In this document: piece by piece, positions 1 through 64,000 of the stretch
How the letters are laid out: each line of letters opens with the position of its first letter
Position numbering within the stretch: the first letter of the stretch is position 1
IMG/VR virus record: IMGVR_UViG_2816332408_000001
Span: 1 to 64,000 of that record
Source: an uncultured virus (IMG/VR IMGVR_UViG_2816332408_000001)
Lineage: Duplodnaviria > Heunggongvirae > Uroviricota > Caudoviricetes
DNA: 64,000 nucleotides
Reading direction: 5' to 3' (one strand)
The notes under the pieces: generated by a model
What the model saw: the letters and a program-made list of their open reading frames with translations, nothing else
What the model was told of the DNA's origin: nothing
Databases searched by the model: none
Translations under genes and position numbers: made by a program

Positions 1-748
1 CGGGCGCCGGTGCTGCCGGGGCAGCGGGTGCGGCAGGCGCAGCGGGGGCAGCCGGAGCGGCGACCGGCGCGGGATACAGCTCGATGAGCTTCACGGTCTC
101 ATGGACCTTGTCGCCCTTCCAGTGATACGCCGGGTTCGTCGGGTGCAGTGCCCAGCCATCCGCTTCTGCGGCTGCCTTCGGGTCGTGCGCGACGGGCGCT
201 GCGGGAGCAGCGGGTGCCGCCGGTGCAGCAGGCGCCGCGGGAGCGAAGCCTGCGGGTGCAGCCGCAGGAGCGGCAGCGGCAGTTCCGAAGCCAGCGGGAA
301 CACCACCAGCCGCCGGAGCAGCGGCAGCGCCGGCGCCCACGGTTTCGACCGCCTCGTTGATGTTCTTATACGAGATGATCTCGTTCTGGTCTTCGTAGTT
401 GTCGTCGCCCTTGCGGATCTTGACCTTGATCTTCAGCGGGATGCCGTGGAGCTGCTCGCTGTTCGCGATGTGCAGCACGCCGACCGCGTGACCGATGGCG
501 GAGAGTTGCTTGAGCGCAATCTCCTGGGCGGTCGCATTCGCGTTCTTGATGTTCAAGCGCGCGAACAGCTTGCGATTGGCGTATTGCCCGTCGATCACCG
601 CAAAGCGGACCTGCAGATAGCTGCCGGCGCCGTCCTTCGTGGGCTTGATCTCGGACTCGTCCATCTTGGCGTTATACCAGCCGGCCGGGATCACATCGAA
701 CCCGGTATCCGGTTCCACCTGAGTGGCATCGAAGTTCAGTTGTGCCAT
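1..748 (-). CDS. Partial duplicate copy of DUF669 ssDNA-binding protein (complete at 62849-63805)
   Basis: Lies in the terminal overlap. Confidence 0.85.
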   Translation of the reverse strand, partial: MAQLNFDATQVEPDTGFDVIPAGWYNAKMDESEIKPTKDGAGSYLQVRFAVIDGQYANRKLFARLNIKNANATAQEIALKQLSAIGHAVGVLHIANSEQLHGIPLKIKVKIRKGDDNYEDQNEIISYKNINEAVETVGAGAAAAPAAGGVPAGFGTAAAAPAAAPAGFAPAAPAAPAAPAAPAAPVAHDPKAAAEADGWALHPTNPAYHWKGDKVHETVKLIELYPAPVAAPAAPAAPAAPAAPAAPAP

Positions 749-943
749 GGTATGCTTATTCCTTTCATCGGCGGCGGATCAAGCCGCCATTATTTTTGCA
801 AAAATCGCGCTGAGGATTGGAGGTTCGATCGAAGCCAGCGCGCCACTCCGATCTTTCGCTACATACTGCAGATCAGGCTGAGTCTGTAGGAAACGATATG
901 ACTCCCCTTGGGGCGTCTTGTTGATGCCGAGGCGGAACACCTC
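5..943. repeat. Direct repeat of 63062-64000 (offset 63,057 bp); circular/concatemer overlap defining genome length
   Basis: Identical sequence and identical ORFs (91..306 = 63148..63363; 101..889 = 63158..63946); only bases 1-4 differ. Confidence 0.97.
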
Positions 944-1504
944 GTCGAAGAAGTAAGGCAGCTTGTGCCCCAGCTTGGCGCCAGGCATGGACGGCGCATA
1001 CTTGACCACACCGCTCATCTCGTCCTTCATCGGTTCCATCTTGGCGGTGATGAGGACGTGCTTGTTCGGTATGTCACGGAAGCTGCGGATGGTCGTTTCC
1101 ATCTTCTCGATGAGCTCACCATACGCCTGGCGCGGGTCTTTCACCTGCCGCTTGGCGTTGTTGAGGATAACCTCAGCGATTTCTGACGCGCTGTCCATCC
1201 CGATGGTGTGGAAGCCCTTCGCCTCGTTGGACTCCGTCACCCAGCGGTGCGCTTCCGCGAGGTCTTCCACCGTCTTGATCTCGATGATGGGCATGTTATA
1301 GGTGATATGCGGATTCCCGACGCCATACAGACGTTCGAGGTTCGCCTTGCGCAGCGACAGCGCACCGGACTCGTTGCTGATCATCAGCGGAACGGGTGCG
1401 GTCGCCAGCAGCATGGTCTTTCCCACACCGGCCTCACCGTATGTGAGGACCTTGACGCCTCCTGCGCTTGTCGCCTGTTCGGCGGTCGTGAACACCATTG
1501 CCAT
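779..1504 (-). CDS. Sak4-like AAA_24 ATPase / recombinase
   Basis: Walker A YGEAGVGKT, MDSASE Walker B, C-terminal AKDRSG; adjacent to SSB; GGAGG upstream of ATG 1504. Confidence 0.85.
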   Translation of the reverse strand: MAMVFTTAEQATSAGGVKVLTYGEAGVGKTMLLATAPVPLMISNESGALSLRKANLERLYGVGNPHITYNMPIIEIKTVEDLAEAHRWVTESNEAKGFHTIGMDSASEIAEVILNNAKRQVKDPRQAYGELIEKMETTIRSFRDIPNKHVLITAKMEPMKDEMSGVVKYAPSMPGAKLGHKLPYFFDEVFRLGINKTPQGESYRFLQTQPDLQYVAKDRSGALASIEPPILSAIFAKIMAA

Positions 1505-2439
1505 TACATATCCTCCGCGTTGCGGAACGACTGCCACGTCGGGAACCTGGGCTTGTCCTTGATCCCCTTGGGGAAGAACTTCGCCTTATGGATTAGCGAC
1601 TTGAACTCGTCCTGATTGATGAAGTAGTGCTTCCTCTGTTCGTGCGTCAAACACCCCGCACCGACACGAACTTCTGCACCCTTGGGGAACAGGAGGGTAT
1701 CGCCGTCCATGACGTCGGCCAGCACGGTGCCCAGCATAGCGCCAACCATGCCATTTGCAACCTTATTCTCCTGATGAGAACTGCGGAAGGTGTTGCCGAG
1801 TTCGTTCGTCTGAGCTTCGTTCTGGTTCTCTTCACCCTCGATGATGGTGTGGACCCGGAACTCGAAGTCAACGAACCGCTTGATGCGCCACTTGTAGAGC
1901 TTCTTCCCCGCGCGCCCGTCCTTGTGAGGCATGTCCGGACCACACAGAACAGTCCCTTCATAACCCGCGATCAGGTTCTCGTCGTCGAACGCTTCCAGCT
2001 CCTCGAGTGAGTGCAGCACGCGCGAGGGCATGATACGCAGATGCGGGAACAGGTGTGGGGCTTCCCCTGCAATCTGGCGCACGCGCTCCTGGAGCTGGAG
2101 CATACGATGCTCATACCCCGCGTTCTTGTTTTCGACCGTAACGTAATCGAACAGCCACCAAAGCACATATGGTTCGCCTAGGATGGTTCCTGTGACGCTC
2201 GACGTAATGCGGCAGAGGTCGGGGTGCGTCTCCCGCTCAGCAGCCAGCTCACCGTCGAACCCGACGAGCGCACTGTGGCTGAGTTGTGTGGTCAGGTAGC
2301 GGTTCTTGAAGGGCTTCAGGGACCGCCCGGTAAGGCGTCCCGTCATGTTGAGCGCACGCACCCCGTCGACCTTGGGTTGCCCGATCATGGGGAACACCAG
2401 CTTGTCAGCCTGCCAGTCGTCGAGTAGATGCGGTTTCAT
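1504..2439 (-). CDS. lig: ATP-dependent DNA ligase
   Basis: KxDGxR (PKVDGVR), FDGE, GYEG, RIK and C-terminal PRFP motifs. Confidence 0.92.
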   Translation of the reverse strand: MKPHLLDDWQADKLVFPMIGQPKVDGVRALNMTGRLTGRSLKPFKNRYLTTQLSHSALVGFDGELAAERETHPDLCRITSSVTGTILGEPYVLWWLFDYVTVENKNAGYEHRMLQLQERVRQIAGEAPHLFPHLRIMPSRVLHSLEELEAFDDENLIAGYEGTVLCGPDMPHKDGRAGKKLYKWRIKRFVDFEFRVHTIIEGEENQNEAQTNELGNTFRSSHQENKVANGMVGAMLGTVLADVMDGDTLLFPKGAEVRVGAGCLTHEQRKHYFINQDEFKSLIHKAKFFPKGIKDKPRFPTWQSFRNAEDM

Positions 2440-2738
2440 TTGACATCCGTCCCTTGTTCTTTAAGCACCCTAGCGAGGTCTTTCAGACTAAGCAAGCCCC
2501 CGCGTGCAATACGCTTGGCCGCGTCATAAGTCTCCTGGATGGCTTCGTGTGTTACCTGATCCTTGAATTCGTCAGGTGTGAGGTTCTTGTCGATGCCTAG
2601 CTTGGGCTCCTCGAACAGCGTGTCATTGTTCACACCGTCCTCGAAGTCACCTAACACCGTCGGGGGCGCATCCGCTGTCAGGATCGCAACGCGGTAGCCC
2701 CGGAAGTGGATTTCGTCCCCGACGATGTAGGTGCTCAT
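2436..2738 (-). CDS. Hypothetical protein
   Basis: Start/stop overlaps with both neighbours. Confidence 0.7.
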   Translation of the reverse strand: MSTYIVGDEIHFRGYRVAILTADAPPTVLGDFEDGVNNDTLFEEPKLGIDKNLTPDEFKDQVTHEAIQETYDAAKRIARGGLLSLKDLARVLKEQGTDVK

Positions 2739-3430
2739 CAGGCTTGTTCCGCCTCGTTCTTGTCCGCTGCGAACGCCAGCGTCGTGACGCCGAAGAACGC
2801 TGCTGACGTGTCAGGGAAGTGCTGCACCAGTAGCTTGGCGCATTGTTCAGCGACGGAGCGGTGCTCAGCCTGCACGCCGATCTCGGTGCGCTCCTTGATG
2901 TAGTGCAGCCACGTGCGAACGCTGAAGTGGAGGTAGAGGGTGCTGGGCACCAGCCCCTCGGGAAGGATGGTCCGTGCAACCTCCTTAGCGACACCGCGCG
3001 ACAGCCACATCTTGTAGTCTGCTTCGTCCGCGGCAGCTTTCACCTTGATGTATTCGTCCCACAGGCGCGCCACCTCGTGCTCCTCGTCCGTCTCCGGAAG
3101 GCGCGACAGCTGGCGATTCGTGGGATGCTGGAAGCGACATTCGCGCGTATCCAGAAGCGTCGCATATTCCGCATAGCGTCCGGAGAACTCCTGGAAGCCA
3201 ATTGCGGACAGGTGGCGCAGGATCTGCCGACCGACGTCGCGGGTTGTGGTCACTTCCAGGCACATGCTTGCCATTTGGAAAGGTGACCAGTGATTGTGAT
3301 CGATTAGGTAGCGGATCAGCCGGGTGGCAGACGCATCCCTATTGCCCGGGTTACTCACCCGGGCAATGTCGGCGATCAGCTTGTCCCCATCGAGCGTCGC
3401 ATGGGTGAAGGCGACCGAATGGTTCTTCAT
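2738..3430 (-). CDS. thyX: Flavin-dependent thymidylate synthase
   Basis: HWSPF, RQILRH...FQEFSGRY, AKEVAR-LP, Q-EHR motifs. Confidence 0.93.
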   Translation of the reverse strand: MKNHSVAFTHATLDGDKLIADIARVSNPGNRDASATRLIRYLIDHNHWSPFQMASMCLEVTTTRDVGRQILRHLSAIGFQEFSGRYAEYATLLDTRECRFQHPTNRQLSRLPETDEEHEVARLWDEYIKVKAAADEADYKMWLSRGVAKEVARTILPEGLVPSTLYLHFSVRTWLHYIKERTEIGVQAEHRSVAEQCAKLLVQHFPDTSAAFFGVTTLAFAADKNEAEQA

Positions 3431-3999
3431 GCTTCGTCCACCTTGGGAGCGGCCGGCGGCGCCTGGGGCGGGACCGGGGGAGCCAGGGAGATGGTCGTCG
3501 CTTCGAACAGGGCACGCGCTGCACTGCCCTCGGGCAGCGAATCGCGGAAGCTATTGACGAGCGACTCGCGCTGTTTGACGCGCTCGACCTCCTGGATGGT
3601 CTCGCCGAACTTGCGCTCGTTCTCGACCAGCTCGTTGTGGTATTCGAAGTCGATGCGCTGGACCGCCCACTGATAGGTGAAGTCCGCGTCCACGTCGATC
3701 ACGGGGAATTCGTCCACCTTGACCACATTGGCGAACGCGAGCATATCCCGCGCAGGCACGACCAGCATGTCGCCTTCCTTGATGCCCCAGGCCTTCGGAA
3801 CCTTATAGGTATAGGTCCGCAGCTGACCCTCGGGCGGGGACCAGCGGGCACCGCGCAGCGCGTCCGGATCCAGGTCGCCCTGTTCGAACCGCTTCACGTG
3901 GCGGGGTTTCTCCGGGACGATTGCCTTGTCGCCCTGGATGTTGACGTGGACCGTCGTGAACGTCTGGTCCAGCAGCGAGAACATATGACGCTGTTTCAT
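3427..3999 (-). CDS. Hypothetical protein
   Basis: GGAGG RBS, ATGA coupling to thyX. Confidence 0.75.
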   Translation of the reverse strand: MKQRHMFSLLDQTFTTVHVNIQGDKAIVPEKPRHVKRFEQGDLDPDALRGARWSPPEGQLRTYTYKVPKAWGIKEGDMLVVPARDMLAFANVVKVDEFPVIDVDADFTYQWAVQRIDFEYHNELVENERKFGETIQEVERVKQRESLVNSFRDSLPEGSAARALFEATTISLAPPVPPQAPPAAPKVDEA

Positions 4000-4475
4000 T
4001 TGTATGCCTCCATATCTCCGCGAAGCCTGCGGCGGGCCAACCTCATTCCTTCCTTAGCGCGTTTATCACAGAGGTTGTTTGTGACGTAACGTGCTTCCGT
4101 CTTGTTCGTATGACCTTTTACATGGCGGAACGACACCGTGCAAGCATATTCGCGCGTCAACTCATAGAAACGCTTTTTGCCTGCCCGCTCATCCCTTGTC
4201 AGGCCAACCTTGATATTGCTGCTCAGCACGTCAATGGCGCGCTGGCAGTCGGTCTGGAGCAACACATGGTCGCCCGCGTCAAGCACTCCTCTCATCTTGC
4301 CAAAGAACAGACCGTTCACCAGTGCTAGGAGTTCGGCTGCGCTGCTAGTGTCCACGGGGTGCTGGAACGATCCACCGCCCCCGTGGCGCGCCCGCTCCGA
4401 CACGGCCCAGAACCCATAGCCAGCGGCCTTGGTCTCAGTGCAGTGCGAAGCGTCCGCAATTATGGTGACGCGCAT
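3996..4475 (-). CDS. Ribonuclease HI-like protein
   Basis: ADAS, AELLA, QTDC, RHVKGH, NNLCD catalytic motifs. Confidence 0.9.
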   Translation of the reverse strand: MRVTIIADASHCTETKAAGYGFWAVSERARHGGGGSFQHPVDTSSAAELLALVNGLFFGKMRGVLDAGDHVLLQTDCQRAIDVLSSNIKVGLTRDERAGKKRFYELTREYACTVSFRHVKGHTNKTEARYVTNNLCDKRAKEGMRLARRRLRGDMEAYK

Positions 4476-4933
4476 TAGCTCCCGCGCTTGGGGATCTTGA
4501 TGTCCACCTGCGGCGAACCGGGCTTGACGACCAGCACACGCTCGAAGACCTCGCGCTGGGCTTCCGTGAGCTTGCGGTAGGCTGCCACCTTCAACTCTGG
4601 CTTCCATACGATCAGGTCGTCGAAGGGAATCTCCAGTCCGTGGAGGTTGTCCTTCTCGTTACCCTTGGCAGCTTCGAGCGCCGCCTTGAGTGCTTCCAGC
4701 TCACCCTCATCCACCTTGCGGTCGATGCTGTGGACAGCCTTCAGCTCTGCACCCGTGCCGTCCTTGAGCGGATGGGTGTTCGTGCCCTCTTCCGGGGTAG
4801 GGAAGAAGAACTTGAAGATGCGCGTGCGCAACAGGATCTCAGCGGTCTTGACCTCTGCCAGTTGCTTCTTGAGCAGGAACCACTTCGCCAACTCGGCGGG
4901 GGTTACTGCCTGGGCTTCCTCTAACTCTGCCAT
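4475..4933 (-). CDS. Conserved phage hypothetical protein
   Basis: AGGAG RBS, own promoter, coupled to RNase H gene. Confidence 0.75.
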   Translation of the reverse strand: MAELEEAQAVTPAELAKWFLLKKQLAEVKTAEILLRTRIFKFFFPTPEEGTNTHPLKDGTGAELKAVHSIDRKVDEGELEALKAALEAAKGNEKDNLHGLEIPFDDLIVWKPELKVAAYRKLTEAQREVFERVLVVKPGSPQVDIKIPKRGS

Positions 4934-4961
4934 TGCATTGCTCCTTTGCTGTGACCCGACC

Positions 4962-4990
4962 TATATGGGGCATAGGTCGGGCCGACGCAA
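4962..4990 (-). promoter_or_regulatory. Sigma70-type promoter overlapped by an inverted repeat
   Basis: TTGCGT-N17-CATATA; CCGACCTAT-N7-ATAGGTCGG at 4956-4980. Confidence 0.55.
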
Positions 4991-4999
4991 GCGAATTGT

Positions 5000-5785
5000 T
5001 TAGTCTTGCAGGTCTTCGCCGTTGAGGTCGCGCATGAGGTTCTCCACCGTGCCATGGCGGGGCAGATCCCCGTCGCGCACTTCCTGGATTGCAGCCTGCG
5101 TCTCCGCGTTGGGAACATGCGCTTCGGTGACGCCCGGCGTGTGGGCGCGCGTGTCCTCTTCGCCCTTGAAGGGTTTGCGCGCCGGAATGACACCCTCTTC
5201 GGGCTGCGCCTTGTCAGCGCGGTCCTGCGCTGCCTGATCGCTGTAGCTGAGCGCCGCGTAACGCTTGGACAGCTTCAAGATGTTGCTGTTGAGGCACTCC
5301 TGGCGTTGCAGGCCGAACATATAGCAGAGCGTGAGCATGGACGCTGCCAGCGCACTGATCTGGTTCGTCAGCAGCTCCAGGTCCAGCTCCTTGTTGTAGA
5401 TCGCCGCCTTCTTGACGGTGTCGAGGACCTGCGAAGCGTGGATTGCGATCGCAGCGCCGACGGGCAGGATCTGGTCCGGACTGATGGTGGCATTGCGCGC
5501 GATTTCGTCCGCCGCGTCCCATTTGATATGCACGCCGCTGCGCTGCACGATCTGCTCGACGTAGAAGAACAGGTCGCCCAGCTCCTCACGCAGATTGACG
5601 CGGTCGATACCGCCTTCAGGCGGGAACATAAGGGCTTCGAGCAGCTCACCCGCTTCGCCGGACACACCCGTGGCGCCGTGCCACAGATCGACGGTGAAGA
5701 CGGAAAGGGTGTCGATGATAGCCTGCGGAGGCTTCACCAGTGCGGCGACAAGCTGCGGATGCGTGATCGATACTGTGGTCATCAT
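5000..5785 (-). CDS. MazG-like NTP pyrophosphohydrolase (internally duplicated) with DinJ/RelB-like C-terminal tail
   Basis: GEAGELLE...REELGDLFFY, degenerate second repeat VLDTVKK, NILKLSKRY; tail PNAETQAAIQE. Confidence 0.85.
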   Translation of the reverse strand: MMTTVSITHPQLVAALVKPPQAIIDTLSVFTVDLWHGATGVSGEAGELLEALMFPPEGGIDRVNLREELGDLFFYVEQIVQRSGVHIKWDAADEIARNATISPDQILPVGAAIAIHASQVLDTVKKAAIYNKELDLELLTNQISALAASMLTLCYMFGLQRQECLNSNILKLSKRYAALSYSDQAAQDRADKAQPEEGVIPARKPFKGEEDTRAHTPGVTEAHVPNAETQAAIQEVRDGDLPRHGTVENLMRDLNGEDLQD

Positions 5786-5843
5786 GTTAACTCCGTTGAA
5801 CGAGGTGCAAAGCATAGCGCGCACCCTAGCGCCATCGCAACAG

Positions 5844-8366
5844 TTAGTTGTCGCTTCCAAGTTCAGAGTAATCGGGCAGCTTCAGGATTCGGAACGCGCG
5901 TCCGTGGTGGCTGAACATCTCCACCAGCTTATCACCCTTGACTTCCATTATGAAGCCGTTGGCGATCATCTGGTGCAGCGATTCGTCCAGCGCCTTGCTA
6001 GTGCCGAACTTGTGCTTGTAGAAGCTGGACACGCGCGATACACGGGTCTGGAGGTAGTTCCGTGGAACGATACCACCTTCTCGCATTGCGTCCGGTATCT
6101 TGTAAGATGCTGCGACAGGCTTGGTCTGGTATTGCTTGATAATCTCTACCAGCTTGCGCTCGCGGCTGCTATCGTTAAGCCCGACGTCACCACCCTCCAG
6201 ACGCTTCTGCATGATAGCGATATCGGATAGCACAAGGTTGACCGCCCATTGCGCATGTTCCAGCTTTATGATAGGATTAGTGAAGTTGTCGCCAACTGCC
6301 AGCACACCCGCAACGCGAAGCGCCTTCAGCGTTGCACGGTTCCACATCTGGCGCCGTGATTCGTCTGTGGTGCTGCGGATGTTGTTCGCTGAGCGCGTGC
6401 TGAACTCAGCTAGGAAGCGCGCTGCCTCCTCCGTGCGCTGCACCGCTTGGGACTCGCCCTTCGCAATGTTGACATCCGCTTGCCCTGCAATGGCGCACAG
6501 ATACATCGTAAGCGCGTCGTCGGGGAACTCGATTATGTTAGCGTTCTCCGCAGGGCGGTCCCCTTCATACTGGATGACAAGGAAGCGCGACAGGAAACCA
6601 TCTTCCATCATGGATTCGGTCAAGCTGTCATAGAATGTCTGCGGGGTGCTTTCGCCCACCAGCGAATAGGCGACAGCTTGCAGTGCCTCGATGTTGTTCT
6701 CCGTTGAGCTGTATCCAATACCGCCTACAATGGACTTCGGGCTTGATTTCTGATACAGGTTCGTCATCTGTGTTCGCAGCGTTGTCATCGGGCCTTCACG
6801 GTCGTCCTCGTTGGCGATGCGCTTCATGCGGCGCCCCCATTCACCGGACACGTTAACGAACGATGTGTTCTGCGAGCACGCTTTGATAAGTGCTGGTCCA
6901 GACGCATACTCTGTGAAGTCAACGAAGTTCCCAAAGATGGGTGACTTCTGCAAACACGCATTGACCACACTGGAAATCCCGTCGTGCAGTGCTTCCTTGC
7001 CAATGGCGGAGCGCGCAACAAGAACGATATACAGGTTCAGCCCGCTCTTGGGGATGTGCCATGCCTTCCCAACGATGCCTGCCATAAGACCAAGCGCCGC
7101 AGTGATAGACACTTCCTTAATAGGTAGGAACGAACTGTTGAAGATGTATTGCGCTAGGCTGCCGACGAACCCCGGCGGCCATGTTATGCCCTGCTCAGCA
7201 GCACGCACCGCAGCAGGCGTCACTGGCGCCAACTGCGCAAGCTGGGCCTCAGCCGGTGCAGGGGTAGCGACAGGCTCGCCTGTGCCGGGCACCTGTAGGG
7301 GGCTCACCGTGCGCGGGGGTGCAGTGCCGAACGCGCTGTCAACCGCTGGTGCCGCTGGCACACCCCCTTGCATGGCCGCTATTTCCTCGCGAGCCAAGCG
7401 TTGCTGTTCCAGAAGGTTGTCTGCAGCTTGGAGGATAGCGGACATCTCCACGCTTTGCTCCCGCTCCTGGCGGTCACGGATGGTCTTTAGCGTGAAGTTG
7501 AGGTATTTGTCATCCTTGACGGACTTCTCACGCTTGCCCAATCCCGACTCACGGAACAAGCGCCTGCACTGCGCATTGCAATCGGAGTAGAAGGTGAACA
7601 TGGACATAAGCGCCAAGTCAGCTTCGGACTGTGAGGGGAACGCGAACTCGTCCTCCCGCCACAACCCCTTGAACAGCTTATTGAACTTGTCCGCGTTGGA
7701 CGCACTGGTCGCGACCTGCATCAGATACCAGTCGTCGAACTGCTCAGGCAGCTCCACCAGCTCCACAACCTTCTGCATGGGGCGCATCCGCGTCACCATG
7801 TTCAACAGGATGTGTTCCCGGTTCTCAATGCCGTTCGTGATCCAGACATCGCCCGTGCAGATGATAAAGCGTTCCTGCGAATACACCTCCACACCGTCGC
7901 GCCGGTAGCCCTTGCCGATCTTACCGCGGATCCAAATGTGGATGCCTTTACCGGATTTGGAACGCTCTGTGTAGCTGTTCATCTCCCGCATGATAGCTTG
8001 GTAGACGTCGAACTGCGCAACAGTGGTCCACTTGTCGGGCTCGTGCGGATGGGTGAGCGCGTCCTTAACGTCCAGATCGATACAGCTGAACGGGTCGCCT
8101 GCGTTGAGGATATAGCCCACAGTGTAACCCGTCTGCGTGACAACGACGCCCTGCGGATTAGTCCATGTGGTCACCGTATTCGCATTCAGCTCAGCAAGCG
8201 CAACCGCGTCTTCGAAGGACATCCATTCGCTGGGCGCTGTGACGGATATGTTCCGCACCTTGCTATTGATCAGGGCCATGGGCGCTTTGCTTGCACCAGC
8301 GACAGCCCATTGTGGACGCTCGCGCAGTGCTTCAGGCAGGCGCTGCCAATTGGAGACGGGCCTCAC
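5844..8366 (-). CDS. NrS-1-like primase-polymerase with helical bundle and DUF3987-like C-terminal domain
   Basis: IDLD, YTERSKSGKGIHIW, EVYSQERF, SQSEADLAL, degenerate P-loop ARSAIGKE, DGFLSRF; GTGA overlap at start. Confidence 0.85.
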   Translation of the reverse strand: MRPVSNWQRLPEALRERPQWAVAGASKAPMALINSKVRNISVTAPSEWMSFEDAVALAELNANTVTTWTNPQGVVVTQTGYTVGYILNAGDPFSCIDLDVKDALTHPHEPDKWTTVAQFDVYQAIMREMNSYTERSKSGKGIHIWIRGKIGKGYRRDGVEVYSQERFIICTGDVWITNGIENREHILLNMVTRMRPMQKVVELVELPEQFDDWYLMQVATSASNADKFNKLFKGLWREDEFAFPSQSEADLALMSMFTFYSDCNAQCRRLFRESGLGKREKSVKDDKYLNFTLKTIRDRQEREQSVEMSAILQAADNLLEQQRLAREEIAAMQGGVPAAPAVDSAFGTAPPRTVSPLQVPGTGEPVATPAPAEAQLAQLAPVTPAAVRAAEQGITWPPGFVGSLAQYIFNSSFLPIKEVSITAALGLMAGIVGKAWHIPKSGLNLYIVLVARSAIGKEALHDGISSVVNACLQKSPIFGNFVDFTEYASGPALIKACSQNTSFVNVSGEWGRRMKRIANEDDREGPMTTLRTQMTNLYQKSSPKSIVGGIGYSSTENNIEALQAVAYSLVGESTPQTFYDSLTESMMEDGFLSRFLVIQYEGDRPAENANIIEFPDDALTMYLCAIAGQADVNIAKGESQAVQRTEEAARFLAEFSTRSANNIRSTTDESRRQMWNRATLKALRVAGVLAVGDNFTNPIIKLEHAQWAVNLVLSDIAIMQKRLEGGDVGLNDSSRERKLVEIIKQYQTKPVAASYKIPDAMREGGIVPRNYLQTRVSRVSSFYKHKFGTSKALDESLHQMIANGFIMEVKGDKLVEMFSHHGRAFRILKLPDYSELGSDN

Positions 8367-8596
8367 GCGCTTGCACGTTCTGCACGCGCTTTGGACCACT
8401 CCGCAAGATACGGAGCAATGGCGTCCCGCTCCCACAGCATGATCTGCGGTTCGCCGTTCGGTCGTCGGATAGTAACAGCTTCGGGCAAGCGCCCCGTGCG
8501 CAGGGCCAACAGCACGGTCGTCCGATGCACCTTTAGCAGCAGGCAGACTTCCGTAGTCGTGATGTATTTCTTATCAAATTCAATTTGCGCAGACAC
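8363..8596 (-). CDS. Small HTH (AlpA/excisionase-like) DNA-binding protein
   Basis: YITTTEVCLLLKVHRTTV...GRLP...LW pattern. Confidence 0.7.
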   Translation of the reverse strand: MSAQIEFDKKYITTTEVCLLLKVHRTTVLLALRTGRLPEAVTIRRPNGEPQIMLWERDAIAPYLAEWSKARAERASA

Positions 8597-8666
8597 GGAC
8601 AATCCCCAGGCACGATATTGCATTCGGTAAGCGACTGTAGCGCAGCGAGCGCAGTGTCAACAAGCT

Positions 8667-9365
8667 CTATTTGTTGAGGTAGTCGTCGACCAATGCTTGA
8701 GCAGCATCAGCTCGGGTGATTTGCATTGTAAGCTCGTGCTCTGCGTTGCTGACGGTTGCAGCGCGGGCCACCTTGGCAGCGCCCACAGCAGCGTCGTAGG
8801 CCAGCTTTGCGCTGCGCTCCACACCGCGGAGCCATTTGCGCCCTTCGGTGACGTAGGATGCCTGTAGTTTGGCCTCCTTGATGAGGGCAGCAAGATCGGG
8901 ATCGTCCACTGGCTCCACACGGTTCTTGGCACGGAAGCGCGCTACGCCCTCACGGTTGAGGCGCTTCTTCTTATCCTCAGGCGTCTCATTCGGATTGTCC
9001 AGGCTATGCTTGTGCAGCTTGAGCCACGGCTCAATGCGCGCCTTAGCGTTCTCCAGCGTGGATAGGAATGTGCTGGGCCGGGATGCGTCCACCATTATGA
9101 CGCTTTGCATGAGACCTGATAGGGTAGGCGCATGGTATCCGCGCGGAGCGTCCTTGGGCCACCAGCTAACCACATTCATGAAGCTCTGCAGATCACCTTC
9201 CTGCACGAACTGCTCAGGTATCTGAAAGCGTTCCTCTGGAACACCACATACGCGCTGATATTCGATGTAGTCCCTACAGACTTGAATAAAGTGTTCGAAG
9301 CGCACGTCTTCCGGGTCAGCTGTCTGGAGCCATGTCACGCTTGCAGGGATTGCGATATTATACAT
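8667..9365 (-). CDS. Hypothetical protein with basic/coiled-coil C-terminus
   Basis: 232-aa ORF with upstream promoter. Confidence 0.7.
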   Translation of the reverse strand: MYNIAIPASVTWLQTADPEDVRFEHFIQVCRDYIEYQRVCGVPEERFQIPEQFVQEGDLQSFMNVVSWWPKDAPRGYHAPTLSGLMQSVIMVDASRPSTFLSTLENAKARIEPWLKLHKHSLDNPNETPEDKKKRLNREGVARFRAKNRVEPVDDPDLAALIKEAKLQASYVTEGRKWLRGVERSAKLAYDAAVGAAKVARAATVSNAEHELTMQITRADAAQALVDDYLNK

Positions 9366-9395
9366 CGATGTTGCCTATGCGTATGTGGATGCAAT

Positions 9396-9424
9396 GCTAT
9401 GCACGGGCGTTGCGCGTAAAGCAA
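9396..9424 (-). promoter_or_regulatory. Leftward sigma70-type promoter
   Basis: TTGCTT-N17-CATAGC. Confidence 0.55.
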
Positions 9425-9438
9425 GCGGAAAGTGCAGG

Positions 9439-9640
9439 GATTACGCTTGGGCCTGTAATGGATGAATGTAATGAAGAAGAGTGTAATGTAGTGAAGATTA
9501 CAAGGAGAGCATTACAATGCAGAAACACAACCCGCTATAACCCCTTATTACCTTTACATGCGGCTGCCGCTTTTTTGCAAAAATAGTCTGTAATGTAATC
9601 CAGTATGATCTTAAAATAATGTGTTAATTTGTTAATATCC
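9439..9640. repeat. TGTAAT/ATTACA repeat cluster plus AT-rich tract; candidate replication origin
   Basis: About 10 exact or near copies (9439, 9454, 9467, 9482, 9496, 9510, 9546, 9553, 9589, 9594). Confidence 0.55.
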
Positions 9641-9792
9641 CCTATAGTGCTTTCTCGAGTGTTGGGCCATAGCTGGAGCATGTTTATTAGATGCTTCAGA
9701 TGTCGCCCCTACCATGGATTCCATCGGGAGTTCACCCGAATTAAAATGGTGTAACGCTCGGGTGGCGACAAAACATCGATGTTACTTTCCAC

Positions 9793-9828
9793 TTGCGATG
9801 GAGTTATTCGCTTGCTAGAAGGGGTGCA
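9793..9828 (+). promoter_or_regulatory. Rightward promoter for candidate ncRNA
   Basis: TTGCGA-N17-TAGAAG followed by GGGTGCA, the same signature as promoters at 10696, 15048 and 59869(-). Confidence 0.7.
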
Positions 9829-10255
9829 ATGCTTCGGCGTTACCTAATAGGTCTTCCAGTTTGCTTCTGCAGGGGCGCTGGACGCACCGTCTGGCAAGGG
9901 CGGCATAGTGTTAGGTCGTGTTGGAGACTGCCCTCACGGTGGGGGTCCAGGCCAGATAATATACCGTGCGCAAATGTTGAACTAATTTAACTGGATATTG
10001 GTCGTAAAAACCTGATATCTGCAACCGATGGGTCGAGAACGTGCTTCGGCAATGTCAGTAGGCCCATCGGGAGCGTCTTCGGACGTAAGTCGAGGTGTGA
10101 TCAGCCAAGACTTAGATGTGGGTCGCACTACATCTCGGGCTGCCTCCTAAGGCCCGCAAGACTGCATCAGTGCGCGTTGCTGGTGTGGTCATTGGGACAG
10201 CGTGTCCTTTGCCACCTAGTCGGCGTCGGTGCTTCGGTATCGGCGCCGATCCTTT
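9828..10255 (+). ncRNA. Candidate large structured non-coding RNA (~430 nt, ~13 tandem hairpins)
   Basis: Four cUUCGg loops, many plus-strand G-U pairs, upstream promoter, no RBS-led ORF. Confidence 0.7.
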
Positions 10256-10344
10256 GGGTCCGACAAGCCGAGGGGAGGGGCGATCCAGGATATCGGGAGG
10301 CTCGACCGATTTCAGGCGAATTGGTCGATTTATCGGGGCGGCTC

Positions 10345-10605
10345 GTTAACCATATCTGTTAGGGTTACGAACTCGTTAATCATGAATGCCGCGTTAACCG
10401 AAAGCGCGAGGACGATGTTAACCATCTCTTCCTCCATGCACCATTTTAGCACAACTGTCGGATGTATGCAACACATCATGCGTTAAGGTTAACATCTACT
10501 CGATGGGCGTTAACGGTAACAGACATGGTTAATGGGTCTGCCGATGTTGTTAAGGTTAATGGATATGGTTAACCCGCCGGCGATGTTGTTAATCATATCT
10601 GTTAG
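10345..10605. promoter_or_regulatory. Array of GTTAA(C/T)CAT motifs
   Basis: TTAACCAT at 10346(+), 10418(+), 10525(-), 10565(-); TTAATCAT at 10376 and 10589; further GTTAA copies. Confidence 0.75.
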
Positions 10606-10613
10606 TCCGAAAA

Positions 10614-10630
10614 CTGGTATGATTCTTGCT
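10614..10630 (+). promoter_or_regulatory. Sigma54 (-24/-12)-like site
   Basis: CTGGTATGATTCTTGCT, GG-N10-GC spacing. Confidence 0.45.
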
Positions 10631-10695
10631 ACGCGCACGCTTGCGCGCGCAGCTAAAGCGCATCGCAAATAAATGTGCATCGATGCGTTTTGTTA

Positions 10696-10731
10696 TTGAT
10701 TTGTTAGCATCTCGGTCGTAGAAGGGGTGCA
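10696..10731 (+). promoter_or_regulatory. Early promoter
   Basis: TTGATT-N17-TAGAAG-GGGTGCA then AAGGAGG RBS. Confidence 0.7.
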
Positions 10732-10751
10732 GCAACAAAGGAGGTAACAAA

Positions 10752-10883
10752 ATGGAAGCCGAACTTAGCTACTTCGATGGATACCATTTTCAGCACATCG
10801 CAGCCTACCGCGAGATGCAGCGTTTGCAGCGCATCCGCGTAACCGCAATTCGCGCGCTCGATCGACGCACGGTGCGCCGGTGA
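10752..10883 (+). CDS. 43-aa early peptide (MEAELSYFDG...), absent from ORF track
   Basis: AAGGAGGT RBS and promoter directly upstream. Confidence 0.7.
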   Translation: MEAELSYFDGYHFQHIAAYREMQRLQRIRVTAIRALDRRTVRR

Positions 10884-11058
10884 TCACTGTGGTCATCGGG
10901 GTAGCAGTGTTCGCCGCTCAGGTGATCGCTTACCGCTACATCAGCTCGAAGCTGCGCACCCGTGCAGCATACCGCAACCGCCTCGCATCGCTTCGCACGG
11001 TCGAGCACGCACCCCGCGTTGCACCGCAACGCTTTGTTAACCGGCCGGGAGAAGACTA

Positions 11059-11478
11059 ATGGACGCAACCGAACTCAAAGTTCAGCTCGAATACCTTAGC
11101 GCGAAGCCGCTGCTCGTGCTTACCATCGACACCGAGACCCCCGAACTGCGCGGTGCTATATTCGACGCAATCAAGTTCGACGAGCAGTTCTACCTCGAGC
11201 AGCTCACCCCCGAGCNGTTCGCTGAGCTGTTGCCGCGCTGCGACCGCTTGTATATCGACGACACCTGTTGGGACGACCTTAGCGCCGATGAGATTAACGA
11301 CCAGCTAACCAAGTTCGGCGTCGAATACACCTTCAGCTTCGACCAAGTCGATTCGCCACCATTGACCTGTAGCTACGCCGACGCGGTGCAGTTTCTCGAC
11401 GATGCACGCACCCGCAACCCTGCTGGCTTCGAGGTCGAAATCGACGGAGCGAAATGGTCAGTAACCGTTAACCACTAA
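11059..11478 (+). CDS. Acidic hypothetical protein
   Basis: GGGAG RBS, 139 aa. Confidence 0.7.
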   Translation: MDATELKVQLEYLSAKPLLVLTIDTETPELRGAIFDAIKFDEQFYLEQLTPEXFAELLPRCDRLYIDDTCWDDLSADEINDQLTKFGVEYTFSFDQVDSPPLTCSYADAVQFLDDARTRNPAGFEVEIDGAKWSVTVNH

Positions 11479-11581
11479 AATGCGAACCGATGCATTTTTT
11501 GTTTGCATCTGCTCGCAAAATATCGGAAACCACAATTGCAGCAACGCAATAAAGCGAAGCGCACTAGCAAAGGACTACATC

Positions 11582-12127
11582 ATGGTTGAATTTACGAAAG
11601 CTCAGTTCATCGCCAACCTCACCGAGAACGGTGTTGCGATCCCCCGCAAAGCGAACCTCGCTACCCTCACCGAGCTGCACAACGCGCAGTCTGTCGGCCA
11701 GCAGATGTGCCCCGGCTGCGGTATCCACCTCAGCAACGGGCACCTCACCCCCGACGACGAGGCTGCTAACATGGGTGGCGTTACCCTGTGGGAGGCGGGA
11801 CAGCAGCAGATTGAGAATAGCTGCATGGGTTGCGGGCATGAATGGGGTGCGGATCGCGGTGCATACGTCGCGCCCACCAGCACCCCGACCGGTAACGGTC
11901 TCAAGATCGAAAAGGACCGACCCGAACAGAATGGGGTGAAGCGCCCCAGCGTAGGGGGTAAGTGTCGCGCGATCTGGGACGCACTGGACAGCTACAGGGC
12001 TGAGACCGGCGAACTGCCCACCAGCAAGACCGTGAAGGAGCTTGCGGCCGACGAGGGTTGGAATCCCAACAATGCGTCGATCGAATACTACCAGTGGCGC
12101 AAGTTCAACGGTATCGCTAAGGGGTAA
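11582..12127 (+). CDS. Zn-finger protein with C-terminal domain paralogous to 58134-58694
   Basis: CPGC...CMGC; PEQNGVKRP...WRKFNG; AAGGA RBS. Confidence 0.75.
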   Translation: MVEFTKAQFIANLTENGVAIPRKANLATLTELHNAQSVGQQMCPGCGIHLSNGHLTPDDEAANMGGVTLWEAGQQQIENSCMGCGHEWGADRGAYVAPTSTPTGNGLKIEKDRPEQNGVKRPSVGGKCRAIWDALDSYRAETGELPTSKTVKELAADEGWNPNNASIEYYQWRKFNGIAKG

Positions 12128-12152
12128 CACCCCCTAGCACACCCCGACTATA

Positions 12153-12181
12153 TGCACCCCCTGCCTAGCGTAGGGGGTGCA
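12153..12181 (+). terminator. Hairpin after early gene (probable terminator)
   Basis: TGCACCCCCT...AGGGGGTGCA followed by TTGTT. Confidence 0.55.
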
Positions 12182-12404
12182 TTGTTATGACTATGATAAT
12201 AATATATTTGATTAAGATGTGTTAACCATGCGCAGCACATAGATGAGAGCGACATGGTTAACGAGTCGTTCATCATCATCGAGCCGGTCGGGGTAGGGGT
12301 CAATCTTCGGACGTCGCCGGTCGCATCCCAGCAATTTTGACTCGGCCCTATTTTTCGGTTTACATCTGATTCTTCCACCTCCTACCTGTATCTAGACTTT
12401 CCGC

Positions 12405-12433
12405 TTGTAACGCACCCCGGCCTGCCCTATACC
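12405..12433 (+). promoter_or_regulatory. Sigma70-type promoter
   Basis: TTGTAA-N17-TATACC. Confidence 0.6.
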
Positions 12434-12458
12434 GTTAGCAACATCCGCTTAGGAGCAT

Positions 12459-12617
12459 ATGTCGATGAATACTGCCGCACAAGCCGCTCTGCTGATCCGT
12501 TCGCTCATGCGTGACCTCAGCGTCTCCAACCACATCGTCTATCCGCAGGGTGGCAAGGCGGTCGTCAGTGATGTGGTCCTCCGTGACCTGGACAAGCTGG
12601 CGAAGGAAACCGCCTAG
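12459..12617 (+). CDS. 52-aa hypothetical protein, absent from ORF track
   Basis: AGGAG RBS, upstream promoter. Confidence 0.6.
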   Translation: MSMNTAAQAALLIRSLMRDLSVSNHIVYPQGGKAVVSDVVLRDLDKLAKETA

Positions 12618-12651
12618 ATATTGTGGTCAAACAGGAAAAGAGTCCCGACCG

Positions 12652-12924
12652 ATGACACCGCTTGAAATGATCGCTGAATGGGAGAAGGGTTGCACTTGTG
12701 CTGGACCGGCGCACGATGCGATCTTCAAACCGAAGAATCCGACGTCGGCAACTGAGTGTGAACCCTGCACCCAAGGTCTGATTGAGGCGCTGAAGTCGGC
12801 GCTTCCGAAGCACGAGGAGCAGGCATTCCGCGCCGGATGCGAAGCGTTCGAGATGAAGAGCCGCTGGGCGTCGGTTGACGACTTGTGGGAGCAGCACAAG
12901 GAGAAGAACGATGGGAATGCTTGA
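12652..12924 (+). CDS. Hypothetical protein
   Basis: Operon position. Confidence 0.6.
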   Translation: MTPLEMIAEWEKGCTCAGPAHDAIFKPKNPTSATECEPCTQGLIEALKSALPKHEEQAFRAGCEAFEMKSRWASVDDLWEQHKEKNDGNA

Positions 12925-13318
12925 AGACGATCTCAGTCAGTTCCCTCCGCGCTATGAGCGCAAGGTCCATCTGTTCCACGACCAGAAGGGTGCCACGTAT
13001 AAGTCGATGGGCGAGGAACGCCGATATGGCGACACGCTCTGCAAGATGAACAGTCGGGACCCTGAGATCCAGCTGACGACGGAGCCCGGCGAGGTGACGT
13101 GCCGGACGTGTCTGCGGAAGATGGGTCGGGGCGCTCCGGTGATCATGGAGGTCGGTGCGAAGCCAGACATCGTTCGGGTGGTGCGGATCCTCGAGTATGT
13201 CGGCGAGAGGGCGGCGGTCGAGAGGGTGCTCCAGCAGAACGCGGTCAAGGGGTTCGCGGACTTCGGGCCGGTGACGGTGCGCGAGGCGATGCTGCCTTGG
13301 CCGGAGAAGCTGGGATGA
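12911..13318 (+). CDS. Hypothetical protein
   Basis: GGAG RBS, overlaps neighbours. Confidence 0.65.
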   Translation: MGMLEDDLSQFPPRYERKVHLFHDQKGATYKSMGEERRYGDTLCKMNSRDPEIQLTTEPGEVTCRTCLRKMGRGAPVIMEVGAKPDIVRVVRILEYVGERAAVERVLQQNAVKGFADFGPVTVREAMLPWPEKLG

Positions 13319-13680
13319 GCTGGGAGGTGCCTGGAAGCCACATCACTTGCGACCTAGGAGTCGGTTGCAATGAAACAGGCGTCTGCTATGCTATGGCCCA
13401 CGGTCAACCTGACCAATGTGGAGTGACGATTATGGACGGACTGGACCTGAGCCAGATTAAGCCGCTCACGGAAGCGGAGGCAGAAGACTACTTCTCGCGG
13501 CCGACGATCACGGATCGCTACCATGCCGCGCTGACGGAGCTCGAAGGCTGTGGTGCAGGGAACGAGGTTGCGGCGATTCGGCTCTACGTGGCGCACCTCA
13601 AGGCTCAGATCGACAACGCTTACCGTGATGGTCGCGAACATGCGTGGACGCGGCCTGGATTTGGGGAGATGGGTGGATGA
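13315..13680 (+). CDS. Hypothetical protein
   Basis: ATGA coupling. Confidence 0.6.
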   Translation: MSWEVPGSHITCDLGVGCNETGVCYAMAHGQPDQCGVTIMDGLDLSQIKPLTEAEAEDYFSRPTITDRYHAALTELEGCGAGNEVAAIRLYVAHLKAQIDNAYRDGREHAWTRPGFGEMGG

Positions 13681-13898
13681 AATCGGCGTGCTACGTCCCG
13701 GAGGGGCGGCAAGGCTGGTGGGGCGGTCCGGATACGAGGCTGCGCTGCCGGGCCGACGACAAGGTCGTGTTCTTCTCGGAGGCAGATGCCCAGAAGGCGG
13801 CGAATCGTGCCACCAATCGAGGAGATCCGATGATCTTCTATCGGGGAAAGTGCGGGCATCTGCACGTTGCTCGGAAAAAGGTGCGGCGCCATGGCTGA
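13677..13898 (+). CDS. Hypothetical protein
   Basis: ATGA coupling; C..CGHLH. Confidence 0.55.
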   Translation: MKSACYVPEGRQGWWGGPDTRLRCRADDKVVFFSEADAQKAANRATNRGDPMIFYRGKCGHLHVARKKVRRHG

Positions 13899-14229
13899 GC
13901 TTCCGAAGGACACCCGAGCCCAGCTCGAGGCTCAGCAGCAACGCCTCCAGATCCCGGCGAGATACGACGATTTGACGTGGTTCGAGCGGCGCATGGTCCG
14001 TGAGGAGTATATCATTCTCCAGCGCGGGGCGTGCTACTGGTGCAAACAGACACTCCTCCACGACGTTTCGGACGATATCAAGGCGAAATACCCGCTGGAT
14101 CCGAGATTTTGGGGACCTGAGTTCCTGAAGCACCCTGTTCACCTCCACCATGACCACAATACGGGCTTGACTCTTGGGTCGACTCATGCGTATTGTAACG
14201 CAGTCCTAGCCCAGTATTACGGAGAGTGA
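13891..14229 (+). CDS. Endonuclease VII-like His-Me finger protein
   Basis: QRGACYWC...HLHHDHNTG...HAYCN. Confidence 0.75.
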   Translation: MAELPKDTRAQLEAQQQRLQIPARYDDLTWFERRMVREEYIILQRGACYWCKQTLLHDVSDDIKAKYPLDPRFWGPEFLKHPVHLHHDHNTGLTLGSTHAYCNAVLAQYYGE

Positions 14230-14230
14230 G

Positions 14231-14824
14231 ATGGATTCGTTGATTGCCCTGGACGCGCCCGACGATGTAAAGCGTGCCAAGGTTGACGAGCTGCACCGCC
14301 GCCTGAAAGCGAAGGGACGCGGGTGCGGGACGTGTCAGGCGTGCTGCACCATCATGCGGGTCGACATGGAGCCGGTCGGACCGATACACAAGCCCGAGCG
14401 GACGCGGTGTGGTCATCAGTGCTCCGCCGGGTGCAAGATATACGACACGAAGCCTGAGTCCTGTTCGGTGTTCATGTGCCTTTGGCTTGCCATGGAGCTG
14501 TTCGAAGACCGAATGCTCAAGGAGTGGCGCCCAGACAGGGTTGGCGCGGTCGTGGATGTCAACGAGGTCGGCACCATCACGGTCCACCTCAAGCACGAGA
14601 ACCGCTGGATGAAGCAAGGGCCGCTGCGCGATATGCTTCTGTGGCTGGCGCAAGGGCGTAGCATGTTCGATCAGAACGTGTTCGTCGTGCTGGACCGGCC
14701 CAGCGGGAATCACTTGCTGTTCAAGGGGAACGGCCAGACACAAGAGCTGATCGCCTGTGGCGTCGGCGAGGACGGCCTCAAGGTCTTCCGCACACTCACC
14801 GAGGAGGAAATGAATGAGCGTTGA
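14231..14824 (+). CDS. YkgJ-like CxxCxxCC Fe-S/Zn cluster protein
   Basis: CGTCQACC...CKIYDTKPESC..FMCLWL. Confidence 0.75.
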   Translation: MDSLIALDAPDDVKRAKVDELHRRLKAKGRGCGTCQACCTIMRVDMEPVGPIHKPERTRCGHQCSAGCKIYDTKPESCSVFMCLWLAMELFEDRMLKEWRPDRVGAVVDVNEVGTITVHLKHENRWMKQGPLRDMLLWLAQGRSMFDQNVFVVLDRPSGNHLLFKGNGQTQELIACGVGEDGLKVFRTLTEEEMNER

Positions 14825-15029
14825 CCACACTCGAGCGATGCCTGTCGCTCCCGAGCGCCTCGAGCACGTCTGCCAGATGGTGTTCGACAAGGGGTTCGCT
14901 GAGATCGACGGCTATCAGCGGATGGAAATCCTGAAGCTCACCATGCAGGCGGACCAGCTCGAGCAGGCGCAGCTTACGAACTTCTTCCTCCAGGAGGCCT
15001 ACGACATATATAACGCGCGCTTTCGCTAG
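14814..15029 (+). CDS. Hypothetical protein
   Basis: GAGGAG RBS. Confidence 0.6.
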   Translation: MSVDHTRAMPVAPERLEHVCQMVFDKGFAEIDGYQRMEILKLTMQADQLEQAQLTNFFLQEAYDIYNARFR

Positions 15030-15047
15030 GTCGACGCGACTTTCTGC

Positions 15048-15083
15048 TTGCACCCGTCATGGCGTTCGCCCATAAGGGGTGCA
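15048..15083 (+). promoter_or_regulatory. Early promoter
   Basis: TTGCAC-N17-CATAAG-GGGTGCA then AAGGAG. Confidence 0.7.
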
Positions 15084-15100
15084 GCAAAGGAGCAAACGAC

Positions 15101-16231
15101 ATGGAAGACCAGAATATCGACCCCAAGGTTATCGCACGCATCAAGAAGATGCTACACCTTGCGAATCACGGTTCGGCCAACGAGGGTGAAGCGAACAACG
15201 CCGCTGAGATGGCCCAGAAGATCATGATGGAGCATAACATCTCCATGGCAATGGTCGAGGGTGCATCGGTGGACGGTGCGGGTCGCAAGAAGTCCGTCGA
15301 CGAGGGTAACGCCAAGTTCGCGTTCCAGCGGGAACTGATGGTCGCCTGCGCGGAGGTCAACTTCGTCTTCCAGGAAGTCAACTATAACTATCGGGGCACC
15401 TACAAGAAGGCGACCGGATACACCCTGATCGGTCGCGAGGCCAATGTGGTCGCGTGCAAGACCCTGTTCGAGTATCTGTTCCAGACCATCGATCGGCTGG
15501 GGCTGGACTACGTCGGCGGGGATGCGTCGCAGGCGTTCGGTATCGCTGCCAACTCCTTCAAGGAAGGGTGCGCAGCGCGCATCGGTGAGCGCCTGCGGGA
15601 CCGCCACCGAGAGCAGCTCGCTGAGCAGGCACGTCAGGCACGCGAAGCGAACGCTGCCGCGCGTCACCCGTCCTCGACCAGCACGGCGCTTGCTGTGGTC
15701 ATGACAGACTACGCCCAGGACGAGCGTGACAGCAACGAGGATCTGCGCCTTGGCAAGCCCGAGGGGTTCACCAAGCACAAGCGCCTGATGGCAACGAAGC
15801 GCGCTGAGGTTGTGTCCGCAATCGAGGGTGCCATGCGTCCGCTGAACAGCACGGTCGGCGACCGCGACGTCCTGTTGCAGGCTGCTCGTGCAGGGTTCGA
15901 GGCGCTGGTCGCCAACCGCTCCTGGACGGTGGACGACGAGCTCGAGGGTATCTTCGATCAGGAGTTCCGCCGCGAGCTCAACTATCACATGGACGCCTAT
16001 AACCAGAACGTCCGCTGGGCGAAGCTCACCCCGCTGCAGAAGCAGAGGGAGATCGAGAAGGAGCAGCGCGCGTCCGATCGCTACTGGAACGCCTACTATC
16101 GGCGCAACGCCAACCGCCGCGAAGCGCCCTCGGGCGTCAACGCCGATGCATATCACGCCGGCTCGCGTGCCGGTAACAGCGTCGGTCTGGACGCCCAGGT
16201 CGACCGCGAAGTCCGGAAGGAGATCAAGTGA
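15101..16231 (+). CDS. DUF2786-domain protein
   Basis: ARIKKMLHLA...EGEANNAAEMAQKIMMEHNIS; NSFKEG; AYHAGSRAG. Confidence 0.85.
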   Translation: MEDQNIDPKVIARIKKMLHLANHGSANEGEANNAAEMAQKIMMEHNISMAMVEGASVDGAGRKKSVDEGNAKFAFQRELMVACAEVNFVFQEVNYNYRGTYKKATGYTLIGREANVVACKTLFEYLFQTIDRLGLDYVGGDASQAFGIAANSFKEGCAARIGERLRDRHREQLAEQARQAREANAAARHPSSTSTALAVVMTDYAQDERDSNEDLRLGKPEGFTKHKRLMATKRAEVVSAIEGAMRPLNSTVGDRDVLLQAARAGFEALVANRSWTVDDELEGIFDQEFRRELNYHMDAYNQNVRWAKLTPLQKQREIEKEQRASDRYWNAYYRRNANRREAPSGVNADAYHAGSRAGNSVGLDAQVDREVRKEIK

Positions 16232-16425
16232 CCCTGTTCGGTAAAGGGAAGGGCTGGATCAAGGCGCCCATTTCGGGCACCTTGCTTCTGGCCTGCTTCG
16301 CTGGGACGCTCTACGGAGCGGTCACGGGGAATGTCGATCGGATGCTTCTGTGGGGCATCCTCGCTGAGGTCGTCGGGCTCAGGCGCGACCGCTATTTGGA
16401 GACGTTCAATGGCGAAGCTGACTGA
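16228..16425 (+). CDS. Small membrane protein
   Basis: GTGA overlap, hydrophobic segments. Confidence 0.55.
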   Translation: MTLFGKGKGWIKAPISGTLLLACFAGTLYGAVTGNVDRMLLWGILAEVVGLRRDRYLETFNGEAD

Positions 16426-16657
16426 GCCCCAGCGGGAGCGCCTTTGGCACATCATGAAGGGTGCTGGCTGCTCAGACGAGTGGCTCATGGCATGGGGTGA
16501 ATACCTCTGCGACAACGTCGCGTCGCTAATCGAGCGGGAACCTGTTCGTTCCGGACCCGTGCCCAATTCGGTCACGCATCACTATAACCCGCCTCCGGCC
16601 AGCGACTTCGGTGTAGGCTTGGCGATAGGCCTTGTCACTGGGAGCATGTTCGGATGA
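16409..16657 (+). CDS. Hypothetical protein
   Basis: GGAG RBS. Confidence 0.55.
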   Translation: MAKLTEPQRERLWHIMKGAGCSDEWLMAWGEYLCDNVASLIEREPVRSGPVPNSVTHHYNPPPASDFGVGLAIGLVTGSMFG

Positions 16658-17019
16658 ATCGTTATCGGAAATATCGCAGCTACGGCCACTCGCGGCTCAC
16701 CAGCGCACTGGCGGCACCCCCGCTCGGGGTTGTGCTGGCCTGCGCCGTCGCTGTGGGGCTGATCGTTGGCCTTAGCGGGTGCAGTGGTGGCAGGGACGAC
16801 GGCGGTGCCTGGGAGCGCAAGGTAGAGCGCGACATCAGTCAGGATGTTCTGGACAAGGGGACGCTCGCGTGTCGGGACGGGGTGCAATACTTCGTCTTCT
16901 ATAACACTCACGGGCGGACCGTCACCCCGCGCATGAAGCTAGATGGGTCGCTTTACCGCTGCTCCATCAAACAAGAGCCTCAGCGGGTCGTTGAGCAATG
17001 GGAGGCCTACACGCAATGA
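16654..17019 (+). CDS. Putative lipoprotein
   Basis: Basic N-terminus, hydrophobic helix, LSGC lipobox. Confidence 0.6.
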   Translation: MNRYRKYRSYGHSRLTSALAAPPLGVVLACAVAVGLIVGLSGCSGGRDDGGAWERKVERDISQDVLDKGTLACRDGVQYFVFYNTHGRTVTPRMKLDGSLYRCSIKQEPQRVVEQWEAYTQ

Positions 17020-17339
17020 AGTATATCATGCTCGAGACGCCTGACGGCGCTAAGATGCCTTTCATCTTCCCGGAGGCCTGCACGCACGCGGTGATGGCTG
17101 AGCTGATGCGGATGATGCTCGGCCGCTTCCACAACACGACGGGCGCCCGTGTGGTCAGCGCGGGGTTCATCTCGTTGGGGCTGGGAGCTGAGGTCCATGG
17201 CGAGTCCGAATCGCTCGGCGGGTTGAAGTCGGTGCCCGCGGATGCTGCTCGTATCATGGTCGGTGAGTCCCTCCAGTTCATGCCGGACGAAATGGCAACG
17301 ATGATGCTAGAGAAGCTCAGGGAAATGCAAGCTACATAA
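17016..17339 (+). CDS. Hypothetical protein
   Basis: GGAGG RBS; IFP...H...VVSAGF...GESESLG pattern common in phage hypotheticals. Confidence 0.7.
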   Translation: MKYIMLETPDGAKMPFIFPEACTHAVMAELMRMMLGRFHNTTGARVVSAGFISLGLGAEVHGESESLGGLKSVPADAARIMVGESLQFMPDEMATMMLEKLREMQAT

Positions 17340-17435
17340 AGCTACGGCGTGCTATGACAGGTTTGATGTGCGAATTTCCTTGCGTTACAGGCTAGTTGGC
17401 TTTTACCATTTAGCCTGCAACACAAGGAGTTCGAT

Positions 17436-17885
17436 ATGGCCAAGTTGACAATGCACGATGAAATCCGCGCCGTTCTGGTTGCGGAGACGAGTCCCACAGA
17501 GATGACGACTCAGCCCGAGATCACGAAGCGTCTGCGTTACGATCCAATCGGTGGAAGCCGGGCGCTGGTGCTAAAGGAACTCTACCTTCGCGATCCTCAT
17601 ATCCACATGCGCAAGATCGAGCGACACGAGCGTCGGCCCGAGCATGGTAAGGCCCGTTTCTTCTGGTGGTATGATGAGACCACACAGAACCGGCACTTCT
17701 TAAATCCGAATGAAGCGGTGCCTGACGAGGAAGCGGACGAGCAGTCCTATCTCGATGCGATCGACAAGGTGCTCGAGGGGTTGGCAGGATCAGACTTCGT
17801 GACGCACTGCGGCGCTCGCGCCATGGAAGAGCTCCGCATGTATCGCGAGGATATGGCGAAGACCCTTATGGTGGCGCTTGCATAG
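17436..17885 (+). CDS. Hypothetical protein
   Basis: AAGGAG RBS, upstream CTTGCG promoter-like element. Confidence 0.7.
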   Translation: MAKLTMHDEIRAVLVAETSPTEMTTQPEITKRLRYDPIGGSRALVLKELYLRDPHIHMRKIERHERRPEHGKARFFWWYDETTQNRHFLNPNEAVPDEEADEQSYLDAIDKVLEGLAGSDFVTHCGARAMEELRMYREDMAKTLMVALA

Positions 17886-17956
17886 GTCGGCGTGACTTTT
17901 CGCTTGTGCGGCCAACGCCTTGCTATATACTGGTCGCACAAGCAAAGGAGACTAAG

Positions 17957-18331
17957 ATGGATTTCGCTGCCCTGCTCACCCGCGCCCACGCCGCTGCCAA
18001 GGAAGCTGCGAAGGGTGTCACGGAGAACGTCAACGAGTTCGACTGTGGCAATGCCAAGGTCGTTATCGACGGACGGGAACCGCTCGCCAACTACTGCCGG
18101 AAGATGATCCGCCAGGCTGGTGCGCGCCTCGAGGGATCCGAGANGCGGATTGCCGAAAGCAACGCTTCGCTCGAGCACGGGACCAAGGGTTATCCGACCG
18201 GGTGGCAGTGGTATAAGCCTGGCGACGATGCGCGTCAGTCGATTCGCATTCACGAAGCGGCCGCCAACGCCTTCCGCGCGGTCCTCACCGAGGCCAACAT
18301 CCGCGCCGAAGTCATTTCGAGGTTGGACTAA
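17957..18331 (+). CDS. Hypothetical protein
   Basis: AAGGAG RBS, promoter TTGTGC-N16-TATACT (17904-17931). Confidence 0.7.
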   Translation: MDFAALLTRAHAAAKEAAKGVTENVNEFDCGNAKVVIDGREPLANYCRKMIRQAGARLEGSEXRIAESNASLEHGTKGYPTGWQWYKPGDDARQSIRIHEAAANAFRAVLTEANIRAEVISRLD

Positions 18332-18513
18332 TGGCGGTGCCTGACTTCCCGAACAAGGGCAAGTTCATTGTTCGGGACAAGCACGGCAACCGGACCGGAG
18401 AGTTCGCAGACGCGCCCCAATACAACGGGCAGCAGCCCCGTCGCTATCCTGCTGAATGGACCCCTCTGCAATGCTTCATGGAAAGGACCAGCGGTGAAAA
18501 TCCTTCAGTTTGA
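18331..18513 (+). CDS. Hypothetical protein
   Basis: TAATG coupling. Confidence 0.5.
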   Translation: MAVPDFPNKGKFIVRDKHGNRTGEFADAPQYNGQQPRRYPAEWTPLQCFMERTSGENPSV

Positions 18514-18802
18514 CGGGACCGAACCCGTTGGCAAGCCCAAGGACTGGATCAACGAGCTTGACGGGAACTGTGGCACCATCCACGTTCTCCGTCACTTCGA
18601 CGAGCACCTCGGCTATAACATCCTCTACTCGGTCTACAAGCCGACTGAAGCCGACATCGCTGCCATCGTAGCGGGTGGCGGTATCCGTCTGGGCATCCAC
18701 GGGGACGGGCACCCCGTCTTCCAGCTTTGCGTCCTCGGCGAAGCGCGGATGGAACAACTCAATTACATCGAACACGAGGACCTCGGGGAGCCTATACTAT
18801 GA
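18494..18802 (+). CDS. Hypothetical protein
   Basis: AAGGA RBS, GTG start. Confidence 0.6.
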   Translation: MKILQFDGTEPVGKPKDWINELDGNCGTIHVLRHFDEHLGYNILYSVYKPTEADIAAIVAGGGIRLGIHGDGHPVFQLCVLGEARMEQLNYIEHEDLGEPIL

Positions 18803-19272
18803 CCACACTGTTCGACGAATACTTCCGCCAGCGCAGCGATCTGGTCGAAGCTGATAAGAAGCCCATCGGTGTTGTGTTCAGCAACGAGGGGTGGATGAAG
18901 GTCCTCAAGGAAGACCACGAGCGATCCTCGCCCATGGTGACGCCCGCTCCGTCCTCCACATATGGTGGCCTGCACCGCTGGATCGACCCGGAGCAGACGG
19001 TCGACATTGTGGTCACTGAACTCACTCAGGTGGAATGGTTCGAGCGGAAGCGCACTTCGCGGCACCGCCAGAACGCCATCAAGTTCGCAATGAAGGGGTC
19101 GTTCGGAAAGCTAGGCGAAGCGCCTCCAACAATGATCGAGATTGTGGCGCAGTCGCTCGATGCGCAAACGCTTTGCGATATCATCATGCACTGGCTCGGC
19201 GCCGATCCTCATTGGGACGACTTCGAGAAGGCGCTGCACAAGGTTGTCGAGGAGCATGGGCGCTTCGAGTAA
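18799..19272 (+). CDS. Hypothetical protein
   Basis: ATGA coupling, GGGGAG RBS. Confidence 0.65.
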   Translation: MTTLFDEYFRQRSDLVEADKKPIGVVFSNEGWMKVLKEDHERSSPMVTPAPSSTYGGLHRWIDPEQTVDIVVTELTQVEWFERKRTSRHRQNAIKFAMKGSFGKLGEAPPTMIEIVAQSLDAQTLCDIIMHWLGADPHWDDFEKALHKVVEEHGRFE

Positions 19273-19448
19273 CGAATTCACTTGCGATACGGCGCCCACG
19301 GCCGCTAAGCAAGTGTTGCGCTGCAAAGCGCCTAACAAGGGGCGCCACCGATTGGAGCCGTCGATAGCCTTCCCTCTGGCGTGTCCAGGGTGCGGGTATC
19401 ATTTCCGGTCGGTGGCGCAACTCAGAGACCATAGAAAGGCATTCGAGA

Positions 19449-19913
19449 GTGGCAACCAATCCGAAACCCCGCACGAAGCGGACAGTGGAAAAGGGTAACG
19501 AGGAACACATCGCTATCGTCCGCGGTCCGCTCATTGCGCAGATCGAAGCACTCCAGGACACGAACGAGAAGCTGGGCCAGCTTGTTACCGCGCACGAACT
19601 GCGCGAGAATGAACTGGAACGGCGGGCCGAGCGTGCTGAAGCTGCACTCAAGCAGGCGGACCGCGATGCGAAGGCGTATGCGGAGATGGCGATCGGGGAA
19701 GCGAACGATTTGCGCTCGCGCCTGATGACGTCCGAGATGAACTATGCCAAGCTGCGCGGCTACCTCGAGGGAAAGCGCGACAGCGAGCCCCCGCGTATGG
19801 TGCCTGAGCAGCGTGAGCCGTTCCATGCTCAGCTGCCCGACGCCAGCGGTGCAGGGTTCGGCAGCGCCTACGGCAATTACGCGCCGTCCCCGAAGCAATG
19901 GTTCCATCGATGA
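19449..19913 (+). CDS. Coiled-coil hypothetical protein
   Basis: Heptad-rich 154-aa ORF. Confidence 0.65.
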   Translation: MATNPKPRTKRTVEKGNEEHIAIVRGPLIAQIEALQDTNEKLGQLVTAHELRENELERRAERAEAALKQADRDAKAYAEMAIGEANDLRSRLMTSEMNYAKLRGYLEGKRDSEPPRMVPEQREPFHAQLPDASGAGFGSAYGNYAPSPKQWFHR

Positions 19914-20278
19914 GTTGCCCCTACTTCGTTGGGGACGAAGTCGAGTATCAGGGTGACCGTGAAGACCTTCGAGGCAAGCGCGGGGTTGTGGAGAAGGTGG
20001 ATGCCAGCGGCCGCTTGGCCGTTCGCTTCAAGGGTAACGCTGCGCCCAGCTTCGTCCACTTTAACAGCCTGCGCGCGATCGCGGTTGTNCAGTTCGGGTC
20101 CGCCAATTGGAAGGGGAACTGGAAACAGAAGTTCCACGCTTTCATGGGCACCGGAAGCGAACTGCACCGTCAGGTCTATCACGGGGTTCGCGAGTTCCCT
20201 CAGGCGTTCATCCATCTTGGTGTCTGGTCTTTCACGGTCGGCACCATCGTTGGATGGGGTTTCAGCAAGCTGTTCTAG
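19910..20278 (+). CDS. Hypothetical protein (SH3/KOW-like N-terminus, C-terminal TM)
   Basis: FVGDEVEY...GKRGVVEKV. Confidence 0.55.
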   Translation: MSCPYFVGDEVEYQGDREDLRGKRGVVEKVDASGRLAVRFKGNAAPSFVHFNSLRAIAVXQFGSANWKGNWKQKFHAFMGTGSELHRQVYHGVREFPQAFIHLGVWSFTVGTIVGWGFSKLF

Positions 20279-20289
20279 GAGAACGAATC

Positions 20290-20505
20290 ATGTTCAGGGG
20301 TTTCCCGCACATCCCGACGATCCCGTGCAAGCACTGCAAAGGGGGTTTCGTGAAGGACGGACCCTGGAGCAAAGAACGGTTCTGCACCTCATGCAACGGC
20401 ACCGGCATCGCCGGCGATCCGGGCTTGGGGTGCTTAATCGTGATAGGCATGGCGCTTATCACTTTCATCATCGTAGCAGGAGCAATTTATTATGGACGAG
20501 GATAA
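20290..20505 (+). CDS. Small DnaJ-type Zn-finger membrane protein
   Basis: CKHCKGG...CTSCNGTG plus TM helix. Confidence 0.6.
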   Translation: MFRGFPHIPTIPCKHCKGGFVKDGPWSKERFCTSCNGTGIAGDPGLGCLIVIGMALITFIIVAGAIYYGRG

Positions 20506-20938
20506 CGGTCTCAGCTTCAGGACGCTCAGGGAGGCGAACAAGCGGCGTCTCCCGCAGTTCAAAGATGCTCAGGGGCGCACCGCGCACGCGCTGCCCGACG
20601 GGTCCGACTGGTCGCCTGCCGAATGGGGTCAGGCGGTGCTCGGGGAGCTGGGTGAGCTTGCCAACCTCGAGAAGAAGATCAAGCGCGGTGACTTCGACAT
20701 GGACAACCCCGAGGTTGCCCGCGAAGTGCAGACCGAGGTCGCGCNCGAGTTCGCCGACATCGTTACCTATCTTGACATCTACGCAATGCAGCGCGGTGTC
20801 GACCTGGGCGAGGCGACCCGCAAGAAGTTCAACGAAGTGTCACGCCGCGTAAAGGCATCCGTCTTCATTGCCAAGCACGACACACTCCTCGTGATCGATC
20901 CCGGTCAGATGGAGCTTGACTTCGACCGTCCGCTGTGA
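20492..20938 (+). CDS. MazG-like nucleotide pyrophosphohydrolase
   Basis: GELGELANLEKK...EFADIVTYL...KKFNEVS. Confidence 0.85.
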   Translation: MDEDNGLSFRTLREANKRRLPQFKDAQGRTAHALPDGSDWSPAEWGQAVLGELGELANLEKKIKRGDFDMDNPEVAREVQTEVAXEFADIVTYLDIYAMQRGVDLGEATRKKFNEVSRRVKASVFIAKHDTLLVIDPGQMELDFDRPL

Positions 20939-21106
20939 ACGTGTCCTGCACCGTAGAGACCCGGCGCTTGCCGTCGGGTCGTCTTGAGGTCCTCCTCAAG
21001 CGGGACACGGGTTACAACCGTGACGCCAAAAGCCATCGTCAGCTGTTCGAACTTGAGGGTCCGGAAGCTGACAAGTTCGAAACCCATTTGCGGAGGCTCG
21101 CGACCA

Positions 21107-21490
21107 GTGGCTGACGATCCAATCAACCCGAAGCACTATGCGGGGACGGAGTGCGCGGAGATCGGCGAGCGCCTGACCGGCAATAGCTATCAGGTGCTCA
21201 AGTATAACTGGCGCCTCGGTAAGAAGGACGCTGCCACCATCGAGCTCGGCAAGTCCATCTGGTATCTCGACCGCGAGATCGNGTTGGCTTGGGCAGGGTG
21301 GCGCCCGCCGACCGCGCTGGTGCTCCCGACTGACGCGTGGTTCTATGAGCGGTATCGTCATCGGGATGACCACGTTCAGGCGGTCGCAATCAATCTGATC
21401 AACTGGAACCGGCACGGTGACCGCGACTGCCTGCATATCCTGCGGGCTGAGCTCACCAAGCTGCACCACACTCTCGAGGAGAATAACTGA
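21107..21490 (+). CDS. DUF3310-domain protein
   Basis: DPINPKHY...KYNWRLGKK...KSIWYLDREI. Confidence 0.8.
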   Translation: MADDPINPKHYAGTECAEIGERLTGNSYQVLKYNWRLGKKDAATIELGKSIWYLDREIXLAWAGWRPPTALVLPTDAWFYERYRHRDDHVQAVAINLINWNRHGDRDCLHILRAELTKLHHTLEENN

Positions 21491-21957
21491 TGGACAAGGA
21501 ACTCACCGAGGGTGAGCGGATGCAGATCGACACTGCGCCCGACGACCTCGCGCACGGCCAGGAGGTGGGGCAGCACCGCTTCACCACATTCCTGAAGGGC
21601 GATAACTACGCCTACGCGCGCGGCCTTGAGGTGTCCCCGACGCACCTTCCCCGCGCGCTGGACGCTATGCTGGCCGACGGCTGGAAGCTGGTGTCCCTGT
21701 TCGGGCAGACCGATGCTAAGAGTGTTGGCTTCATCTTCGAATGGGTGGGGCCGAACAAGCGTGTCGACGAGCTACTCGCAGCGAACACGAAACTCGTTCT
21801 TAAGGCCCGCGACTTCAAGACGTGGATCCGGGGTGCTACCGAGCAGTTCCGCTTCTATGGCAAGTCACACCGTGCCAAGCAGACCGCTGACGCCGATTCG
21901 AAGGCTGTGGTCAATGAAGGCTGGGTCGTCTCCGGGGAGGACATACTCAGTGAGTGA
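21490..21957 (+). CDS. Hypothetical protein
   Basis: GAGGAG RBS, TGATG coupling. Confidence 0.65.
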   Translation: MDKELTEGERMQIDTAPDDLAHGQEVGQHRFTTFLKGDNYAYARGLEVSPTHLPRALDAMLADGWKLVSLFGQTDAKSVGFIFEWVGPNKRVDELLAANTKLVLKARDFKTWIRGATEQFRFYGKSHRAKQTADADSKAVVNEGWVVSGEDILSE

Positions 21958-22345
21958 GTGCATCCTCACCTGTCAACATTGTGGCTCGGGGAATCCCCGG
22001 GCCCTACCCTACAAGATGAACGCGCCCGACGAGTGCGACATCTGCCACGTGCCGTTCCGCACTCAGATGGACGTGCTGATCACGCACATCCGGTTCGAGC
22101 TCCGACAGATGAGGCAGAGCAAGTGGGGCAGCGCAATTGAGGCAGTCGCAAACACCGCCGTAGGCTACTGCATCGCGCTTGTCTGTATGCGGATCATCAT
22201 GTGGGCGTATAACTTCCCGATGGGGACTAAGGAGACCAGTATTGTCGTCTTCTGGATGACGGGGGTTTCGGTATTGCGCGGCTACGTGATTCGCCGTATG
22301 TGGAACAGCCAGTTCTGGAAGCGCCGTGGCAACCGATCGCGATAG
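21950..22345 (+). CDS. Zn-ribbon plus small membrane domain protein
   Basis: CQHC..CDIC; QSKWGSAIEAVANTAVGY...SVLRGYVIRR. Confidence 0.65.
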   Translation: MSECILTCQHCGSGNPRALPYKMNAPDECDICHVPFRTQMDVLITHIRFELRQMRQSKWGSAIEAVANTAVGYCIALVCMRIIMWAYNFPMGTKETSIVVFWMTGVSVLRGYVIRRMWNSQFWKRRGNRSR

Positions 22346-22458
22346 AGAGGTATTCCTCGAAGTTCGTCGCCGGTCGTTGCTACCGCACACAGAGCATGAC
22401 GATCTTGAACCGACGAACCGCCATATGCGCCGGCGTCTGAAAGCGAAAGGGAAGAAGA

Positions 22459-22932
22459 GTGGGAATCGACGTCAGGCAGAAGGGAGCGGAGGGGGAGCGG
22501 CAGGTCATCAAGATGCTGACGCCCATCATCCAGGACGTCATGCGCGAGATGGAGTTCCCGCCGGAGAAGGTTGATGCCGCGCTGAAGATGGTGCAGCGGA
22601 ACCAGAACCAGAGCGCGGTGGGCGGGAACGACCTCTCCAACACCTTCGGTCTGTCGATCGAGGTAAAGCGCCAAGAGCAGCTTGCCATCAATACATGGTG
22701 GGCGCAGTGTGAGGCAGCGGCAGCGCGTAACAACGAGCTTCCGGTCCTTATCTTCAAACAGAACAATAAGCCCTGGCGCTTCATTACGCTAGGGTTCCTC
22801 CATGCCCCCGCCGACAGGGGAGGCTGGACCAGCGTGCGCGCACGGGTGGAGTTCAACGAGGACACGTTCAAAACTTGGTTCCGCGTATGGGTGCGCGGCC
22901 AACTGCTCAACGGCTGGGAGGCCCGCGTATAA
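22459..22932 (+). CDS. PD-(D/E)XK nuclease, Holliday-junction-resolvase-like
   Basis: KGAEGERQ...ND...IEVKRQE...W-Q. Confidence 0.8.
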   Translation: MGIDVRQKGAEGERQVIKMLTPIIQDVMREMEFPPEKVDAALKMVQRNQNQSAVGGNDLSNTFGLSIEVKRQEQLAINTWWAQCEAAAARNNELPVLIFKQNNKPWRFITLGFLHAPADRGGWTSVRARVEFNEDTFKTWFRVWVRGQLLNGWEARV

Positions 22933-23354
22933 TGGAGGCGAAGCATTTCGAGAAGACACCGTTCTGGAATAAGACGGTCAACAGCGAGCGGGACGGGTTG
23001 CCTGTCCTGTTCATCAAGAACCTGATCCACCTGTTCGGTCGACGTATCGATCTGCACAAGATCGTCTATCCCGATCCGCGGGAGTGCTTCCATAGCCACC
23101 CCGCGCGTGCCATCAGGATCATCCTGTGGGGCGGTTACGTCGAAGAGATGTTTGACGGCACTCACCGTCGCTGGTGGCCGGGTAAGATCGGCATCGTCCG
23201 TCACTCGGACATCCACCGCATAAACCGCTTGCTAAAGGAGCGGCCCTCCTATAGCTTGTGGATTCGGGGCAAGGTGCGTCATGAGACCCAATTGAAGGGG
23301 TCAGGTTGGCCTATCGAGCTTCAGGACACATACCATAGGAGTTCAGAGACGTGA
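22932..23354 (+). CDS. Cupin-like hypothetical protein
   Basis: HSHP...ILWGGYVEE...HRI. Confidence 0.65.
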   Translation: MEAKHFEKTPFWNKTVNSERDGLPVLFIKNLIHLFGRRIDLHKIVYPDPRECFHSHPARAIRIILWGGYVEEMFDGTHRRWWPGKIGIVRHSDIHRINRLLKERPSYSLWIRGKVRHETQLKGSGWPIELQDTYHRSSET

Positions 23355-23569
23355 AGACTGAATACGGCACGATGAACGCAGGCATCCTGATCGATACGAT
23401 CAGGGGTGCAGTGCTCAACGCGGGGGCGGTCCCGGAAACGGAGATCAAGGTTCGNATCGGCGAGCACGGTCCGGTCTACCACATCAAGGCGATCAAGGGC
23501 CAGAAGGACCAGCGCGGTCTGCGTCTGATCATTGAAACCGAGATCCTCCCGGACCTCACCGATGGATGA
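23351..23569 (+). CDS. Hypothetical protein
   Basis: GTGA coupling. Confidence 0.55.
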   Translation: MKTEYGTMNAGILIDTIRGAVLNAGAVPETEIKVXIGEHGPVYHIKAIKGQKDQRGLRLIIETEILPDLTDG

Positions 23570-23846
23570 GACGCTGCCCGAGGCTGTGGTCATTGATCCC
23601 ACACTCCCCCGCCGGTTGTCGCTTGAGCCGAACTCTCCCGACTTCCATCCGTCGTATGTGCGCGTCGGTCTCCGTATCGATGGGAAGGAGCGCAACGACA
23701 TCCAGTTCTACGACGCCGACAAGCTGGAGTATATGACCACAGCCCGCACGTCGCACCTCGCAACGTCCATCGAGCCCTACTGGCGGTTCGCGGAGTCGCG
23801 TCAACAGCGCCGTGCGCGCGAACGCTGGGAAGGAAAGCGCAAATGA
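23562..23846 (+). CDS. Hypothetical protein
   Basis: Operon position. Confidence 0.6.
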   Translation: MDETLPEAVVIDPTLPRRLSLEPNSPDFHPSYVRVGLRIDGKERNDIQFYDADKLEYMTTARTSHLATSIEPYWRFAESRQQRRARERWEGKRK

Positions 23847-24109
23847 GACTGAGCGAGGCAATGCCGCGTGTGCGGGAGCTCCAGAAGAAGATGGGCGAAG
23901 CTGCCAATCTTGCTGAACGGGACTCGCATCGCTATCAGGCGCATATGACCCTCTACAATGTAGCGGTCATGGCGAACGATGCCAAACAGATGGAGCAGGA
24001 GCGGCTCACGCTCCACTCTGCACTGGACGGCATCCTCGACGCGGGGCTCACCGTTGGCATGTGCCAGCGGGAGATAAACGAGATCAGCCTAAACGTCACG
24101 GACGATTAA
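23843..24109 (+). CDS. Hypothetical protein
   Basis: ATGA coupling. Confidence 0.6.
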   Translation: MRLSEAMPRVRELQKKMGEAANLAERDSHRYQAHMTLYNVAVMANDAKQMEQERLTLHSALDGILDAGLTVGMCQREINEISLNVTDD

Positions 24110-24129
24110 GTCCGCTCGACCTTTTCTGC

Positions 24130-24158
24130 TTGCGTCTATGCGCGGGCTGCCTTATAGC
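24130..24158 (+). promoter_or_regulatory. Sigma70-type promoter
   Basis: TTGCGT-N17-TATAGC. Confidence 0.65.
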
Positions 24159-24184
24159 CTGTGCATAGAGCAAGGAGACACGCA

Positions 24185-25699
24185 ATGGCTGAGATGAACT
24201 TGAACCTGTCCAACATCAAACCCCACGAAGGGTTCGGTGACATCCTCAACGAGGTGGACACGACTACGCGCTGGAGCAGCTTCCAGACTTCCATCTTCGC
24301 CTTCATTGAAAGCGGCACCGGCAACGCCATTGTGGAAGCGGTCGCGGGTAGCGGCAAGTCCACCACGATCATCGAGGGAATGAAGAAGGTCCGCGGATCG
24401 TCCATCTTCCTTGCATTCAACAAAGCGATCGCTGACGAGCTGAAGACCAAGGGCGTCAATGCACGCACCTTCCATTCGCTGGTGTTCGGTCCCGTTATGC
24501 GTGCCAAGGGCGCCACTGGTCCCACGATGGACAAGCTGCGGAAGCTCTGCCGCGAGAATATGTCTTCCTACGACTTCAAGCTCTATGCAGCGTTCGCCCA
24601 GAAGCTGGTCGGTCTTGCACGCCAGCAGGGTGTGGGCTTCCTCACCGCAGACGTCATTGACACATATCGCGCCATTGCAGACCATCACGACATCGAGCCT
24701 GAGAGCGACGACGCTGACCTCACCCGCGCGTTCGAATACGCCCAGGAGCTGCTCGCATGGTCCAACGCCAGCGACATGGTGGACTTCGACGACATGCTCT
24801 ACTGGGCGGTGCGGGACAACATCTCGCTCCCCAAGTTCGACTTCATCTTCGTTGACGAAGCGCAGGACACGAATATGATCCAGCGTGAAATCCTTCGGAA
24901 GATTATGCGCCCCGACTCCCGCATGATTGCGGTCGGCGATCCTGCACAAGCGATCTACGGGTTCCGCGGGGCGGACGCTGAGTCGCTGGGAAACATCGCT
25001 CGGGAGTTCGGTGCGATCACCCTGCCGTTGAGCATCAGCTACCGCTGCCCGACCAGTGTGGTCAAGTATGCGCAGCAGTGGGTGAGCCACATCCAAGCGC
25101 GCGAAGGTGCGCCCGATGGTGTTGTGAAGCACCACGAGCGCGAATGGGATGTGGATATGTTCCTGCCCAACGACTTGGTCGTGTGTCGCAAGTCGGCGCC
25201 GCTGCTCCAGCTGGCGTTCCGTTGCATCCGGAACAACATCCCGGTTCAGGTGCTGGGCAAGGAGATCGGTGACGGTCTGAAGTCGCTCATCGACAAGATG
25301 AACGCTCGCACGCTGGACCAGCTCACCGAGAAGCTCCAGTCGTATATGATGCGCGAGGTGGAGAAGGCTCGCAAGGAAGACGACGAAGCGAAGATGGAAG
25401 CGATCACCGACAAGGTGGGCGCCATCCTGTTCCTGATTGACGGTCTGAAAGAGGACCGGCGTGACATCGCTTCGCTCAAGGCGGGGATCGACTACCTCTT
25501 CAAGGACAAGGAGAAGTGCGTCAAGCTCTGCACGATCCACAAGTCCAAGGGTTTGGAAGCTGAGCGGGTGTTCTGGCTGAACCGTAACGAGTGTCCTGCG
25601 CAGTGGGCACGCCGGGATCATCAGCGGGTGGAAGAGATTAACTTGTGCTACGTTGCAGCCACCCGGGCCAAGCGCGAGCTGCACTGCATTGAGATTTAG
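24185..25699 (+). CDS. UvrD/Rep-like SF1 helicase
   Basis: AVAGSGKST, VDEAQD, VGDPAQAIYGFRGA, TIHKSKGLE, YVAATRAK. Confidence 0.95.
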   Translation: MAEMNLNLSNIKPHEGFGDILNEVDTTTRWSSFQTSIFAFIESGTGNAIVEAVAGSGKSTTIIEGMKKVRGSSIFLAFNKAIADELKTKGVNARTFHSLVFGPVMRAKGATGPTMDKLRKLCRENMSSYDFKLYAAFAQKLVGLARQQGVGFLTADVIDTYRAIADHHDIEPESDDADLTRAFEYAQELLAWSNASDMVDFDDMLYWAVRDNISLPKFDFIFVDEAQDTNMIQREILRKIMRPDSRMIAVGDPAQAIYGFRGADAESLGNIAREFGAITLPLSISYRCPTSVVKYAQQWVSHIQAREGAPDGVVKHHEREWDVDMFLPNDLVVCRKSAPLLQLAFRCIRNNIPVQVLGKEIGDGLKSLIDKMNARTLDQLTEKLQSYMMREVEKARKEDDEAKMEAITDKVGAILFLIDGLKEDRRDIASLKAGIDYLFKDKEKCVKLCTIHKSKGLEAERVFWLNRNECPAQWARRDHQRVEEINLCYVAATRAKRELHCIEI

Positions 25700-25870
25700 T
25701 GCGCAGCCGGGTAGCGGGGCCCCGTGCGCAGCGATCGCGCGCTAGGGGCAACCGTTGCCGGGGTGGCAGCGTTTAACCCCCTGTAGCGGCTTAAAACGGC
25801 CCATAGCACGGTATCGCTTGCGGACCTAATCGCCATCTTGCTACTGCACTGCATCAGACAGGAGCATCCA

Positions 25871-26509
25871 ATGGCAACCTCCGCCGACAAAATCGCAGCA
25901 GCACTTCGACCCATTGCCCCCGACGGCAAGCTCGCGGCGACGGACGTGCCCCTGATCAACTCGCTTGGGCAGCTATGGGACGACCGCCGCAAGGTGATCA
26001 GCGACCCCGCTGTTGCTCCCGCGCTGGACCCGCCATGGGTTGCACAAGCGCGGACCAAGATCGGCGAGAAGGAGATCCCGGGCTCCAAGAACAACCCGTG
26101 GATCGTCTCGAACTGGCAGCGCCTTGGCGCCAAATGGTTCAACGACGACGAGACGCCGTGGTGCGGTAACTTCATGGCGTGGGCGCTGGATGCCGCAGGG
26201 CTTCCTTACCCGAAGGAGTTCCCCCGCGCTGCCAGCTTCGCAACCTATGGGACAGCGTGCGCAGCCCAGCTAGGCGCCATCGGCGTCAAGGCGCGCAAGG
26301 GCGGGAACCATGTGTTCATCATTGTGGGGCAGACGCCCGACAAGATGTTCTACAAGGCGCTCGGCGGGAATCAGTCCGACATGGTGTGCATCATTGACAT
26401 CCGCAAGACGGACGTCGACGACATCCGCTGGCNGCAGGGCGTGCCGGTTCCGTCCACCCCCTATCTGCCGACGCTCCCCGCGGGCAAGGTAAGCACGAAG
26501 GAAGCATGA
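25871..26509 (+). CDS. Endolysin, TIGR02594 / NlpC-P60-CHAP-like peptidase
   Basis: DETPWCG.F, GGNHV, LGGNQSD. Confidence 0.88.
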   Translation: MATSADKIAAALRPIAPDGKLAATDVPLINSLGQLWDDRRKVISDPAVAPALDPPWVAQARTKIGEKEIPGSKNNPWIVSNWQRLGAKWFNDDETPWCGNFMAWALDAAGLPYPKEFPRAASFATYGTACAAQLGAIGVKARKGGNHVFIIVGQTPDKMFYKALGGNQSDMVCIIDIRKTDVDDIRWXQGVPVPSTPYLPTLPAGKVSTKEA

Positions 26510-26976
26510 AGCTACTCGACTATCTGGATCGCGTAGGGCAACGCCGTGTGGAGATGCACAAGATCTCCCCGCCGCGCCCTCGTGACACCCGGATGCTCGT
26601 TGGCGTCCTGTTCTTCTTTGGATACTATGCGCTGATCTGGCGCTTCATGTCGGCCAAGGGTATCCCAGCCGACAACCTCGCCCTCATCAAAGACGCGATG
26701 CTGATCCTTGGTCCGGTTATCGGTGCCATCGGGCAGGCGCTGTTCCGCAGCGATGTCCGTGACGAGATTGCCACGCAGAACACTGGAGAAGCATTCCGTG
26801 CCAACCGAGCAGCAAGCGAAGCAACCAAAGCCGCAGCAGACTCTATTCCAAACTCAGGTGGAGCAGGGACTAGCGCCGGAGCGGCTGCCGACGCCGTTGC
26901 AGGTGCGGCAGTGGATGCAGCGGCTGAAGTCAAAGCTGGCAAGCCTGGCACAGAAGGGATGGAAACTGATGTTTAG
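26506..26976 (+). CDS. Putative holin
   Basis: Two TM helices, follows endolysin. Confidence 0.6.
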   Translation: MKLLDYLDRVGQRRVEMHKISPPRPRDTRMLVGVLFFFGYYALIWRFMSAKGIPADNLALIKDAMLILGPVIGAIGQALFRSDVRDEIATQNTGEAFRANRAASEATKAAADSIPNSGGAGTSAGAAADAVAGAAVDAAAEVKAGKPGTEGMETDV

Positions 26977-27331
26977 CATTCCGTTCGGCGTCCGCATGTT
27001 CCTCACGAAGTGGTGGCCCGCGCTGCTGGCTGGTGTGGTCATCATTGGCATCCTCGCCTACGTTTACTTCGAAGGCAAGAGCGCCGGGAAGACGGGTGAG
27101 GTCGCGAAGCAAGTGCAGCGCGAGAACGAAGTGCAGGTCAAGATCAACGATGCGAATGAGAATGCGTCCGCGGCGCGGGTGGAGGCTGCCACCAAGCTGG
27201 AGCAGCAACAGAGGGAGCTTGAAGATGTTCAATCGGAAGCTGGCAGTGTTGATGCTGTTCGCATCAAGCGCGGCTGTGTCATCCTGCGCCAGCAGGGTCG
27301 AGACATTAGTAAAGTTCCCGCCTGCCGCTGA
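26969..27331 (+). CDS. Rz-like i-spanin
   Basis: N-terminal TM, coiled coil, C-terminal Cys. Confidence 0.7.
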   Translation: MFSIPFGVRMFLTKWWPALLAGVVIIGILAYVYFEGKSAGKTGEVAKQVQRENEVQVKINDANENASAARVEAATKLEQQQRELEDVQSEAGSVDAVRIKRGCVILRQQGRDISKVPACR

Positions 27332-27524
27332 TCTGGCGCAGAGCAAGGAACCAGAATATCCGATCGCGGCCCTCGAGCCGGGTGAGGCGGGGGCGAAGGC
27401 GGAAAAAGAATGGAACGACAAGATCTTGATTTGGGGTCGCAAGGGGTGGGCACAGAACCGACGAGTTTGCCAATGGGCGGTGGAACTCGGTATGAAGGTC
27501 CCGACGGGTTATTGCTCGCCGTGA
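27225..27524 (+). CDS. Rz1-like o-spanin lipoprotein
   Basis: Overlaps i-spanin; signal peptide with VSSC lipobox; Pro-rich. Confidence 0.7.
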   Translation: MFNRKLAVLMLFASSAAVSSCASRVETLVKFPPAADLAQSKEPEYPIAALEPGEAGAKAEKEWNDKILIWGRKGWAQNRRVCQWAVELGMKVPTGYCSP

Positions 27525-27541
27525 CCACACAGGAGACTTCC

Positions 27542-28045
27542 ATGTGGATCCAACTTCGCAAGCACTTCGCCGTTCGGTCACTCGAATGGTTCAACTCCCT
27601 AACCCTGTTCACGTGGGGCGGCTATGTGTCGCTTCACCCCGGGCTGTTCACGGCAGATGATCGGGTAGTCCTTTATCAAGGTCTGCTCCGTATCATGCCT
27701 CAAGAGGCTTGGGGGTTCAGCGCCACAACTGTTGCACTCGTGCAACTGTTTTCTTTGTTCGTTAACGGACGCTGGGGCTTGACACCTTGGCTCCGTGCTG
27801 CTACCTCTATCCTATCCGTCGGGGCCTGGTTCTTTGTGAGCGCAGGCATCTGGATGGCAGGATCGAACACCGGACTTGCTGTGTATCCGATTCTGATGCT
27901 CGCTGGTGCTTACTCCGCGTTCCGAGCGGCATCGGATGCGGCTGAGGCCTCGTTCAACCGAAAGCTGGCCGATGAGCTGGCGAAGCGTGGCCTTGGAGAC
28001 ACGAGTAATGTCACAACCCTTGCCCGTCGCCGCAGCGGAAATTGA
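27542..28045 (+). CDS. Multi-pass membrane protein (holin-like?)
   Basis: About 4 TM helices; AGGAG RBS. Confidence 0.65.
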   Translation: MWIQLRKHFAVRSLEWFNSLTLFTWGGYVSLHPGLFTADDRVVLYQGLLRIMPQEAWGFSATTVALVQLFSLFVNGRWGLTPWLRAATSILSVGAWFFVSAGIWMAGSNTGLAVYPILMLAGAYSAFRAASDAAEASFNRKLADELAKRGLGDTSNVTTLARRRSGN

Positions 28046-28346
28046 TTGGAAGCTGGTCGCGTCGGCGGTTGGAGTGTTCATCGCCACCATCGTAACAACG
28101 GTGTGGGGATGGTTCCAGGGAAAGAAGAAGTCGCGTGAGAACACACCTGAGCCGTCCACCAGCTATCAGATTGCTGGCGCGGTTCTACAGGACAACGCTT
28201 CGCTCCGGGACAACACCCAAGCCGTCCGCGACCTCCGGGACCAGATCATGCTTCTGCGAGACACCATGGAGCGGCGCTGCCGTGCTGAAGACGAACTAGC
28301 GGACACGCTGGAGGATCTTGTTAAACGTCTTGATAAGGCCAGCTAA
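28008..28346 (+). CDS. Membrane-anchored coiled-coil protein
   Basis: One TM helix plus coiled coil. Confidence 0.65.
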   Translation: MSQPLPVAAAEIDWKLVASAVGVFIATIVTTVWGWFQGKKKSRENTPEPSTSYQIAGAVLQDNASLRDNTQAVRDLRDQIMLLRDTMERRCRAEDELADTLEDLVKRLDKAS

Positions 28347-28356
28347 ATAATCAGGC

Positions 28357-28385
28357 TTGCCGATCTCGACATCCTTGCCTATGCT
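28357..28385 (+). promoter_or_regulatory. Promoter upstream of terminase
   Basis: TTGCCG-N17-TATGCT. Confidence 0.55.
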
Positions 28386-28425
28386 TAACGGCAGAGGGTA
28401 GTTCGATTACGGAGCACTGAACCTT

Positions 28426-28860
28426 ATGACCGCCGGTCCCACTCTAGATCCACAGAAGATGGAACCGCCCGCCCTCACCGAGAAGGAGGTTGCGGTCCGG
28501 GATATGTTCGTGACGGAATACGTCAAGGACAACGATCCCTATCGCGCGTGCATCCGGATGGGTTTCCTAGCAGCGTTCGCGCCCGACCAAGCGAAGATCT
28601 TCATGTCGGACGGTTATGTGCTGCGCAAGCTGGCATGGCTTCAAGCGCAGGCAACGAATCCGAGCGAGAGCGACAAGGCGGAGATGCTTGCCAACCTCCG
28701 CTGGCTCTGCTTCAACGGAACTGCCTCGTCTCGGGCAACCGCCTCCAAGCTCTACATGGAGGCGCAGGGTTACATCAAGCGGAACGAGGACGGTGACGAC
28801 GCGCGCCAGGCTCAGCTGGTTGACGCCCTGCGGGAGTTCGCTCAGAACGCTGCGCAATGA
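28426..28860 (+). CDS. Terminase small subunit
   Basis: FVTEYVKD..PYRACIRMGF HTH; precedes large subunit. Confidence 0.8.
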   Translation: MTAGPTLDPQKMEPPALTEKEVAVRDMFVTEYVKDNDPYRACIRMGFLAAFAPDQAKIFMSDGYVLRKLAWLQAQATNPSESDKAEMLANLRWLCFNGTASSRATASKLYMEAQGYIKRNEDGDDARQAQLVDALREFAQNAAQ

Positions 28861-30191
28861 GTCTGCTCCTACTCGAGCGGCAACAGGCGCGATGGTATAA
28901 GCTCATTGATCACCCCGTTCAGCTGTCCCTGCTAGGGGCGGTTGGGCGGGGGATCCGCTTCCCCATTGTGCCCGCAGGCCGACGCTCCGGTAAGACGGAA
29001 CGCGCGAAGCGGTTCCTCGCCAAGCAGGCGATGCTGAACCCGAACGAGAAATACTTCGCAGCGGCGCCGACATACAATCAGGCGAAGAAGATCTGGTGGG
29101 ACGACCTCAAGGCTCTCACCTGTTCCGTCACGCACCTGAAGAAGCCGTCCGAATCGGCACTCATCATCTACTTGCCAAACGGCACCGAGATCCATGTGCT
29201 CGGGCTCGACCAGCCTCAACGAATTGAGGGTATCAACTGGACGGGCGGTGTCATCGACGAGATCGCGGACATCAAGAGCGAGGCCCTTGAGGCCAACATC
29301 ATGCCGGCGCTCAACACCATGAATCCGCTCCGCCCCGACTATCGGGCGTGGTGCTGGTTCATCGGTGTGCCAGACGGTCTGAACCATTACTACGACATGG
29401 CTGAATATGCTGCCAACAGCGGGGACCCCGACTACGGGTTGTTCCACTGGAAGTCAAGCGAGATCCTGCCAGCGGACATCATTGAGTCTGCCAAGCGCAC
29501 CATGTCGCGCCGCCAATACCTTCAAGAGTATGAAGCCAGCTTCGAAACTGCGAGCGGTCGTATCTACGAGGATTACGATGGTCGCATTGGCGGGCGGAAC
29601 AATACTGCCTACACCATCCAGGACACCGACGAACTGTTCTGGATGCACGATCAGAACTACACGCCGCTGAGCAGCGCCATTGCTGTGGTCAAGATGGGCG
29701 TGCCTTACATCGTCGACGAGATCGTTCTTGAGAGCGCGGTCTCCCGTCAGTCTGCGGATGAGTTTGTGGACAAGTTCAAGAACCACAAGAACAAGCTAGT
29801 GAACATCTACGGTGACCCCGCTGGGCGAGCAGGAGAGAAGCATGGCCACAAGTCAGACTACACGGAGATCGAAGCTGTCCTCCGCGAGCATGGATGGAAG
29901 TATCGCCGCCGCGTTCGCCCTTCGCATCCTTCGATACGGGATCGACAGAACGCGGTTCGTGCCAAGATCCTCAGCGCGTCTGGGCACACGACGCTCTTCG
30001 TGAATCCTCAGACTGCTCCGTGGTGCCACAAAGGCCTGGCAACGGTGCAGCTTCAGGAAGGGTCGACCTTCCAAGAGGACCAGAAGAATCAATACCAGCA
30101 TATCACAACCGCGATCGGTTACTTCACGGATGTGCATTGGCCGGTCGGTGAGTCGCTCGCGAAGGCTGGTAAAACGAGCGGCCACTTTTGA
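28857..30191 (+). CDS. Terminase large subunit
   Basis: AGRRSGKT, APTYNQAK, IDEIAD, QEYEASF, YGDPAG. Confidence 0.95.
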   Translation: MSLLLLERQQARWYKLIDHPVQLSLLGAVGRGIRFPIVPAGRRSGKTERAKRFLAKQAMLNPNEKYFAAAPTYNQAKKIWWDDLKALTCSVTHLKKPSESALIIYLPNGTEIHVLGLDQPQRIEGINWTGGVIDEIADIKSEALEANIMPALNTMNPLRPDYRAWCWFIGVPDGLNHYYDMAEYAANSGDPDYGLFHWKSSEILPADIIESAKRTMSRRQYLQEYEASFETASGRIYEDYDGRIGGRNNTAYTIQDTDELFWMHDQNYTPLSSAIAVVKMGVPYIVDEIVLESAVSRQSADEFVDKFKNHKNKLVNIYGDPAGRAGEKHGHKSDYTEIEAVLREHGWKYRRRVRPSHPSIRDRQNAVRAKILSASGHTTLFVNPQTAPWCHKGLATVQLQEGSTFQEDQKNQYQHITTAIGYFTDVHWPVGESLAKAGKTSGHF

Positions 30192-30251
30192 CGCTTGCGC
30201 CCTGCCCGGCGCAGTGTTACCTATGCCGGGACATACGCCAAGGGGATTACT

Positions 30252-31904
30252 ATGGCACTTGATTCAGTTCACCCGCAATACACCGAGCACGCCGAGGACT
30301 GGGAACAGCTCCGCGACTCTGCGAAGGGTGAGCGGCAGGTCAAGTCGAAGGGNCAGAAATACCTTCCACCGACAAGCGGAATGCTGCTCGACGGGCTCAA
30401 CGGGTTCACGGGGGTGCAGAATAACCCCGCTGCGAACAACGGTGCAGGCACCGCAGGCCTCGGCTACGGGGTGTTCGGCAAGTATCGCAACATGGGCGAA
30501 GCGGCCTACGAGGCCTATAAGCTGCGGGCCGTGTTCCCCGAGTATGTCAAGGACGCCCTGGAATACTTCATGGGCGCGCTGCACAACAAATCCCCGGTCA
30601 TTGAGCTGCCGGAAGAGATGGAACCCCTTCGGTCGAACGCCACACCCCTTGGCGAGCCGCTGGAGATCCTGTTGCAGCGGATCAACCTTGAGCAGCTGAC
30701 CACAGGCCGCGTCGGCATCCTTCTGGATCTTCCGGAGAAGCCTGATCCGCTGAACCCGCTTCCGTTCATTGCGCTTTACGTTGCGGAGGCGATCCGCAAT
30801 TGGGACGATACGACGGAAGAGGATACGCGAGACGCCCTCAACCTTGTCGTGCTCGACGAGTCGGGGATGAAGCGGCAGAACGGGTTCGACTGGAAGACCG
30901 AGCAGCGGTTCCGCGTCCTTCAGCTGGGCAGCCTGGACGAGAACGAAGCGAACGGCGCTGCGGATTACAAGACGGGTCTGTTCAGCAGCGCGTCGGGCGT
31001 GCCAGACTACGCGGAAGCGGAGATGACGGTTCCCTCGCTCCGGGGCAACACCCTGTCAGCGATCCCCTTCAAGTTCATCAACACGAAGGACATCTCCCCC
31101 GAGCCCGACGAACCCCCGCTGATGAGCCTGTGCCGGTCGTGCTTTACGATCTACCGTGGCGAAGCGGACTACCGTCAGAACCTGTTCATGCAGGGGCAAG
31201 ACACCCTCGTCGTTATCGGCGCACGGCAGACGAACACCTTGCCAGGCGAGACGACGGTGGAGGAACCGCTGCGCACGGGTGCGGGTGCCCGCATCGACCT
31301 GGAGCTACAGGGTGACGCGAAGTATGTCGGCGTCAACAGTCAGGGCCTGCCTGAGCAGCGCACCGCACTGGAGAACGACCGCAAGCGGTGCGAAGCCCGC
31401 AGTGGACAGCTGATCGACGCGAGTCAGGGCGACAAGGAGTCGGGTGCAGCACTCAAGACCCGTGTCGGTGCGCAGACAGCCACCCTCAACCAGATCGCCA
31501 AAACCGCTGCGCTCGCGCTGGAGCTGCTCCTGAAGGACTGCGCCCGCTGGATGAAGGCGGACCCGGACAAGGTGAAGGTGACACCGAACCTCGAGTTCGC
31601 GGACTACCAGATGGCCGGTCAGGATCTGGGCAACCTGATGACCGCCAAGCGCAACGGTGCGCCGCTGTCCATGAAGTCCATCCACCGGCTGGCCGTGCAG
31701 GGCAACCTCACGAATATGGACTACGAGACGGAGAAGGCGGAGATCGAGGCGGAACCCCCGCTGGCGGTCGATCCCAACATCCAGGCGAAGCTCGACAGCG
31801 ACAAAGCCATCGCAGCCGCCAACCCCCGTGGCGCTGGTCCCGGGGGCGCACCGCTTCCGAAGGACCCGTCCAACCCCGCGCCGCAGACCGGCCCGGAGAA
31901 CTAA
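30252..31904 (+). CDS. Portal protein (DUF4055-like)
   Basis: HPQY...W..LRD...KYLP, Y..YKLRA.F; position after terminase. Confidence 0.9.
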   Translation: MALDSVHPQYTEHAEDWEQLRDSAKGERQVKSKXQKYLPPTSGMLLDGLNGFTGVQNNPAANNGAGTAGLGYGVFGKYRNMGEAAYEAYKLRAVFPEYVKDALEYFMGALHNKSPVIELPEEMEPLRSNATPLGEPLEILLQRINLEQLTTGRVGILLDLPEKPDPLNPLPFIALYVAEAIRNWDDTTEEDTRDALNLVVLDESGMKRQNGFDWKTEQRFRVLQLGSLDENEANGAADYKTGLFSSASGVPDYAEAEMTVPSLRGNTLSAIPFKFINTKDISPEPDEPPLMSLCRSCFTIYRGEADYRQNLFMQGQDTLVVIGARQTNTLPGETTVEEPLRTGAGARIDLELQGDAKYVGVNSQGLPEQRTALENDRKRCEARSGQLIDASQGDKESGAALKTRVGAQTATLNQIAKTAALALELLLKDCARWMKADPDKVKVTPNLEFADYQMAGQDLGNLMTAKRNGAPLSMKSIHRLAVQGNLTNMDYETEKAEIEAEPPLAVDPNIQAKLDSDKAIAAANPRGAGPGGAPLPKDPSNPAPQTGPEN

Positions 31905-31941
31905 TCACCAACGCCCACGGGCACAATAGAAGGAAAGAGAA

Positions 31942-32766
31942 ATGGCGTTCAAGATGATGCTCGAGTCGCTCGAGGGCCTGGCCCCGGAAGTGGCGCAGGA
32001 ATACACCGAGAAGGATGGGAAGTTCCACATCCAGGTCGAGGGCATGAAAACGCAGGCGGACATCGACCGCGTGACGACCAGCCTTACCGCAGCGCGCACC
32101 GAAGCGGCTGGCTTCAAGGCCAAGTTGGCGCTGCTCGGCGACCGCAAGGTGGAAGATATCATTCCGATGCTGGACCGCATCCCCGTTCTCGAAGCTGCCG
32201 CTGCCGGCAAGCTGGACGAGGACAAGCTGAAGGAGATGGCTGAGCTTCGTGCCCGTGCCATNGTTGCACCGATCGAGCGCGAGCGCGACGGCTTCAAACA
32301 GCAGGTCGGCGTCCTCACGGGCGAGATCGAAACCTTCAAGACGCGGGAATCGACGCGCACCATCCACGACCAGATCCAGCAGGCGGCCAAGAAGGCGGGC
32401 GTCATCGACGAGGCCATGGAAGACGCAATCAACGCCGGTGAGCGTTTGTTCGTCCTCGAGGAAGGCACCGGCAAGGCTGTGGTCAAGGAGGGCGTATCCG
32501 TCACCCAAGGCCTTGAGCCGAAGGACTGGCTGTCCGATCTGCAGACCAAGAAGCCGCATTGGTTCGGTCAGAGCGGCGGCGGNGGCGCCAACGGCAACCG
32601 TGGCGGTGGCGGGGGTGCGGAAGTGAACCCGTTCAGCCACGACGGCTGGAACATCACGAAGCAGGGTCAGATGATGCAGACCGACATCGCGCGTGCCGAT
32701 CGTCTTGCCAAGGCAGCCGGTCACAAGGATGCCGAGAGCGCGATGACAAAGCCGGCCAAAAAATAA
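31942..32766 (+). CDS. Head scaffolding protein
   Basis: Coiled coil, KPHWF, NPF..WNITKQG; precedes capsid gene. Confidence 0.8.
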   Translation: MAFKMMLESLEGLAPEVAQEYTEKDGKFHIQVEGMKTQADIDRVTTSLTAARTEAAGFKAKLALLGDRKVEDIIPMLDRIPVLEAAAAGKLDEDKLKEMAELRARAXVAPIERERDGFKQQVGVLTGEIETFKTRESTRTIHDQIQQAAKKAGVIDEAMEDAINAGERLFVLEEGTGKAVVKEGVSVTQGLEPKDWLSDLQTKKPHWFGQSGGXGANGNRGGGGGAEVNPFSHDGWNITKQGQMMQTDIARADRLAKAAGHKDAESAMTKPAKK

Positions 32767-32884
32767 TCCTTGACTCGGGTAGCTGGTGCATGTTACTGAT
32801 GCACTCCAGCGGGGCAATGTGCCAGCTATCCGATCCGGGCCCATGGGGCGGGGTCAACCTTCCAATCCAACAGGAGTTTGCCCC

Positions 32885-33922
32885 ATGGCAGCCGGAGTCA
32901 CTCGCGTGTCGGACGTCGTCGTTCCGACCAAGTTTTCCCCCTACGTCCAGCAGCTGACGCAGCAGAAGTCGAAGCTGATTCGCTCCGGTGCCCTTGCAGC
33001 GGACCCCGTGCTCAGCGCCAACCTTGCCGGTGGCGGTCTGACCTTCAACGAGCCGTCCTTCAAGGACCTCGATGACGACGCCGAGAACGTCTCCACGGAC
33101 GATCCGGCTCAGCTGTCGACGCCGAACAAGATCGGCACCGCGACCGAGATCCAGGTCCGCCTGTCGCGCAACAACTCGTGGGCCAGCATGGACCTCACCG
33201 CCGATCTGGTGGGTGAAGATCCGATGGACGCCATCTCCAACCGCGTTGCGGACTATTGGGTGCGTCGCCAGCAGCTCGCGTTCGTCGCAACGATCAACGG
33301 TGTCTTCGCGGACAACGCTGCGGCTCCCAGCGGAACCGACACGCATACGCAGAACGATATGACGCACGACATCTCGGGCGGCGCGTTCTCGGACGGCGTG
33401 ACGAACTTCTCCGCCGAGGGCTTCATCGACGCGACGACCACGATGGGTGACAGCATGGAGGAGCTGACGCTCGTCATGATGCACTCGGTCGTTTACAGCC
33501 GCGCGCTGAAGAACAACCTGATCGACTTCATCCCCGATGCGATCAACCCGGCGGCCGCGTCCATCGCGACCTTCCTGGGCCGCACGGTGGTCGTCGACGA
33601 CGGTATGCCCAACGCGGGTGGCGTGTTCGACACCTGGCTGTTCGGTCGCAGCGCCGTTCGCTGGGGCGCCGGTTCGCCCAAGGTCCCGACCGAGGTCGAG
33701 CGCAAGCCTGATGCCGGTAACGGCGGCGGTGAGGAGATCCTCTACAACCGTGTCGAATGGGTTATTGCCCCGGCCGGCTACGCCTACATCGGCACCCCGC
33801 CCAAGGGCGGTCCCTCCAACGCCAACACGACGAACAACCTCGCCAACGCGGGTAGCTGGTCGCGCGTGTTCTCCGAGCGGAAGCAGATCCGGATCGCGCG
33901 TCTCGTTACGCGGGAATTCTAA
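32885..33922 (+). CDS. Major capsid protein
   Basis: TRVSDVVVP..F.PY, DPMDAI..RVADYW, GRTVVVDD, W.RV..RKQI. Confidence 0.92.
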   Translation: MAAGVTRVSDVVVPTKFSPYVQQLTQQKSKLIRSGALAADPVLSANLAGGGLTFNEPSFKDLDDDAENVSTDDPAQLSTPNKIGTATEIQVRLSRNNSWASMDLTADLVGEDPMDAISNRVADYWVRRQQLAFVATINGVFADNAAAPSGTDTHTQNDMTHDISGGAFSDGVTNFSAEGFIDATTTMGDSMEELTLVMMHSVVYSRALKNNLIDFIPDAINPAAASIATFLGRTVVVDDGMPNAGGVFDTWLFGRSAVRWGAGSPKVPTEVERKPDAGNGGGEEILYNRVEWVIAPAGYAYIGTPPKGGPSNANTTNNLANAGSWSRVFSERKQIRIARLVTREF

Positions 33923-33928
33923 TCTGCG

Positions 33929-33962
33929 GCAGGGGATGCGGACCCACACTGCATCCCCTGTT
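33929..33962 (+). terminator. Hairpin after capsid gene
   Basis: GCAGGGGATGCGG...CTGCATCCCCTGTT. Confidence 0.55.
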
Positions 33963-33993
33963 CCACTCGGCCCTCTGAAGGAGTGACCACACC

Positions 33994-34503
33994 ATGAAGG
34001 GACTTCCTCGTTCTCTCGCCCGTTCCACCTCCGGTGGCGGTTCCGAGAAGACCATCACGGTCAAGGCACTGCCCATCCGCACCACTGGCGCCACCGGCGT
34101 CGGGTTCGGCACGGCGGTCATCCGCGACCTCCCCGAAGGCAACATCCTGTTCCAGGGTGCTGTCGCCTATCTCCAGTTCACCAAGCTGGATGCAGGCACC
34201 CTCGCCACCTTCGACGGTGACTTCAGCATCGGCACCGCGCCGACTGCAGATGCCACCCTGTCCGGCGGCGAAGTCGATATCATTCCCAGCACCGCCATTG
34301 GCGCGGCGACTGCGGGCGTCTCGCCCATGGTCCGTGCAACCTCCGCGGTTGCAGTCGTGGGAACGATCTACGACAACACCGATGGCTCGCTCGAGCTGAA
34401 CCTCAACCTGCTCCTGGATGATGCCAGCGTGAGCGCGGACGACCAGGACTTCACCGTCTCGGGCGTTATCTCGCTTGCCTACATCGTCCTCGGCGACGAC
34501 TAA
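33994..34503 (+). CDS. Virion structural/decoration protein
   Basis: Beta-rich, follows capsid gene, AAGGAG RBS. Confidence 0.65.
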   Translation: MKGLPRSLARSTSGGGSEKTITVKALPIRTTGATGVGFGTAVIRDLPEGNILFQGAVAYLQFTKLDAGTLATFDGDFSIGTAPTADATLSGGEVDIIPSTAIGAATAGVSPMVRATSAVAVVGTIYDNTDGSLELNLNLLLDDASVSADDQDFTVSGVISLAYIVLGDD

Positions 34504-34513
34504 GGAGGGCACC

Positions 34514-35527
34514 ATGTCCGACAAGATCAAGGAAGCCCTCCAGAAGCTCGACCCGACCAATGAGAACCATTGGACCGCGGACGGTTCGGCGCGTCTGGAG
34601 ACGGTGAAGTTCAACAACGGTGGCGAAGCGATCTCCCGCGAAGAGATCGATAAGGTCGCTCCGGGCTTCACCAAGGACACCGCCAAGGACTATCAGTTCC
34701 AGGCGGCGAACGAGGAAGGTCACCAGCCCGCAGTCAATCCCGCCAACAGCGGCACAGACGTCACGGATACCAAGATCCCTGGCGACCCCGCTGCGGTCGG
34801 AAGCGACAAGGGCAACCCGACCGGCGTCGACGCAGAGGGTGCGCCCTCCGCTCAGCTGGATCCGGTGGGTGGCAAGGTGCAGGCTGGCACCGACGAGCAG
34901 GGTCTTCGGACCGGTATCGATGCTGAGGGGAAGCCCTCCGCAGTGACCGCGCCCGAACCGGCTCTGAAGGACCCGTCGCTCTACAACCCGGAACGGGTTG
35001 AGCCGGTTGCAGCGCCGGGCACCAGCGGGCTCGTTGCAGCCGGGGGCCTTACTGAGTCCCCCCGCGACGACGGGGCTGGTGCGGCGGCACAGGCCTCCCA
35101 GCCCGGCGAAGACGGTGCTGAAGGGGCTGCCGCTCGCCAAGCCCAACTCGCCGAAGTGGATCAGCGAATCGCTGATACCGATGAGGTCGAGGATCTGGAA
35201 GAGGAACTGGAAGCGGTCGAAGAGGCCCTGTCCAGTCTCCGCGGGGAAGTGGACGATCTGACGAAGAACATCGATGAGGGCAATCGGCACGCGGACAAGC
35301 TCCGCGGTCGCATCAGCCAGCTGAAGGGTTCGGACCAGACGAACACCATCCAGGCCTACCTTGCTTCGCGCAAGGAACAGCTCGAACTCCGCGGTGAGAA
35401 CCGTGCGACGCTGAAGGCATCCGGCCTGACCCTGAAGTCCATCGCGCAAGCGGTGTCCGCGGCTCCGATCGACCAGGCCATGGCCCGGAAGAACACCCGT
35501 GGCGCCAAGCGCCCGACGCGAGTCTAA
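34514..35527 (+). CDS. Head-region hypothetical protein
   Basis: LDP.N..HWT.DG N-terminus, low-complexity linker, coiled coil. Confidence 0.75.
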   Translation: MSDKIKEALQKLDPTNENHWTADGSARLETVKFNNGGEAISREEIDKVAPGFTKDTAKDYQFQAANEEGHQPAVNPANSGTDVTDTKIPGDPAAVGSDKGNPTGVDAEGAPSAQLDPVGGKVQAGTDEQGLRTGIDAEGKPSAVTAPEPALKDPSLYNPERVEPVAAPGTSGLVAAGGLTESPRDDGAGAAAQASQPGEDGAEGAAARQAQLAEVDQRIADTDEVEDLEEELEAVEEALSSLRGEVDDLTKNIDEGNRHADKLRGRISQLKGSDQTNTIQAYLASRKEQLELRGENRATLKASGLTLKSIAQAVSAAPIDQAMARKNTRGAKRPTRV

Positions 35528-35530
35528 GTC

Positions 35531-35662
35531 ATGGCGCAGTCTGCTACCAATGGTCCACGCCTGAATCAAAAGCAGCAGACTGCGCTATACTATGCGCGGA
35601 AGAAGAACAGGGAGCGTCGTATCAAGGCGCAACAGGAAGCGCAGCCGCCTGAAGAGGAATAA
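35531..35662 (+). CDS. 43-aa hypothetical protein, absent from ORF track
   Basis: Fills gap between structural genes. Confidence 0.45.
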   Translation: MAQSATNGPRLNQKQQTALYYARKKNRERRIKAQQEAQPPEEE

Positions 35663-35665
35663 GTA

Positions 35666-36196
35666 ATGGCGTTCACGGTTGAAGATGGAACTGGTCTCCC
35701 GGACGCCAACAGCTACGCCGCTGTCGAGTATGCGGATGAATACTTCGCCGAGCGCGGGGTGACAGCATGGACCGGCGAGGATGAAGCCAAGCAAGGCTGG
35801 CTGATCCAGGCAACGGATTATATCGAACAAGTGTTTGGCGCCCGCTTCATCGGTGAGCGGATGACTGCCGAGCAAGCTCTGTCCTGGCCCCGTCGCTACG
35901 CGGTAACGCGGGACGGAACGACCATCGCGGACGACATCGTTCCCCTGTCCCTTGTGCGCGCGTGCTGCCAGTATGCGCTCCGCGCCATTAGCGGACCCCT
36001 CATGCCCGACCCGCTCGTGAGCGCGGAGGGATACAATGTGGTCACAACCCGTAAGAAGGTCGGCCCCATTGAAAAGGAGTTCCGCGTCATGGGGTCCAGC
36101 GGCTCCCCGATCCTGATCCGCAGCTACCCGGCAGCTGACACGCTGATGACCAGCCTGTTGGCCTACGCTGGTGGCGGCACGCGGGTGATTCGGTGA
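35666..36196 (+). CDS. Head-tail adaptor (DnaT-like family)
   Basis: VEDGTGL.DANSY, QALSWPR, KKVGPIE. Confidence 0.85.
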   Translation: MAFTVEDGTGLPDANSYAAVEYADEYFAERGVTAWTGEDEAKQGWLIQATDYIEQVFGARFIGERMTAEQALSWPRRYAVTRDGTTIADDIVPLSLVRACCQYALRAISGPLMPDPLVSAEGYNVVTTRKKVGPIEKEFRVMGSSGSPILIRSYPAADTLMTSLLAYAGGGTRVIR

Positions 36197-36600
36197 TGGC
36201 GGGGGTCTTCGACGACGATATCGCAACAGCCCAGGAGCTGATTGCAGAGTTCGGTCAGGATTGCTTCTGGCAGAAGCCTGCACCTGTGACAGACGATAGC
36301 GTGCCCGGTTATCCGGTCGTAGGGGACTTGCCCCCGCTGATCGCGGTCAAGATTGCCTTCTTCAGCGGACGCGACCTGAACCGTGGCACCTATGAGTTCC
36401 TCTCCCTCATGCCGGGAATGGAAGTGCCCGACAATGGGGAAGTCGGACTCCTCGCGGGTGGACTGTCGTTCGAGCCCGAGCTCACCGACACGTTCATCCG
36501 CGGGAATGATCTATCTGCCCCGCATGTGTCCGTCGACAGGCTTGACCGCCTTGCACCGAACGGCACCCCTGTCCTCTATTACATCACGTTGGCCGCATGA
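36196..36600 (+). CDS. Head closure/stopper protein
   Basis: A.ELIAEFG...PNGTPVLY; synteny. Confidence 0.7.
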   Translation: MAGVFDDDIATAQELIAEFGQDCFWQKPAPVTDDSVPGYPVVGDLPPLIAVKIAFFSGRDLNRGTYEFLSLMPGMEVPDNGEVGLLAGGLSFEPELTDTFIRGNDLSAPHVSVDRLDRLAPNGTPVLYYITLAA

Positions 36601-37067
36601 CGTATCTTACTCCCCAGCAAGCGCGCAAAGAGATGTTCGCTCTCGTTGCGACGACTTGGGCAGCTAAGGCGGGTGCGATCGTGTCCCCCATCCCCGAAGT
36701 GCGTTATCAAGGTGTCGAAGAGGCCAAGGTGCCAGGAGCTGACAAGTTCTGGATGCGCGCAGGCACGACGACTGTGACCACACGCCAGTCGGGTCATGCT
36801 CTCCCCGAAGGCCCTGATGGGTCACCCGTCGTTTTCACGAACTACGGGTTCATTACTCTGCAGATCTTCGCTCCGATGAAGGGCAAGGATGTGTGGGCAA
36901 AAGGGGAGTTGCTGGCTGAGCTTGGACAGTGTATGTTCATGGCCTCAGAAACGGGTGGGTCGGTTTGGTTCCGCAATCCTCGCATCCGGGAAATAAACAA
37001 CGACGGGACATGGTTCAGGTGGAACGTGATTGCGGACTACCAATTCGATCAGGTGAAAGGAAGCTAA
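36597..37067 (+). CDS. Tail terminator-like protein
   Basis: QIFAP, VWFRN; precedes tail tube gene. Confidence 0.7.
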   Translation: MTYLTPQQARKEMFALVATTWAAKAGAIVSPIPEVRYQGVEEAKVPGADKFWMRAGTTTVTTRQSGHALPEGPDGSPVVFTNYGFITLQIFAPMKGKDVWAKGELLAELGQCMFMASETGGSVWFRNPRIREINNDGTWFRWNVIADYQFDQVKGS

Positions 37068-37071
37068 ACCC

Positions 37072-38574
37072 ATGGCACTCGCGCCAGTAAAACAGGACGC
37101 CAACCTCGTTGGCTTCTACAAGATCCGGGAAGCGACGCTCGGTCTGGTGCCCGCCACGGGTGCCTGGCAGACCCGCGAACCGAACTCGTTCGATGACCTC
37201 GGTGCCGACTATACCAAGGTCGCACGCAAGCCGTTCAGCCCCTCGCGCCAGCGCAAGAAGGGTTCGACGACCGACATGGNCGCCGACGGCGGCTATAACG
37301 AGGATCTGACGCAGCACAACATGCAGGGTGAGCTCGAAGAGTTCTTCTTCGCTGCGCTGCGCAAGACGAACTCGCAGACGCCGAGCGGTGTTACCGCGTC
37401 CGTCTATACGGTCGCGTCGAACACCGGCTTCCCGGCGGGCACGATCACCAATGCCAAGGGGTTCACCAATTCGGGGAACAACGGACGCAAGGTGCTCACC
37501 GCCAGCACGGGGACGACCCTGTCCGCTCCGGGGCTGGCGCTGGAAGCGTCCCCGCCCGCAGGCGCCTACGTCAAAGCGGTGGGCTTCCAGTTCGCTGCGG
37601 CGGACCTCGTCCTGGCGACTCCGACTGGTGTGGTCACTCTGGCCAGCACTGCGAAGGACTTCCGTCAGCTTCCCATCATTCCGGGCCAGTGGGTCGGCGT
37701 TATCTTCGGTGACGATAACATCGGCTATGCGCGCATCGGGGTCGATGGTGTCAAGCAGAACCTGCTCACGTTCGACAAGACGACGTGGACTCCCGCAGCG
37801 AACCCGGGAACGGGTATCACGGCAGAGATCTACTTCGGCGACGTCATCAAGAACGAGGACGACCCGGACCTGATCGTGCGTTACAGCTCGGTCATCGAAC
37901 GGACCCTCGGTCGCGATGCGGACGGGGTGCAGTCTGAGTATCTGACGGGTTCGGTTGCGTCCGAGCTGACCTGGAACTCGCCGCTGGCGAACCTCGTCAA
38001 CCTCGACCTCGCGTATATCTGCCAGCGTGCGGGTCTGCGCAAGGGTGTGGATGGTCCGCTGTCGCGTCGCGCCAGCAACACCATCGTCAAGGCGTTGGGC
38101 GAGGATGCGTTCAATACGTCGTCCAACGTCTATCGTCTGCGCATGGCGATGATCGATCCCACCACGATGAACCCGTCGCCGTTCTTCGCTCGGGTCACCG
38201 AGTGGACTGCCACCATCAATAACAACGTCACCAGCGCCAAGGCGCAGGGCGTTCTCGGTGGCTTCGATACGACGGTGGGCAACTTCGACGTCGATGCGGA
38301 ACTGACCGCCTACTTCTCCACCGTGGACGTCATCCACGCGGTGAAGTGCAATTGGGACGTCACGTTCGACGCCATCTACGCCAAGCAGAACGCCGGTGTC
38401 TACATCGACGTCCCGCTGGTGTCGCTGGGCGGCGGTCGTCTGGATATCGAGCAGGATGCGGCCATCATGGTTCCGCTGAACGCTGCGGCTGCGGAGTCCC
38501 CGTTCGGGCACACCGCGCTCATCGGGTGGTTCGAATACCTCCCCGACGCGCTCATGCCGGATATCGATTGCTAA
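37072..38574 (+). CDS. Major tail tube protein
   Basis: EPNSF, SRQRKKG.TTD, AYFS; synteny. Confidence 0.85.
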   Translation: MALAPVKQDANLVGFYKIREATLGLVPATGAWQTREPNSFDDLGADYTKVARKPFSPSRQRKKGSTTDMXADGGYNEDLTQHNMQGELEEFFFAALRKTNSQTPSGVTASVYTVASNTGFPAGTITNAKGFTNSGNNGRKVLTASTGTTLSAPGLALEASPPAGAYVKAVGFQFAAADLVLATPTGVVTLASTAKDFRQLPIIPGQWVGVIFGDDNIGYARIGVDGVKQNLLTFDKTTWTPAANPGTGITAEIYFGDVIKNEDDPDLIVRYSSVIERTLGRDADGVQSEYLTGSVASELTWNSPLANLVNLDLAYICQRAGLRKGVDGPLSRRASNTIVKALGEDAFNTSSNVYRLRMAMIDPTTMNPSPFFARVTEWTATINNNVTSAKAQGVLGGFDTTVGNFDVDAELTAYFSTVDVIHAVKCNWDVTFDAIYAKQNAGVYIDVPLVSLGGGRLDIEQDAAIMVPLNAAAAESPFGHTALIGWFEYLPDALMPDIDC

Positions 38575-38595
38575 GCGAAACGCGGTGCGCTATAT

Positions 38596-38629
38596 AGGGG
38601 CAGGGGTCAATCAGACTCCTGCCCCTTTT
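38596..38629 (+). terminator. Intrinsic terminator
   Basis: AGGGGCAGGGGTC-AATCA-GACTCCTGCCCC-TTTT. Confidence 0.7.
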
Positions 38630-38646
38630 CGTATAAGGATGATCCA

Positions 38647-39090
38647 ATGGGCCTTCGTAAAACATTCAAGACCGACCGTAACGCTGAGATCGATGGCGTC
38701 GAGGTTGAGGTCTCCGTCAATGACCACAACGGCAAGCCGATCAAGATCCGCATTGCGCGCATGTCCGCGTCGAACAAGCGTTACACGAAGGAACTCAACC
38801 GTGTGACGAAGCCGCACCAGTCGGCGATCCAGAACGACGCGATGGACAACGACCTCGCTCGTAAGATGCTCCAGGAAGTGTTCGTCGACACCATCCTGCT
38901 CGACTGGGAAAACCTGCCGAAGTCCGAGCTCACCGGCGACGACAAGGACACCGAGCTGCTCGAGTTCAGCCGCGACAACGCGCTTGCGCTGTTCGCTGAG
39001 CTGCCCGACCTCTACGACGACTGGGAAGCGCGCGCCAACAAGGCCGCAGCGTTCCGGGAGAAGGAGAAGGAAGCGGCTGCAAAAAACTAA
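38647..39090 (+). CDS. Tail assembly chaperone (gpG-like)
   Basis: Between tube and tape measure genes; ends in slippery A AAA AAC. Confidence 0.85.
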   Translation: MGLRKTFKTDRNAEIDGVEVEVSVNDHNGKPIKIRIARMSASNKRYTKELNRVTKPHQSAIQNDAMDNDLARKMLQEVFVDTILLDWENLPKSELTGDDKDTELLEFSRDNALALFAELPDLYDDWEARANKAAAFREKEKEAAAKN

Positions 39091-39458
39091 CCGCCGTTCT
39101 GTTGTTCCAACATGAGTTCCCTCCCGAGACCGAGAAGAAGTTTCGGGAGGAGGCTCGTCGGTTCAAAGAGGAACTACCGGAGCGCATCAAGAACAAGCCT
39201 ACGCTCTATTTCGGCAATGCGCTGTTCCTCAATGCTTGGTTCGACTTGGATACAGAACGGGAACGCCCCAAACCCATCACGCGGGGCATGTGCTTCTCTT
39301 ACGCGGTCGACTACGATCTCACGGAGGAGCAGACGGAGGACCTCTGGTATCACATACGCCAGATGGACCTTGAGTTCCTAGTGTGGTGGAAGAAGAAGCA
39401 ACCGAAGCCCAGAACGAAAGGAAGACAGCGTGGCGGGGGATCTGAGGAGCCTAGCTAA
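39081..39458 (+). CDS. Tail assembly chaperone -1 frameshift extension (gpGT-like)
   Basis: Open -1 frame from the heptamer at 39081-39087; no RBS of its own. Confidence 0.8.
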   Translation, partial: KKLTAVLLFQHEFPPETEKKFREEARRFKEELPERIKNKPTLYFGNALFLNAWFDLDTERERPKPITRGMCFSYAVDYDLTEEQTEDLWYHIRQMDLEFLVWWKKKQPKPRTKGRQRGGGSEEPS

Positions 39459-39870
39459 ATCGATGCGCAAGCGCGCTTCTGGCCTGGAGACCTTGGCTTC
39501 CGATATCGCTGTTGCGGGTGCGGATGCTATGTTGGAGGAGCTGGTGGCCGTCACTCCGGTTGACGAGTCCACCGCTCTTTCGAACTGGCAAGTTAACCTC
39601 GGGAACGCTGCCGCTGACGAACTGCCCGCAGCGGTGCTAGGCAGCAAAGGAAGCACGCGGGGCGCGAGCGCGGATAAAACGCTTGCGGAGGGCCGTGCTG
39701 AGCTGCAATACAAGAAGCCGGGGCAGCCTATCTTCCTGTCCAACCTCACCCCCTACATCGGGGATCTGGACAGCGGGTCGAGCAGGCAGTTCGCAGGCGG
39801 GNTTATCCCGCGGGCGCTGATCGTCTTTCGCCTTGCGGTGCAGGACGCCAAGAAACGATTGCTGAGGTAG
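39430..39870 (+). CDS. Tail completion protein (HK97 gp10-like)
   Basis: TPVD..A.SNW, N..PYI..L..GSS.Q. Confidence 0.8.
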   Translation: MAGDLRSLAKSMRKRASGLETLASDIAVAGADAMLEELVAVTPVDESTALSNWQVNLGNAAADELPAAVLGSKGSTRGASADKTLAEGRAELQYKKPGQPIFLSNLTPYIGDLDSGSSRQFAGGXIPRALIVFRLAVQDAKKRLLR

Positions 39871-39874
39871 GTCC

Positions 39875-42748
39875 ATGGCAGAAGAACGGATTGACATTGA
39901 AGTCACCGATAAGGTAGACGCCAATGCCGCCAAGAAGCTAAATCAGATTGCTGACGCTGCGGACCGTGGCGCCACGTATGTTGATAAGCTAAAGTCCGCT
40001 CTCGCCAATGTGAACACCTCCAGCGTCGACAAGCTGGTCTCCGCCATGGCACGCGCCGACAGCGCCCAGGCCAAGCTGCTCAACGCTCAGGTGCGCCTGT
40101 CGAACGCGCAGGACCAAGGCAGCATGGCAGCGGCCAAGCTGGCAACGCAGAACCAGAAGCTCGCTACAGAAACCGCGCGCACCGAGGCAGCAAGCGCGCG
40201 AGCCGCTGCCGCCGCTACTGCCGCTGAAAGCGCAGCACTGCGGCTTGCTGCGGCCCAGCAGCGAGTTACAGCTAGTTCAACCGCCACCGGCACCGCTGAA
40301 GAGCAGCTTGCCAGCGATCTGGCACGCGCCAAAGCGCAGTTCGACGCGGGAGAGATCTCGATTCGGGCGTATGTTGCCGCGATGAACCAAGCGCGAGCAG
40401 CGTCCACCGGAGCAGCGCAACCCATCGTCGACAGCGCGAACGGCGCGGCCAATGCAGCCAAGACCCTGGAGGCGGCGCAGTCGCGCACCCGGTCCACGAA
40501 CGCGAACATCATCGCGCAGCTACAGGACATCGGCGTGTCGCTGGCTGGCGGACAGAACCCGTTGCTCGTTCTCGTTCAGCAGGGTTCGCAGCTCGACTAT
40601 ATCGCACGCACGACCGCAGGCNGTTGGGCGGGTCTGGTCGCGCAGATCGTCCGTCTGCTTGCACCGCTCACCGCCATTGCCGCAGCGATCGGACTGGTCT
40701 ATGTTGGCTTCAAGAACTTCAGTTCGGAGATCGCGGCTAAGCATAAGCCCGAGCTTGAGGCATACGCGAACAGCCTTGGATTGACCAGCAAAGAGATGGA
40801 CAAGCTCTCGAACAGCACGGTCGGGGCAGGCGGCAAGCTGAAAGAGTTCGACGTCATCACGATCACCGCCGCCGATAGCTGGAACGGGTTTAAGAGTGCG
40901 GTCGCGCAGGGCTGGGACGGACTGATTGCTCCGTTTGCTCAGTTCGGCGATACGATGACCTCCATCTGGTCGACGGTTGTGAACTTCCTGTATATGGCGT
41001 TCCTTGGCTTCTACGCAAGCGTTAAGACGCTGCTCGACGTGATCGGCAAGACGGCAATCAATGTGGTCAAGATTGTGCTGAACGCCATCATGGGAACCGC
41101 GAACGCGATCATCATGGTGATCCAGGGCGTCATCAACGGTGTGATCACTGGTATCAACTTCCTAGCGGAGGGCGCCAACGGGATCCTGTCCAACCTTGGG
41201 TTCGATAAGGCGATCCCTGAGATCGACAAGGTGAACTTGGGCATCGAATCCATCTCGCAGAATATGTTCGAGCTGGAGAAGTATAACATCGGTGAGACCT
41301 TCACCAAGAACGTCCAGGAGGCGAACAACACGATCCAGGGCTTCAAGCAGGCGTGGGACGAAGCTGCGACCGCCGCTGCTAAGGCTCGCATCGCTGCGCT
41401 GGCCGCTGCTATCATCGACAACCGTGGGCCGGGGAAGAAGGCGAAGGTTGACCACACCGCCGAGAAGGAAGCGTTCAACATCGGCATGGTGAACATGAAG
41501 CTGGACGACGAACTAGCGCGCATGAAGCTCCTGAAGGACGCGCGCGAAGTGCAGCAGCGCATGGACACCATCGAGCAGCAGCTGGCTCAGAAGAAGATCA
41601 CGCTCAATGCGACCGAACGCGCAAGCATCCTTGCCAAGGTGCAGGCCATCCAGGACTATAAGTATGTCCAGCAGGAGATGGACCGCATCTACGACGAGAT
41701 CAATGCGCCGCTCAAGACGTATAATGCGTCCATCGCTGCCGCGACTCAGCTGCTCAACGAGCACAACATCTCGCAGGACCAGTTCAACCAAGAGAAGGTG
41801 AAGGCTGGGCGCATCCTCGCGGAGGCAACCGACCCGCTGTTCCAGCTCAAGGAAGCGCAGGACGCCGCAGCGGTATCCGTCAACCTGTTCGGCGTCGAGC
41901 TGGACCGTGCGAACTACTATGAGACGGTCCGTCAGGCGATGCTGTCCAAGGGGATCGTTCTGTCGCAGAGCTATGTGGCAGGCACGAACGCGGAAGTCGA
42001 CGCGCTTATCAAGAAGAACGATCAGCTCCGCCAACAGCAGTTCATCCAGAGCCAGCTGGGCGGTGTTCTGAACCCGATCCTCCAGCAGAACCAAGAGGTC
42101 GAAGCGAAGGCAGGGGTCTACGCCCAGCTCGAGGCGCTCCGCCAGCAGGACCTCATCAACGAGGACACCTATCAGCAGGCACTGGCAGCCCTCTATGTCA
42201 AGTATAACGAGCAGCGCCTTACGGCCGCGTCCGACTTCTTCGGTGCGCTGGCTGGTGTCACCAAGAACGGATCCGGTGTGGTTGGCGCCATCTCCAAGGC
42301 GGCTGCTATCGCACAGGCCACGATCGACGGTTACGTCGCTGCGCAGAAGGCGCTTGCGTCCGCACCCCCGCCGTTCAACTACATCGCTGCCGCAGCTATC
42401 GGGTTGAAGACGGGTGCCAACGTCGCAGCGATCATGTCGACCAATGTTGGCGGGTTCGCAACGGGCGGACAGTTTATGGTGGATGGCAAGTCGGGTGTCG
42501 ACGCCAACAACATCAACATGAACGTCACCAAGGGCGAGCGCGTTACCATCGAGACCCCTGCTCAGCAGCGTGCGAACGATGGTGGGGGCGGAGACGGTGC
42601 GCCGGTTGTGGACGCTCGGACCAAGGTCGTCAACCTGTTCGACGAGAAGTCGTTCGTTGGCGCAATGGACTCCGAGGAGGGCGAGCGTGTGGTTATGAAC
42701 ATCATCCGTCGTAACCGCACGGATGTAGGCACGATGGTGAAAGCATGA
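39875..42748 (+). CDS. Tape measure protein
   Basis: 957 aa, Ala-rich helical; QLQDIGVSLAGGQNP..V.VQQGSQ; FATGG. Confidence 0.93.
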   Translation: MAEERIDIEVTDKVDANAAKKLNQIADAADRGATYVDKLKSALANVNTSSVDKLVSAMARADSAQAKLLNAQVRLSNAQDQGSMAAAKLATQNQKLATETARTEAASARAAAAATAAESAALRLAAAQQRVTASSTATGTAEEQLASDLARAKAQFDAGEISIRAYVAAMNQARAASTGAAQPIVDSANGAANAAKTLEAAQSRTRSTNANIIAQLQDIGVSLAGGQNPLLVLVQQGSQLDYIARTTAGXWAGLVAQIVRLLAPLTAIAAAIGLVYVGFKNFSSEIAAKHKPELEAYANSLGLTSKEMDKLSNSTVGAGGKLKEFDVITITAADSWNGFKSAVAQGWDGLIAPFAQFGDTMTSIWSTVVNFLYMAFLGFYASVKTLLDVIGKTAINVVKIVLNAIMGTANAIIMVIQGVINGVITGINFLAEGANGILSNLGFDKAIPEIDKVNLGIESISQNMFELEKYNIGETFTKNVQEANNTIQGFKQAWDEAATAAAKARIAALAAAIIDNRGPGKKAKVDHTAEKEAFNIGMVNMKLDDELARMKLLKDAREVQQRMDTIEQQLAQKKITLNATERASILAKVQAIQDYKYVQQEMDRIYDEINAPLKTYNASIAAATQLLNEHNISQDQFNQEKVKAGRILAEATDPLFQLKEAQDAAAVSVNLFGVELDRANYYETVRQAMLSKGIVLSQSYVAGTNAEVDALIKKNDQLRQQQFIQSQLGGVLNPILQQNQEVEAKAGVYAQLEALRQQDLINEDTYQQALAALYVKYNEQRLTAASDFFGALAGVTKNGSGVVGAISKAAAIAQATIDGYVAAQKALASAPPPFNYIAAAAIGLKTGANVAAIMSTNVGGFATGGQFMVDGKSGVDANNINMNVTKGERVTIETPAQQRANDGGGGDGAPVVDARTKVVNLFDEKSFVGAMDSEEGERVVMNIIRRNRTDVGTMVKA

Positions 42749-44376
42749 TCTACACCTTTGCTCTGAACTTCAATGCGGTCACGTTCGTTGGCACCCCGCG
42801 GACGACCCATGCAGTCGGCAAGGGTGGAGCCATCCGCATCACAAAGCCACGCGCTGCGGACAGCAACGGGCTACTGAAGTTCGACGCATGGTCCGCATGG
42901 CCTGCGGATGACAGCGTGTTCCCGTCGCCTCCCCCTGTCCCCGGTCAAACGTGGGACAACCGCTTCGAGGTATGGGCGGGGGACACCCTCGACGGGACCA
43001 TGCTGAAGATCTGGAGCGCGGAGGACGAGGGTCTCGACCCCGACCTGTATGAAACCGAAGACGACGCCTTCGATGCGATCGCTGCGCTGCTCCCGATGGA
43101 GTTCACCGGCCACGAAGTCTATGAGGTGCGGGCATCGTTCGACCCGAATCCCGGCGACAACAGGCAGGGCATCTCCCTGCTGATCGACATGAGCACGGGG
43201 ATCCCCGGATACGACCTTGTCACGCAGACACCGGACGCCCCCATCAAGGAAGAGTGGCAGTGGCTGACGGATATCCAAGTGTCCTACGATGGCACCGAGG
43301 ACCGCATCCCGCTCAACAGCTACGCCAAGCGGACCTTCAGCGGTAACTTCTCCTTCGACACGGTCGAGCAGATCCGCCGCTTCCTGGCAACGATGCAGGT
43401 CAGCTATGGGCGCACCTTCCGCGTCCCGCTCTACCAGTATCAGGTGAAGGCAAAGACGGCGATTGCGGTCGGTGACGAATTCATCATGTGCAACACCGCA
43501 CGCGGGGACTTCCGTGAGAACCGTGAAGTCATGGTGCGCGAGGGCGACACATGGGAGATCCTTGTGGTCAGCGATGTGCAATCCGACCGCCTTGTGTTCC
43601 AGACCACGACGACCAAGGCCTATAGCGCACGCGCAATCGTTACGCCACTGACGAAGGGGTTCNCCCCGACGGGTGCGCAGGTGAGCCGGGTTAATCCGAA
43701 CCATAGCGGCACCGCTGGATTCACATTCCGTGAGGAGCTGCCATGGGCGCCGTTTGTGCCTCCGGAGAATGTTGAGTCGTTGACCACATTCGATTCCATG
43801 TTCGTTCTCGACAAGCGCGCCATTGGCACCGCGTTCGATTCGCAGTTCGACAGCGGCATCCAGATCACGGACGACTACATCGGACGTCCCGACTTGCTCA
43901 ACCCGTGGACGCAAGGCCAATGGGCGTTCGCGCTGCGCTGGCAGTGCAACCGCCTGTTCGACATCGACGACTGGAACTGGTGGGTCCGATTCGCAGACGC
44001 GGTGCAGGGTGCGAACCTTCCTTTCCTCGTGCCTAGCTTCCGCAACGATCTGCCAATCACGACACCGGCGGGCGGGGGGACTAGCGTTATCACGTTTACG
44101 GGTCATGAATTCCGCGACCATTATTATGGCCTTGACACGTTCTCCCGGCTCGTCATAGAGTCCCCTGTAGGGCGTCAATTCGTCAAGGTTACAGGCCTCA
44201 CCAATGTCGGCGGAAACGACCGAGTAACATTCACCCCCGCGCTTCCGGCAGGAACCTGGAGCGTAGATCAGACGGTGGGTTTCTTGCTCAAGGTGCGTTG
44301 CGCGGATGACAAGGTGACTTGCGATCATTACGGGTTGCACACCGACGTCACGATGTCCGTTCGGACTGTCAAGTAA
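42745..44376 (+). CDS. Distal tail-like protein with extra N-terminal domain
   Basis: E...WLTDI..S.DG.EDR; follows tape measure gene. Confidence 0.75.
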   Translation: MIYTFALNFNAVTFVGTPRTTHAVGKGGAIRITKPRAADSNGLLKFDAWSAWPADDSVFPSPPPVPGQTWDNRFEVWAGDTLDGTMLKIWSAEDEGLDPDLYETEDDAFDAIAALLPMEFTGHEVYEVRASFDPNPGDNRQGISLLIDMSTGIPGYDLVTQTPDAPIKEEWQWLTDIQVSYDGTEDRIPLNSYAKRTFSGNFSFDTVEQIRRFLATMQVSYGRTFRVPLYQYQVKAKTAIAVGDEFIMCNTARGDFRENREVMVREGDTWEILVVSDVQSDRLVFQTTTTKAYSARAIVTPLTKGFXPTGAQVSRVNPNHSGTAGFTFREELPWAPFVPPENVESLTTFDSMFVLDKRAIGTAFDSQFDSGIQITDDYIGRPDLLNPWTQGQWAFALRWQCNRLFDIDDWNWWVRFADAVQGANLPFLVPSFRNDLPITTPAGGGTSVITFTGHEFRDHYYGLDTFSRLVIESPVGRQFVKVTGLTNVGGNDRVTFTPALPAGTWSVDQTVGFLLKVRCADDKVTCDHYGLHTDVTMSVRTVK

Positions 44377-44388
44377 TGGAAGCGCACG

Positions 44389-45177
44389 GTGGCAACTCAG
44401 GTCGAACTCTATAGGTTTACCGAGCAAGACTCGGACGGGGTCTGGACCTATACCAGCGCCGACAGCCTACAGACGTTCTCCTCTGAGGAGTATGAACCGA
44501 TCTCCATCACGCGCAGTGGCACGGAGATCAAGAACGACCTCGCTAAGGCGGACCTCACCATCACGCTGCCACTCGACAACGAGATGGCGCTGCGTTGGAT
44601 GAAGGACAACGGCGAGCTTCTGGTTGGCATGGTGATCCTCACCAAGAACAAGGCTGGCGTTATCAACGTCACCTGGAAGGGGCGCCTTGCTTCGGTTGTG
44701 CCTGGCATGGCCAACATCCAGCTGAAGTTCGAAAGCATCTTCACCAGTATGCGCCGGCCGGGGTTGCGTGCGCGCTATCAGCGGTCTTGCCGGTATGCCC
44801 TCTATGGACGCGGGTGCCGCTTGGACCCGGAGACGTTTGCGCTGACGAGCGCGGTCACTGCCAGCAGCGGACGGACGCTCACATGCACCGCCGCGGCGAC
44901 CAAGCCGAACGGCTTCTATATCGGTGGGATGCTGCGCAGCCCGAACGGGGTGCTGTCCTATGTGGTGGACCACGTCGGCGCGGTGCTCACCTTGCAACGG
45001 TTGTCCTTCTCTCTCCAGCAGGAGATTGACGAGGGGTTCCCGTTCAACGTGAAGCTCTATCCGGGGTGTGACCACAGCCGCGACACATGCTGGGACAAGT
45101 TCAGCAACGGGCTCAACTACGGCGGGTTCGACTTCATTCCGGTGAAGAACCCTACAGGCGGGAGTTCCATCGTCTAA
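44389..45177 (+). CDS. Tail tip/hub protein (DUF2163/BR0599 family)
   Basis: C.YALY..GC; YPGCD....C..KF.N..NYGGF..IP..NP. Confidence 0.88.
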   Translation: MATQVELYRFTEQDSDGVWTYTSADSLQTFSSEEYEPISITRSGTEIKNDLAKADLTITLPLDNEMALRWMKDNGELLVGMVILTKNKAGVINVTWKGRLASVVPGMANIQLKFESIFTSMRRPGLRARYQRSCRYALYGRGCRLDPETFALTSAVTASSGRTLTCTAAATKPNGFYIGGMLRSPNGVLSYVVDHVGAVLTLQRLSFSLQQEIDEGFPFNVKLYPGCDHSRDTCWDKFSNGLNYGGFDFIPVKNPTGGSSIV

Positions 45178-45407
45178 TGTTCTGGTTCATCGCAGCCTTC
45201 GTTGTCGGACTCGTTGTCAGCATTGCGCTGGCCCCGAAGCCACAGACGCAGAAGCCCGCTGGGCTTGGGGACATCACTGCGCCGGTAGCAGAGGAGGGTC
45301 TTGAGATCGCCGTGCTATTCGGAACGCGGGACTTCAACGGAGCGAATTGCGTATGGTATGGCGATCTCCGGACGGTGGCGATCAAGTCGAAGGGCGGAAA
45401 GAAGTGA
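45177..45407 (+). CDS. Small tail assembly protein
   Basis: P.AEEG..I.VLFGT....N.VWYGD. Confidence 0.8.
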   Translation: MFWFIAAFVVGLVVSIALAPKPQTQKPAGLGDITAPVAEEGLEIAVLFGTRDFNGANCVWYGDLRTVAIKSKGGKK

Positions 45408-45598
45408 GCGTCCAAGTCTACATGAAAGACGTCCGCGCTGTCAAGCTCTGCTCGAGCGGCACGCGCGGGTTCTTCAAGCGTCACAATATGGACTGGAACA
45501 AGTTCCTGGCCGAAGGTCTTCCCGAGGAGGACTTCCTTGCAACCGGCGATCATAACGCCTTGATGGTTGTGGAGGCAGCTCGTGGGCGGCAAAAGTAA
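45404..45598 (+). CDS. Small tail-associated protein
   Basis: C..G.R.FF.RH..DW..F...G. Confidence 0.75.
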   Translation: MSVQVYMKDVRAVKLCSSGTRGFFKRHNMDWNKFLAEGLPEEDFLATGDHNALMVVEAARGRQK

Positions 45599-48278
45599 AG
45601 CACAGACTATTGGATACAAGTATTACATCGGGATGCATTCCGTTGTATGCCACGGTCCAATCGACTTCGTAACGAAGTTCACTGTCGACGACCGCGTAGC
45701 GTGGGCGGGTGCTACCTCAGGCGGCTCCATCGGTGTGAGCGCCGAGTCCCTGTTTGGCGGTGAGTCGCGCGAGGGTGGTGTTAGCGGAACCGTCGATGTT
45801 ATGATGGGGTGGCCGACGCAACTCCAGAACAGCTACCTCGTCGCGAAGCTAGGCAACCGGATCCCAGCCTATCGCGGTGTGGTCAGCATTATTCACCGTC
45901 AGTGCTACATGGGGAACAATCCCTATCTGAAACCGTGGCGCTACCGGGGGCAGCGCGTTCAGGTGCGCCAGGACGGACAGCCTCAGTGGAATCCGAACCG
46001 CGCAGGCATCCTTGTGCAGGCTGGTGCAAACCTCCCGAACAAGACCGCTGTCAACCTTGTGGCAACTTCGTTCGGCAGCGCACCCTCGACCGTTTACAGC
46101 CCGGGGCGTGCGGGTGTCATTCGTATCAGCAAGCCTCGAGCGGCTGCCAGCGGCGGGTTGCTCACCTATGACGCATGGAGCGCCTGGAACAACGATGCAG
46201 GCATCGGTGGAGGTAACTCCCCGGTCCCAGGCCAGACCTGGACGAATCAGTTCCAGGTGCTGGCACGGAACGGCGCAGGCAGCTTCGTAAGCATCTTCAG
46301 CGGTAACGACCTCGGGATGGACCCGAACCTGTATGCAACGGCCGATGAAGCCTACGCAGCGGCGGACGCACTGCTCCCCATCACCTTCACCGGGTGGGAC
46401 GAGTATAAGGTCCAGGCAGCGTTCGATAACAACCCCGGCGACAACCGTGGCGGTCTGTCCCTGATCGTTGAGACCGGCAGCGGAACGATCGACCTTAACG
46501 GCGCGCACATCATCCGGGAATGCCTCACTGACCCCGATTGGGGCATGGGCTATCCCGAGAGCGATGTCGATGACGATTGGTTCGGTGCAGCAGCGAACAC
46601 CATCTCAGCCGAGGAGCTGGGGATCTCCCTGCTATGGGACAAGCAGATCCTTATCGACGCCTTCATTCAGGAGATTGTGAAGCACATCGACGCGGCGCTG
46701 TATGTGTCGCGCACGACGGGCAAGTTCGTGTTGAAGCTAATCCGCGGGGACTATAACCCCGACGACCTTATCACACTGGACGAGTCGTGCATCTCCCGCA
46801 TCGAAGATCCCTCGCGTCCCAGCTTCGGTGAGCTCACGAACAGCGTCACGGTCAACTATTGGGATCACCAGACCGGCAAGGATGCGTCGCTCACTGTAAC
46901 CGACACCGCCATGGCGCTGGTTCAGGGTGCGGTCATCAACACCCCCGTTCAATATCCGGGGTTCAGCAACGCACGCAACGCGACCATCGCGGGGCAGCGC
47001 GATCTGCGGGCGCTCAGCTCACCGATGCTCAACTGCACCATCTATGTCGACAGCACCGCTGAAGACCTTAACGTAGGCGATGTGTTCAAGCTCAACTGGA
47101 GCAAGTGGGGCATCTATCAGCTTGTTATGCGTGTCACCAGCTTCGCGCTTGGCAACGGCAAGTCGAACCAGATCAAGCTGACGTGCGTTCAGGACATCTT
47201 CGATACGACGACAAAGACTGCGGTCGCTGAGCCTGGCACAGGCTGGGAAGACCCGTCGCAGCCCCCGGGGCCGTCCGTCGACAGCTTGGCGCAGGAGCTT
47301 CCCTATTACGAACTCGTTCAGACGGGTGGGCAAGCGCAGACCGACAGCAACCTCGTCAACAAGCCCGACAGCGGCTATGTCATGGGCGCTGCACCCCGCC
47401 CGACCGGCGGTATCAATGCGCGCATGTGGACCGATAGCGGTAACGGCTATGAATCCATCAACACCCTGGACTTCTGCCCCTACTGCGAACTGACGGTGGC
47501 GGTAGGCAAGATGGAGACAGTGTGGTCAACCACGGGCGGTCTCGACATGGACACCGTCCTGGCAGGCCAGCACGCGCAGATCGGTGACGAGATTGTGCGG
47601 ATCGACGCGGTGGACACGGTTGGCAACACCATCACCGTTGGGCGCGGTGCGCTCGATACCGTTCCGCAGGACCACGCCGCAACCGATTCAATCTTCGTAT
47701 GGGATCTTAACTACGGTGCCGACCCGACCGAATATGTTGCAGCAGAGGTCGTGGACGTTAAGATCCAGCCAGTGTCCGGTTCAGGCACGGTCGACCTCGG
47801 TCTGATCACCGAACGCACCGTTACCCTTGACGGTCGCGCCTGGCGCCCCTATGCTCCGGGCCAGTTTAAGGTCAACGGTCTGTATTACGATACGAGCGTC
47901 GACTACAGCGGGGNGCTCACCCTCACGTGGGCGCATCGCGATCGGTTGGAGCAGACTGGTGGCACCATTGTTGACCACACCATGGGCGACATCGGTCCCG
48001 AGCCAGGCACCCTGTATCGCGTGCAGGGTTATGTCGACGATGTGCTTGTGCATACCGAGGACGACATCGCAGGAACGACCGCGTCGTGGGATCCAGGTCT
48101 TGACGATGGGGTTGAGTCCGGCACGGTTCGCGTCGAGGTTCACGCCAAGCGCGACGGGGTGTATTCATGGCAGGCACCGTGGCATGAGTTCCTGTATGGC
48201 GCAGCCGGCCAGCGGGTAACTGAAGAGAATGACGGTCGTGTCACCGAGGGTGACGAACTACGGGTTACGGAGGACTAA
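45582..48278 (+). CDS. Central tail tip / host-specificity protein
   Basis: GGKSKAQTIGYKY, LFGGE.REGG, PAYRG, AHIIRECLT, LKLIRGDY, GRGALDT. Confidence 0.88.
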   Translation: MGGKSKAQTIGYKYYIGMHSVVCHGPIDFVTKFTVDDRVAWAGATSGGSIGVSAESLFGGESREGGVSGTVDVMMGWPTQLQNSYLVAKLGNRIPAYRGVVSIIHRQCYMGNNPYLKPWRYRGQRVQVRQDGQPQWNPNRAGILVQAGANLPNKTAVNLVATSFGSAPSTVYSPGRAGVIRISKPRAAASGGLLTYDAWSAWNNDAGIGGGNSPVPGQTWTNQFQVLARNGAGSFVSIFSGNDLGMDPNLYATADEAYAAADALLPITFTGWDEYKVQAAFDNNPGDNRGGLSLIVETGSGTIDLNGAHIIRECLTDPDWGMGYPESDVDDDWFGAAANTISAEELGISLLWDKQILIDAFIQEIVKHIDAALYVSRTTGKFVLKLIRGDYNPDDLITLDESCISRIEDPSRPSFGELTNSVTVNYWDHQTGKDASLTVTDTAMALVQGAVINTPVQYPGFSNARNATIAGQRDLRALSSPMLNCTIYVDSTAEDLNVGDVFKLNWSKWGIYQLVMRVTSFALGNGKSNQIKLTCVQDIFDTTTKTAVAEPGTGWEDPSQPPGPSVDSLAQELPYYELVQTGGQAQTDSNLVNKPDSGYVMGAAPRPTGGINARMWTDSGNGYESINTLDFCPYCELTVAVGKMETVWSTTGGLDMDTVLAGQHAQIGDEIVRIDAVDTVGNTITVGRGALDTVPQDHAATDSIFVWDLNYGADPTEYVAAEVVDVKIQPVSGSGTVDLGLITERTVTLDGRAWRPYAPGQFKVNGLYYDTSVDYSGXLTLTWAHRDRLEQTGGTIVDHTMGDIGPEPGTLYRVQGYVDDVLVHTEDDIAGTTASWDPGLDDGVESGTVRVEVHAKRDGVYSWQAPWHEFLYGAAGQRVTEENDGRVTEGDELRVTED

Positions 48279-49160
48279 ATGGCAGGGAAGTCAATCAGCC
48301 AGATGGAGGCGGCGGACCTGCCTCTGCTCGGCACAGAACTGGTCGAGGTTGCGGCGCTGGATCTTGCTATCAAGATCACAGCCACGACGATCAGTGCAAC
48401 CGCGTCCGACAACAGCTATAACGATTCCGGAAGCGGATTCGTTACGGCGGGGTTCGCACTGGGCGACCGCGTCAACGTGACAGGGTTCACCGGGGATGTA
48501 GCGAACAACATCGTCTCGGGTGTTATCACTGCACTCACGACCGGCAAGATGACGATTGGTGGAACCGACGGTGACGTCATTGTTGACGATGCGGCAGGCG
48601 AGTCTGTGACGATCACCAAGTGGACCAGCAAGGCAGCGCCCACCTCGGAGCTTGGTGGCGGAGGAGGGGGTGGCGGGGGNAGCGCCTGGACTATCGACCT
48701 CATTCCGTTGCAGGCGGAAATGCCCGACTTCGCTTATGCGCAGTTGAACGGTCGCAATCAGCGTCCTGTGATCACCTTCGACACCACAACTCAGGAGACC
48801 ATCTTCTGGACCCGCGTCCTCCCCGCTGACGATCCGGGTGCGGGCATTGTGGTCACGCTTTACGTCGCAGCGCAGTCCGCCACCAGCGGAACGATCGGCT
48901 GGGACGTAGCGTTCGAGCGTGTCGACGCAGGCGGGTTGGACGTGGACTCGGATAGCTTTGCGACCGCCAAGACGATCACCGCTGCCACGGTGCCCGGCAC
49001 TGCTGGCGTCACCATGACGCAGACGGTCACGTTCAGCAACAGTGAGATCGATGGGCTGGTCGCGGGCGAGATGTTCCGCATCCGTATCCGTCGCGATGTC
49101 TCGAACGACACTGCAACGGGTGACGCCCATCTGCTCATGGTCAATCTGCGGGGAGCCTAA
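48279..49160 (+). CDS. Tail fibre / receptor-binding protein
   Basis: Beta-rich domains joined by poly-Gly linker. Confidence 0.7.
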   Translation: MAGKSISQMEAADLPLLGTELVEVAALDLAIKITATTISATASDNSYNDSGSGFVTAGFALGDRVNVTGFTGDVANNIVSGVITALTTGKMTIGGTDGDVIVDDAAGESVTITKWTSKAAPTSELGGGGGGGGXSAWTIDLIPLQAEMPDFAYAQLNGRNQRPVITFDTTTQETIFWTRVLPADDPGAGIVVTLYVAAQSATSGTIGWDVAFERVDAGGLDVDSDSFATAKTITAATVPGTAGVTMTQTVTFSNSEIDGLVAGEMFRIRIRRDVSNDTATGDAHLLMVNLRGA

Positions 49161-49161
49161 G

Positions 49162-49833
49162 ATGGCATTTGTATCTTCTGGCTCCGGCGGGGGTTACGGC
49201 ACAACCGGATGGACCATGGCTGGCGATCAGCTAACCATGACCATCTGGCTTCGGACCACGCAGACGACGCTGAACGCCATTCCCTTCGGCAAGTGCAACG
49301 GTGCAACCCAAGGCGGGCCATCAATTGTGATGAACAACCCATCGGCAGGCAAGTATCTGCTCTATGCGAAGGAAGGCGGGAGCGAACCCGTCAAGGGCAC
49401 CAGCACGTCGACCAACTTGTTCAACGACGGGGAATGGCACAACTTTATCATCCGTTACGATCGTCGGTCGGGTATGCCGAACGAAGTGTGGCTCGATGGA
49501 GTGCTTGATATCCAAGTGAATGCGACAGGCAACATCACCAAGTCGGGTGATGGTATCACGGCAGGCCGCTCGAACGATGGCTTCTGGAACGGGTTCAACG
49601 GCGACCATGCTTATATGGCAGCCTGGGACAAGTGGCTCGACGACGATGAAGTGCAGATGATTGGCACGCACCGCGTCAATCCTGGGCTGGTGGCTCGCAG
49701 CAAGTTGATGTTCTACGTCCCTTCGCATCAAGCTCTGCGTCAAGCGTGGACCCCCGGCGGATTCGGTGGAACGATTGGCTCCCCCGGCAACAGCCCGCAA
49801 CCCAATGTGCGGGGAGTGTGCTGCCAGCACTAA
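49162..49833 (+). CDS. LamG/ConA-like lectin-domain protein
   Basis: T.TIW.RT, NDGEWH, VWLDG, FNG, WDKWL. Confidence 0.75.
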   Translation: MAFVSSGSGGGYGTTGWTMAGDQLTMTIWLRTTQTTLNAIPFGKCNGATQGGPSIVMNNPSAGKYLLYAKEGGSEPVKGTSTSTNLFNDGEWHNFIIRYDRRSGMPNEVWLDGVLDIQVNATGNITKSGDGITAGRSNDGFWNGFNGDHAYMAAWDKWLDDDEVQMIGTHRVNPGLVARSKLMFYVPSHQALRQAWTPGGFGGTIGSPGNSPQPNVRGVCCQH

Positions 49834-49866
49834 GATTTCGGTAGCGCCGGGGCTGGGGGCGCGAAA

Positions 49867-49896
49867 GGGGTGCTGCCGCCACTTGGGTAGCACCCC
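49867..49896. terminator. Hairpin at convergence of late and replication arms
   Basis: AGGGGTGCTGCC...GGTAGCACCCCT. Confidence 0.5.
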
Positions 49897-49935
49897 TAAC
49901 CGATCGCCGCTGTAGCCGGCTTAAAACGGCCCGCC

Positions 49936-52170
49936 TTATGCAGCTTCAGCCGGAAGTGCTGCAATGTCCCGCAGCATACGCACCGCCTCATTGATATACC
50001 AGTCGTGATCCACGTCTTGAGGAACGACCATGTTATCATTGAAGGCCATGCAGGGCATCGCGCCGTCCGAGCGAGGCACCTTGTTCCCACTGAGCGCATA
50101 GACCAGCTCACCGGGGACGTCCTTGGCGTAATACCAGCGGACAGTCTTGCCAACGAACTCAGTCTCGCCTGGCACCGCTAGGCGCTCGCACGCGATGCGA
50201 TACGCCTTCTCGGTTGTGATAGCGTAGCGACCGACCGCGTCATAGCTACCCTTCTCGACCCAAGACCCCTCAGCGAACGGGGTGTAACCCGCCCGGTCGA
50301 TAAGCTCCTCTTGCGAGTCATGCGCGGGGACGTTGCTGCTCCACACCTTCACCGCGCCACCCTTCACCGACCGCACCGTGACGAACTTGCGAATGTCATT
50401 GGCTGCGCGAATGGTGTGGTCAAGCGGGGTGCCCTTCGTCAGGAACGCCTCAACAGCCTCGACGCAGATCGTTGTCGTCGGGTTCTTGTGCAGGCGCATG
50501 GCGAGGTTCTTGCTGTCACTCCATGGGTTGGCGTAGGCACCCTTGGACTTAATGCCGTCGGGGATCTCCAGCCAGCTGTTCGTTGCCTTGTCGAACTTCT
50601 GCTTGACCGCGATGTAGTTATTCACGTCACGCGAATAGAGCGACAGGTAGCGGGTCTCTTCTGTTTTGTATTGTGTGATCCGCTCCCATTCAGCAACGAT
50701 CCAGTTGAACAGCTCCATATTGTTCCGCGGACACTTAATAACGATGCCGTCGGTATTGGCGCTGACCACATGGATGCCGCGCATTTCCAGCATCTCGATC
50801 AGTAGCAGGATGCTCAGCTGACCCGTCAGTGTCGTCTGGATCAGGAAGTTCGGTGCATAGAGGATGGAATACTTGCTGCCGAACTTGCCGAACGACCCGT
50901 TGATGACAATCTTGAGCGACTCAGCGACGGGCTTGTTCCCGTCCGCTTTCGCCTTCAAGCGCCGCTCAACGATGGNGCGGTAAACGTGCAGGAACTCCGG
51001 ACCCAAGTGCTCTGGATACATGCCCTGATTAAGGATGATGCGCGGGTAGAACGACTCGACGTCCTTGTCGATCATAATGTAGTTCGCGTCGGTGTGGTGG
51101 GCGACCGTGCTTTCACTGCTATGCAGCCCGCCAATCCCCATGCGGTAAACCGACCCCATGATGTCCAACTGGAGGTCTTTAATCTCCTCGGGCATCGCAA
51201 TGGAGCCAGTGTAGTCAACGACGAACTTCGCCTTGGCGACAACCCCTAGCGCCCACTGCATGAGCGGGGAGTTGAACTTCATCCACGGGGGCACCTGATA
51301 GCGGTATGTGGTGCCTACCTCGATCTCAGGACGCTTGGGGCGAATCCCCGTGCGGCGCTGTAGCTCGGCGGACATAACCGCTTCAGCGATCTGCGCGTCC
51401 GACTTGGACCGCAAGTCAACCTTGTATTCGTTCGACAGGGTATAGCGGAGCTCTATCTGCTCCTTGAGCGTCTCCCGTAGGAGAGCGGTGTTGTGCGTGT
51501 CGTTGACGCAATACCAGCGCACGATCGCAATCTGGTGCGGGCTTAGGATGGTGGCAGGGTGGAACGGCAAGTCCTGCATCTTCTTGGCGTGCATCCGTCC
51601 TGCATAACCCTTCAGGGAGGCGAACAGGGGTGCAACCTCGATAAGATCGATATGATCCACCTTCAGGTTGCCACCCTTGGCGTGCTTGCGGCGCACATCC
51701 TGCCCGCGCATCTCCTCCACAATGATCATGTCGGAGCACTTCTTCAGCTGCGAGCAGCTAAGGCCAGCAACCGCCATCTCGCACATGGGGATGTCGTAGT
51801 TGATACCGTTGAAGGTGACGCAAGTGTATGTCTCGAGCATCCAGCGGAGCTTGCGGGTGTCAAGCGGGGGCAACCCATCACCCATCTCCACCAACGCAAT
51901 CTTGCCTGTGACGAGGTTCGTGAACACGACTAAGAAGTAGTTCCCATAACACTCGACGTCGGTGAGCATTTCCTCACGACGCTGCCGCGCTATGGCAAGC
52001 TCTTCGATGGACATAAACTGGACCGGGAACTCCAGCGCCTCTTTCAGGCCTGGGAGGTAGTCCGGTCGGAGCCAGGTTGGCTCGGGTGGGACACGCTTGA
52101 GCTTTTCAGCTTTGGGCGCCTTGGGTGGCGGGGTGTCATCCCAAAAGAATCCGACTGCATCGTTACGCAT
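49936..52170 (-). CDS. DNA polymerase, family B
   Basis: Exonuclease DVECY, FNGINYD; polymerase DVESFYP, KIVINGSFGK, SANTDG. Confidence 0.93.
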   Translation of the reverse strand: MRNDAVGFFWDDTPPPKAPKAEKLKRVPPEPTWLRPDYLPGLKEALEFPVQFMSIEELAIARQRREEMLTDVECYGNYFLVVFTNLVTGKIALVEMGDGLPPLDTRKLRWMLETYTCVTFNGINYDIPMCEMAVAGLSCSQLKKCSDMIIVEEMRGQDVRRKHAKGGNLKVDHIDLIEVAPLFASLKGYAGRMHAKKMQDLPFHPATILSPHQIAIVRWYCVNDTHNTALLRETLKEQIELRYTLSNEYKVDLRSKSDAQIAEAVMSAELQRRTGIRPKRPEIEVGTTYRYQVPPWMKFNSPLMQWALGVVAKAKFVVDYTGSIAMPEEIKDLQLDIMGSVYRMGIGGLHSSESTVAHHTDANYIMIDKDVESFYPRIILNQGMYPEHLGPEFLHVYRXIVERRLKAKADGNKPVAESLKIVINGSFGKFGSKYSILYAPNFLIQTTLTGQLSILLLIEMLEMRGIHVVSANTDGIVIKCPRNNMELFNWIVAEWERITQYKTEETRYLSLYSRDVNNYIAVKQKFDKATNSWLEIPDGIKSKGAYANPWSDSKNLAMRLHKNPTTTICVEAVEAFLTKGTPLDHTIRAANDIRKFVTVRSVKGGAVKVWSSNVPAHDSQEELIDRAGYTPFAEGSWVEKGSYDAVGRYAITTEKAYRIACERLAVPGETEFVGKTVRWYYAKDVPGELVYALSGNKVPRSDGAMPCMAFNDNMVVPQDVDHDWYINEAVRMLRDIAALPAEAA

Positions 52171-52221
52171 AATTGTCTCCGGAGACCATATAGCGGGCCG
52201 TGGCGCTGAGTGTTGTGGAGA

Positions 52222-52371
52222 TTAACGGTTGTTGGCAGAACGCTTCACATGCTTCTTCGTCTCCTTCATAGTGCCGTTGCAGGTCGGACAACCCTTGTGG
52301 TCACCCTTGCCAGCGCGATACAGGTTGCCGCATGTCATGCACTTGACTTTGCGTCCTGATGTTTTCGTCAT
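52222..52371 (-). CDS. 49-aa Zn-ribbon peptide, absent from ORF track
   Basis: CMTC...CPTC; ATGA coupling, GGAG RBS. Confidence 0.6.
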   Translation of the reverse strand: MTKTSGRKVKCMTCGNLYRAGKGDHKGCPTCNGTMKETKKHVKRSANNR

Positions 52372-53387
52372 CTGGTTGATACTCCGGTGGCGCTGAATTG
52401 CTGCCCCTCGAAGTGGCTGCGCATACCAATGATGGCACCGCGCATGACCCCGCCGAAGAACATCGCAGGCTCGGGGTATAGCGTGAAGTCGGCCTGCTCC
52501 ACAACCCCGTTCAGCAGCGCAAACATCGCAATGTTATAGCATCCAACGAACTCTAGCCCGTCAACCTCAAAGGATGCACCCTCCTCACGCTCAACCGTGT
52601 CCTCGTGGGTCGTGAGCAGTCCGTTGTTGATATAGATGCGGTTGCTCCCGTCCGACAGCGCCTTCAGCTTGTCGATTGCGGTGAACAGCTCCTGAGGAAT
52701 GGGAACGGGGGCGCTGGGCACGTTCAGGATCTTCTTGATTAGCTCCAACGGCCACTCAATCCCGAGTAGCTGGCTACGGATCCACCGACCGTCGTTATAG
52801 TGGAACGTGATGGAGTTCCCCGCGATCTGCGCACCGATGGGCGCTTCGTCGACGCGCAGCATTTCCTTGATGCACGCCTTGGGGATGTTGATCTGCTTGG
52901 GGAAGGGTGCTGCCAGCCAATACTCAACGACGCAAGTGTTGTTCGTAGCGTAGGCTGACTGACCGTCGAGCAGGATACCAGCCGACCACGGACGAGAGGC
53001 GTCGTTACCGATGAACGGATACATCAACTTGAACGCCTTCAGCATGGTCTCGCCATCGAATTGCAGGGGGTCGCCCTCGGGTCCGACGTGCGGGGTCTCA
53101 CCGTCCACTAGCTGAGCAAACCCCGTGAACTTGCCGCTCTTGATGCGCAGCTTGCCGCCGGGGGTCGTCGACAGGATAATCGGTTCGCTATCGTCGCACT
53201 GCTGAATCGCCTTCACAAGCTGGTCTGCCTTGGGGCAACAGTTGATGTCGAAGGGGATTGGGCTGCTGATCGCCAGCGTGCCGTTATAGGAACGCACCGT
53301 GCCGTTCTCGATGCGGAAGTGCGTCATCGCAGGCAGCAAGTCCTTCTTGGCGACTGCACCCTGGACGAACTTCAATTCCTTCAGCAT
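52368..53387 (-). CDS. Beta-clamp-like processivity factor
   Basis: Resembles DnaN repeats (AVAKKD.LP, D.SRPW..GILL, ATN); adjacent to PolB. Confidence 0.8.
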   Translation of the reverse strand: MLKELKFVQGAVAKKDLLPAMTHFRIENGTVRSYNGTLAISSPIPFDINCCPKADQLVKAIQQCDDSEPIILSTTPGGKLRIKSGKFTGFAQLVDGETPHVGPEGDPLQFDGETMLKAFKLMYPFIGNDASRPWSAGILLDGQSAYATNNTCVVEYWLAAPFPKQINIPKACIKEMLRVDEAPIGAQIAGNSITFHYNDGRWIRSQLLGIEWPLELIKKILNVPSAPVPIPQELFTAIDKLKALSDGSNRIYINNGLLTTHEDTVEREEGASFEVDGLEFVGCYNIAMFALLNGVVEQADFTLYPEPAMFFGGVMRGAIIGMRSHFEGQQFSATGVSTR

Positions 53388-53562
53388 TCGTGCGCTCCAT
53401 ACTTGTCCACGAGCTTCTTGATCATCGGGGACTTCCAGGTTTTACCGTAACGCTCGATGACGAGCCCTAGCTGCATTCTACGGTGAATGTGGCCGTGTCG
53501 CAAGCTAGTTCTGCAGACATAGAGCAAAGTATTCAGCTTCAGGCGCCTCGCGTCGGGGCGCA

Positions 53563-54525
53563 CTAGAAGAGCTCCGCGCTGCGCACCCTGAACGTCGGGC
53601 TGGCGTTGGCATTCATAAGGCTGTTGACCACACCGAACGCCCAAAGGTTGTATGCAGCGCGTGACTCATAGATCTGGCTTAGGCGTTCGTAGGTGAACCC
53701 GTTGTCCTCTAGCGTCTTATAGACGTAGTCACATTCAACTTGCGACAAGGTTGTGGCGTGCTGTCCCCAATCGTGCCTCGACGGGGACTTCTCTGAGACC
53801 GACATTGGCATAGCAGGGTTCTTGGCGCTAATGCCCGGCATGATAATACTGCCGAACGCTGCGCTCTGGATCCAGGAGGACGAGTCGCAGCTATACCACG
53901 GATAGGCCTCCATGATCGGAACGGCAGTGATGCCGAAGCCATGCACCTTAACCCTTGGGCGCCCTGCACCGTCAGTGAGGTATTTGTCCCACATACGGTC
54001 GAGCCAGACCATTAGCTGGGCGGTGCTGCTCCCGACCATGCCACCGAGCGTGATATAGTCGTATTCGTTCACATACCGCTCGAGGTAATGCTCGGGTTCC
54101 CCAGCGTGGAAGCATGGGAGGGGGCGCCAGTCGAGACCGTAGCGTTCCCGGAACTGGCGCTCCATCTCTTGCTGGTTCCGCCACGTCTCGTCTGCGTCAC
54201 CGATACCGTCGAGCACCGACGCCATCATGTTGCCCGGTCCCTCACCGCGTATGATATCCCAATTGCGGACGATGTAGTCCACATAATCGCTCACCTCCAG
54301 CTTGATGCCCAAGGTGTATGCGGAGAACGCACCGCTATCGAGGAAGACCTGAGCGCCGAGGCGACGCATGTGGTCAACATAGGATTGCTTGCCAACGTAG
54401 TGCCACGACTCAAGGATGTGCGGGAGACCATTGACGATCTCCCGCTCCCGGTCGTTCAGCTTCACGTAGCGATTCATGCCCTCCATATACGAGTTCGTAT
54501 AGACGGCAGCCATGTAGATATCCAT
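53563..54525 (-). CDS. dpdA: DNA 7-deazaguanine transglycosylase (TGT-like)
   Basis: FLDSGAFS, PCFH.GE, LGG, VHGFG, SCDSSSW; in que cluster. Confidence 0.88.
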   Translation of the reverse strand: MDIYMAAVYTNSYMEGMNRYVKLNDREREIVNGLPHILESWHYVGKQSYVDHMRRLGAQVFLDSGAFSAYTLGIKLEVSDYVDYIVRNWDIIRGEGPGNMMASVLDGIGDADETWRNQQEMERQFRERYGLDWRPLPCFHAGEPEHYLERYVNEYDYITLGGMVGSSTAQLMVWLDRMWDKYLTDGAGRPRVKVHGFGITAVPIMEAYPWYSCDSSSWIQSAAFGSIIMPGISAKNPAMPMSVSEKSPSRHDWGQHATTLSQVECDYVYKTLEDNGFTYERLSQIYESRAAYNLWAFGVVNSLMNANASPTFRVRSAELF

Positions 54526-54542
54526 GACGCTACGTTACCCCA

Positions 54543-55430
54543 TTAGCGCGCGAGCTGCAAGAACTCATTGCGGACAGCGGGGTCATCCTTGAACAGACCC
54601 CGAAGGGCACTGGTCGACGTCTCCGAGCCTTGCTTGCAGATCCCTCGGGACTCCATGCAAAGGTGGCGGGCGGTGATAACGACACCGCAGCCCAGCGCGC
54701 CAAGGTGATCCATGATCGCGTCCGCAACCTGACACCCGAGCCGCTCCTGCACTTGCAGACGCTTGGCGTAGATGTCCAACAGACGCGACAGCTTCGACAG
54801 GCCAACGATCTTCTTGTTCGGGAGATAGCCGATGGTCGCCGTGCCGAAGAACGGTGCCATATGATGCTCGCAGTGCGTATAGAAGGGGATGTTCTTCACG
54901 ACGACCATCTCGTCCACACCCTCGGCGCCGTCCTCGAACGTCTTCAGGATGTCGGCGGGGTCCTTGTCATATCCGCTGCACCATTCCTTCCACGCCTTGG
55001 CAACCCGTGCGGGGGTTTCCGCCAGACCGCCTCGGTCGGGGTTCTCGCCGACGTATTGCAGCAGGCGAACGATATGGTCCTCGATGCCCTTGGACCCGTT
55101 GCCTTCCCACGGCCAGACGACCCATGCGTCTCCGTGCGCCCAGCTACGCTTGTCGATAAGCGCGTAGAACGGCTTGTCGGGGAAGCGTTCCATCGTGCGA
55201 CCCGTGTCGATTAGGTCATCGATGATAGCGTCCGCCTTGGTCCAGTCCTCTTCCACAACGAACACCGAGTCGTCATCGAGCGCGAACACTGCGAGGCGCG
55301 CCGGGATGCCACCAGTGGGCACCGCGTAGAGCTTGATCGGCCGTGTAGTCGGGAAGTCGGTGAGCAGCTTGTTCTGAACCTCCCCAGCCAGATCGAGGAC
55401 GCTCATCGTATCATAGGTCTGCTCAGCCAT
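54543..55430 (-). CDS. folE: GTP cyclohydrolase I with N-terminal purine phosphoribosyltransferase-like domain
   Basis: ETPARVAK, CEHH, GLSKL.R, QVQE, HLCM..RG; N-terminal IIDDLIDTGRT, WVVWPWE. Confidence 0.93.
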   Translation of the reverse strand: MAEQTYDTMSVLDLAGEVQNKLLTDFPTTRPIKLYAVPTGGIPARLAVFALDDDSVFVVEEDWTKADAIIDDLIDTGRTMERFPDKPFYALIDKRSWAHGDAWVVWPWEGNGSKGIEDHIVRLLQYVGENPDRGGLAETPARVAKAWKEWCSGYDKDPADILKTFEDGAEGVDEMVVVKNIPFYTHCEHHMAPFFGTATIGYLPNKKIVGLSKLSRLLDIYAKRLQVQERLGCQVADAIMDHLGALGCGVVITARHLCMESRGICKQGSETSTSALRGLFKDDPAVRNEFLQLAR

Positions 55431-55893
55431 TGTTCTCTCCGTAGTAAATGGCGCTGTTGGCGCCGTGTTCGCGAACTTCGACAGACACAAGGCGCAAGCC
55501 CCGGATGTCGCACTCGAGGGGCATTGCATCGCCCAGCCACGTATCGACGCGGTCATAGACGAACTTGGCGAACCCTTCGCACCCGACGAACGGGAGCACA
55601 AGGATCGGGGTGAACCCGCACTTCTCGTAGAGGGCTTGGAAGTCCGCCAGGAACGGGTCGTGCTCCGCCAGGATCATCCGATGGTCGAAGTTGTCCACCA
55701 GCCATTGCTTGATGGGCTTCAACCCGCCGAAGTCGATCACCCAATTGTCCCGGTCGAGGGTGTGGGCACTGAACGTCAGCTTGAACGACAGGGGGTAGCC
55801 ATGGGGGTTGCAGCAATGGCTGAGCGCCTTCGGCTGGCGGAACGTAGCGGCGAGCCCGAGGTTGTGGTCATAGGTTTTCGTGACTGAATACAC
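55423..55893 (-). CDS. queD: 6-carboxy-5,6,7,8-tetrahydropterin synthase
   Basis: C..PHGY, WVIDFGGLK, FDH, E.FA, VREH..NSA. Confidence 0.92.
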   Translation of the reverse strand: MYSVTKTYDHNLGLAATFRQPKALSHCCNPHGYPLSFKLTFSAHTLDRDNWVIDFGGLKPIKQWLVDNFDHRMILAEHDPFLADFQALYEKCGFTPILVLPFVGCEGFAKFVYDRVDTWLGDAMPLECDIRGLRLVSVEVREHGANSAIYYGENNG

Positions 55894-55895
55894 GG

Positions 55896-57308
55896 TTAGC
55901 TATCCTTCCGAGCATACTGAAGGGGATCCTCCAGTCCGTTAATGGTATAGGCGGTCTTGCGCATAAAGCAAGGGCCGCAAGTGCCGCAGTGGACGGGTCC
56001 GCTGCGATAGCAGCTCCACGTTAGCCCCATGGGCGCCCCGAGCTGCTCGCCGAGTGCGACGATCTCGTGCTTCATCAGGTTGCCGACAGGCATGACCACA
56101 CTGAGTCGCTTCCCGTCGCCCACCGCGAACGGCAACATCTCGTTGAAGCGGTTAATGAACTCAGGCTCGTTGTCGGGGTAGGCACCCGCTTCCTCGAGGT
56201 TGTTCCCCAGCCCGATCAGGTCGAACCCTTTGGCTTCCGCGTAGGCAGTCGCAAGGGAGAGCATAACGAGGTTCCGGGCAGGAACCCATTCATGAGCGAA
56301 TTCAGCACCCGCTTCGCCTCCAGCGATTTCGCTGTCCGCCTGGAGTAGCGGGCTGTCTTCTTTGTCATAGATCCCCATCGGCAGGACGTGGAGCGGAACT
56401 TGCATAGCGTTGGAGACCGCCATGATAGCAGCATACTCAGGTGACTCAGCGCGCGAGCCATATTGGAAGTGCAGCAAGTGGACGTCGCACCCGTCGGCCT
56501 GTAGGGCCTTTGCAGCGACGACGCTGTCCATGCCACCGCTACAGACGACCAGCGCCTTTCGCCCCTGTAGCACGGCGGGATCGAGGCGGTGCGCGTGCAT
56601 GGGGGTGAACCGCCAGGCGCTGTAGGGTGGCACCATCTGCGGCGCGAACCCTGCCGGGAAGTAGTCCTTGGACGACGCGAAGAAGCACGCTCCGTCGAGC
56701 CACGCATACCAGATCGGACGATAGTTGCACGCCGCGAACACGACACCCGGATAATGGTCGTGCGTTGCGAGGATCGCATAGCTTCCTTTCAGGTGTGACA
56801 CCATGTTGAAGAACGTGGCGCTGAGCTCTGTCTCGGTAGCGGTGTCGTTCGTCTCGTCCCGCGCAAGGAACTCAGCAATCGCAGCACTGTCGACGCCGGT
56901 TGGCAGCTTCTGCCCCGCGAAGTGATTGCGCAGTTCGTGATCGTTGGCGATCGTTCCGTTGTGAACGACGTTCCACCCGCCGGCGCGATAGGGTTGCTGG
57001 TCGAACTCCCGCTTCTCCGCAACGTATTCGGTCGTCGGCTCTGCGCGGAGGTTGCCGATGATACCGCCCTGATGGATAGGGTGCATCTCGTCGAAGAAAT
57101 CGTTGCGACCGTGCAAGCTATTGCGTTCGACAGACTTGCGCTCGAAGTTGTATCCGGTCGAGTGCCCTCGGTCCTCCTGGACATGGTATCCCCAGCCGTC
57201 CCGCCCCCGCTCACCCGACGCGACCATAATCTGATTCATGATCTGATTCGTTCGGGTGACGTGCATAGGCGACATGCCCCATACGAGGCATCCAAAGATT
57301 GCGCACAT
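55896..57308 (-). CDS. gat-queC: Gat-QueC: class II glutamine amidotransferase fused to 7-cyano-7-deazaguanine synthase
   Basis: N-terminal MCAIFG, RG.DG.G, HNG.I.N; SGGMDS, VPARN, YPD, TWSCY..CGTCGPC. Confidence 0.93.
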   Translation of the reverse strand: MCAIFGCLVWGMSPMHVTRTNQIMNQIMVASGERGRDGWGYHVQEDRGHSTGYNFERKSVERNSLHGRNDFFDEMHPIHQGGIIGNLRAEPTTEYVAEKREFDQQPYRAGGWNVVHNGTIANDHELRNHFAGQKLPTGVDSAAIAEFLARDETNDTATETELSATFFNMVSHLKGSYAILATHDHYPGVVFAACNYRPIWYAWLDGACFFASSKDYFPAGFAPQMVPPYSAWRFTPMHAHRLDPAVLQGRKALVVCSGGMDSVVAAKALQADGCDVHLLHFQYGSRAESPEYAAIMAVSNAMQVPLHVLPMGIYDKEDSPLLQADSEIAGGEAGAEFAHEWVPARNLVMLSLATAYAEAKGFDLIGLGNNLEEAGAYPDNEPEFINRFNEMLPFAVGDGKRLSVVMPVGNLMKHEIVALGEQLGAPMGLTWSCYRSGPVHCGTCGPCFMRKTAYTINGLEDPLQYARKDS

Positions 57309-57309
57309 A

Positions 57310-58026
57310 TTATTCGACTCCGATGTATTTGTGAACCTGGAGCTGGAGGATGTAGCCGTGCGCTAAGCTCGACTCGACCGCCGCAGCGGTGTTCCGCGCG
57401 TTGATGGACGTGTTCTTGTCGTCCTGAGGCTGGATGTAGNCCAGTCCGTCCCAGCCGTAGGGCGGTCGCGCGGGGTAGGGGTTGGAGCGGTGCCCCAGCG
57501 CGTTCTTCGGCAGACCGTCGGTGTGCTCGTCCCCTGCCTGCACGACATACTTCAGGGCGCACGCGGCCTCCAGCGCCAGCGGGTTGAGCTTGCCCGTCTT
57601 GGGGCTCACAACAAGATACGCACCCCGCCGCGCACCGATATCACGGTTCCAGGGCAGCATCGGCGGGTTCATGGTGCCGTTGCTTTCGACCTGCACGAAG
57701 AACCCGTTATGGATGAGCATGTCGATCAGCTCACCGATGTGCTGCCTGAACGGTTCGCCGCCGGTGATGACCACAAGCCCAGGGTCCGGGCGCTGCCATT
57801 CGTCACGGACCGCTAACACGATTGCGCGCGGTTCCAGGATCAGTCTGTGGGAGGTGTAGTCAGTGTCGCAGGACGGACACTGGAGGTTGCATCCCGCTAG
57901 GCGGACAAAGACGCAAGGGGTGCCGCAGAAAGGGCCCTCGCCCTGTATCGTCTTGAAGATGCTGTGGATCTGGAGCGTCCCCTCATAGGAGGGTTCACGC
58001 TTCTCGATGGGTTGCTGGTTTATCAC
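57310..58026 (-). CDS. queE: 7-carboxy-7-deazaguanine synthase (radical SAM)
   Basis: IF.TIQGEG, CNLQCPSCDT, TGGEP, ESNG, VSPK, Q.HK. Confidence 0.95.
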   Translation of the reverse strand: MINQQPIEKREPSYEGTLQIHSIFKTIQGEGPFCGTPCVFVRLAGCNLQCPSCDTDYTSHRLILEPRAIVLAVRDEWQRPDPGLVVITGGEPFRQHIGELIDMLIHNGFFVQVESNGTMNPPMLPWNRDIGARRGAYLVVSPKTGKLNPLALEAACALKYVVQAGDEHTDGLPKNALGHRSNPYPARPPYGWDGLXYIQPQDDKNTSINARNTAAAVESSLAHGYILQLQVHKYIGVE

Positions 58027-58075
58027 GGTTCCTCCGGAGGTGGCTAGACGCATAGCCTAGCAGGTTTCGGGGCAT

Positions 58076-58113
58076 AAAGTAAAGCCCCGCGCACCATTTC
58101 TGATGCGCGGGGC
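58076..58113 (-). terminator. Intrinsic terminator
   Basis: GCCCCGCGCA..TGCGCGGGGC then TTTACTTT on the minus strand. Confidence 0.7.
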
Positions 58114-58133
58114 GAGCAGCCGAAGCTGTCAGG

Positions 58134-58694
58134 TTACGCCTGCGGCGCTTCCGGGGCGACCGGCGGAGCGGCGGGAGCTTCCGGAGCCGCAGCGGGCTTC
58201 GGACCTTCCACGCGGCCGGTGACACCGAAGAACTTCCGCCAGCGGGCGTATTCGGCGCGGACGTTCGCCTCGTTCAGGCCCTTGGCCTTGGCGATCTCCA
58301 TCGACTCGGAGATGGAAGCGGGCGAACCGTTCTTGGCGGAGACCTCGTCGAAGATCGCCCAGGCCTGACCGCAGAGACCGTCGGGCTTCGGACGGCGGAT
58401 GCCGTTCTGTTCCGGCTGACGGGCAGCTTCGCGGGCAGCAACGGCGTCGGCCTTGGCCTTCTCCTTGGCTTCCTGCGCAGCGACCTTCTCGGCCTGCTTC
58501 TTCTCGGCGGCAGCCTTCTTCTCGGCTTCCTTGGCTTCCTTGGCAGCGGTCTTCTCCGCTTCCTTCTTGGCCTTGGCTTCCGCAGCCGCCTGCTTCTTGG
58601 CGGCGGCCTCGTCGGCCTTCTTCTGCGCGGCGGCCTGCTTGGCAGCTTCCGCTTCGGCAGCGGCGGTTGCCGCAGCTTGCTCTTCCGTGCTCAT
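58134..58694 (-). CDS. Ala/Lys/Glu-rich protein with C-terminal putative DNA-binding domain
   Basis: H1/TolA-like repeats; PEQNGIRRP...WRKFFG. Confidence 0.8.
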   Translation of the reverse strand: MSTEEQAAATAAAEAEAAKQAAAQKKADEAAAKKQAAAEAKAKKEAEKTAAKEAKEAEKKAAAEKKQAEKVAAQEAKEKAKADAVAAREAARQPEQNGIRRPKPDGLCGQAWAIFDEVSAKNGSPASISESMEIAKAKGLNEANVRAEYARWRKFFGVTGRVEGPKPAAAPEAPAAPPVAPEAPQA

Positions 58695-58771
58695 TTCAAT
58701 CTCCATCAAATGGTTGCCCGATATGGACAATGTTGTGTTAGCATTCCGAAAGGGCGAATGCAACCCCTAAT

Positions 58772-59494
58772 TTAGCCCAAGCGAGCTTTCATCCAGTTAC
58801 CGAGTTCATTGCTTGAGCTAGTCTTCTTCACGCCGTGCTTTTCCTCAAGGATGCCCATCATCTGCTTCCGCAATGCCAGCACGACAGGGACGTCGGTGGG
58901 AGACCCCGCTGCGGCCCACATTTCGTCTGCCACCGACCATATAACCGGCCGCACGCTAGACGCACGCGCTTTCGGGGCTGCGCTGGCGCTGGGGGCAGGG
59001 GCAACGGGTGTCGGTGCTTTGGGGGCGGTGCGGGGTGATCGGTGCTGTGGGGCCAGCGTAGCGGCCTTGTGCTTGTCCACCGCGTCTAGAGGTTTACAGT
59101 GCAGCGGGAACAGCTCCATGGCTTGCGCAGGCTTCTTCGCCCCGAGCGCATACTTCCACGCGATGCCGTTGTAGAGGTCGTCTTCCACTGCCTTCACTTG
59201 CGCTTCAACCTCGTCATGCAGAGCGAGGGTCGGAGGCATGTGGTCAGCAACGATCATCGCCAGCATCTGCCGAAGCACCATGTCATCCGACCCGGTGACA
59301 TCCTCCCCGGTCGTATTGCGATACAGCATCCGAATCTCCAGCGGCGTCATGCCCAGCAGGAAGTTCGGGTTGTTGACGTTCTCGTTGCGAACGCTGTGGT
59401 GCGGAGCCTCAAGGAACGACAAGCCGTTCAGCGTGAACTGATCGTGGTGCTTGTGCAGGAACTGGAGAGTGTCCATATCGATAGAGACGAACAT
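58772..59494 (-). CDS. Hypothetical protein
   Basis: 240 aa, Pro/Ala linker, helical C-terminal domain. Confidence 0.75.
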   Translation of the reverse strand: MFVSIDMDTLQFLHKHHDQFTLNGLSFLEAPHHSVRNENVNNPNFLLGMTPLEIRMLYRNTTGEDVTGSDDMVLRQMLAMIVADHMPPTLALHDEVEAQVKAVEDDLYNGIAWKYALGAKKPAQAMELFPLHCKPLDAVDKHKAATLAPQHRSPRTAPKAPTPVAPAPSASAAPKARASSVRPVIWSVADEMWAAAGSPTDVPVVLALRKQMMGILEEKHGVKKTSSSNELGNWMKARLG

Positions 59495-59685
59495 TAGAGT
59501 TTCACCGGGAATCGCTCGAGAGCATTTGCAGCATCCCGGAGCTTGTGTTGACAGTCAGCCAGCACCTCAGGCGTCATCCCGCCGTCGTGTGCTGCCATAA
59601 GGACGCGGCGGTCCACATCCTGGATGGACGCCTGCACATTGGCAAGCGTCCAAGCGAAGCGGGAAATCTTCTTCTCTTCGTCCAT
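59494..59685 (-). CDS. Hypothetical protein
   Basis: TAATG coupling on both sides. Confidence 0.6.
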   Translation of the reverse strand: MDEEKKISRFAWTLANVQASIQDVDRRVLMAAHDGGMTPEVLADCQHKLRDAANALERFPVKL

Positions 59686-59819
59686 TATGCGTATCCCTTG
59701 ATGACTTCGTTGAACGGCTTGGCACGCACATTCTTGGCACCGAGCAGGTTCTGCAGGTCGCGGACGCGCATCATATAGATGCGTTCTTGCGCTGCCTGAG
59801 TGAGTTTCGTCTGTGCCAT
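59685..59819 (-). CDS. 44-aa hypothetical protein (MAQTKLTQ...)
   Basis: AAGGAG RBS and promoter directly upstream. Confidence 0.65.
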   Translation of the reverse strand: MAQTKLTQAAQERIYMMRVRDLQNLLGAKNVRAKPFNEVIKGYA

Positions 59820-59834
59820 TGTGCGTCTCCTTGT

Positions 59835-59869
59835 TGCACCCCTTTTACAGGAGTTCCAAACAGACGCAA
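59835..59869 (-). promoter_or_regulatory. Early-type promoter
   Basis: TTGCGT-N16-TAAAAG-GGGTGCA. Confidence 0.65.
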
Positions 59870-59877
59870 GCATTATT

Positions 59878-61770
59878 TTAGAACGGCACGTCATCGTCGA
59901 GATCGTTCGCATACTTGCTTGCGAACTCAGCGCGTTGCTGCGATAGCATCTCACGGTTCTCAATCTCAGGGGTGAACCCGCTGGACTCCTCCGTCCCGAA
60001 CGCGGTGCCGTCGTAGCAGAACGCCATGATCTCGGGATACTTCTTATTCGTCCAGACGCGCAAGTGCGTAGGCGCTGCGAGCACCTTGTCCGCGATGTTG
60101 ATAGCCTCTGCGGTTGTGCTGGGCATCTCAACGTCGGTGCGCTCCTTCCACCAGCGTCGCGCTTTCATCCCCGCGAAGTTCGTGTGCTGCACACAGATGA
60201 ACTCGCTGAACGACTTATATCCGCAATAGTAGGAGACCTTCATCATTGGAGGTGAACCCTCCTTCTCGTGGCGGTCAATGGTAACGCTGTCCACCTTGAA
60301 GACCTTTACCACAGGCTCGTCGATCTTGATAAGCTCCTCGGTAGCAGCGTCCTGGCCGAACTTAACCTCGAAGAGGAACTCACTGCCACACCCGAGCGAC
60401 GTCTTGAACGGTTGCCCGCCGCAGTAGCGCACGCTGGCGTGATTATACGTCTCGCAGACCGGGCATTCCTTGACGGGTGCGGTGCCATTTCCCTTGCCCT
60501 TGGCCTTGGGGGTGACAGGGTCGTTGATCGGCCCCAGCGTGGCGATGTTGCGCGCGAAGTCCATAACGAGGCAGTCGATCTTGCCGGATGCCTCGATTGC
60601 TGCCAAGCGCCCTGCGATTGTGTTAAGGTCGAAGGGGCCGACGTAGACCGGGCGGATACCGCGCCCCAGCATCTGGACCCATAGCACCGCCGACCCTGTC
60701 GCCCGCAGGATGATAATGAAATCGATCCCCGGGAAGTCGAAGCCTGTGGTCAGCACATTGTTGTTCACTAGCGCGCGGATCTTCCCCGCCTTGAAGTCAG
60801 CGATCGTTTGGTCGCGACCCTCGCGCTTACTGTGGACGCAACCCGCCGGGACGCCCAGCATGTTGAGCATGTCGCAGACGTGGTCGGCGTGATCGGTGCC
60901 AGACGCAAAGACGAGCCAGTGCTTCCGGTCGAACCCGTATTCCAGCGCCTCCTTCAGCGCCGCTTCGGTTATGTCGTCCCGGTCGAACTTCTCTTGCATT
61001 TCCTTCTCGATGAACTCCCCGCCCCGCGTATGCAGGCCTTCGGTGTCGAGATGCAGTTTCGGCTTCTTGGGGATCAGCGGGACTAGATAGCCCTCGTTGA
61101 ACAGGCGGTTGAACGGTTCCAGACCCGTGATGTCGAAGCACACGTCCGTGAACAGCGGAGGCATCATATTGCCCTTGCTGTCCTCGTAGGGGTCAATCAG
61201 GTGTCCGTGACCCATGCGCCACGGGGTAGCGGTGAGCCCGATGACGCGGAGGTGTGGGTTGATAGATTGCAGCCCAGCCAGGAAGGTTCGATACATGGTC
61301 TGGTCGTTCGGGGACATAAGGTGAGCTTCGTCGATCAACACCAGATCGATGTGTCCGAACTGCGCCCACTTGCGCGCGACCGACGCGATGCCAGCGAACG
61401 TGATAGGCTGGCTCATGTTGCGCTGGTTGAGGCCCGCGCTATAGATGCCCGCTGGGGCGAACTGCCACAGCGACATCAGCTTCTCGTAGTTCTGTTGGAT
61501 CAGCTCCTTGACGTGCGTCAACACTAGGATGCGCTGCTGGCCGTATTGCATCAGCACGCTCTGGAGGAACCGTGCGATGACCACACTCTTGCCTGTCCCG
61601 GTCGGCATCGCGACCAGCGGGTTGCCGGTGCGGTGCGTCCGGAAATAGTTCCAGATGCAGTTTACCGCTTCGGTCTGGTAGGGTCGGTCCTGGAAGACGG
61701 TCTTAGGGTTCGCGCCACTATTGTGACCGATGCCGGGTATCTCATCCAGGAAGCCAGTAGCTGGGCTCAC
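59878..61770 (-). CDS. SF2 DEAH helicase (RadD/YejH-like)
   Basis: PTGTGKS, IDEAH, GLTATP, LTTGFD, QMLGRG.R, Zn finger CPVC. Confidence 0.93.
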   Translation of the reverse strand: MSPATGFLDEIPGIGHNSGANPKTVFQDRPYQTEAVNCIWNYFRTHRTGNPLVAMPTGTGKSVVIARFLQSVLMQYGQQRILVLTHVKELIQQNYEKLMSLWQFAPAGIYSAGLNQRNMSQPITFAGIASVARKWAQFGHIDLVLIDEAHLMSPNDQTMYRTFLAGLQSINPHLRVIGLTATPWRMGHGHLIDPYEDSKGNMMPPLFTDVCFDITGLEPFNRLFNEGYLVPLIPKKPKLHLDTEGLHTRGGEFIEKEMQEKFDRDDITEAALKEALEYGFDRKHWLVFASGTDHADHVCDMLNMLGVPAGCVHSKREGRDQTIADFKAGKIRALVNNNVLTTGFDFPGIDFIIILRATGSAVLWVQMLGRGIRPVYVGPFDLNTIAGRLAAIEASGKIDCLVMDFARNIATLGPINDPVTPKAKGKGNGTAPVKECPVCETYNHASVRYCGGQPFKTSLGCGSEFLFEVKFGQDAATEELIKIDEPVVKVFKVDSVTIDRHEKEGSPPMMKVSYYCGYKSFSEFICVQHTNFAGMKARRWWKERTDVEMPSTTAEAINIADKVLAAPTHLRVWTNKKYPEIMAFCYDGTAFGTEESSGFTPEIENREMLSQQRAEFASKYANDLDDDVPF

Positions 61771-62732
61771 GCGCGAAGTCCGTCGTTCTCATACCAATCG
61801 GGACACCCGACCAGTTGCTTTTCCTTTGGTAACTGCATCTTGTGCTTATTGCAAGACCAAGTGGCGTCTTTTCCAGGTTCACTGAACTGGCATGTCCGGC
61901 AGTTGAAGTCAGGCGCTGCGCCAAGGTGGCATACCGGGCGGTCGTCACAGAAGCGGCACTTGAAGAAGCCCGCCGAGGTGTTGATCTTCTTGGGAGCCTT
62001 TGGCATCCACACGAGGTCCTCACCGCGCTGGATATACTGGTCCGCATATTCAGGGTTGAGGTAGATCACCTCCATGTAGAGGTCGTCGGTGTTCTTGCAG
62101 ACGGCGACGTATAGCGCCACAGCGAGCCCCATCTTCCTCATGTAAAGCTGCATCTGCGTATAGTGCTCTGGCTTGCACTCGCGCACACCCTTCCCGGTGA
62201 ACGGTCCCTTTCCCTCGACGTAGGCACGCCACTCGGGCAGCTTACCAGCGAGTTCGATAAACGACTTCTCACCGTGCGTCTTGTATTCGTTAATGAACGC
62301 AATGCTTGGATCGAGGTCTGGCAGCCCCCGAGCGACACCGTCGCCGGAACCTCCAGCGTGTCCTTCCGCCCAGCTGATGCGGAATTGCTTCCCGTTGGCG
62401 TCTTGCTGCCAGACCTCGCACCCGATCATAAGGAGCATCGCAATGATGCGTCCTTCCTCCAGGTGTCCGCGATTGAACAGGCGTAGCGTGCGCCCGTTGA
62501 ACTTCGGCTTGGTGGCCCATCGGAAGTTATACCAAACCTTCCGGGGACACTCGTCGCCGAGCATGGATGCGCCAAGATGGGAGCGGTGCCCATCCTCGGG
62601 CTCGGATCGGTATGCGTCACCGATGTGTGGTAACACTCGGCCTTCCCACATGCGGAAGGATGCACCTTGGTCCGCTTCGATCATCTCATCGATTTTGCGC
62701 ATCGTTAGAAGCGCGTGCATCAAAGCACCCAT
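61767..62732 (-). CDS. Cas4-like PD-(D/E)XK exonuclease
   Basis: GAS..G..CPR, GSGDG, EYKT, QMQLYM, CRFC..C, CRTC. Confidence 0.88.
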   Translation of the reverse strand: MGALMHALLTMRKIDEMIEADQGASFRMWEGRVLPHIGDAYRSEPEDGHRSHLGASMLGDECPRKVWYNFRWATKPKFNGRTLRLFNRGHLEEGRIIAMLLMIGCEVWQQDANGKQFRISWAEGHAGGSGDGVARGLPDLDPSIAFINEYKTHGEKSFIELAGKLPEWRAYVEGKGPFTGKGVRECKPEHYTQMQLYMRKMGLAVALYVAVCKNTDDLYMEVIYLNPEYADQYIQRGEDLVWMPKAPKKINTSAGFFKCRFCDDRPVCHLGAAPDFNCRTCQFSEPGKDATWSCNKHKMQLPKEKQLVGCPDWYENDGLRA

Positions 62733-62744
62733 GTTATCTCCTGT

Positions 62745-62841
62745 CCGCTAGGTGACCCGTGGAAGCGTTTCAGCGCCGGTTGGAGTCGGCGTTTCGGTCA
62801 TTTCCACGGGTCGCCTAGCAGCGGGGGTCCGAAGACCCCCG
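62745..62841 (-). other. Intergenic structured RNA element (cUUCGg hairpin plus 18-bp stem with inner hairpin)
   Basis: 62747-62764 pairs with 62802-62819; 62822-62841 hairpin. Confidence 0.65.
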
Positions 62842-62848
62842 ATACCAG

Positions 62849-63805
62849 TTACGCCTGAGGCGCGGCCCACGGGGGAGCGGCACCAGCAGCGGCAGCCGCC
62901 GCAGCAGGGTCCGGAGCACCCGGCGCCGCCGGTGCAGCCGCAGCAGCTTCGGCAGGGGCGGCACCGCCGGCCCAGGGCTGAGCAGCGGGTGCGCCACCGA
63001 ACGGGCTGTCCGCGAGCGCGGCAGCGGGTGCGCCGGCCCAGGGCGAGTCAGCCGCAGGCGCCGCCGGTGCTGCCGGGGCAGCGGGTGCGGCAGGCGCAGC
63101 GGGGGCAGCCGGAGCGGCGACCGGCGCGGGATACAGCTCGATGAGCTTCACGGTCTCATGGACCTTGTCGCCCTTCCAGTGATACGCCGGGTTCGTCGGG
63201 TGCAGTGCCCAGCCATCCGCTTCTGCGGCTGCCTTCGGGTCGTGCGCGACGGGCGCTGCGGGAGCAGCGGGTGCCGCCGGTGCAGCAGGCGCCGCGGGAG
63301 CGAAGCCTGCGGGTGCAGCCGCAGGAGCGGCAGCGGCAGTTCCGAAGCCAGCGGGAACACCACCAGCCGCCGGAGCAGCGGCAGCGCCGGCGCCCACGGT
63401 TTCGACCGCCTCGTTGATGTTCTTATACGAGATGATCTCGTTCTGGTCTTCGTAGTTGTCGTCGCCCTTGCGGATCTTGACCTTGATCTTCAGCGGGATG
63501 CCGTGGAGCTGCTCGCTGTTCGCGATGTGCAGCACGCCGACCGCGTGACCGATGGCGGAGAGTTGCTTGAGCGCAATCTCCTGGGCGGTCGCATTCGCGT
63601 TCTTGATGTTCAAGCGCGCGAACAGCTTGCGATTGGCGTATTGCCCGTCGATCACCGCAAAGCGGACCTGCAGATAGCTGCCGGCGCCGTCCTTCGTGGG
63701 CTTGATCTCGGACTCGTCCATCTTGGCGTTATACCAGCCGGCCGGGATCACATCGAACCCGGTATCCGGTTCCACCTGAGTGGCATCGAAGTTCAGTTGT
63801 GCCAT
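62849..63805 (-). CDS. DUF669 ssDNA-binding protein with Ala/Pro-rich tail
   Basis: FDATQVEP..F..IPAGWY, G.Y..RK.F, NEI..YK, terminal PPW. Confidence 0.88.
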   Translation of the reverse strand: MAQLNFDATQVEPDTGFDVIPAGWYNAKMDESEIKPTKDGAGSYLQVRFAVIDGQYANRKLFARLNIKNANATAQEIALKQLSAIGHAVGVLHIANSEQLHGIPLKIKVKIRKGDDNYEDQNEIISYKNINEAVETVGAGAAAAPAAGGVPAGFGTAAAAPAAAPAGFAPAAPAAPAAPAAPAAPVAHDPKAAAEADGWALHPTNPAYHWKGDKVHETVKLIELYPAPVAAPAAPAAPAAPAAPAAPAAPAADSPWAGAPAAALADSPFGGAPAAQPWAGGAAPAEAAAAAPAAPGAPDPAAAAAAAGAAPPWAAPQA

Positions 63806-64000
63806 GGTATGCTTATTCCTTTCATCGGCGGCGGATCAAGCCGCCATTATTTTTGCAAAAATCGCGCTGAGGATTGGAGGTTCGATCGAAGCCAGCGCGC
63901 CACTCCGATCTTTCGCTACATACTGCAGATCAGGCTGAGTCTGTAGGAAACGATATGACTCCCCTTGGGGCGTCTTGTTGATGCCGAGGCGGAACACCTC
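63062..64000. repeat. Second copy of the 939-bp overlap
   Basis: Matches 5-943. Confidence 0.97.

Follow-up and report, generated by a model that had tools for sequence, protein, structure and literature searches.

Can a phage enzyme carry only the toxin-gripping end of an antitoxin, and if it does, what would that end be doing there? The question is raised by one gene of the window, that is, of the whole stretch of 64,000 nucleotides analysed here, which makes up nearly all of a virus record of 65,190 bases. The record was judged complete, and the sequence at its ends recurs with a period of 63,057 bases. The gene lies in a replication and nucleotide module together with primase/helicase, DUF7173, RNase H, ThyX, ligase-like and AAA_24 genes. 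Its parts are collected in Table 1.

Table 1. Parts of the MazG-like gene and their positions in the window.
Feature	Position	Strand	Basis
Complete gene for a MazG-like enzyme ending in an antitoxin-derived module, 261 aa	5000..5785	-	ORF reading
MazG-like all-alpha NTP pyrophosphohydrolase core, residues 1-190	5216..5785	-	PHROG_229, AlphaFold2
Disordered linker, residues 191-220 (...ADKAQPEEGVIPARKPFKGEEDTRAHTPGVT)	5126..5215	-	pLDDT, composition
DinJ-type toxin-neutralising module (putative function), residues 221-258 (EAHVPNAETQAAIQEVRDGDLPRHGTVENLMRDLNGED)	5012..5125	-	hhalign, module HMM
Terminal LQD after the module	5003..5011	-	translation

The reading frame begins with ATG at 5783-5785, codes from 5785 to 5003 and stops with TAA at 5000-5002; possible alternative starts lie upstream at 5815 and 5860. 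The same protein is known in a 261-aa form (P0004) and in a 271-aa form, found on 57 and 23 contigs respectively, and the longer form differs only by its earlier start. Being identical across all these contigs, the fusion of MazG and module is represented by one sequence only. Translation of window positions 5003-5125 gives EAHVPNAETQAAIQEVRDGDLPRHGTVENLMRDLNGEDLQD, and the C-terminus of the protein reads ...DLNGEDLQD. The C-terminal peptide quoted in an earlier sequence-only reading of this DNA is indeed present in the translation, but the final LQD had been omitted there, and the protein does not end in ...GED. Two listed orthologues, P0010 and P0046, end in IGENLQD, and by comparison with such orthologues ending in ...GENLQD the three residues after the module may perhaps be the old C-terminus.

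The AlphaFold2 model gives some idea of how accessible the tail is. The core is all-helical with pLDDT of 96-99, the linker falls to about 52-57 without secondary structure, and the module forms two helices (227-237 and 247-255) connected by a loop. The linker had been called Pro-rich, which is only loosely true: there are 5 Pro among residues 191-220, but the composition is mainly E, K, G and T. One stretch of it, RKPFKGE(EDTRAHTPGVTE), is common to orthologues which have no module.

Upstream of the tail the protein looks MazG-like, as in the sequence-only reading. The PHROG_229 family ('MazG-like pyrophosphatase') matches residues 10-199 with E 1e-21, while the Pfam family PF03819 (MazG) gives E 7e-4 and 20.3 bits, under its cut-off of 22 bits; NCBIfam had no relevant match to the core. 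MazG-like enzymes are characterised by paired acidic metal-binding motifs of the form ExxE ... ExxD. Here, residues E44, E47, E67, E68, and D71 are invariant in the alignment of 70 homologues and their spacing fits EAGE ... (E)ELGD, so the paired acidic motif is present. No PDB entry matched the model at E<=0.001 in a Foldseek comparison, whose only related rows were the dimeric dUTPases 5myf_D, 5mil_A, and 1w2y_B (E 0.21-0.34, probability 0.93-0.96).

The central question concerns the tail: Is its likeness to the C-termini of DinJ/RelB antitoxins, noticed by eye in the sequence-only reading, a real relationship? Alignment by hhalign of a profile of 67 DinJ-like antitoxins with the tail gave a probability of 98.2% and E 2.9e-14 over 38 columns. 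The local HMM was built from 72 distinct bacterial antitoxins with the window excluded. Against it, the tail scored 43.4 bits with the full antitoxin model and 55.6-55.7 bits with the model of the module only (residues 221-258); these scores are to be read with the fact that both HMM and profile consist of sequences found using the tail and are biased towards it. No other of the window's 1398 six-frame ORFs matched, the next best having E 0.18. At the level of this subfamily the resemblance is far beyond chance.

The match spans only model positions 51-88, in agreement with the earlier remark that the N-terminal ribbon-helix-helix (RHH) DNA-binding part is missing. Of the module's invariant columns in alignment A4 (P, N, T, A, G, L, D, L), the tail retains all 8. 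It differs from the subfamily by replacement of a near-invariant F by H (in PRHG) and of a near-invariant A by G. The LPF motif, which precedes the module in antitoxins, is missing before the phage tail, and three residues extend past the module in the phage protein, whereas the antitoxins end with it. Judged by these alignments, the tail shares true homology with the C-terminal segment by which DinJ-family antitoxins neutralise their toxin.

General databases do not reveal this relationship. The tail alone gave nothing at E<=10 against Pfam (RelB included), NCBIfam, PHROGs, and, by phmmer, the PDB chains, among which pairwise similarity to E. coli DinJ itself was undetectable. Pfam RelB (PF04221) had no match at E<=10 in the whole protein and none at E<=1 in the record. 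Similarity to RelB/DinJ profiles, on which the sequence-only reading had staked its proposal, is therefore found with the profile of the DinJ subfamily and is absent with Pfam RelB.

Searches for the tail in larger collections added a few relatives. Against 1.84 billion representatives, phmmer found two short proteins sharing the module, with 60% and 58% identity (E 2.6e-6 and 6e-4). The other three of its five matches (P0124, P0126, P0127) are repeat proteins, and their likeness is by chance or convergent: they cover only the last ~23 residues of the tail, lack the PNAET helix, and owe their scores to summation over 6-7 repeats, which have the form FDGTVTNLMADVNGDG... in P0124 and P0126, while P0127 is a junk repeat. 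At 'near' lengths the word-indexed homologue search retrieved the protein's own cluster alone, and at 'shorter' ones zero candidates, an effect of the word index rather than absence of relatives. A protein atlas gave scores of 0.82-0.85; RelB was on 17% of the members in one of its clusters, which can serve as a lead only. The first metagenome scan yielded 598 pattern matches, with 0 confirmed. The second gave no additional protein with MazG plus tail and two canonical DinJ-YafQ loci, both with VPNAETQAAIQE.

Which toxins accompany the relatives of the tail? A tblastn comparison of the tail with 50,697 phage records led to the ORF L003, an antitoxin of the RelB family with 87 aa (PF04221, E 1.9e-20), after which comes a YafQ toxin (PF15738, 9e-31). 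The last 36 residues of L003 share 50% identity with the tail. The alignment of L003 with the two short module proteins found by phmmer served as the seed for bacterial search. It gave 151 confirmed matches, of which the best 80 have 46-65% identity over ~31-41 residues, and nearly all of these 80 carriers are of ~87 aa with the module at the extreme C-terminus. The profile of 67 distinct carriers matched the E. coli DinJ chains 4q2u_A and 4ml0_A over full length with E 5e-25.

We examined 88 loci, 8 viral and 80 bacterial, and 80 of the 88 had a downstream ORF by the rule used. This ORF was YafQ_toxin (PF15738, E<=0.001) in 64/80 cases (59/74 bacterial and 5/6 viral), including one (L023) that falls under the Pfam cut-off, although the rule is crude and undercounts toxins on the opposite strand. 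In three of the misses (L050, L085, L064) YafQ was located on the other strand or ~1 kb away, and in another (L014) a truncated toxin remnant was present. In all 16 of 16 further viral loci a DinJ-like antitoxin was followed by a YafQ-like ORF of 93-111 aa, as recognised by eye and by length, without Pfam. Two small carriers of the module which are not RHH proteins, P0128 and L016, had no adjacent toxin.

The C-terminus of DinJ is described as wrapping around YafQ, and deletion of its last nine residues (77-86) as abolishing the complex (PMC12301738). In our profile alignment it is the second helix of the tail (VENLMRDLN) that aligns with this terminal stretch 77-86. The same source states that cross-talk between non-cognate toxins and antitoxins is rare (PMC12301738).

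In the phage itself no such toxin was detected. Within the 65,190-base record, PF15738 (YafQ), PF05016 (ParE/RelE), and PF04221 (RelB) had no match at E<=1; an HMM built from 45 YafQ toxins reached a best E of only 1.9 among the six-frame ORFs; and families of the RelE/ParE clan were absent from 135 candidate ORFs of the phage. By these three checks a phage-encoded cognate toxin is ruled out, and therefore any toxin partner of the tail is not phage-encoded. Because it has neither the RHH domain nor a toxin neighbour, the protein is not a member of the RelB/DinJ family (PF04221) as usually defined.

If the module does not belong to MazG enzymes in general, then we can ask: How did it come to this one? 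The full-length search gave 134 MazG homologues, and among the 120 listed the tail was covered in the protein's own cluster only. The module HMM found it in 0/119 of the other listed homologues (best E 0.84). The sequence-only reading had proposed to check whether orthologous phage MazGs lack the tail; those listed do, and gp50 of the Sphingomonas phage vB_StuS_MMDA13 is one of them. Listed orthologues share the linker up to ...RKPFKGEEDTRAHTPGVTE and then have short varied tails. Longer C-terminal additions are also present in some other MazG homologues, and in these Pfam found nothing antitoxin-like.

The MMDA13 protein gp50, a putative nucleotide pyrophosphohydrolase, is the closest named orthologue, with 65.9% identity over residues 1-214. 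The two phages share the gene order primase/helicase, MazG, DUF7173 'host nuclease inhibitor', RNase H. However, gp50 has 226 aa, ends in ...DAEKKS and carries no module. At the nucleotide level MMDA13 is 76.9% identical to the 5.8-kb stretch around the gene, over 74% of this stretch. In the DNA alignment the coding flank is conserved up to ...TTCAAGGG, and the downstream hairpin, ribosome-binding site, and next gene are conserved as well; between them the window has ~100 extra nucleotides, in frame, which carry the module. The fact that MMDA13 infects Sphingomonas is the sole hint at the host of the window phage. An assembly chimera was ruled out by the identical protein on 57 and 23 contigs, by a second viral contig that is 100% identical, and by both flanks, which are colinear with MMDA13.

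The source of the insertion was looked for among the loci fetched. The best nucleotide match to the tail there is 87% over 45 nt, in the viral contig L006, and a very recent capture from a sampled genome is ruled out by this value. The GC3 of the tail (0.77) is near that of the core (0.82), and together with the lack of a close nucleotide match this indicates that the tail is not a fresh, unselected capture from any fetched source. One of the bacterial loci, L064, is labelled as Sphingomonas, and we sampled genomes of its order, taking the host clade as a guess. A tail-like module was present in 14/401 genomes with 53% identity in the best match, which rules out a close donor in this order; YafQ was present in 7/201 sampled genomes. 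As far as sequence comparison can tell, the module is a lineage-specific gain and not a recent capture from the fetched sources.

The module is found in other phage proteins too. In the Brevundimonas jumbo phages Marchewka and Bambus it occupies the middle part of a protein with 547 aa (46.1 bits). The viral protein L009, which has a Zn ribbon, bears it with 34.0 bits, and in the viral contig L006 it is part of a 132-aa protein encoded upstream of a DUF2800 nuclease (32.6 bits). No YafQ-like ORF was found within ~2.5 kb of any of these. The 70-aa viral antitoxin L007 has a different N-terminus and its module is paired with YafQ. Since the module occurs in unrelated phage proteins, and in L007 behind a different N-terminus, it behaves, judging by these matches, as a movable unit.

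What could such a unit do at the end of a MazG enzyme? The sequence-only reading, which took the tail for an antitoxin mimic against YafQ/RelE-family toxins and the whole for a possible dual anti-defence protein, is partly supported by the results above. We propose that it is a captured toxin-binding peptide, displayed on MazG, which would neutralise a YafQ-type toxin of the host or of a prophage. Toxin binding, neutralisation, the trigger, and the identity of the target host toxin are what we infer from homology and gene context, and we see the chances of this proposal as evenly balanced. The lineage would have gained only the toxin-neutralising C-terminal peptide of DinJ, 38 aa forming helix-loop-helix, by in-frame insertion near the 3' end of the gene. 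During infection, host gene expression would drop and the labile DinJ of host or prophage would decay. This would release its partner YafQ, an mRNA endonuclease that depends on the ribosome, and the infection would be aborted. The phage protein, made during infection, would present the same binding peptide on its flexible linker of 30 residues, as a decoy or a substitute for the antitoxin, wrap the toxin and keep YafQ off the ribosome.

The MazG core would meanwhile retain its own enzymatic role, possibly in hydrolysis of the nucleotide pool or of alarmones, and alarmone hydrolysis could itself dampen the activation of toxin-antitoxin systems. If MazG-like proteins are oligomers, the window protein would display several tails at once, as the DinJ dimer does.

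Some observations speak against the proposal: the departures of the tail from the subfamily, the stated rarity of non-cognate cross-talk, the few YafQ genes in the sampled order, and the silence of the general models. Known defence repertoires do not support it either. PADLOC v2 had no model matching the tested YafQ toxins or DinJ-like antitoxin, which is weak evidence as its catalogue dates from 2023, and the literature searched does not describe DinJ-YafQ as defending against phages. The available part of PMC11980606 lists YafQ solely as a ribosome-dependent mRNase.

Alternatively, the tail could be a neutral relic, left when illegitimate recombination pasted a dinJ fragment into the MazG gene at its 3' end, which is variable and disordered. 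In that case the tail would be tolerated but inert, and nothing more than a curious scar of recombination would set the locus apart from the usual phage MazG. This MazG family offers suitable ground for such an accident: its C-terminal tails are disordered and vary greatly, ending in many different ways, and the module is confined to one lineage among the homologues listed. The rarity of YafQ in the sampled order also speaks for a relic, and no sign of purifying selection can be seen because there is a single sequence variant. Nevertheless, an accident has difficulty explaining why the insertion is in frame and keeps the 8 invariant columns with both predicted helices, or why exactly the toxin-binding part is present with none of the RHH part. 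In codon composition the tail follows the phage, none of the fetched loci matches it closely in nucleotides, and similar orphan modules occur in at least three other phage proteins. On the whole we consider an inert relic unlikely.

Could the tail serve the enzyme itself instead of a toxin? It might be a signal for protease recognition and instability, or an autoinhibitory or docking peptide, which would time or localise the activity of MazG. Antitoxin C-termini are labile, DinJ is described as degraded proteolytically in stress (PMC4652777), and the AlphaFold2 model leaves the tail exposed at the end of a disordered linker, all of which would suit such a function. However, none of the 119 other listed homologues needs such a tail, the model shows no packing of it on the core (though pLDDT is low there), and a degron would not require conservation of all the invariant toxin-contact columns. 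A regulatory tail therefore seems to us distinctly improbable. Still less is to be expected of a module acting as a generic helix-loop-helix adaptor for a different RelE-fold or some unrelated host or phage protein, because the changed F -> H position, the three residues added at the end, the placement of the module in unrelated phage proteins (as in the middle of the 547 aa in Marchewka), and the small non-RHH carriers P0128 and L016 without an adjacent toxin are set against a neighbourhood partner of the YafQ family in 64/80 downstream ORFs (and in 16/16 viral loci by eye and length) and a phage with no detectable protein of the RelE/ParE clan.

If the preferred reading, neutralisation of a YafQ-type toxin by the tail, is correct, the protein would be a natural minimal antitoxin peptide which has no RHH part and acts in trans. 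This would bear on the minimal size of an antitoxin and on the specificity of toxin-antitoxin pairs. The biological role of DinJ-YafQ modules is still debated, and such neutralisation would be indirect but strong evidence that they restrict phages. It would also mean that counter-defence can hide in short C-terminal additions to metabolic enzymes, missed by annotation at the level of domains. No Pfam, NCBIfam, or PHROG model flagged the tail of the window protein.

A wider proposal is that phages detach the toxin-gripping peptides of type II antitoxins and transplant them to unrelated proteins, where each would be a portable anti-toxin 'plug'. We regard it as rather doubtful. The carriers of such a plug would be the MazG enzyme, the 547-aa protein of the jumbo phages, the Zn-ribbon protein, and a small replication-module protein. 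If the proposal is true, DinJ-YafQ modules, many of which are on viral contigs, would act as abortive-infection or superinfection-exclusion systems, and the fusion would block toxin-antitoxin killing by two routes, a lowered alarmone or nucleotide signal and direct sequestration of the toxin.

It remains to place the window protein among known systems. The nearest is DinJ of the type II pair DinJ-YafQ from E. coli (PDB 4Q2U, 4ML0), which shares with the phage tail its helix-loop-helix layout; homology between the two is established via the profile of 67 carriers, which matches both. In contrast to DinJ, the phage protein has no RHH domain for DNA binding and dimerisation and no adjacent yafQ, its segment is attached to the end of an enzyme, and the C-terminus is longer by three residues.

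Phage-borne antitoxin functions are already a known kind. T4 Dmd acts against RnlA/LsoA. Orphan NADAR antitoxin-like enzymes of T4-like phages are described as acting against DarTG1, a function captured from cellular antitoxin relatives (PMC11825919). The window phage likewise encodes an antitoxin-like element without its toxin, with a putative function, survival of a host toxin-antitoxin system, that it would share with them. However, NADAR proteins and Dmd are whole, free-standing proteins, and antitoxins of the DarG type are enzymatic, whereas the window phage has only the binding peptide of a type II antitoxin, grafted on an enzyme.

For the enzyme part the comparison is with Atd1, a phage MazG-like pyrophosphatase, which is reported to deplete (p)ppGpp and thereby to block the mobilisation of the host's toxin-antitoxin suicide modules, with killing of the MazEF type (bioRxiv 10.1101/2022.06.09.495361). 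Both are phage MazG-like enzymes, likened here by description, and the common theme would be that host toxins are kept silent. By this analogy the MazG core of the window protein may itself be an anti-defence enzyme, and the pairing of the tail with MazG becomes suggestive. In the available part of the preprint Atd1, unlike the window protein, has no described antitoxin-like tail (bioRxiv 10.1101/2022.06.09.495361). In the limited literature searched, we found nothing like a fusion of MazG with an antitoxin peptide. Three features of the window protein would be new: the use of only the binding peptide of a type II antitoxin, its graft on a metabolic enzyme, and a target family not yet linked to phage defence.

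The 38-residue DinJ-type module of the MazG-like protein has counterparts in other phage proteins (see the table). In Brevundimonas phage Marchewka it reads IPNAATEAALEAVEAGDVTRHDTVDDLMADLNAPD and occupies a central position in a large hypothetical protein, and in phage Bambus it is likewise found inside a large jumbo-phage protein. This module-bearing jumbo-phage protein has no Pfam family, and no YafQ-like ORF was found across the 5-kb Marchewka locus. On two further viral contigs the module is carried by a 132-aa protein encoded in a replication module and by a protein in which a zinc-ribbon-like stretch precedes it; no toxin was found near either of them.

The tandem copies on the bacterial chromosome (L016) are each preceded by a basic stretch and no RHH domain, and a short-chain dehydrogenase gene lies downstream of them. 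A 63-aa protein detected in the searches, P0128, has a similar layout. These copies and P0128 may be mini-antitoxins without the RHH domain, or else remnants of genes. In two loci from Sphingomonadales-labelled MAGs (L050 and L085) a YafQ-like toxin is located upstream of the DinJ-like gene and on the opposite strand, not downstream in an operon.

The C-terminal ends of the phage MazG homologues (P0005-P0090) are variable. Several short 'cassettes' recur among them on the C-terminal side of a common RKPFKGE linker, for example ...PRTSDMADVVEAEKRA, ...DDVVRRGMLGKDA, ...PPGNPEE, and ...IGENLQD. A few of these homologues have longer C-terminal add-ons, for which Pfam gave no match.

Directly 3′ of the MazG stop codon there is a strong hairpin with a perfect stem of 13 bp (-29.1 kcal/mol, z -4.7), whose position is kept in the related Sphingomonas phage MMDA13. 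The terminator scan made no call on it because the hairpin has no U-tract.

The same sequence recurs at both ends of the window (101-889 and 63158-63946), at a period of 63,057 bases; the record therefore either carries a long terminal repeat or is a circularly permuted sequence that wraps around. Single N positions occur at 18 places in the window.

Features of the window and of other loci carrying the DinJ-type module
Feature	Location	Strand	Remark
Strong hairpin	window 4934-5002	minus	directly 3′ of MazG stop codon
GTP cyclohydrolase I	window 54546-55601	minus	
PTPS/QueD	window 55426-55893	minus	
QueC	window 55899-57308	minus	glutamine amidotransferase domain at N-terminus
Radical-SAM protein	window 57313-58053	minus	
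Marchewka hypothetical protein, 547 aa	L002 1487-3130		module mid-protein
Module-bearing protein, 132 aa	L006 (viral contig) 2396-2794		replication module; DUF2800/PD-(D/E)XK nuclease immediately downstream
Module-bearing protein	L009 (viral contig) 2261-2596		zinc-ribbon-like CxxC...CxxC stretch before module
Tandem modules, two copies	L016 about 1000-1700		bacterial chromosome, Thalassobaculaceae-labelled MAG

The minus strand of the window (54546-58053) contains a gene cluster of the 7-deazaguanine (queuosine-type) pathway, made up of the genes listed in the table from GTP cyclohydrolase I to the radical-SAM protein. Such clusters lead to modified DNA bases which shield phage DNA against restriction, and this one may inform the question of which substrate is hydrolysed by the MazG core.

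What the first reader, a model, noticed from the sequence alone, without database searches (positions are those of the whole stretch)
9793..10255. Candidate novel ~430-nt phage non-coding RNA built of tandem hairpins
Seen: a promoter TTGCGA-N17-TAGAAG-GGGTGCA carries the same signature as promoters feeding RBS-led genes at 10696, 15048 and 59869(-), but here no RBS or credible ORF follows. Nearly every base downstream lies in a stem: AATGC-ttcg-GCGTT (9828-41), CGCAC/GTGCG and TCTGGC/GCCAGA enclosing AGGGCGG/CTGCCCT (9883-9970), GATATT/GATATC (9994-10019), CCGATGGGTC/GGCCCATCGG capped by TGC-ttcg-GCA (10025-70), GCGTC-ttcg-GACGT (10073-86), TAAGTC/GACTTA, AGATGTGG/CTACATCT, CGGGCT/GGCCCG, a 13-bp stem with six G-U pairs (10160-90), GGGACA/TGTCCT, and a 14-bp cUUCGg stem (10219-50) followed by CCTTT. 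Four cUUCGg loops and G-U (not A-C) pairs all fall on the + strand, which points to selection on an RNA rather than on DNA palindromes. I do not recognise it as tRNA, tmRNA, RNase P, 6S, SRP or an intron. Inference: an early-expressed structural RNA, possibly an anti-defence decoy or sponge, a replication-associated RNA next to the putative origin, or a precursor of small RNAs.
Basis: partly seen in the sequence, partly recalled or inferred. Interest (0 to 1): 0.9.

Follow-up and report, generated by a model that had tools for sequence, protein, structure and literature searches.

The report
New pseudoknotted phage non-coding RNA family
This stretch encodes a roughly 430-base folded RNA, not a protein, that is conserved with matching base-pair changes in related phages of Sphingomonas, Pseudomonas, Xanthomonas and Alteromonas, matches no catalogued RNA family, and has an unknown job.

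Summary
The + strand folds better than shuffles (z -2.84); the - strand does not (z -0.90). Four CTTCGG loops are enriched (P about 1e-4).

Homologues exist in Sphingomonas phage MMDA13, Nipunavirus phages (NP1, PaMx25, JG054 and others), Alteromonas phage R7M and many uncultured relatives. They keep pairing, not a reading frame. On seven close relatives, 41 of 99 reader pairs change on both sides, and 0 of 500 shuffles reach that.

It has a 3-bp stem, a 7-bp loop-to-downstream stem and a conserved 17-nt linker. It pairs at 147 of 154 and 66 of 66 positions in 22 sequences, with 17 distinct strand pairs.

Rfam 15 gives no match. No paper found describes the RNA.

Expression and function are untested. 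My best guess is a stable, protein-binding RNA acting in trans (0.4). The main rival is a cis-acting antitermination or leader element (0.3).

The parts
9775..9781 (+). ATCGATG box upstream of the -35 element, shared with the promoter at 10696
   Evidence: Read. It is conserved in MMDA13, L010, L058 and L113.
9793..9821 (+). Promoter-like element: TTGCGA (9793-9798), 17-nt spacer, TAGAAG (9816-9821), followed by GGGGTGCA
   Evidence: The hexamer positions are kept while the spacer varies in 7 relatives (-10 is TATAAG, TAAAAG or TAGAAG). The same signature occurs at three mRNA starts. The simple sigma-70 scan does not call it. No start site was measured.
9828..10255 (+). Predicted RNA of about 428 nt
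   Evidence: z -2.84 on the + strand against -0.90 on the - strand. It is 74% identical to MMDA13 over an unannotated stretch. Covariation is seen. The ends are inferred from the promoter and terminator.
9828..9841 (+). 5'-terminal hairpin AAUGC-UUCG-GCGUU
   Evidence: In relatives the hairpin is kept in a shifted register (AUGCU-UCAG-AGCAU). This is why only 66.7% of cells pair in the fixed register.
9842..9916 (+). Long-range helix ACCUAAUA (9842-9849) / UGUUAGGU (9909-9916), enclosing a 5' sub-domain that includes the hairpin UCCAG...CUGGA (9855-9882)
   Evidence: RNAalifold on 6 relatives gives pair types such as CG:3 GC:3 and AU:3 GU:2 UA:1 at columns 20-27/87-94. An analogous helix lies before the core in the Nipunavirus group.
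9926..9928 (+). Invariant GAC just 5' of the pseudoknot
   Evidence: Invariant in 22 of 22 aligned core sequences.
9931..9944 (+). P1 stem CCC (9931-9933) / GGG (9942-9944). Its loop (9935-9941, CACGGUG) is the 5' strand of the pseudoknot
   Evidence: 66 of 66 pairs in 22 sequences, with 4 pair sets: CCC/GGG, CCG/CGG, GCC/GGC and CCU/AGG.
9945..9961 (+). 17-nt linker GUCCAGGCCAGAUAAUA, of fixed length and conserved (G39, C41, A43, A45, A47, U49 of the 67-mer)
   Evidence: No conserved pairing partner was found for it.
9962..9968 (+). 3' strand of the pseudoknot (UACCGUG), pairing with 9935-9941
   Evidence: All 7 pairs have changes on both sides. The structure (both helices) pairs in 96.3% of cells against 72.0% in shuffles, with 0 of 500 shuffles as high. 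Sliding the partner by 1 to 3 columns gives 37-49%. 147 of 154 pairs form in 22 sequences, with 17 distinct strand pairs.
9994..10208 (+). 3' array of eight hairpins: 9994-10019; 10025-10070 with inner 10042-10051; 10073-10086; 10087-10113; 10114-10135; 10136-10156; 10160-10190; 10194-10208
   Evidence: On the 7-sequence alignment these helices pair in 76-100% of cells. Pairs changed on both sides number 5/6, 7/10, 1/5, 4/5, 4/8, 4/6, 4/13 (plus 7 one-sided) and 3/6. G-U cells number 66 against 10 A-C cells.
10219..10255 (+). Terminator-like 14-bp hairpin with a UUCG loop (10219-10250) and a short U tract (10253-10255)
   Evidence: Each of 7 relatives has its own hairpin followed by TTT or TTTT at this place, with a different stem sequence. 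The simple scan does not call it because the U tract is short.
10301..10312 (+). Conserved box CTCGACCGATTT downstream of the RNA (context, probably not part of the RNA)
   Evidence: Shared with MMDA13, L012 and L015.
10345..10605 (.). Iteron field GTTAACCAT(A/C)TCT in both orientations (context: putative origin or operator)
   Evidence: The MMDA13 paper describes a 12-bp repeat here (passages, PMC7472734).

Best explanation
Shown: this is a self-contained gene for a structured non-coding RNA of about 430 nt on the + strand. It is the founding example of a family found in MMDA13-like, Nipunavirus, Amoyvirus and several uncultured siphophage lineages.

The RNA has a 5' domain whose heart is a fixed-geometry H-type pseudoknot. 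This consists of an invariant GAC, a 3-bp stem, a 7-bp stem between that hairpin's loop and a downstream stretch, and a conserved 17-nt linker between them. A lineage-specific array of hairpins follows, and in most lineages a terminator hairpin ends the RNA.

Inferred: the RNA itself is the active product. It is transcribed from a promoter of the same type as the first rightward mRNAs. It is stabilised by a 5'-terminal hairpin, tetraloop-capped stems and the 3' hairpin. It acts in trans by docking a protein, host or phage, still unidentified, on the pseudoknot and linker module, so that the protein is sequestered or recruited during infection.

I put about 0.9 on 'real selected RNA family' and about 0.4 on 'trans-acting protein-binding RNA'.
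For: RNA family:
- The region is 74% identical to an unannotated stretch of MMDA13.
- Covariation: 33 of 150 predicted pairs change on both sides in 3 sequences, 45 of 109 in 6 sequences, and 41 of 99 reader pairs in 7 sequences with 0 of 500 shuffles as high.
- A covariance model of the 67-nt core finds the same element upstream of related primase genes, at 42-83 bits in 15 of 83 sources searched plus one at 18.9 bits. It also finds the element at the far end of a circularly permuted contig, as predicted (63.5 bits).
- Strand: z-scores and the G-U against A-C count.
- Not coding.

Trans action in the window:
- The RNA has its own promoter and its own strong hairpin terminator.
- A second hairpin with a T-run lies at 10655-10700, and a separate promoter at 10696 serves the first downstream gene. 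The RNA is therefore insulated from the mRNAs.
- Many invariant unpaired motifs occur in the 3' domain (GUGUGGUCAU, CUUUGC, AGUA).
- The size and complexity resemble large stand-alone RNAs rather than short leaders (comparison from general knowledge).
- The gene sits at different places in the rightward arm: next to the divergent region in the window, after two genes in PaMx25, and after 13 genes in R7M.
Against: - No expression data. The only runs found were wastewater libraries whose contigs cover the whole phage stretch, so they say nothing.
- No partner protein is identified, and no neighbouring gene co-occurs strictly with the RNA.
- In PaMx25 and R7M the terminator is followed within about 30 nt by the RBS of the next gene. 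In L024, L042 and L049 I see no terminator at all, so there the element is part of an mRNA leader. This fits a cis role at least as well.
- The RNA is always on the same strand as the rightward genes.
- The consensus scans do not call the promoter or the terminator.
Confidence: 0.4

Rival explanations
1. A cis-acting transcription-control RNA. As it is transcribed, the pseudoknot domain engages the elongating polymerase, alone or with a phage or host factor, so that the polymerase passes the terminator that closes the element and later terminators of the long rightward arm. This is a mechanism of the put / nut / EAR type. The terminated product would be a by-product.
For: - The element is always co-oriented with and upstream of rightward genes.
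- In PaMx25, NP1 and R7M the terminator sits directly in front of the next gene's RBS with no room for a promoter, so downstream genes need read-through.
- In R7M the element starts right after the stop codon of gp13, is intercistronic, and precedes the genes leading to terminase small subunit and holin.
- In L024, L042 and L049 it runs into the next gene without a recognisable terminator.
- The downstream gene differs between lineages, so it is not a gene-specific regulator.
Against: - In the window, two hairpins with T-runs, an iteron field and a separate promoter of the same type lie between the RNA and the first gene.
- Only one copy occurs per genome, with none at the head of the leftward arm.
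- It is far larger and more elaborate than known antitermination RNAs of about 70-120 nt (recalled).
- Short U tracts could simply make the terminators leaky.
- A scan for in-line terminators downstream was uninformative: 12 found against 14.2 expected.
Confidence: 0.3
2. An origin-associated RNA. The transcript runs toward the iteron field and activates or primes replication, in the manner of ColE1 RNA II or the transcriptional activation of the lambda origin.
For: - In the window, MMDA13, L012, L015, L058, L064, L073 and L113 the RNA is followed by repeats. It lies at the strand-switch and GC-skew turning point, next to the primase/helicase module.
- A G-rich run lies at 10271-10281.
Against: - A strong hairpin ends the RNA before the repeats.
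- The G-rich run is not conserved in L010 or L073.
- In PaMx25 and R7M no repeats adjoin the RNA. In R7M it lies about 5 kb into the rightward arm.
- The conserved core is a pseudoknot far from the 3' end.
Confidence: 0.08
3. A metabolite-sensing riboswitch whose pseudoknot aptamer controls the terminator. The ligand could be a 7-deazaguanine precursor made by these Queuovirinae-type phages.
For: - It has an H-type pseudoknot core with conserved unpaired bases, and a terminator downstream.
- The named carriers belong to or stand near Queuovirinae.
Against: - There are 200-280 nt of other hairpins between the core and the terminator.
- Neither the window nor seven homologous loci match any Rfam family, and hence no riboswitch model that Rfam holds.
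- The downstream gene is not constant between lineages.
- In the window nothing is regulated by the terminator except entry into the repeats.
- CAjan (Seuratvirus, same subfamily) has no hit.
- The alternative stems show no covariation.
Confidence: 0.05
4. Not a functional RNA: DNA-level palindromes of a regulatory or origin region, a small protein gene, or chance structure.
For: - The region lies in a regulatory, repeat-rich non-coding segment.
- ORFs of 40-77 aa can be drawn in it.
- The promoter and terminator fail the simple consensus scans.
Against: - G-U cells number 66 against 10 A-C cells, and the folding z-score is strand-specific.
- Helices are kept by double changes, including a pseudoknot across lineages whose primases are only 43-47% identical to the window's (L041, L042, L049, L095, R7M).
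- ORF positions and frames are not conserved, and indels are mostly not multiples of 3.
Confidence: 0.03

Closest known systems
HK022 put RNAs and the Bacillus EAR (eps-associated) RNA: cis-acting processive antitermination RNAs (properties recalled, not tested here)
   Same: A structured RNA placed upstream of terminators in a long operon, on the same strand. EAR is intercistronic and contains a pseudoknot, as this element does in R7M and PaMx25.
   Different: Those RNAs are about 70-120 nt; this one is 200-430 nt with a different fold. There is no Rfam hit. In the window it is insulated from the operon by terminators and a second promoter. Function is untested.
Large stand-alone structured RNAs of unknown or recently emerging function that are common in phages and prophages (ROOL, GOLLD; also OLE, raiA)
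   Same: Several hundred nucleotides, many helices with covariation, conserved unpaired motifs, phage-borne, and no obvious partner gene.
   Different: No sequence or structure match to any of them in Rfam 15. No neighbouring tRNAs. Nothing is known about multimerisation.
H-type pseudoknot riboswitch aptamers (preQ1 classes, SAM-II, guanidine-III)
   Same: The same topology: a hairpin whose loop pairs with a downstream strand, with conserved linker bases.
   Different: The first stem is only 3 bp and the linker is 17 nt. There is no adjacent expression platform and no constant regulated gene. The region and its homologues match no Rfam family, and hence no riboswitch model that Rfam holds.
ColE1 RNA II (replication primer RNA)
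   Same: A multi-hairpin RNA of about 500 nt transcribed toward an origin-like repeat field, in the window's own lineage.
   Different: A terminator lies before the repeats. Adjacency to repeats is not conserved in PaMx25 or R7M. No antisense partner is evident.
Anonymous candidate structured RNAs from IMG/VR (10,006 csRNAs; PMC10690425, passages read)
   Same: The same data source and the same kind of evidence (covariation in phage intergenic regions). Pieces of this RNA may be among them.
   Different: Those candidates are 29-151 nt and unnamed. I could not search their alignment files, so any overlap is unknown. No paper I found describes this RNA as a unit.

Membership tests
Any Rfam 15 family (4227 models) | Score at or above the family's gathering threshold, or at least a suggestive E-value | tested here: not met
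   There are 0 matches at gathering threshold in the whole window. In 9400-10800 at E up to 10, only three weak hits to eukaryotic families occur; one (SNORD57, 9969-10022) falls within the RNA but outside the pseudoknot core, and two lie outside the RNA. There are 0 matches at E up to 5 in 7 homologous loci.
tRNA / tmRNA | ARAGORN detection | tested here: not met
   0 genes in the window.
Intrinsic (rho-independent) terminator | G+C-rich hairpin directly followed by a U tract | tested here: inconclusive
   A 14-bp hairpin at 10219-10250 is followed by only 3 U, and the simple scan does not call it. Seven of 7 close relatives have a different hairpin followed by TTT or TTTT at the same place. 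PaMx25 has a deposited 'terminator' feature at its counterpart.
Sigma-70-type promoter | -35 and -10 hexamers with 16-18 nt spacing, with A2 and T6 in the -10 | tested here: inconclusive
   TTGCGA-N17-TAGAAG fails the scan because T6 is missing. The hexamer positions are conserved in relatives and the same signature precedes three RBS-led genes. No start site was mapped.
Processive antitermination RNA (put / EAR type) | Acts in cis on the transcribing polymerase to suppress downstream terminators | not testable with these tools
   Only position and orientation are compatible.
Processive antitermination RNA (put / EAR type) | Family-specific fold (put: two stem-loops of about 70 nt; recalled) | tested here: not met
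   The conserved core is a pseudoknot with a 17-nt linker, and no Rfam match was found. I do not know which of these RNAs Rfam holds.
preQ1 or other pseudoknot riboswitches | Match to the aptamer model, and an adjacent expression platform in front of a constant gene class | tested here: not met
   No Rfam match. There are 200-280 nt between the core and the terminator. Downstream genes differ between lineages. Ligand binding is not testable here.
Primer or activator RNA of a replication origin (ColE1 RNA II type) | Transcript extends into the origin, and adjacency to the origin is conserved | tested here: not met
   A hairpin terminator lies before the iterons. No repeats adjoin the RNA in PaMx25 or R7M.
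Retron / reverse-transcriptase-associated ncRNA | A reverse transcriptase gene in the genome | tested here: not met
   No RVT_1 match in the 65,190-bp virus record.
Protein-coding gene | A reading frame conserved among homologues | tested here: not met
   The longest ORFs differ in frame, strand and place among 7 homologues. Only 10 of 57 indel runs are multiples of 3. MMDA13 annotates no gene here.

The most novel reading that the evidence does not exclude
A previously undescribed class of large phage RNA whose fixed-geometry pseudoknot and 17-nt linker grip the transcription machinery. The RNA alone would then set when polymerases may pass from the early part of the rightward arm into the rest. 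That would make it an RNA substitute for N/Q-type antiterminator proteins, far larger than put, and shared by phages of Alpha- and Gammaproteobacteria, including culturable Pseudomonas aeruginosa phages. Equally open is that it is a new RNP or ribozyme-like RNA of the ROOL / OLE kind.
Probability: 0.25. Interest if true: 0.85.

Novelty: categorically new. Interest (0 to 1): 0.74.

Why it matters
Large, intricately folded RNAs with strong covariation are rare, and most have turned out to be ribozymes, riboswitches or cores of RNPs. This one is not in Rfam 15, and none of the papers I could search describes it.

It has an unusually clean signature: a length-invariant pseudoknot with 17 different strand pairs in 22 sequences. 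It also occurs in phages that grow on laboratory hosts, namely MMDA13 on Sphingomonas turrisvirgatae, NP1, PaMx25, JG054 and PAJD-1 on Pseudomonas aeruginosa, and R7M on Alteromonas. Its function can therefore be tested directly by deletion, compensatory mutation, pull-down and termination assays.

Whatever it does, it fills a 400-nt 'non-coding gap' that current annotations of these therapeutic-candidate phages either leave blank or cover with doubtful small ORFs.

Tried and rejected
- Exact-pattern scans. A 22-mer found only a duplicate contig of the same phage. A 17-mer found two unrelated GC-rich contigs, L005 and L007, which alignment showed not to be homologous. A gapped pattern in genome contigs found nothing.
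- The 232-aa neighbour used as bait found only the duplicate contig.
- Expression. The look-up of sequencing runs, queried with the NP1-like locus L021, returned 20 wastewater or unlabelled runs, only one firmly labelled RNA. Contigs of 4 runs cover the flanking genes as well as the RNA gene, so they probably reflect phage DNA and say nothing about a transcript.
- Antisense target. A search for the complement of the 17-nt linker elsewhere in the window gave one 11-of-12 match at 39477, about what chance gives by my estimate.
- Partner gene. tblastn of neighbours showed the 86-aa HTH protein in carriers and non-carriers alike. The 232-aa protein is also in L016 and L072, which lack a core hit. 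Pfam and PHROGs gave no informative names.
- Reverse transcriptase: none.
- A terminator scan of the downstream arm was no different from shuffles.
- A link to 7-deazaguanine modification was considered. CAjan, in the same subfamily, has no hit.
- A literature search with a badly chosen min_terms returned only irrelevant papers.
- MAFFT misplaced R7M by one column in the 22-sequence alignment, so I counted pairs on the ungapped 67-mers in a script instead.
Full report
**What is in the window.**
- Positions 9366-10751 are a gene-free segment between a leftward replication module and the first rightward gene. The leftward module comprises a 232-aa protein, an 86-aa HTH protein and a primase/helicase. 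The first rightward gene has its ATG at 10752.
- The window is a complete 65,190-bp virus record. Its nearest named relative is Sphingomonas phage vB_StuS_MMDA13.
- The paper on that phage describes the corresponding 1186-bp non-coding region, with a 12-bp repeat and predicted promoters, but no RNA (passages read, PMC7472734).

**Check of the observation.**
- The four CTTCGG loops are real and enriched: 4 in 428 nt against 33 in the remaining 63.6 kb, P about 8.5e-5, and there is no CCGAAG in the region.
- The motif TAnAAG-GGGGTGCA occurs exactly four times: at 9819, 10722 and 15074 on the + strand and at 59844 on the - strand. Three copies lead within about 25 nt to an RBS and ATG; the copy at 9819 does not.
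- As RNA, the + strand folds to -179.9 kcal/mol against -158.8 +/- 7.4 for shuffles (z -2.84, 0 of 100 shuffles as stable). The - strand gives z -0.90, with 17 of 100 shuffles as stable.
- Against this, a plain consensus scan calls neither the promoter (the -10 ends in G) nor the terminator (three U).

**Homologues.**
- The segment window 9690-10371 is 73.9% identical to an unannotated stretch of MMDA13.
- Using the neighbouring primase/helicase as bait, I collected 43 IMG/VR loci and 51 metagenome loci.
- BLAST, nhmmer and a motif search then found the RNA in close relatives L010, L058, L064, L073 and L113 (primase 77-82% identical). They also found it in a sister group (L012, L015; 70%) and in more distant lineages: L024, L076, L027/L075, L042/L049, L095 and L041.
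- It was also found throughout the Nipunavirus genus. The NP1-like version matched 19 GenBank records: 16 Pseudomonas, 2 Xanthomonas and 1 Variovorax.
- Of the loci that hold at least 4 kb upstream of the primase gene, 23 of 55 carry the core. This is my count from the table; IMG/VR and metagenome copies of one contig are both counted.
- Whole-record searches found a weak but structurally perfect copy in Alteromonas phage R7M (Amoyvirus). They found none in CAjan (Seuratvirus), Pa-V (Iggyvirus) or Bhz55.

**It is an RNA, on this strand, and not a gene for a protein.**
Forty-one of 99 pairs change on both sides, against 22.6 expected, and 0 of 500 shuffles reach any of the five measures. Sliding the partners by 1-3 columns drops pairing to 36-45%.
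- The eight hairpins between 9994 and 10208 carry most of this signal.
- In those helices G-U cells outnumber A-C cells 66 to 10, as expected only if the + strand is the folded strand.
- ORFs that can be drawn differ in frame, strand and position among homologues, and 10 of 57 indel runs are multiples of three.

- All lineages share a 67-nt block that aligns without a single gap.
- Reading 5' to 3', the block holds:
  - an invariant GAC;
  - a 3-bp stem (window 9931-9933 with 9942-9944);
  - that hairpin's loop (9935-9941), which pairs with 9962-9968;
  - a conserved linker of exactly 17 nt (9945-9961) between the two.
- On 19 sequences the two helices pair in 96.3% of cells, against 72.0% in shuffles. 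Nine of 10 pairs change on both sides, and the covariation score is 0.673 against 0.168, with 0 of 500 shuffles as high. Slid versions pair in 37-49% of cells.
- Counted on 22 sequences including R7M, the 7-bp stem forms 147 of 154 pairs with 17 different strand pairs. The 3-bp stem forms 66 of 66 pairs with four variants.
- This is an H-type pseudoknot with a one-base first loop and a long conserved third loop. I found no conserved partner for that loop.

- Three stems of the 5' domain show no change on both sides in seven relatives: CGCAC/GTGCG, TCTGGC/GCCAGA and AGGGCGG/CTGCCCT.
- The 3' strand of the first belongs to the pseudoknot. In L058 and L064 it changes together with the loop, not with CGCAC.
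- The third uses the 5' strand of the 3-bp stem. These two are therefore probably not part of the functional fold, though an alternative conformation is not excluded.
- A long-range helix, 9842-9849 with 9909-9916, does covary and encloses a 5' sub-domain. The Nipunavirus RNAs have an analogous helix.
- The peripheral hairpins differ between lineages, and whole hairpins come and go within Nipunavirus. Total length ranges from about 210 nt (L024) to about 430 nt.

**Context.**
- In the window and its close relatives the RNA has its own promoter-like element and a hairpin with a short T-run. The hairpin's stem sequence is different in each relative.
- Downstream of the RNA in the window come, in order:
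  - a conserved box (10301-10312);
  - an iteron field (10345-10605);
  - a second hairpin with a T-run (10655-10700);
  - a second promoter of the same type (10696).
- In PaMx25 and NP1 the RNA lies between gp62 and gp63, two genes into the rightward arm. It has a conserved TTGTGC-N17-TATAGT element in front, and a hairpin (deposited as 'terminator' in PaMx25) about 30 nt before the next RBS.
- In R7M it fills the 411-nt gap between gp13 and gp14, thirteen genes into the arm. It starts right at the stop codon of gp13 and ends in a hairpin with a T-run just before gp14, RusA, terminase small subunit and holin.
- In L024, L042 and L049 I see no terminator, and the RNA abuts the next gene.
- No repeats adjoin the RNA in PaMx25 or R7M.
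- No neighbouring protein co-occurs strictly with the RNA, and the genome has no reverse transcriptase.

**How it most likely works.**
- Shown: a selected, strand-specific RNA fold with a universal pseudoknot.
- Inferred: everything about function.
- For a stand-alone, trans-acting, protein-binding RNA (my choice, about 0.4):
  - the window has its own promoter and terminator and is insulated from the mRNAs;
  - the size, the many invariant unpaired motifs and the movable position in the arm fit a stand-alone RNA.
- For a cis-acting antitermination or leader role (about 0.3):
  - orientation is constant;
  - the terminator sits in the path of essential downstream genes in Nipunavirus and R7M;
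  - some lineages lack a terminator.
- An origin role (about 0.08) is weakened because adjacency to repeats is not conserved.
- A riboswitch (about 0.05) is weakened by the long distance to the terminator and the changing downstream genes.
- A non-RNA explanation (about 0.03) is contradicted by the covariation.

**Comparison with what is known.**
- Rfam 15 gives no match for the window at gathering threshold and nothing meaningful at E up to 10. It gives no match for seven homologous loci. ARAGORN finds nothing.
- Literature searches:
  - 'Nipunavirus' + 'RNA' gave 19 papers (listing).
  - 'PaMx25' + 'transcript' gave 9 papers (listing).
  - A five-term search for phage structured RNAs held 16 papers, of which 12 were listed.
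  - None of these describes this RNA.
- I read passages of the MMDA13 paper and the R7M paper.
- I read passages of the IMG/VR survey of 10,006 candidate structured RNAs of 29-151 nt (PMC10690425). Its alignment files could not be searched, so pieces of this RNA may be among its unnamed candidates.
- I also read passages of a 2026 preprint on a phage RT-associated ncRNA array, which is unrelated.
- The resemblances to put, EAR, ROOL/GOLLD, preQ1 riboswitches and ColE1 RNA II are recalled from general knowledge and concern topology or position only.

**Verdict.** The fold needs correction in the 5' domain, where a pseudoknot is the defining feature. Expression, ends and function remain to be measured.

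Noticed in passing
window 9793, 10696, 15048 (+) and about 59869 (-): Four promoter-like sites share an extended signature: an ATCGATG-like box, TTGNNN, a 17-nt spacer, TAnAAG, then GGGGTGCA. Three lead straight into an RBS and ATG. The related contig L076 has the same signature. This may mark a regulon with a common regulator or an unusual start region.
   Followed up: partly
window 10345-10605 and 10301-10312: There is a field of GTTAACCAT(A/C)TCT repeats in both orientations. A conserved box CTCGACCGATTT lies in front of it and is shared with MMDA13, L012 and L015. This is probably an origin or operator. L073 has different repeats (CCACTATAGGG) at the same place.
   Followed up: partly
window 9616-9639; L051 2254-2385: TGTTAAT-type boxes in the divergent promoter region are shared between the window and Pseudomonas phage PaMx25, although the surrounding sequence is not alignable.
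   Followed up: no
window 9690-9790: A block about 100 nt upstream of the RNA promoter is nearly as conserved with MMDA13 as the RNA itself. Its stretch TCGCCCCTACC (9703-9713) is 10/11 complementary to GGGAGGGGCGA (10273-10283), just past the RNA's terminator. Its role is unknown.
   Followed up: no
window 10655-10700: A hairpin CGCATCG...CGATGCG flanked by AAA and TTTT, followed by TTTTGTTATT, sits directly in front of the second promoter. It may be a bidirectional terminator that insulates the promoter.
   Followed up: no
window about 11210 (ORF 11059-11478): The translation contains an X, so the window holds an ambiguous base inside this 139-aa ORF.
   Followed up: no
window 12110-12200: An inverted pair of AGGGGGTGCA with GGGGTAACACCCC-type palindromes lies in a gene-poor, AT-rich patch between rightward genes. 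Its nature is unknown.
   Followed up: no
L041, about 450-480 nt downstream of its core (RNA sense): The sequence GGTTCGAATCC, the classic tRNA T-arm motif, follows the RNA region in this distant relative. There may be a tRNA or tRNA-like gene next to the RNA there.
   Followed up: no
L051-L056 and hits H3-H21: Several GenBank Nipunavirus records annotate small 'hypothetical proteins' over the RNA gene (up to six in phage BL5). These are probably mis-annotations.
   Followed up: no
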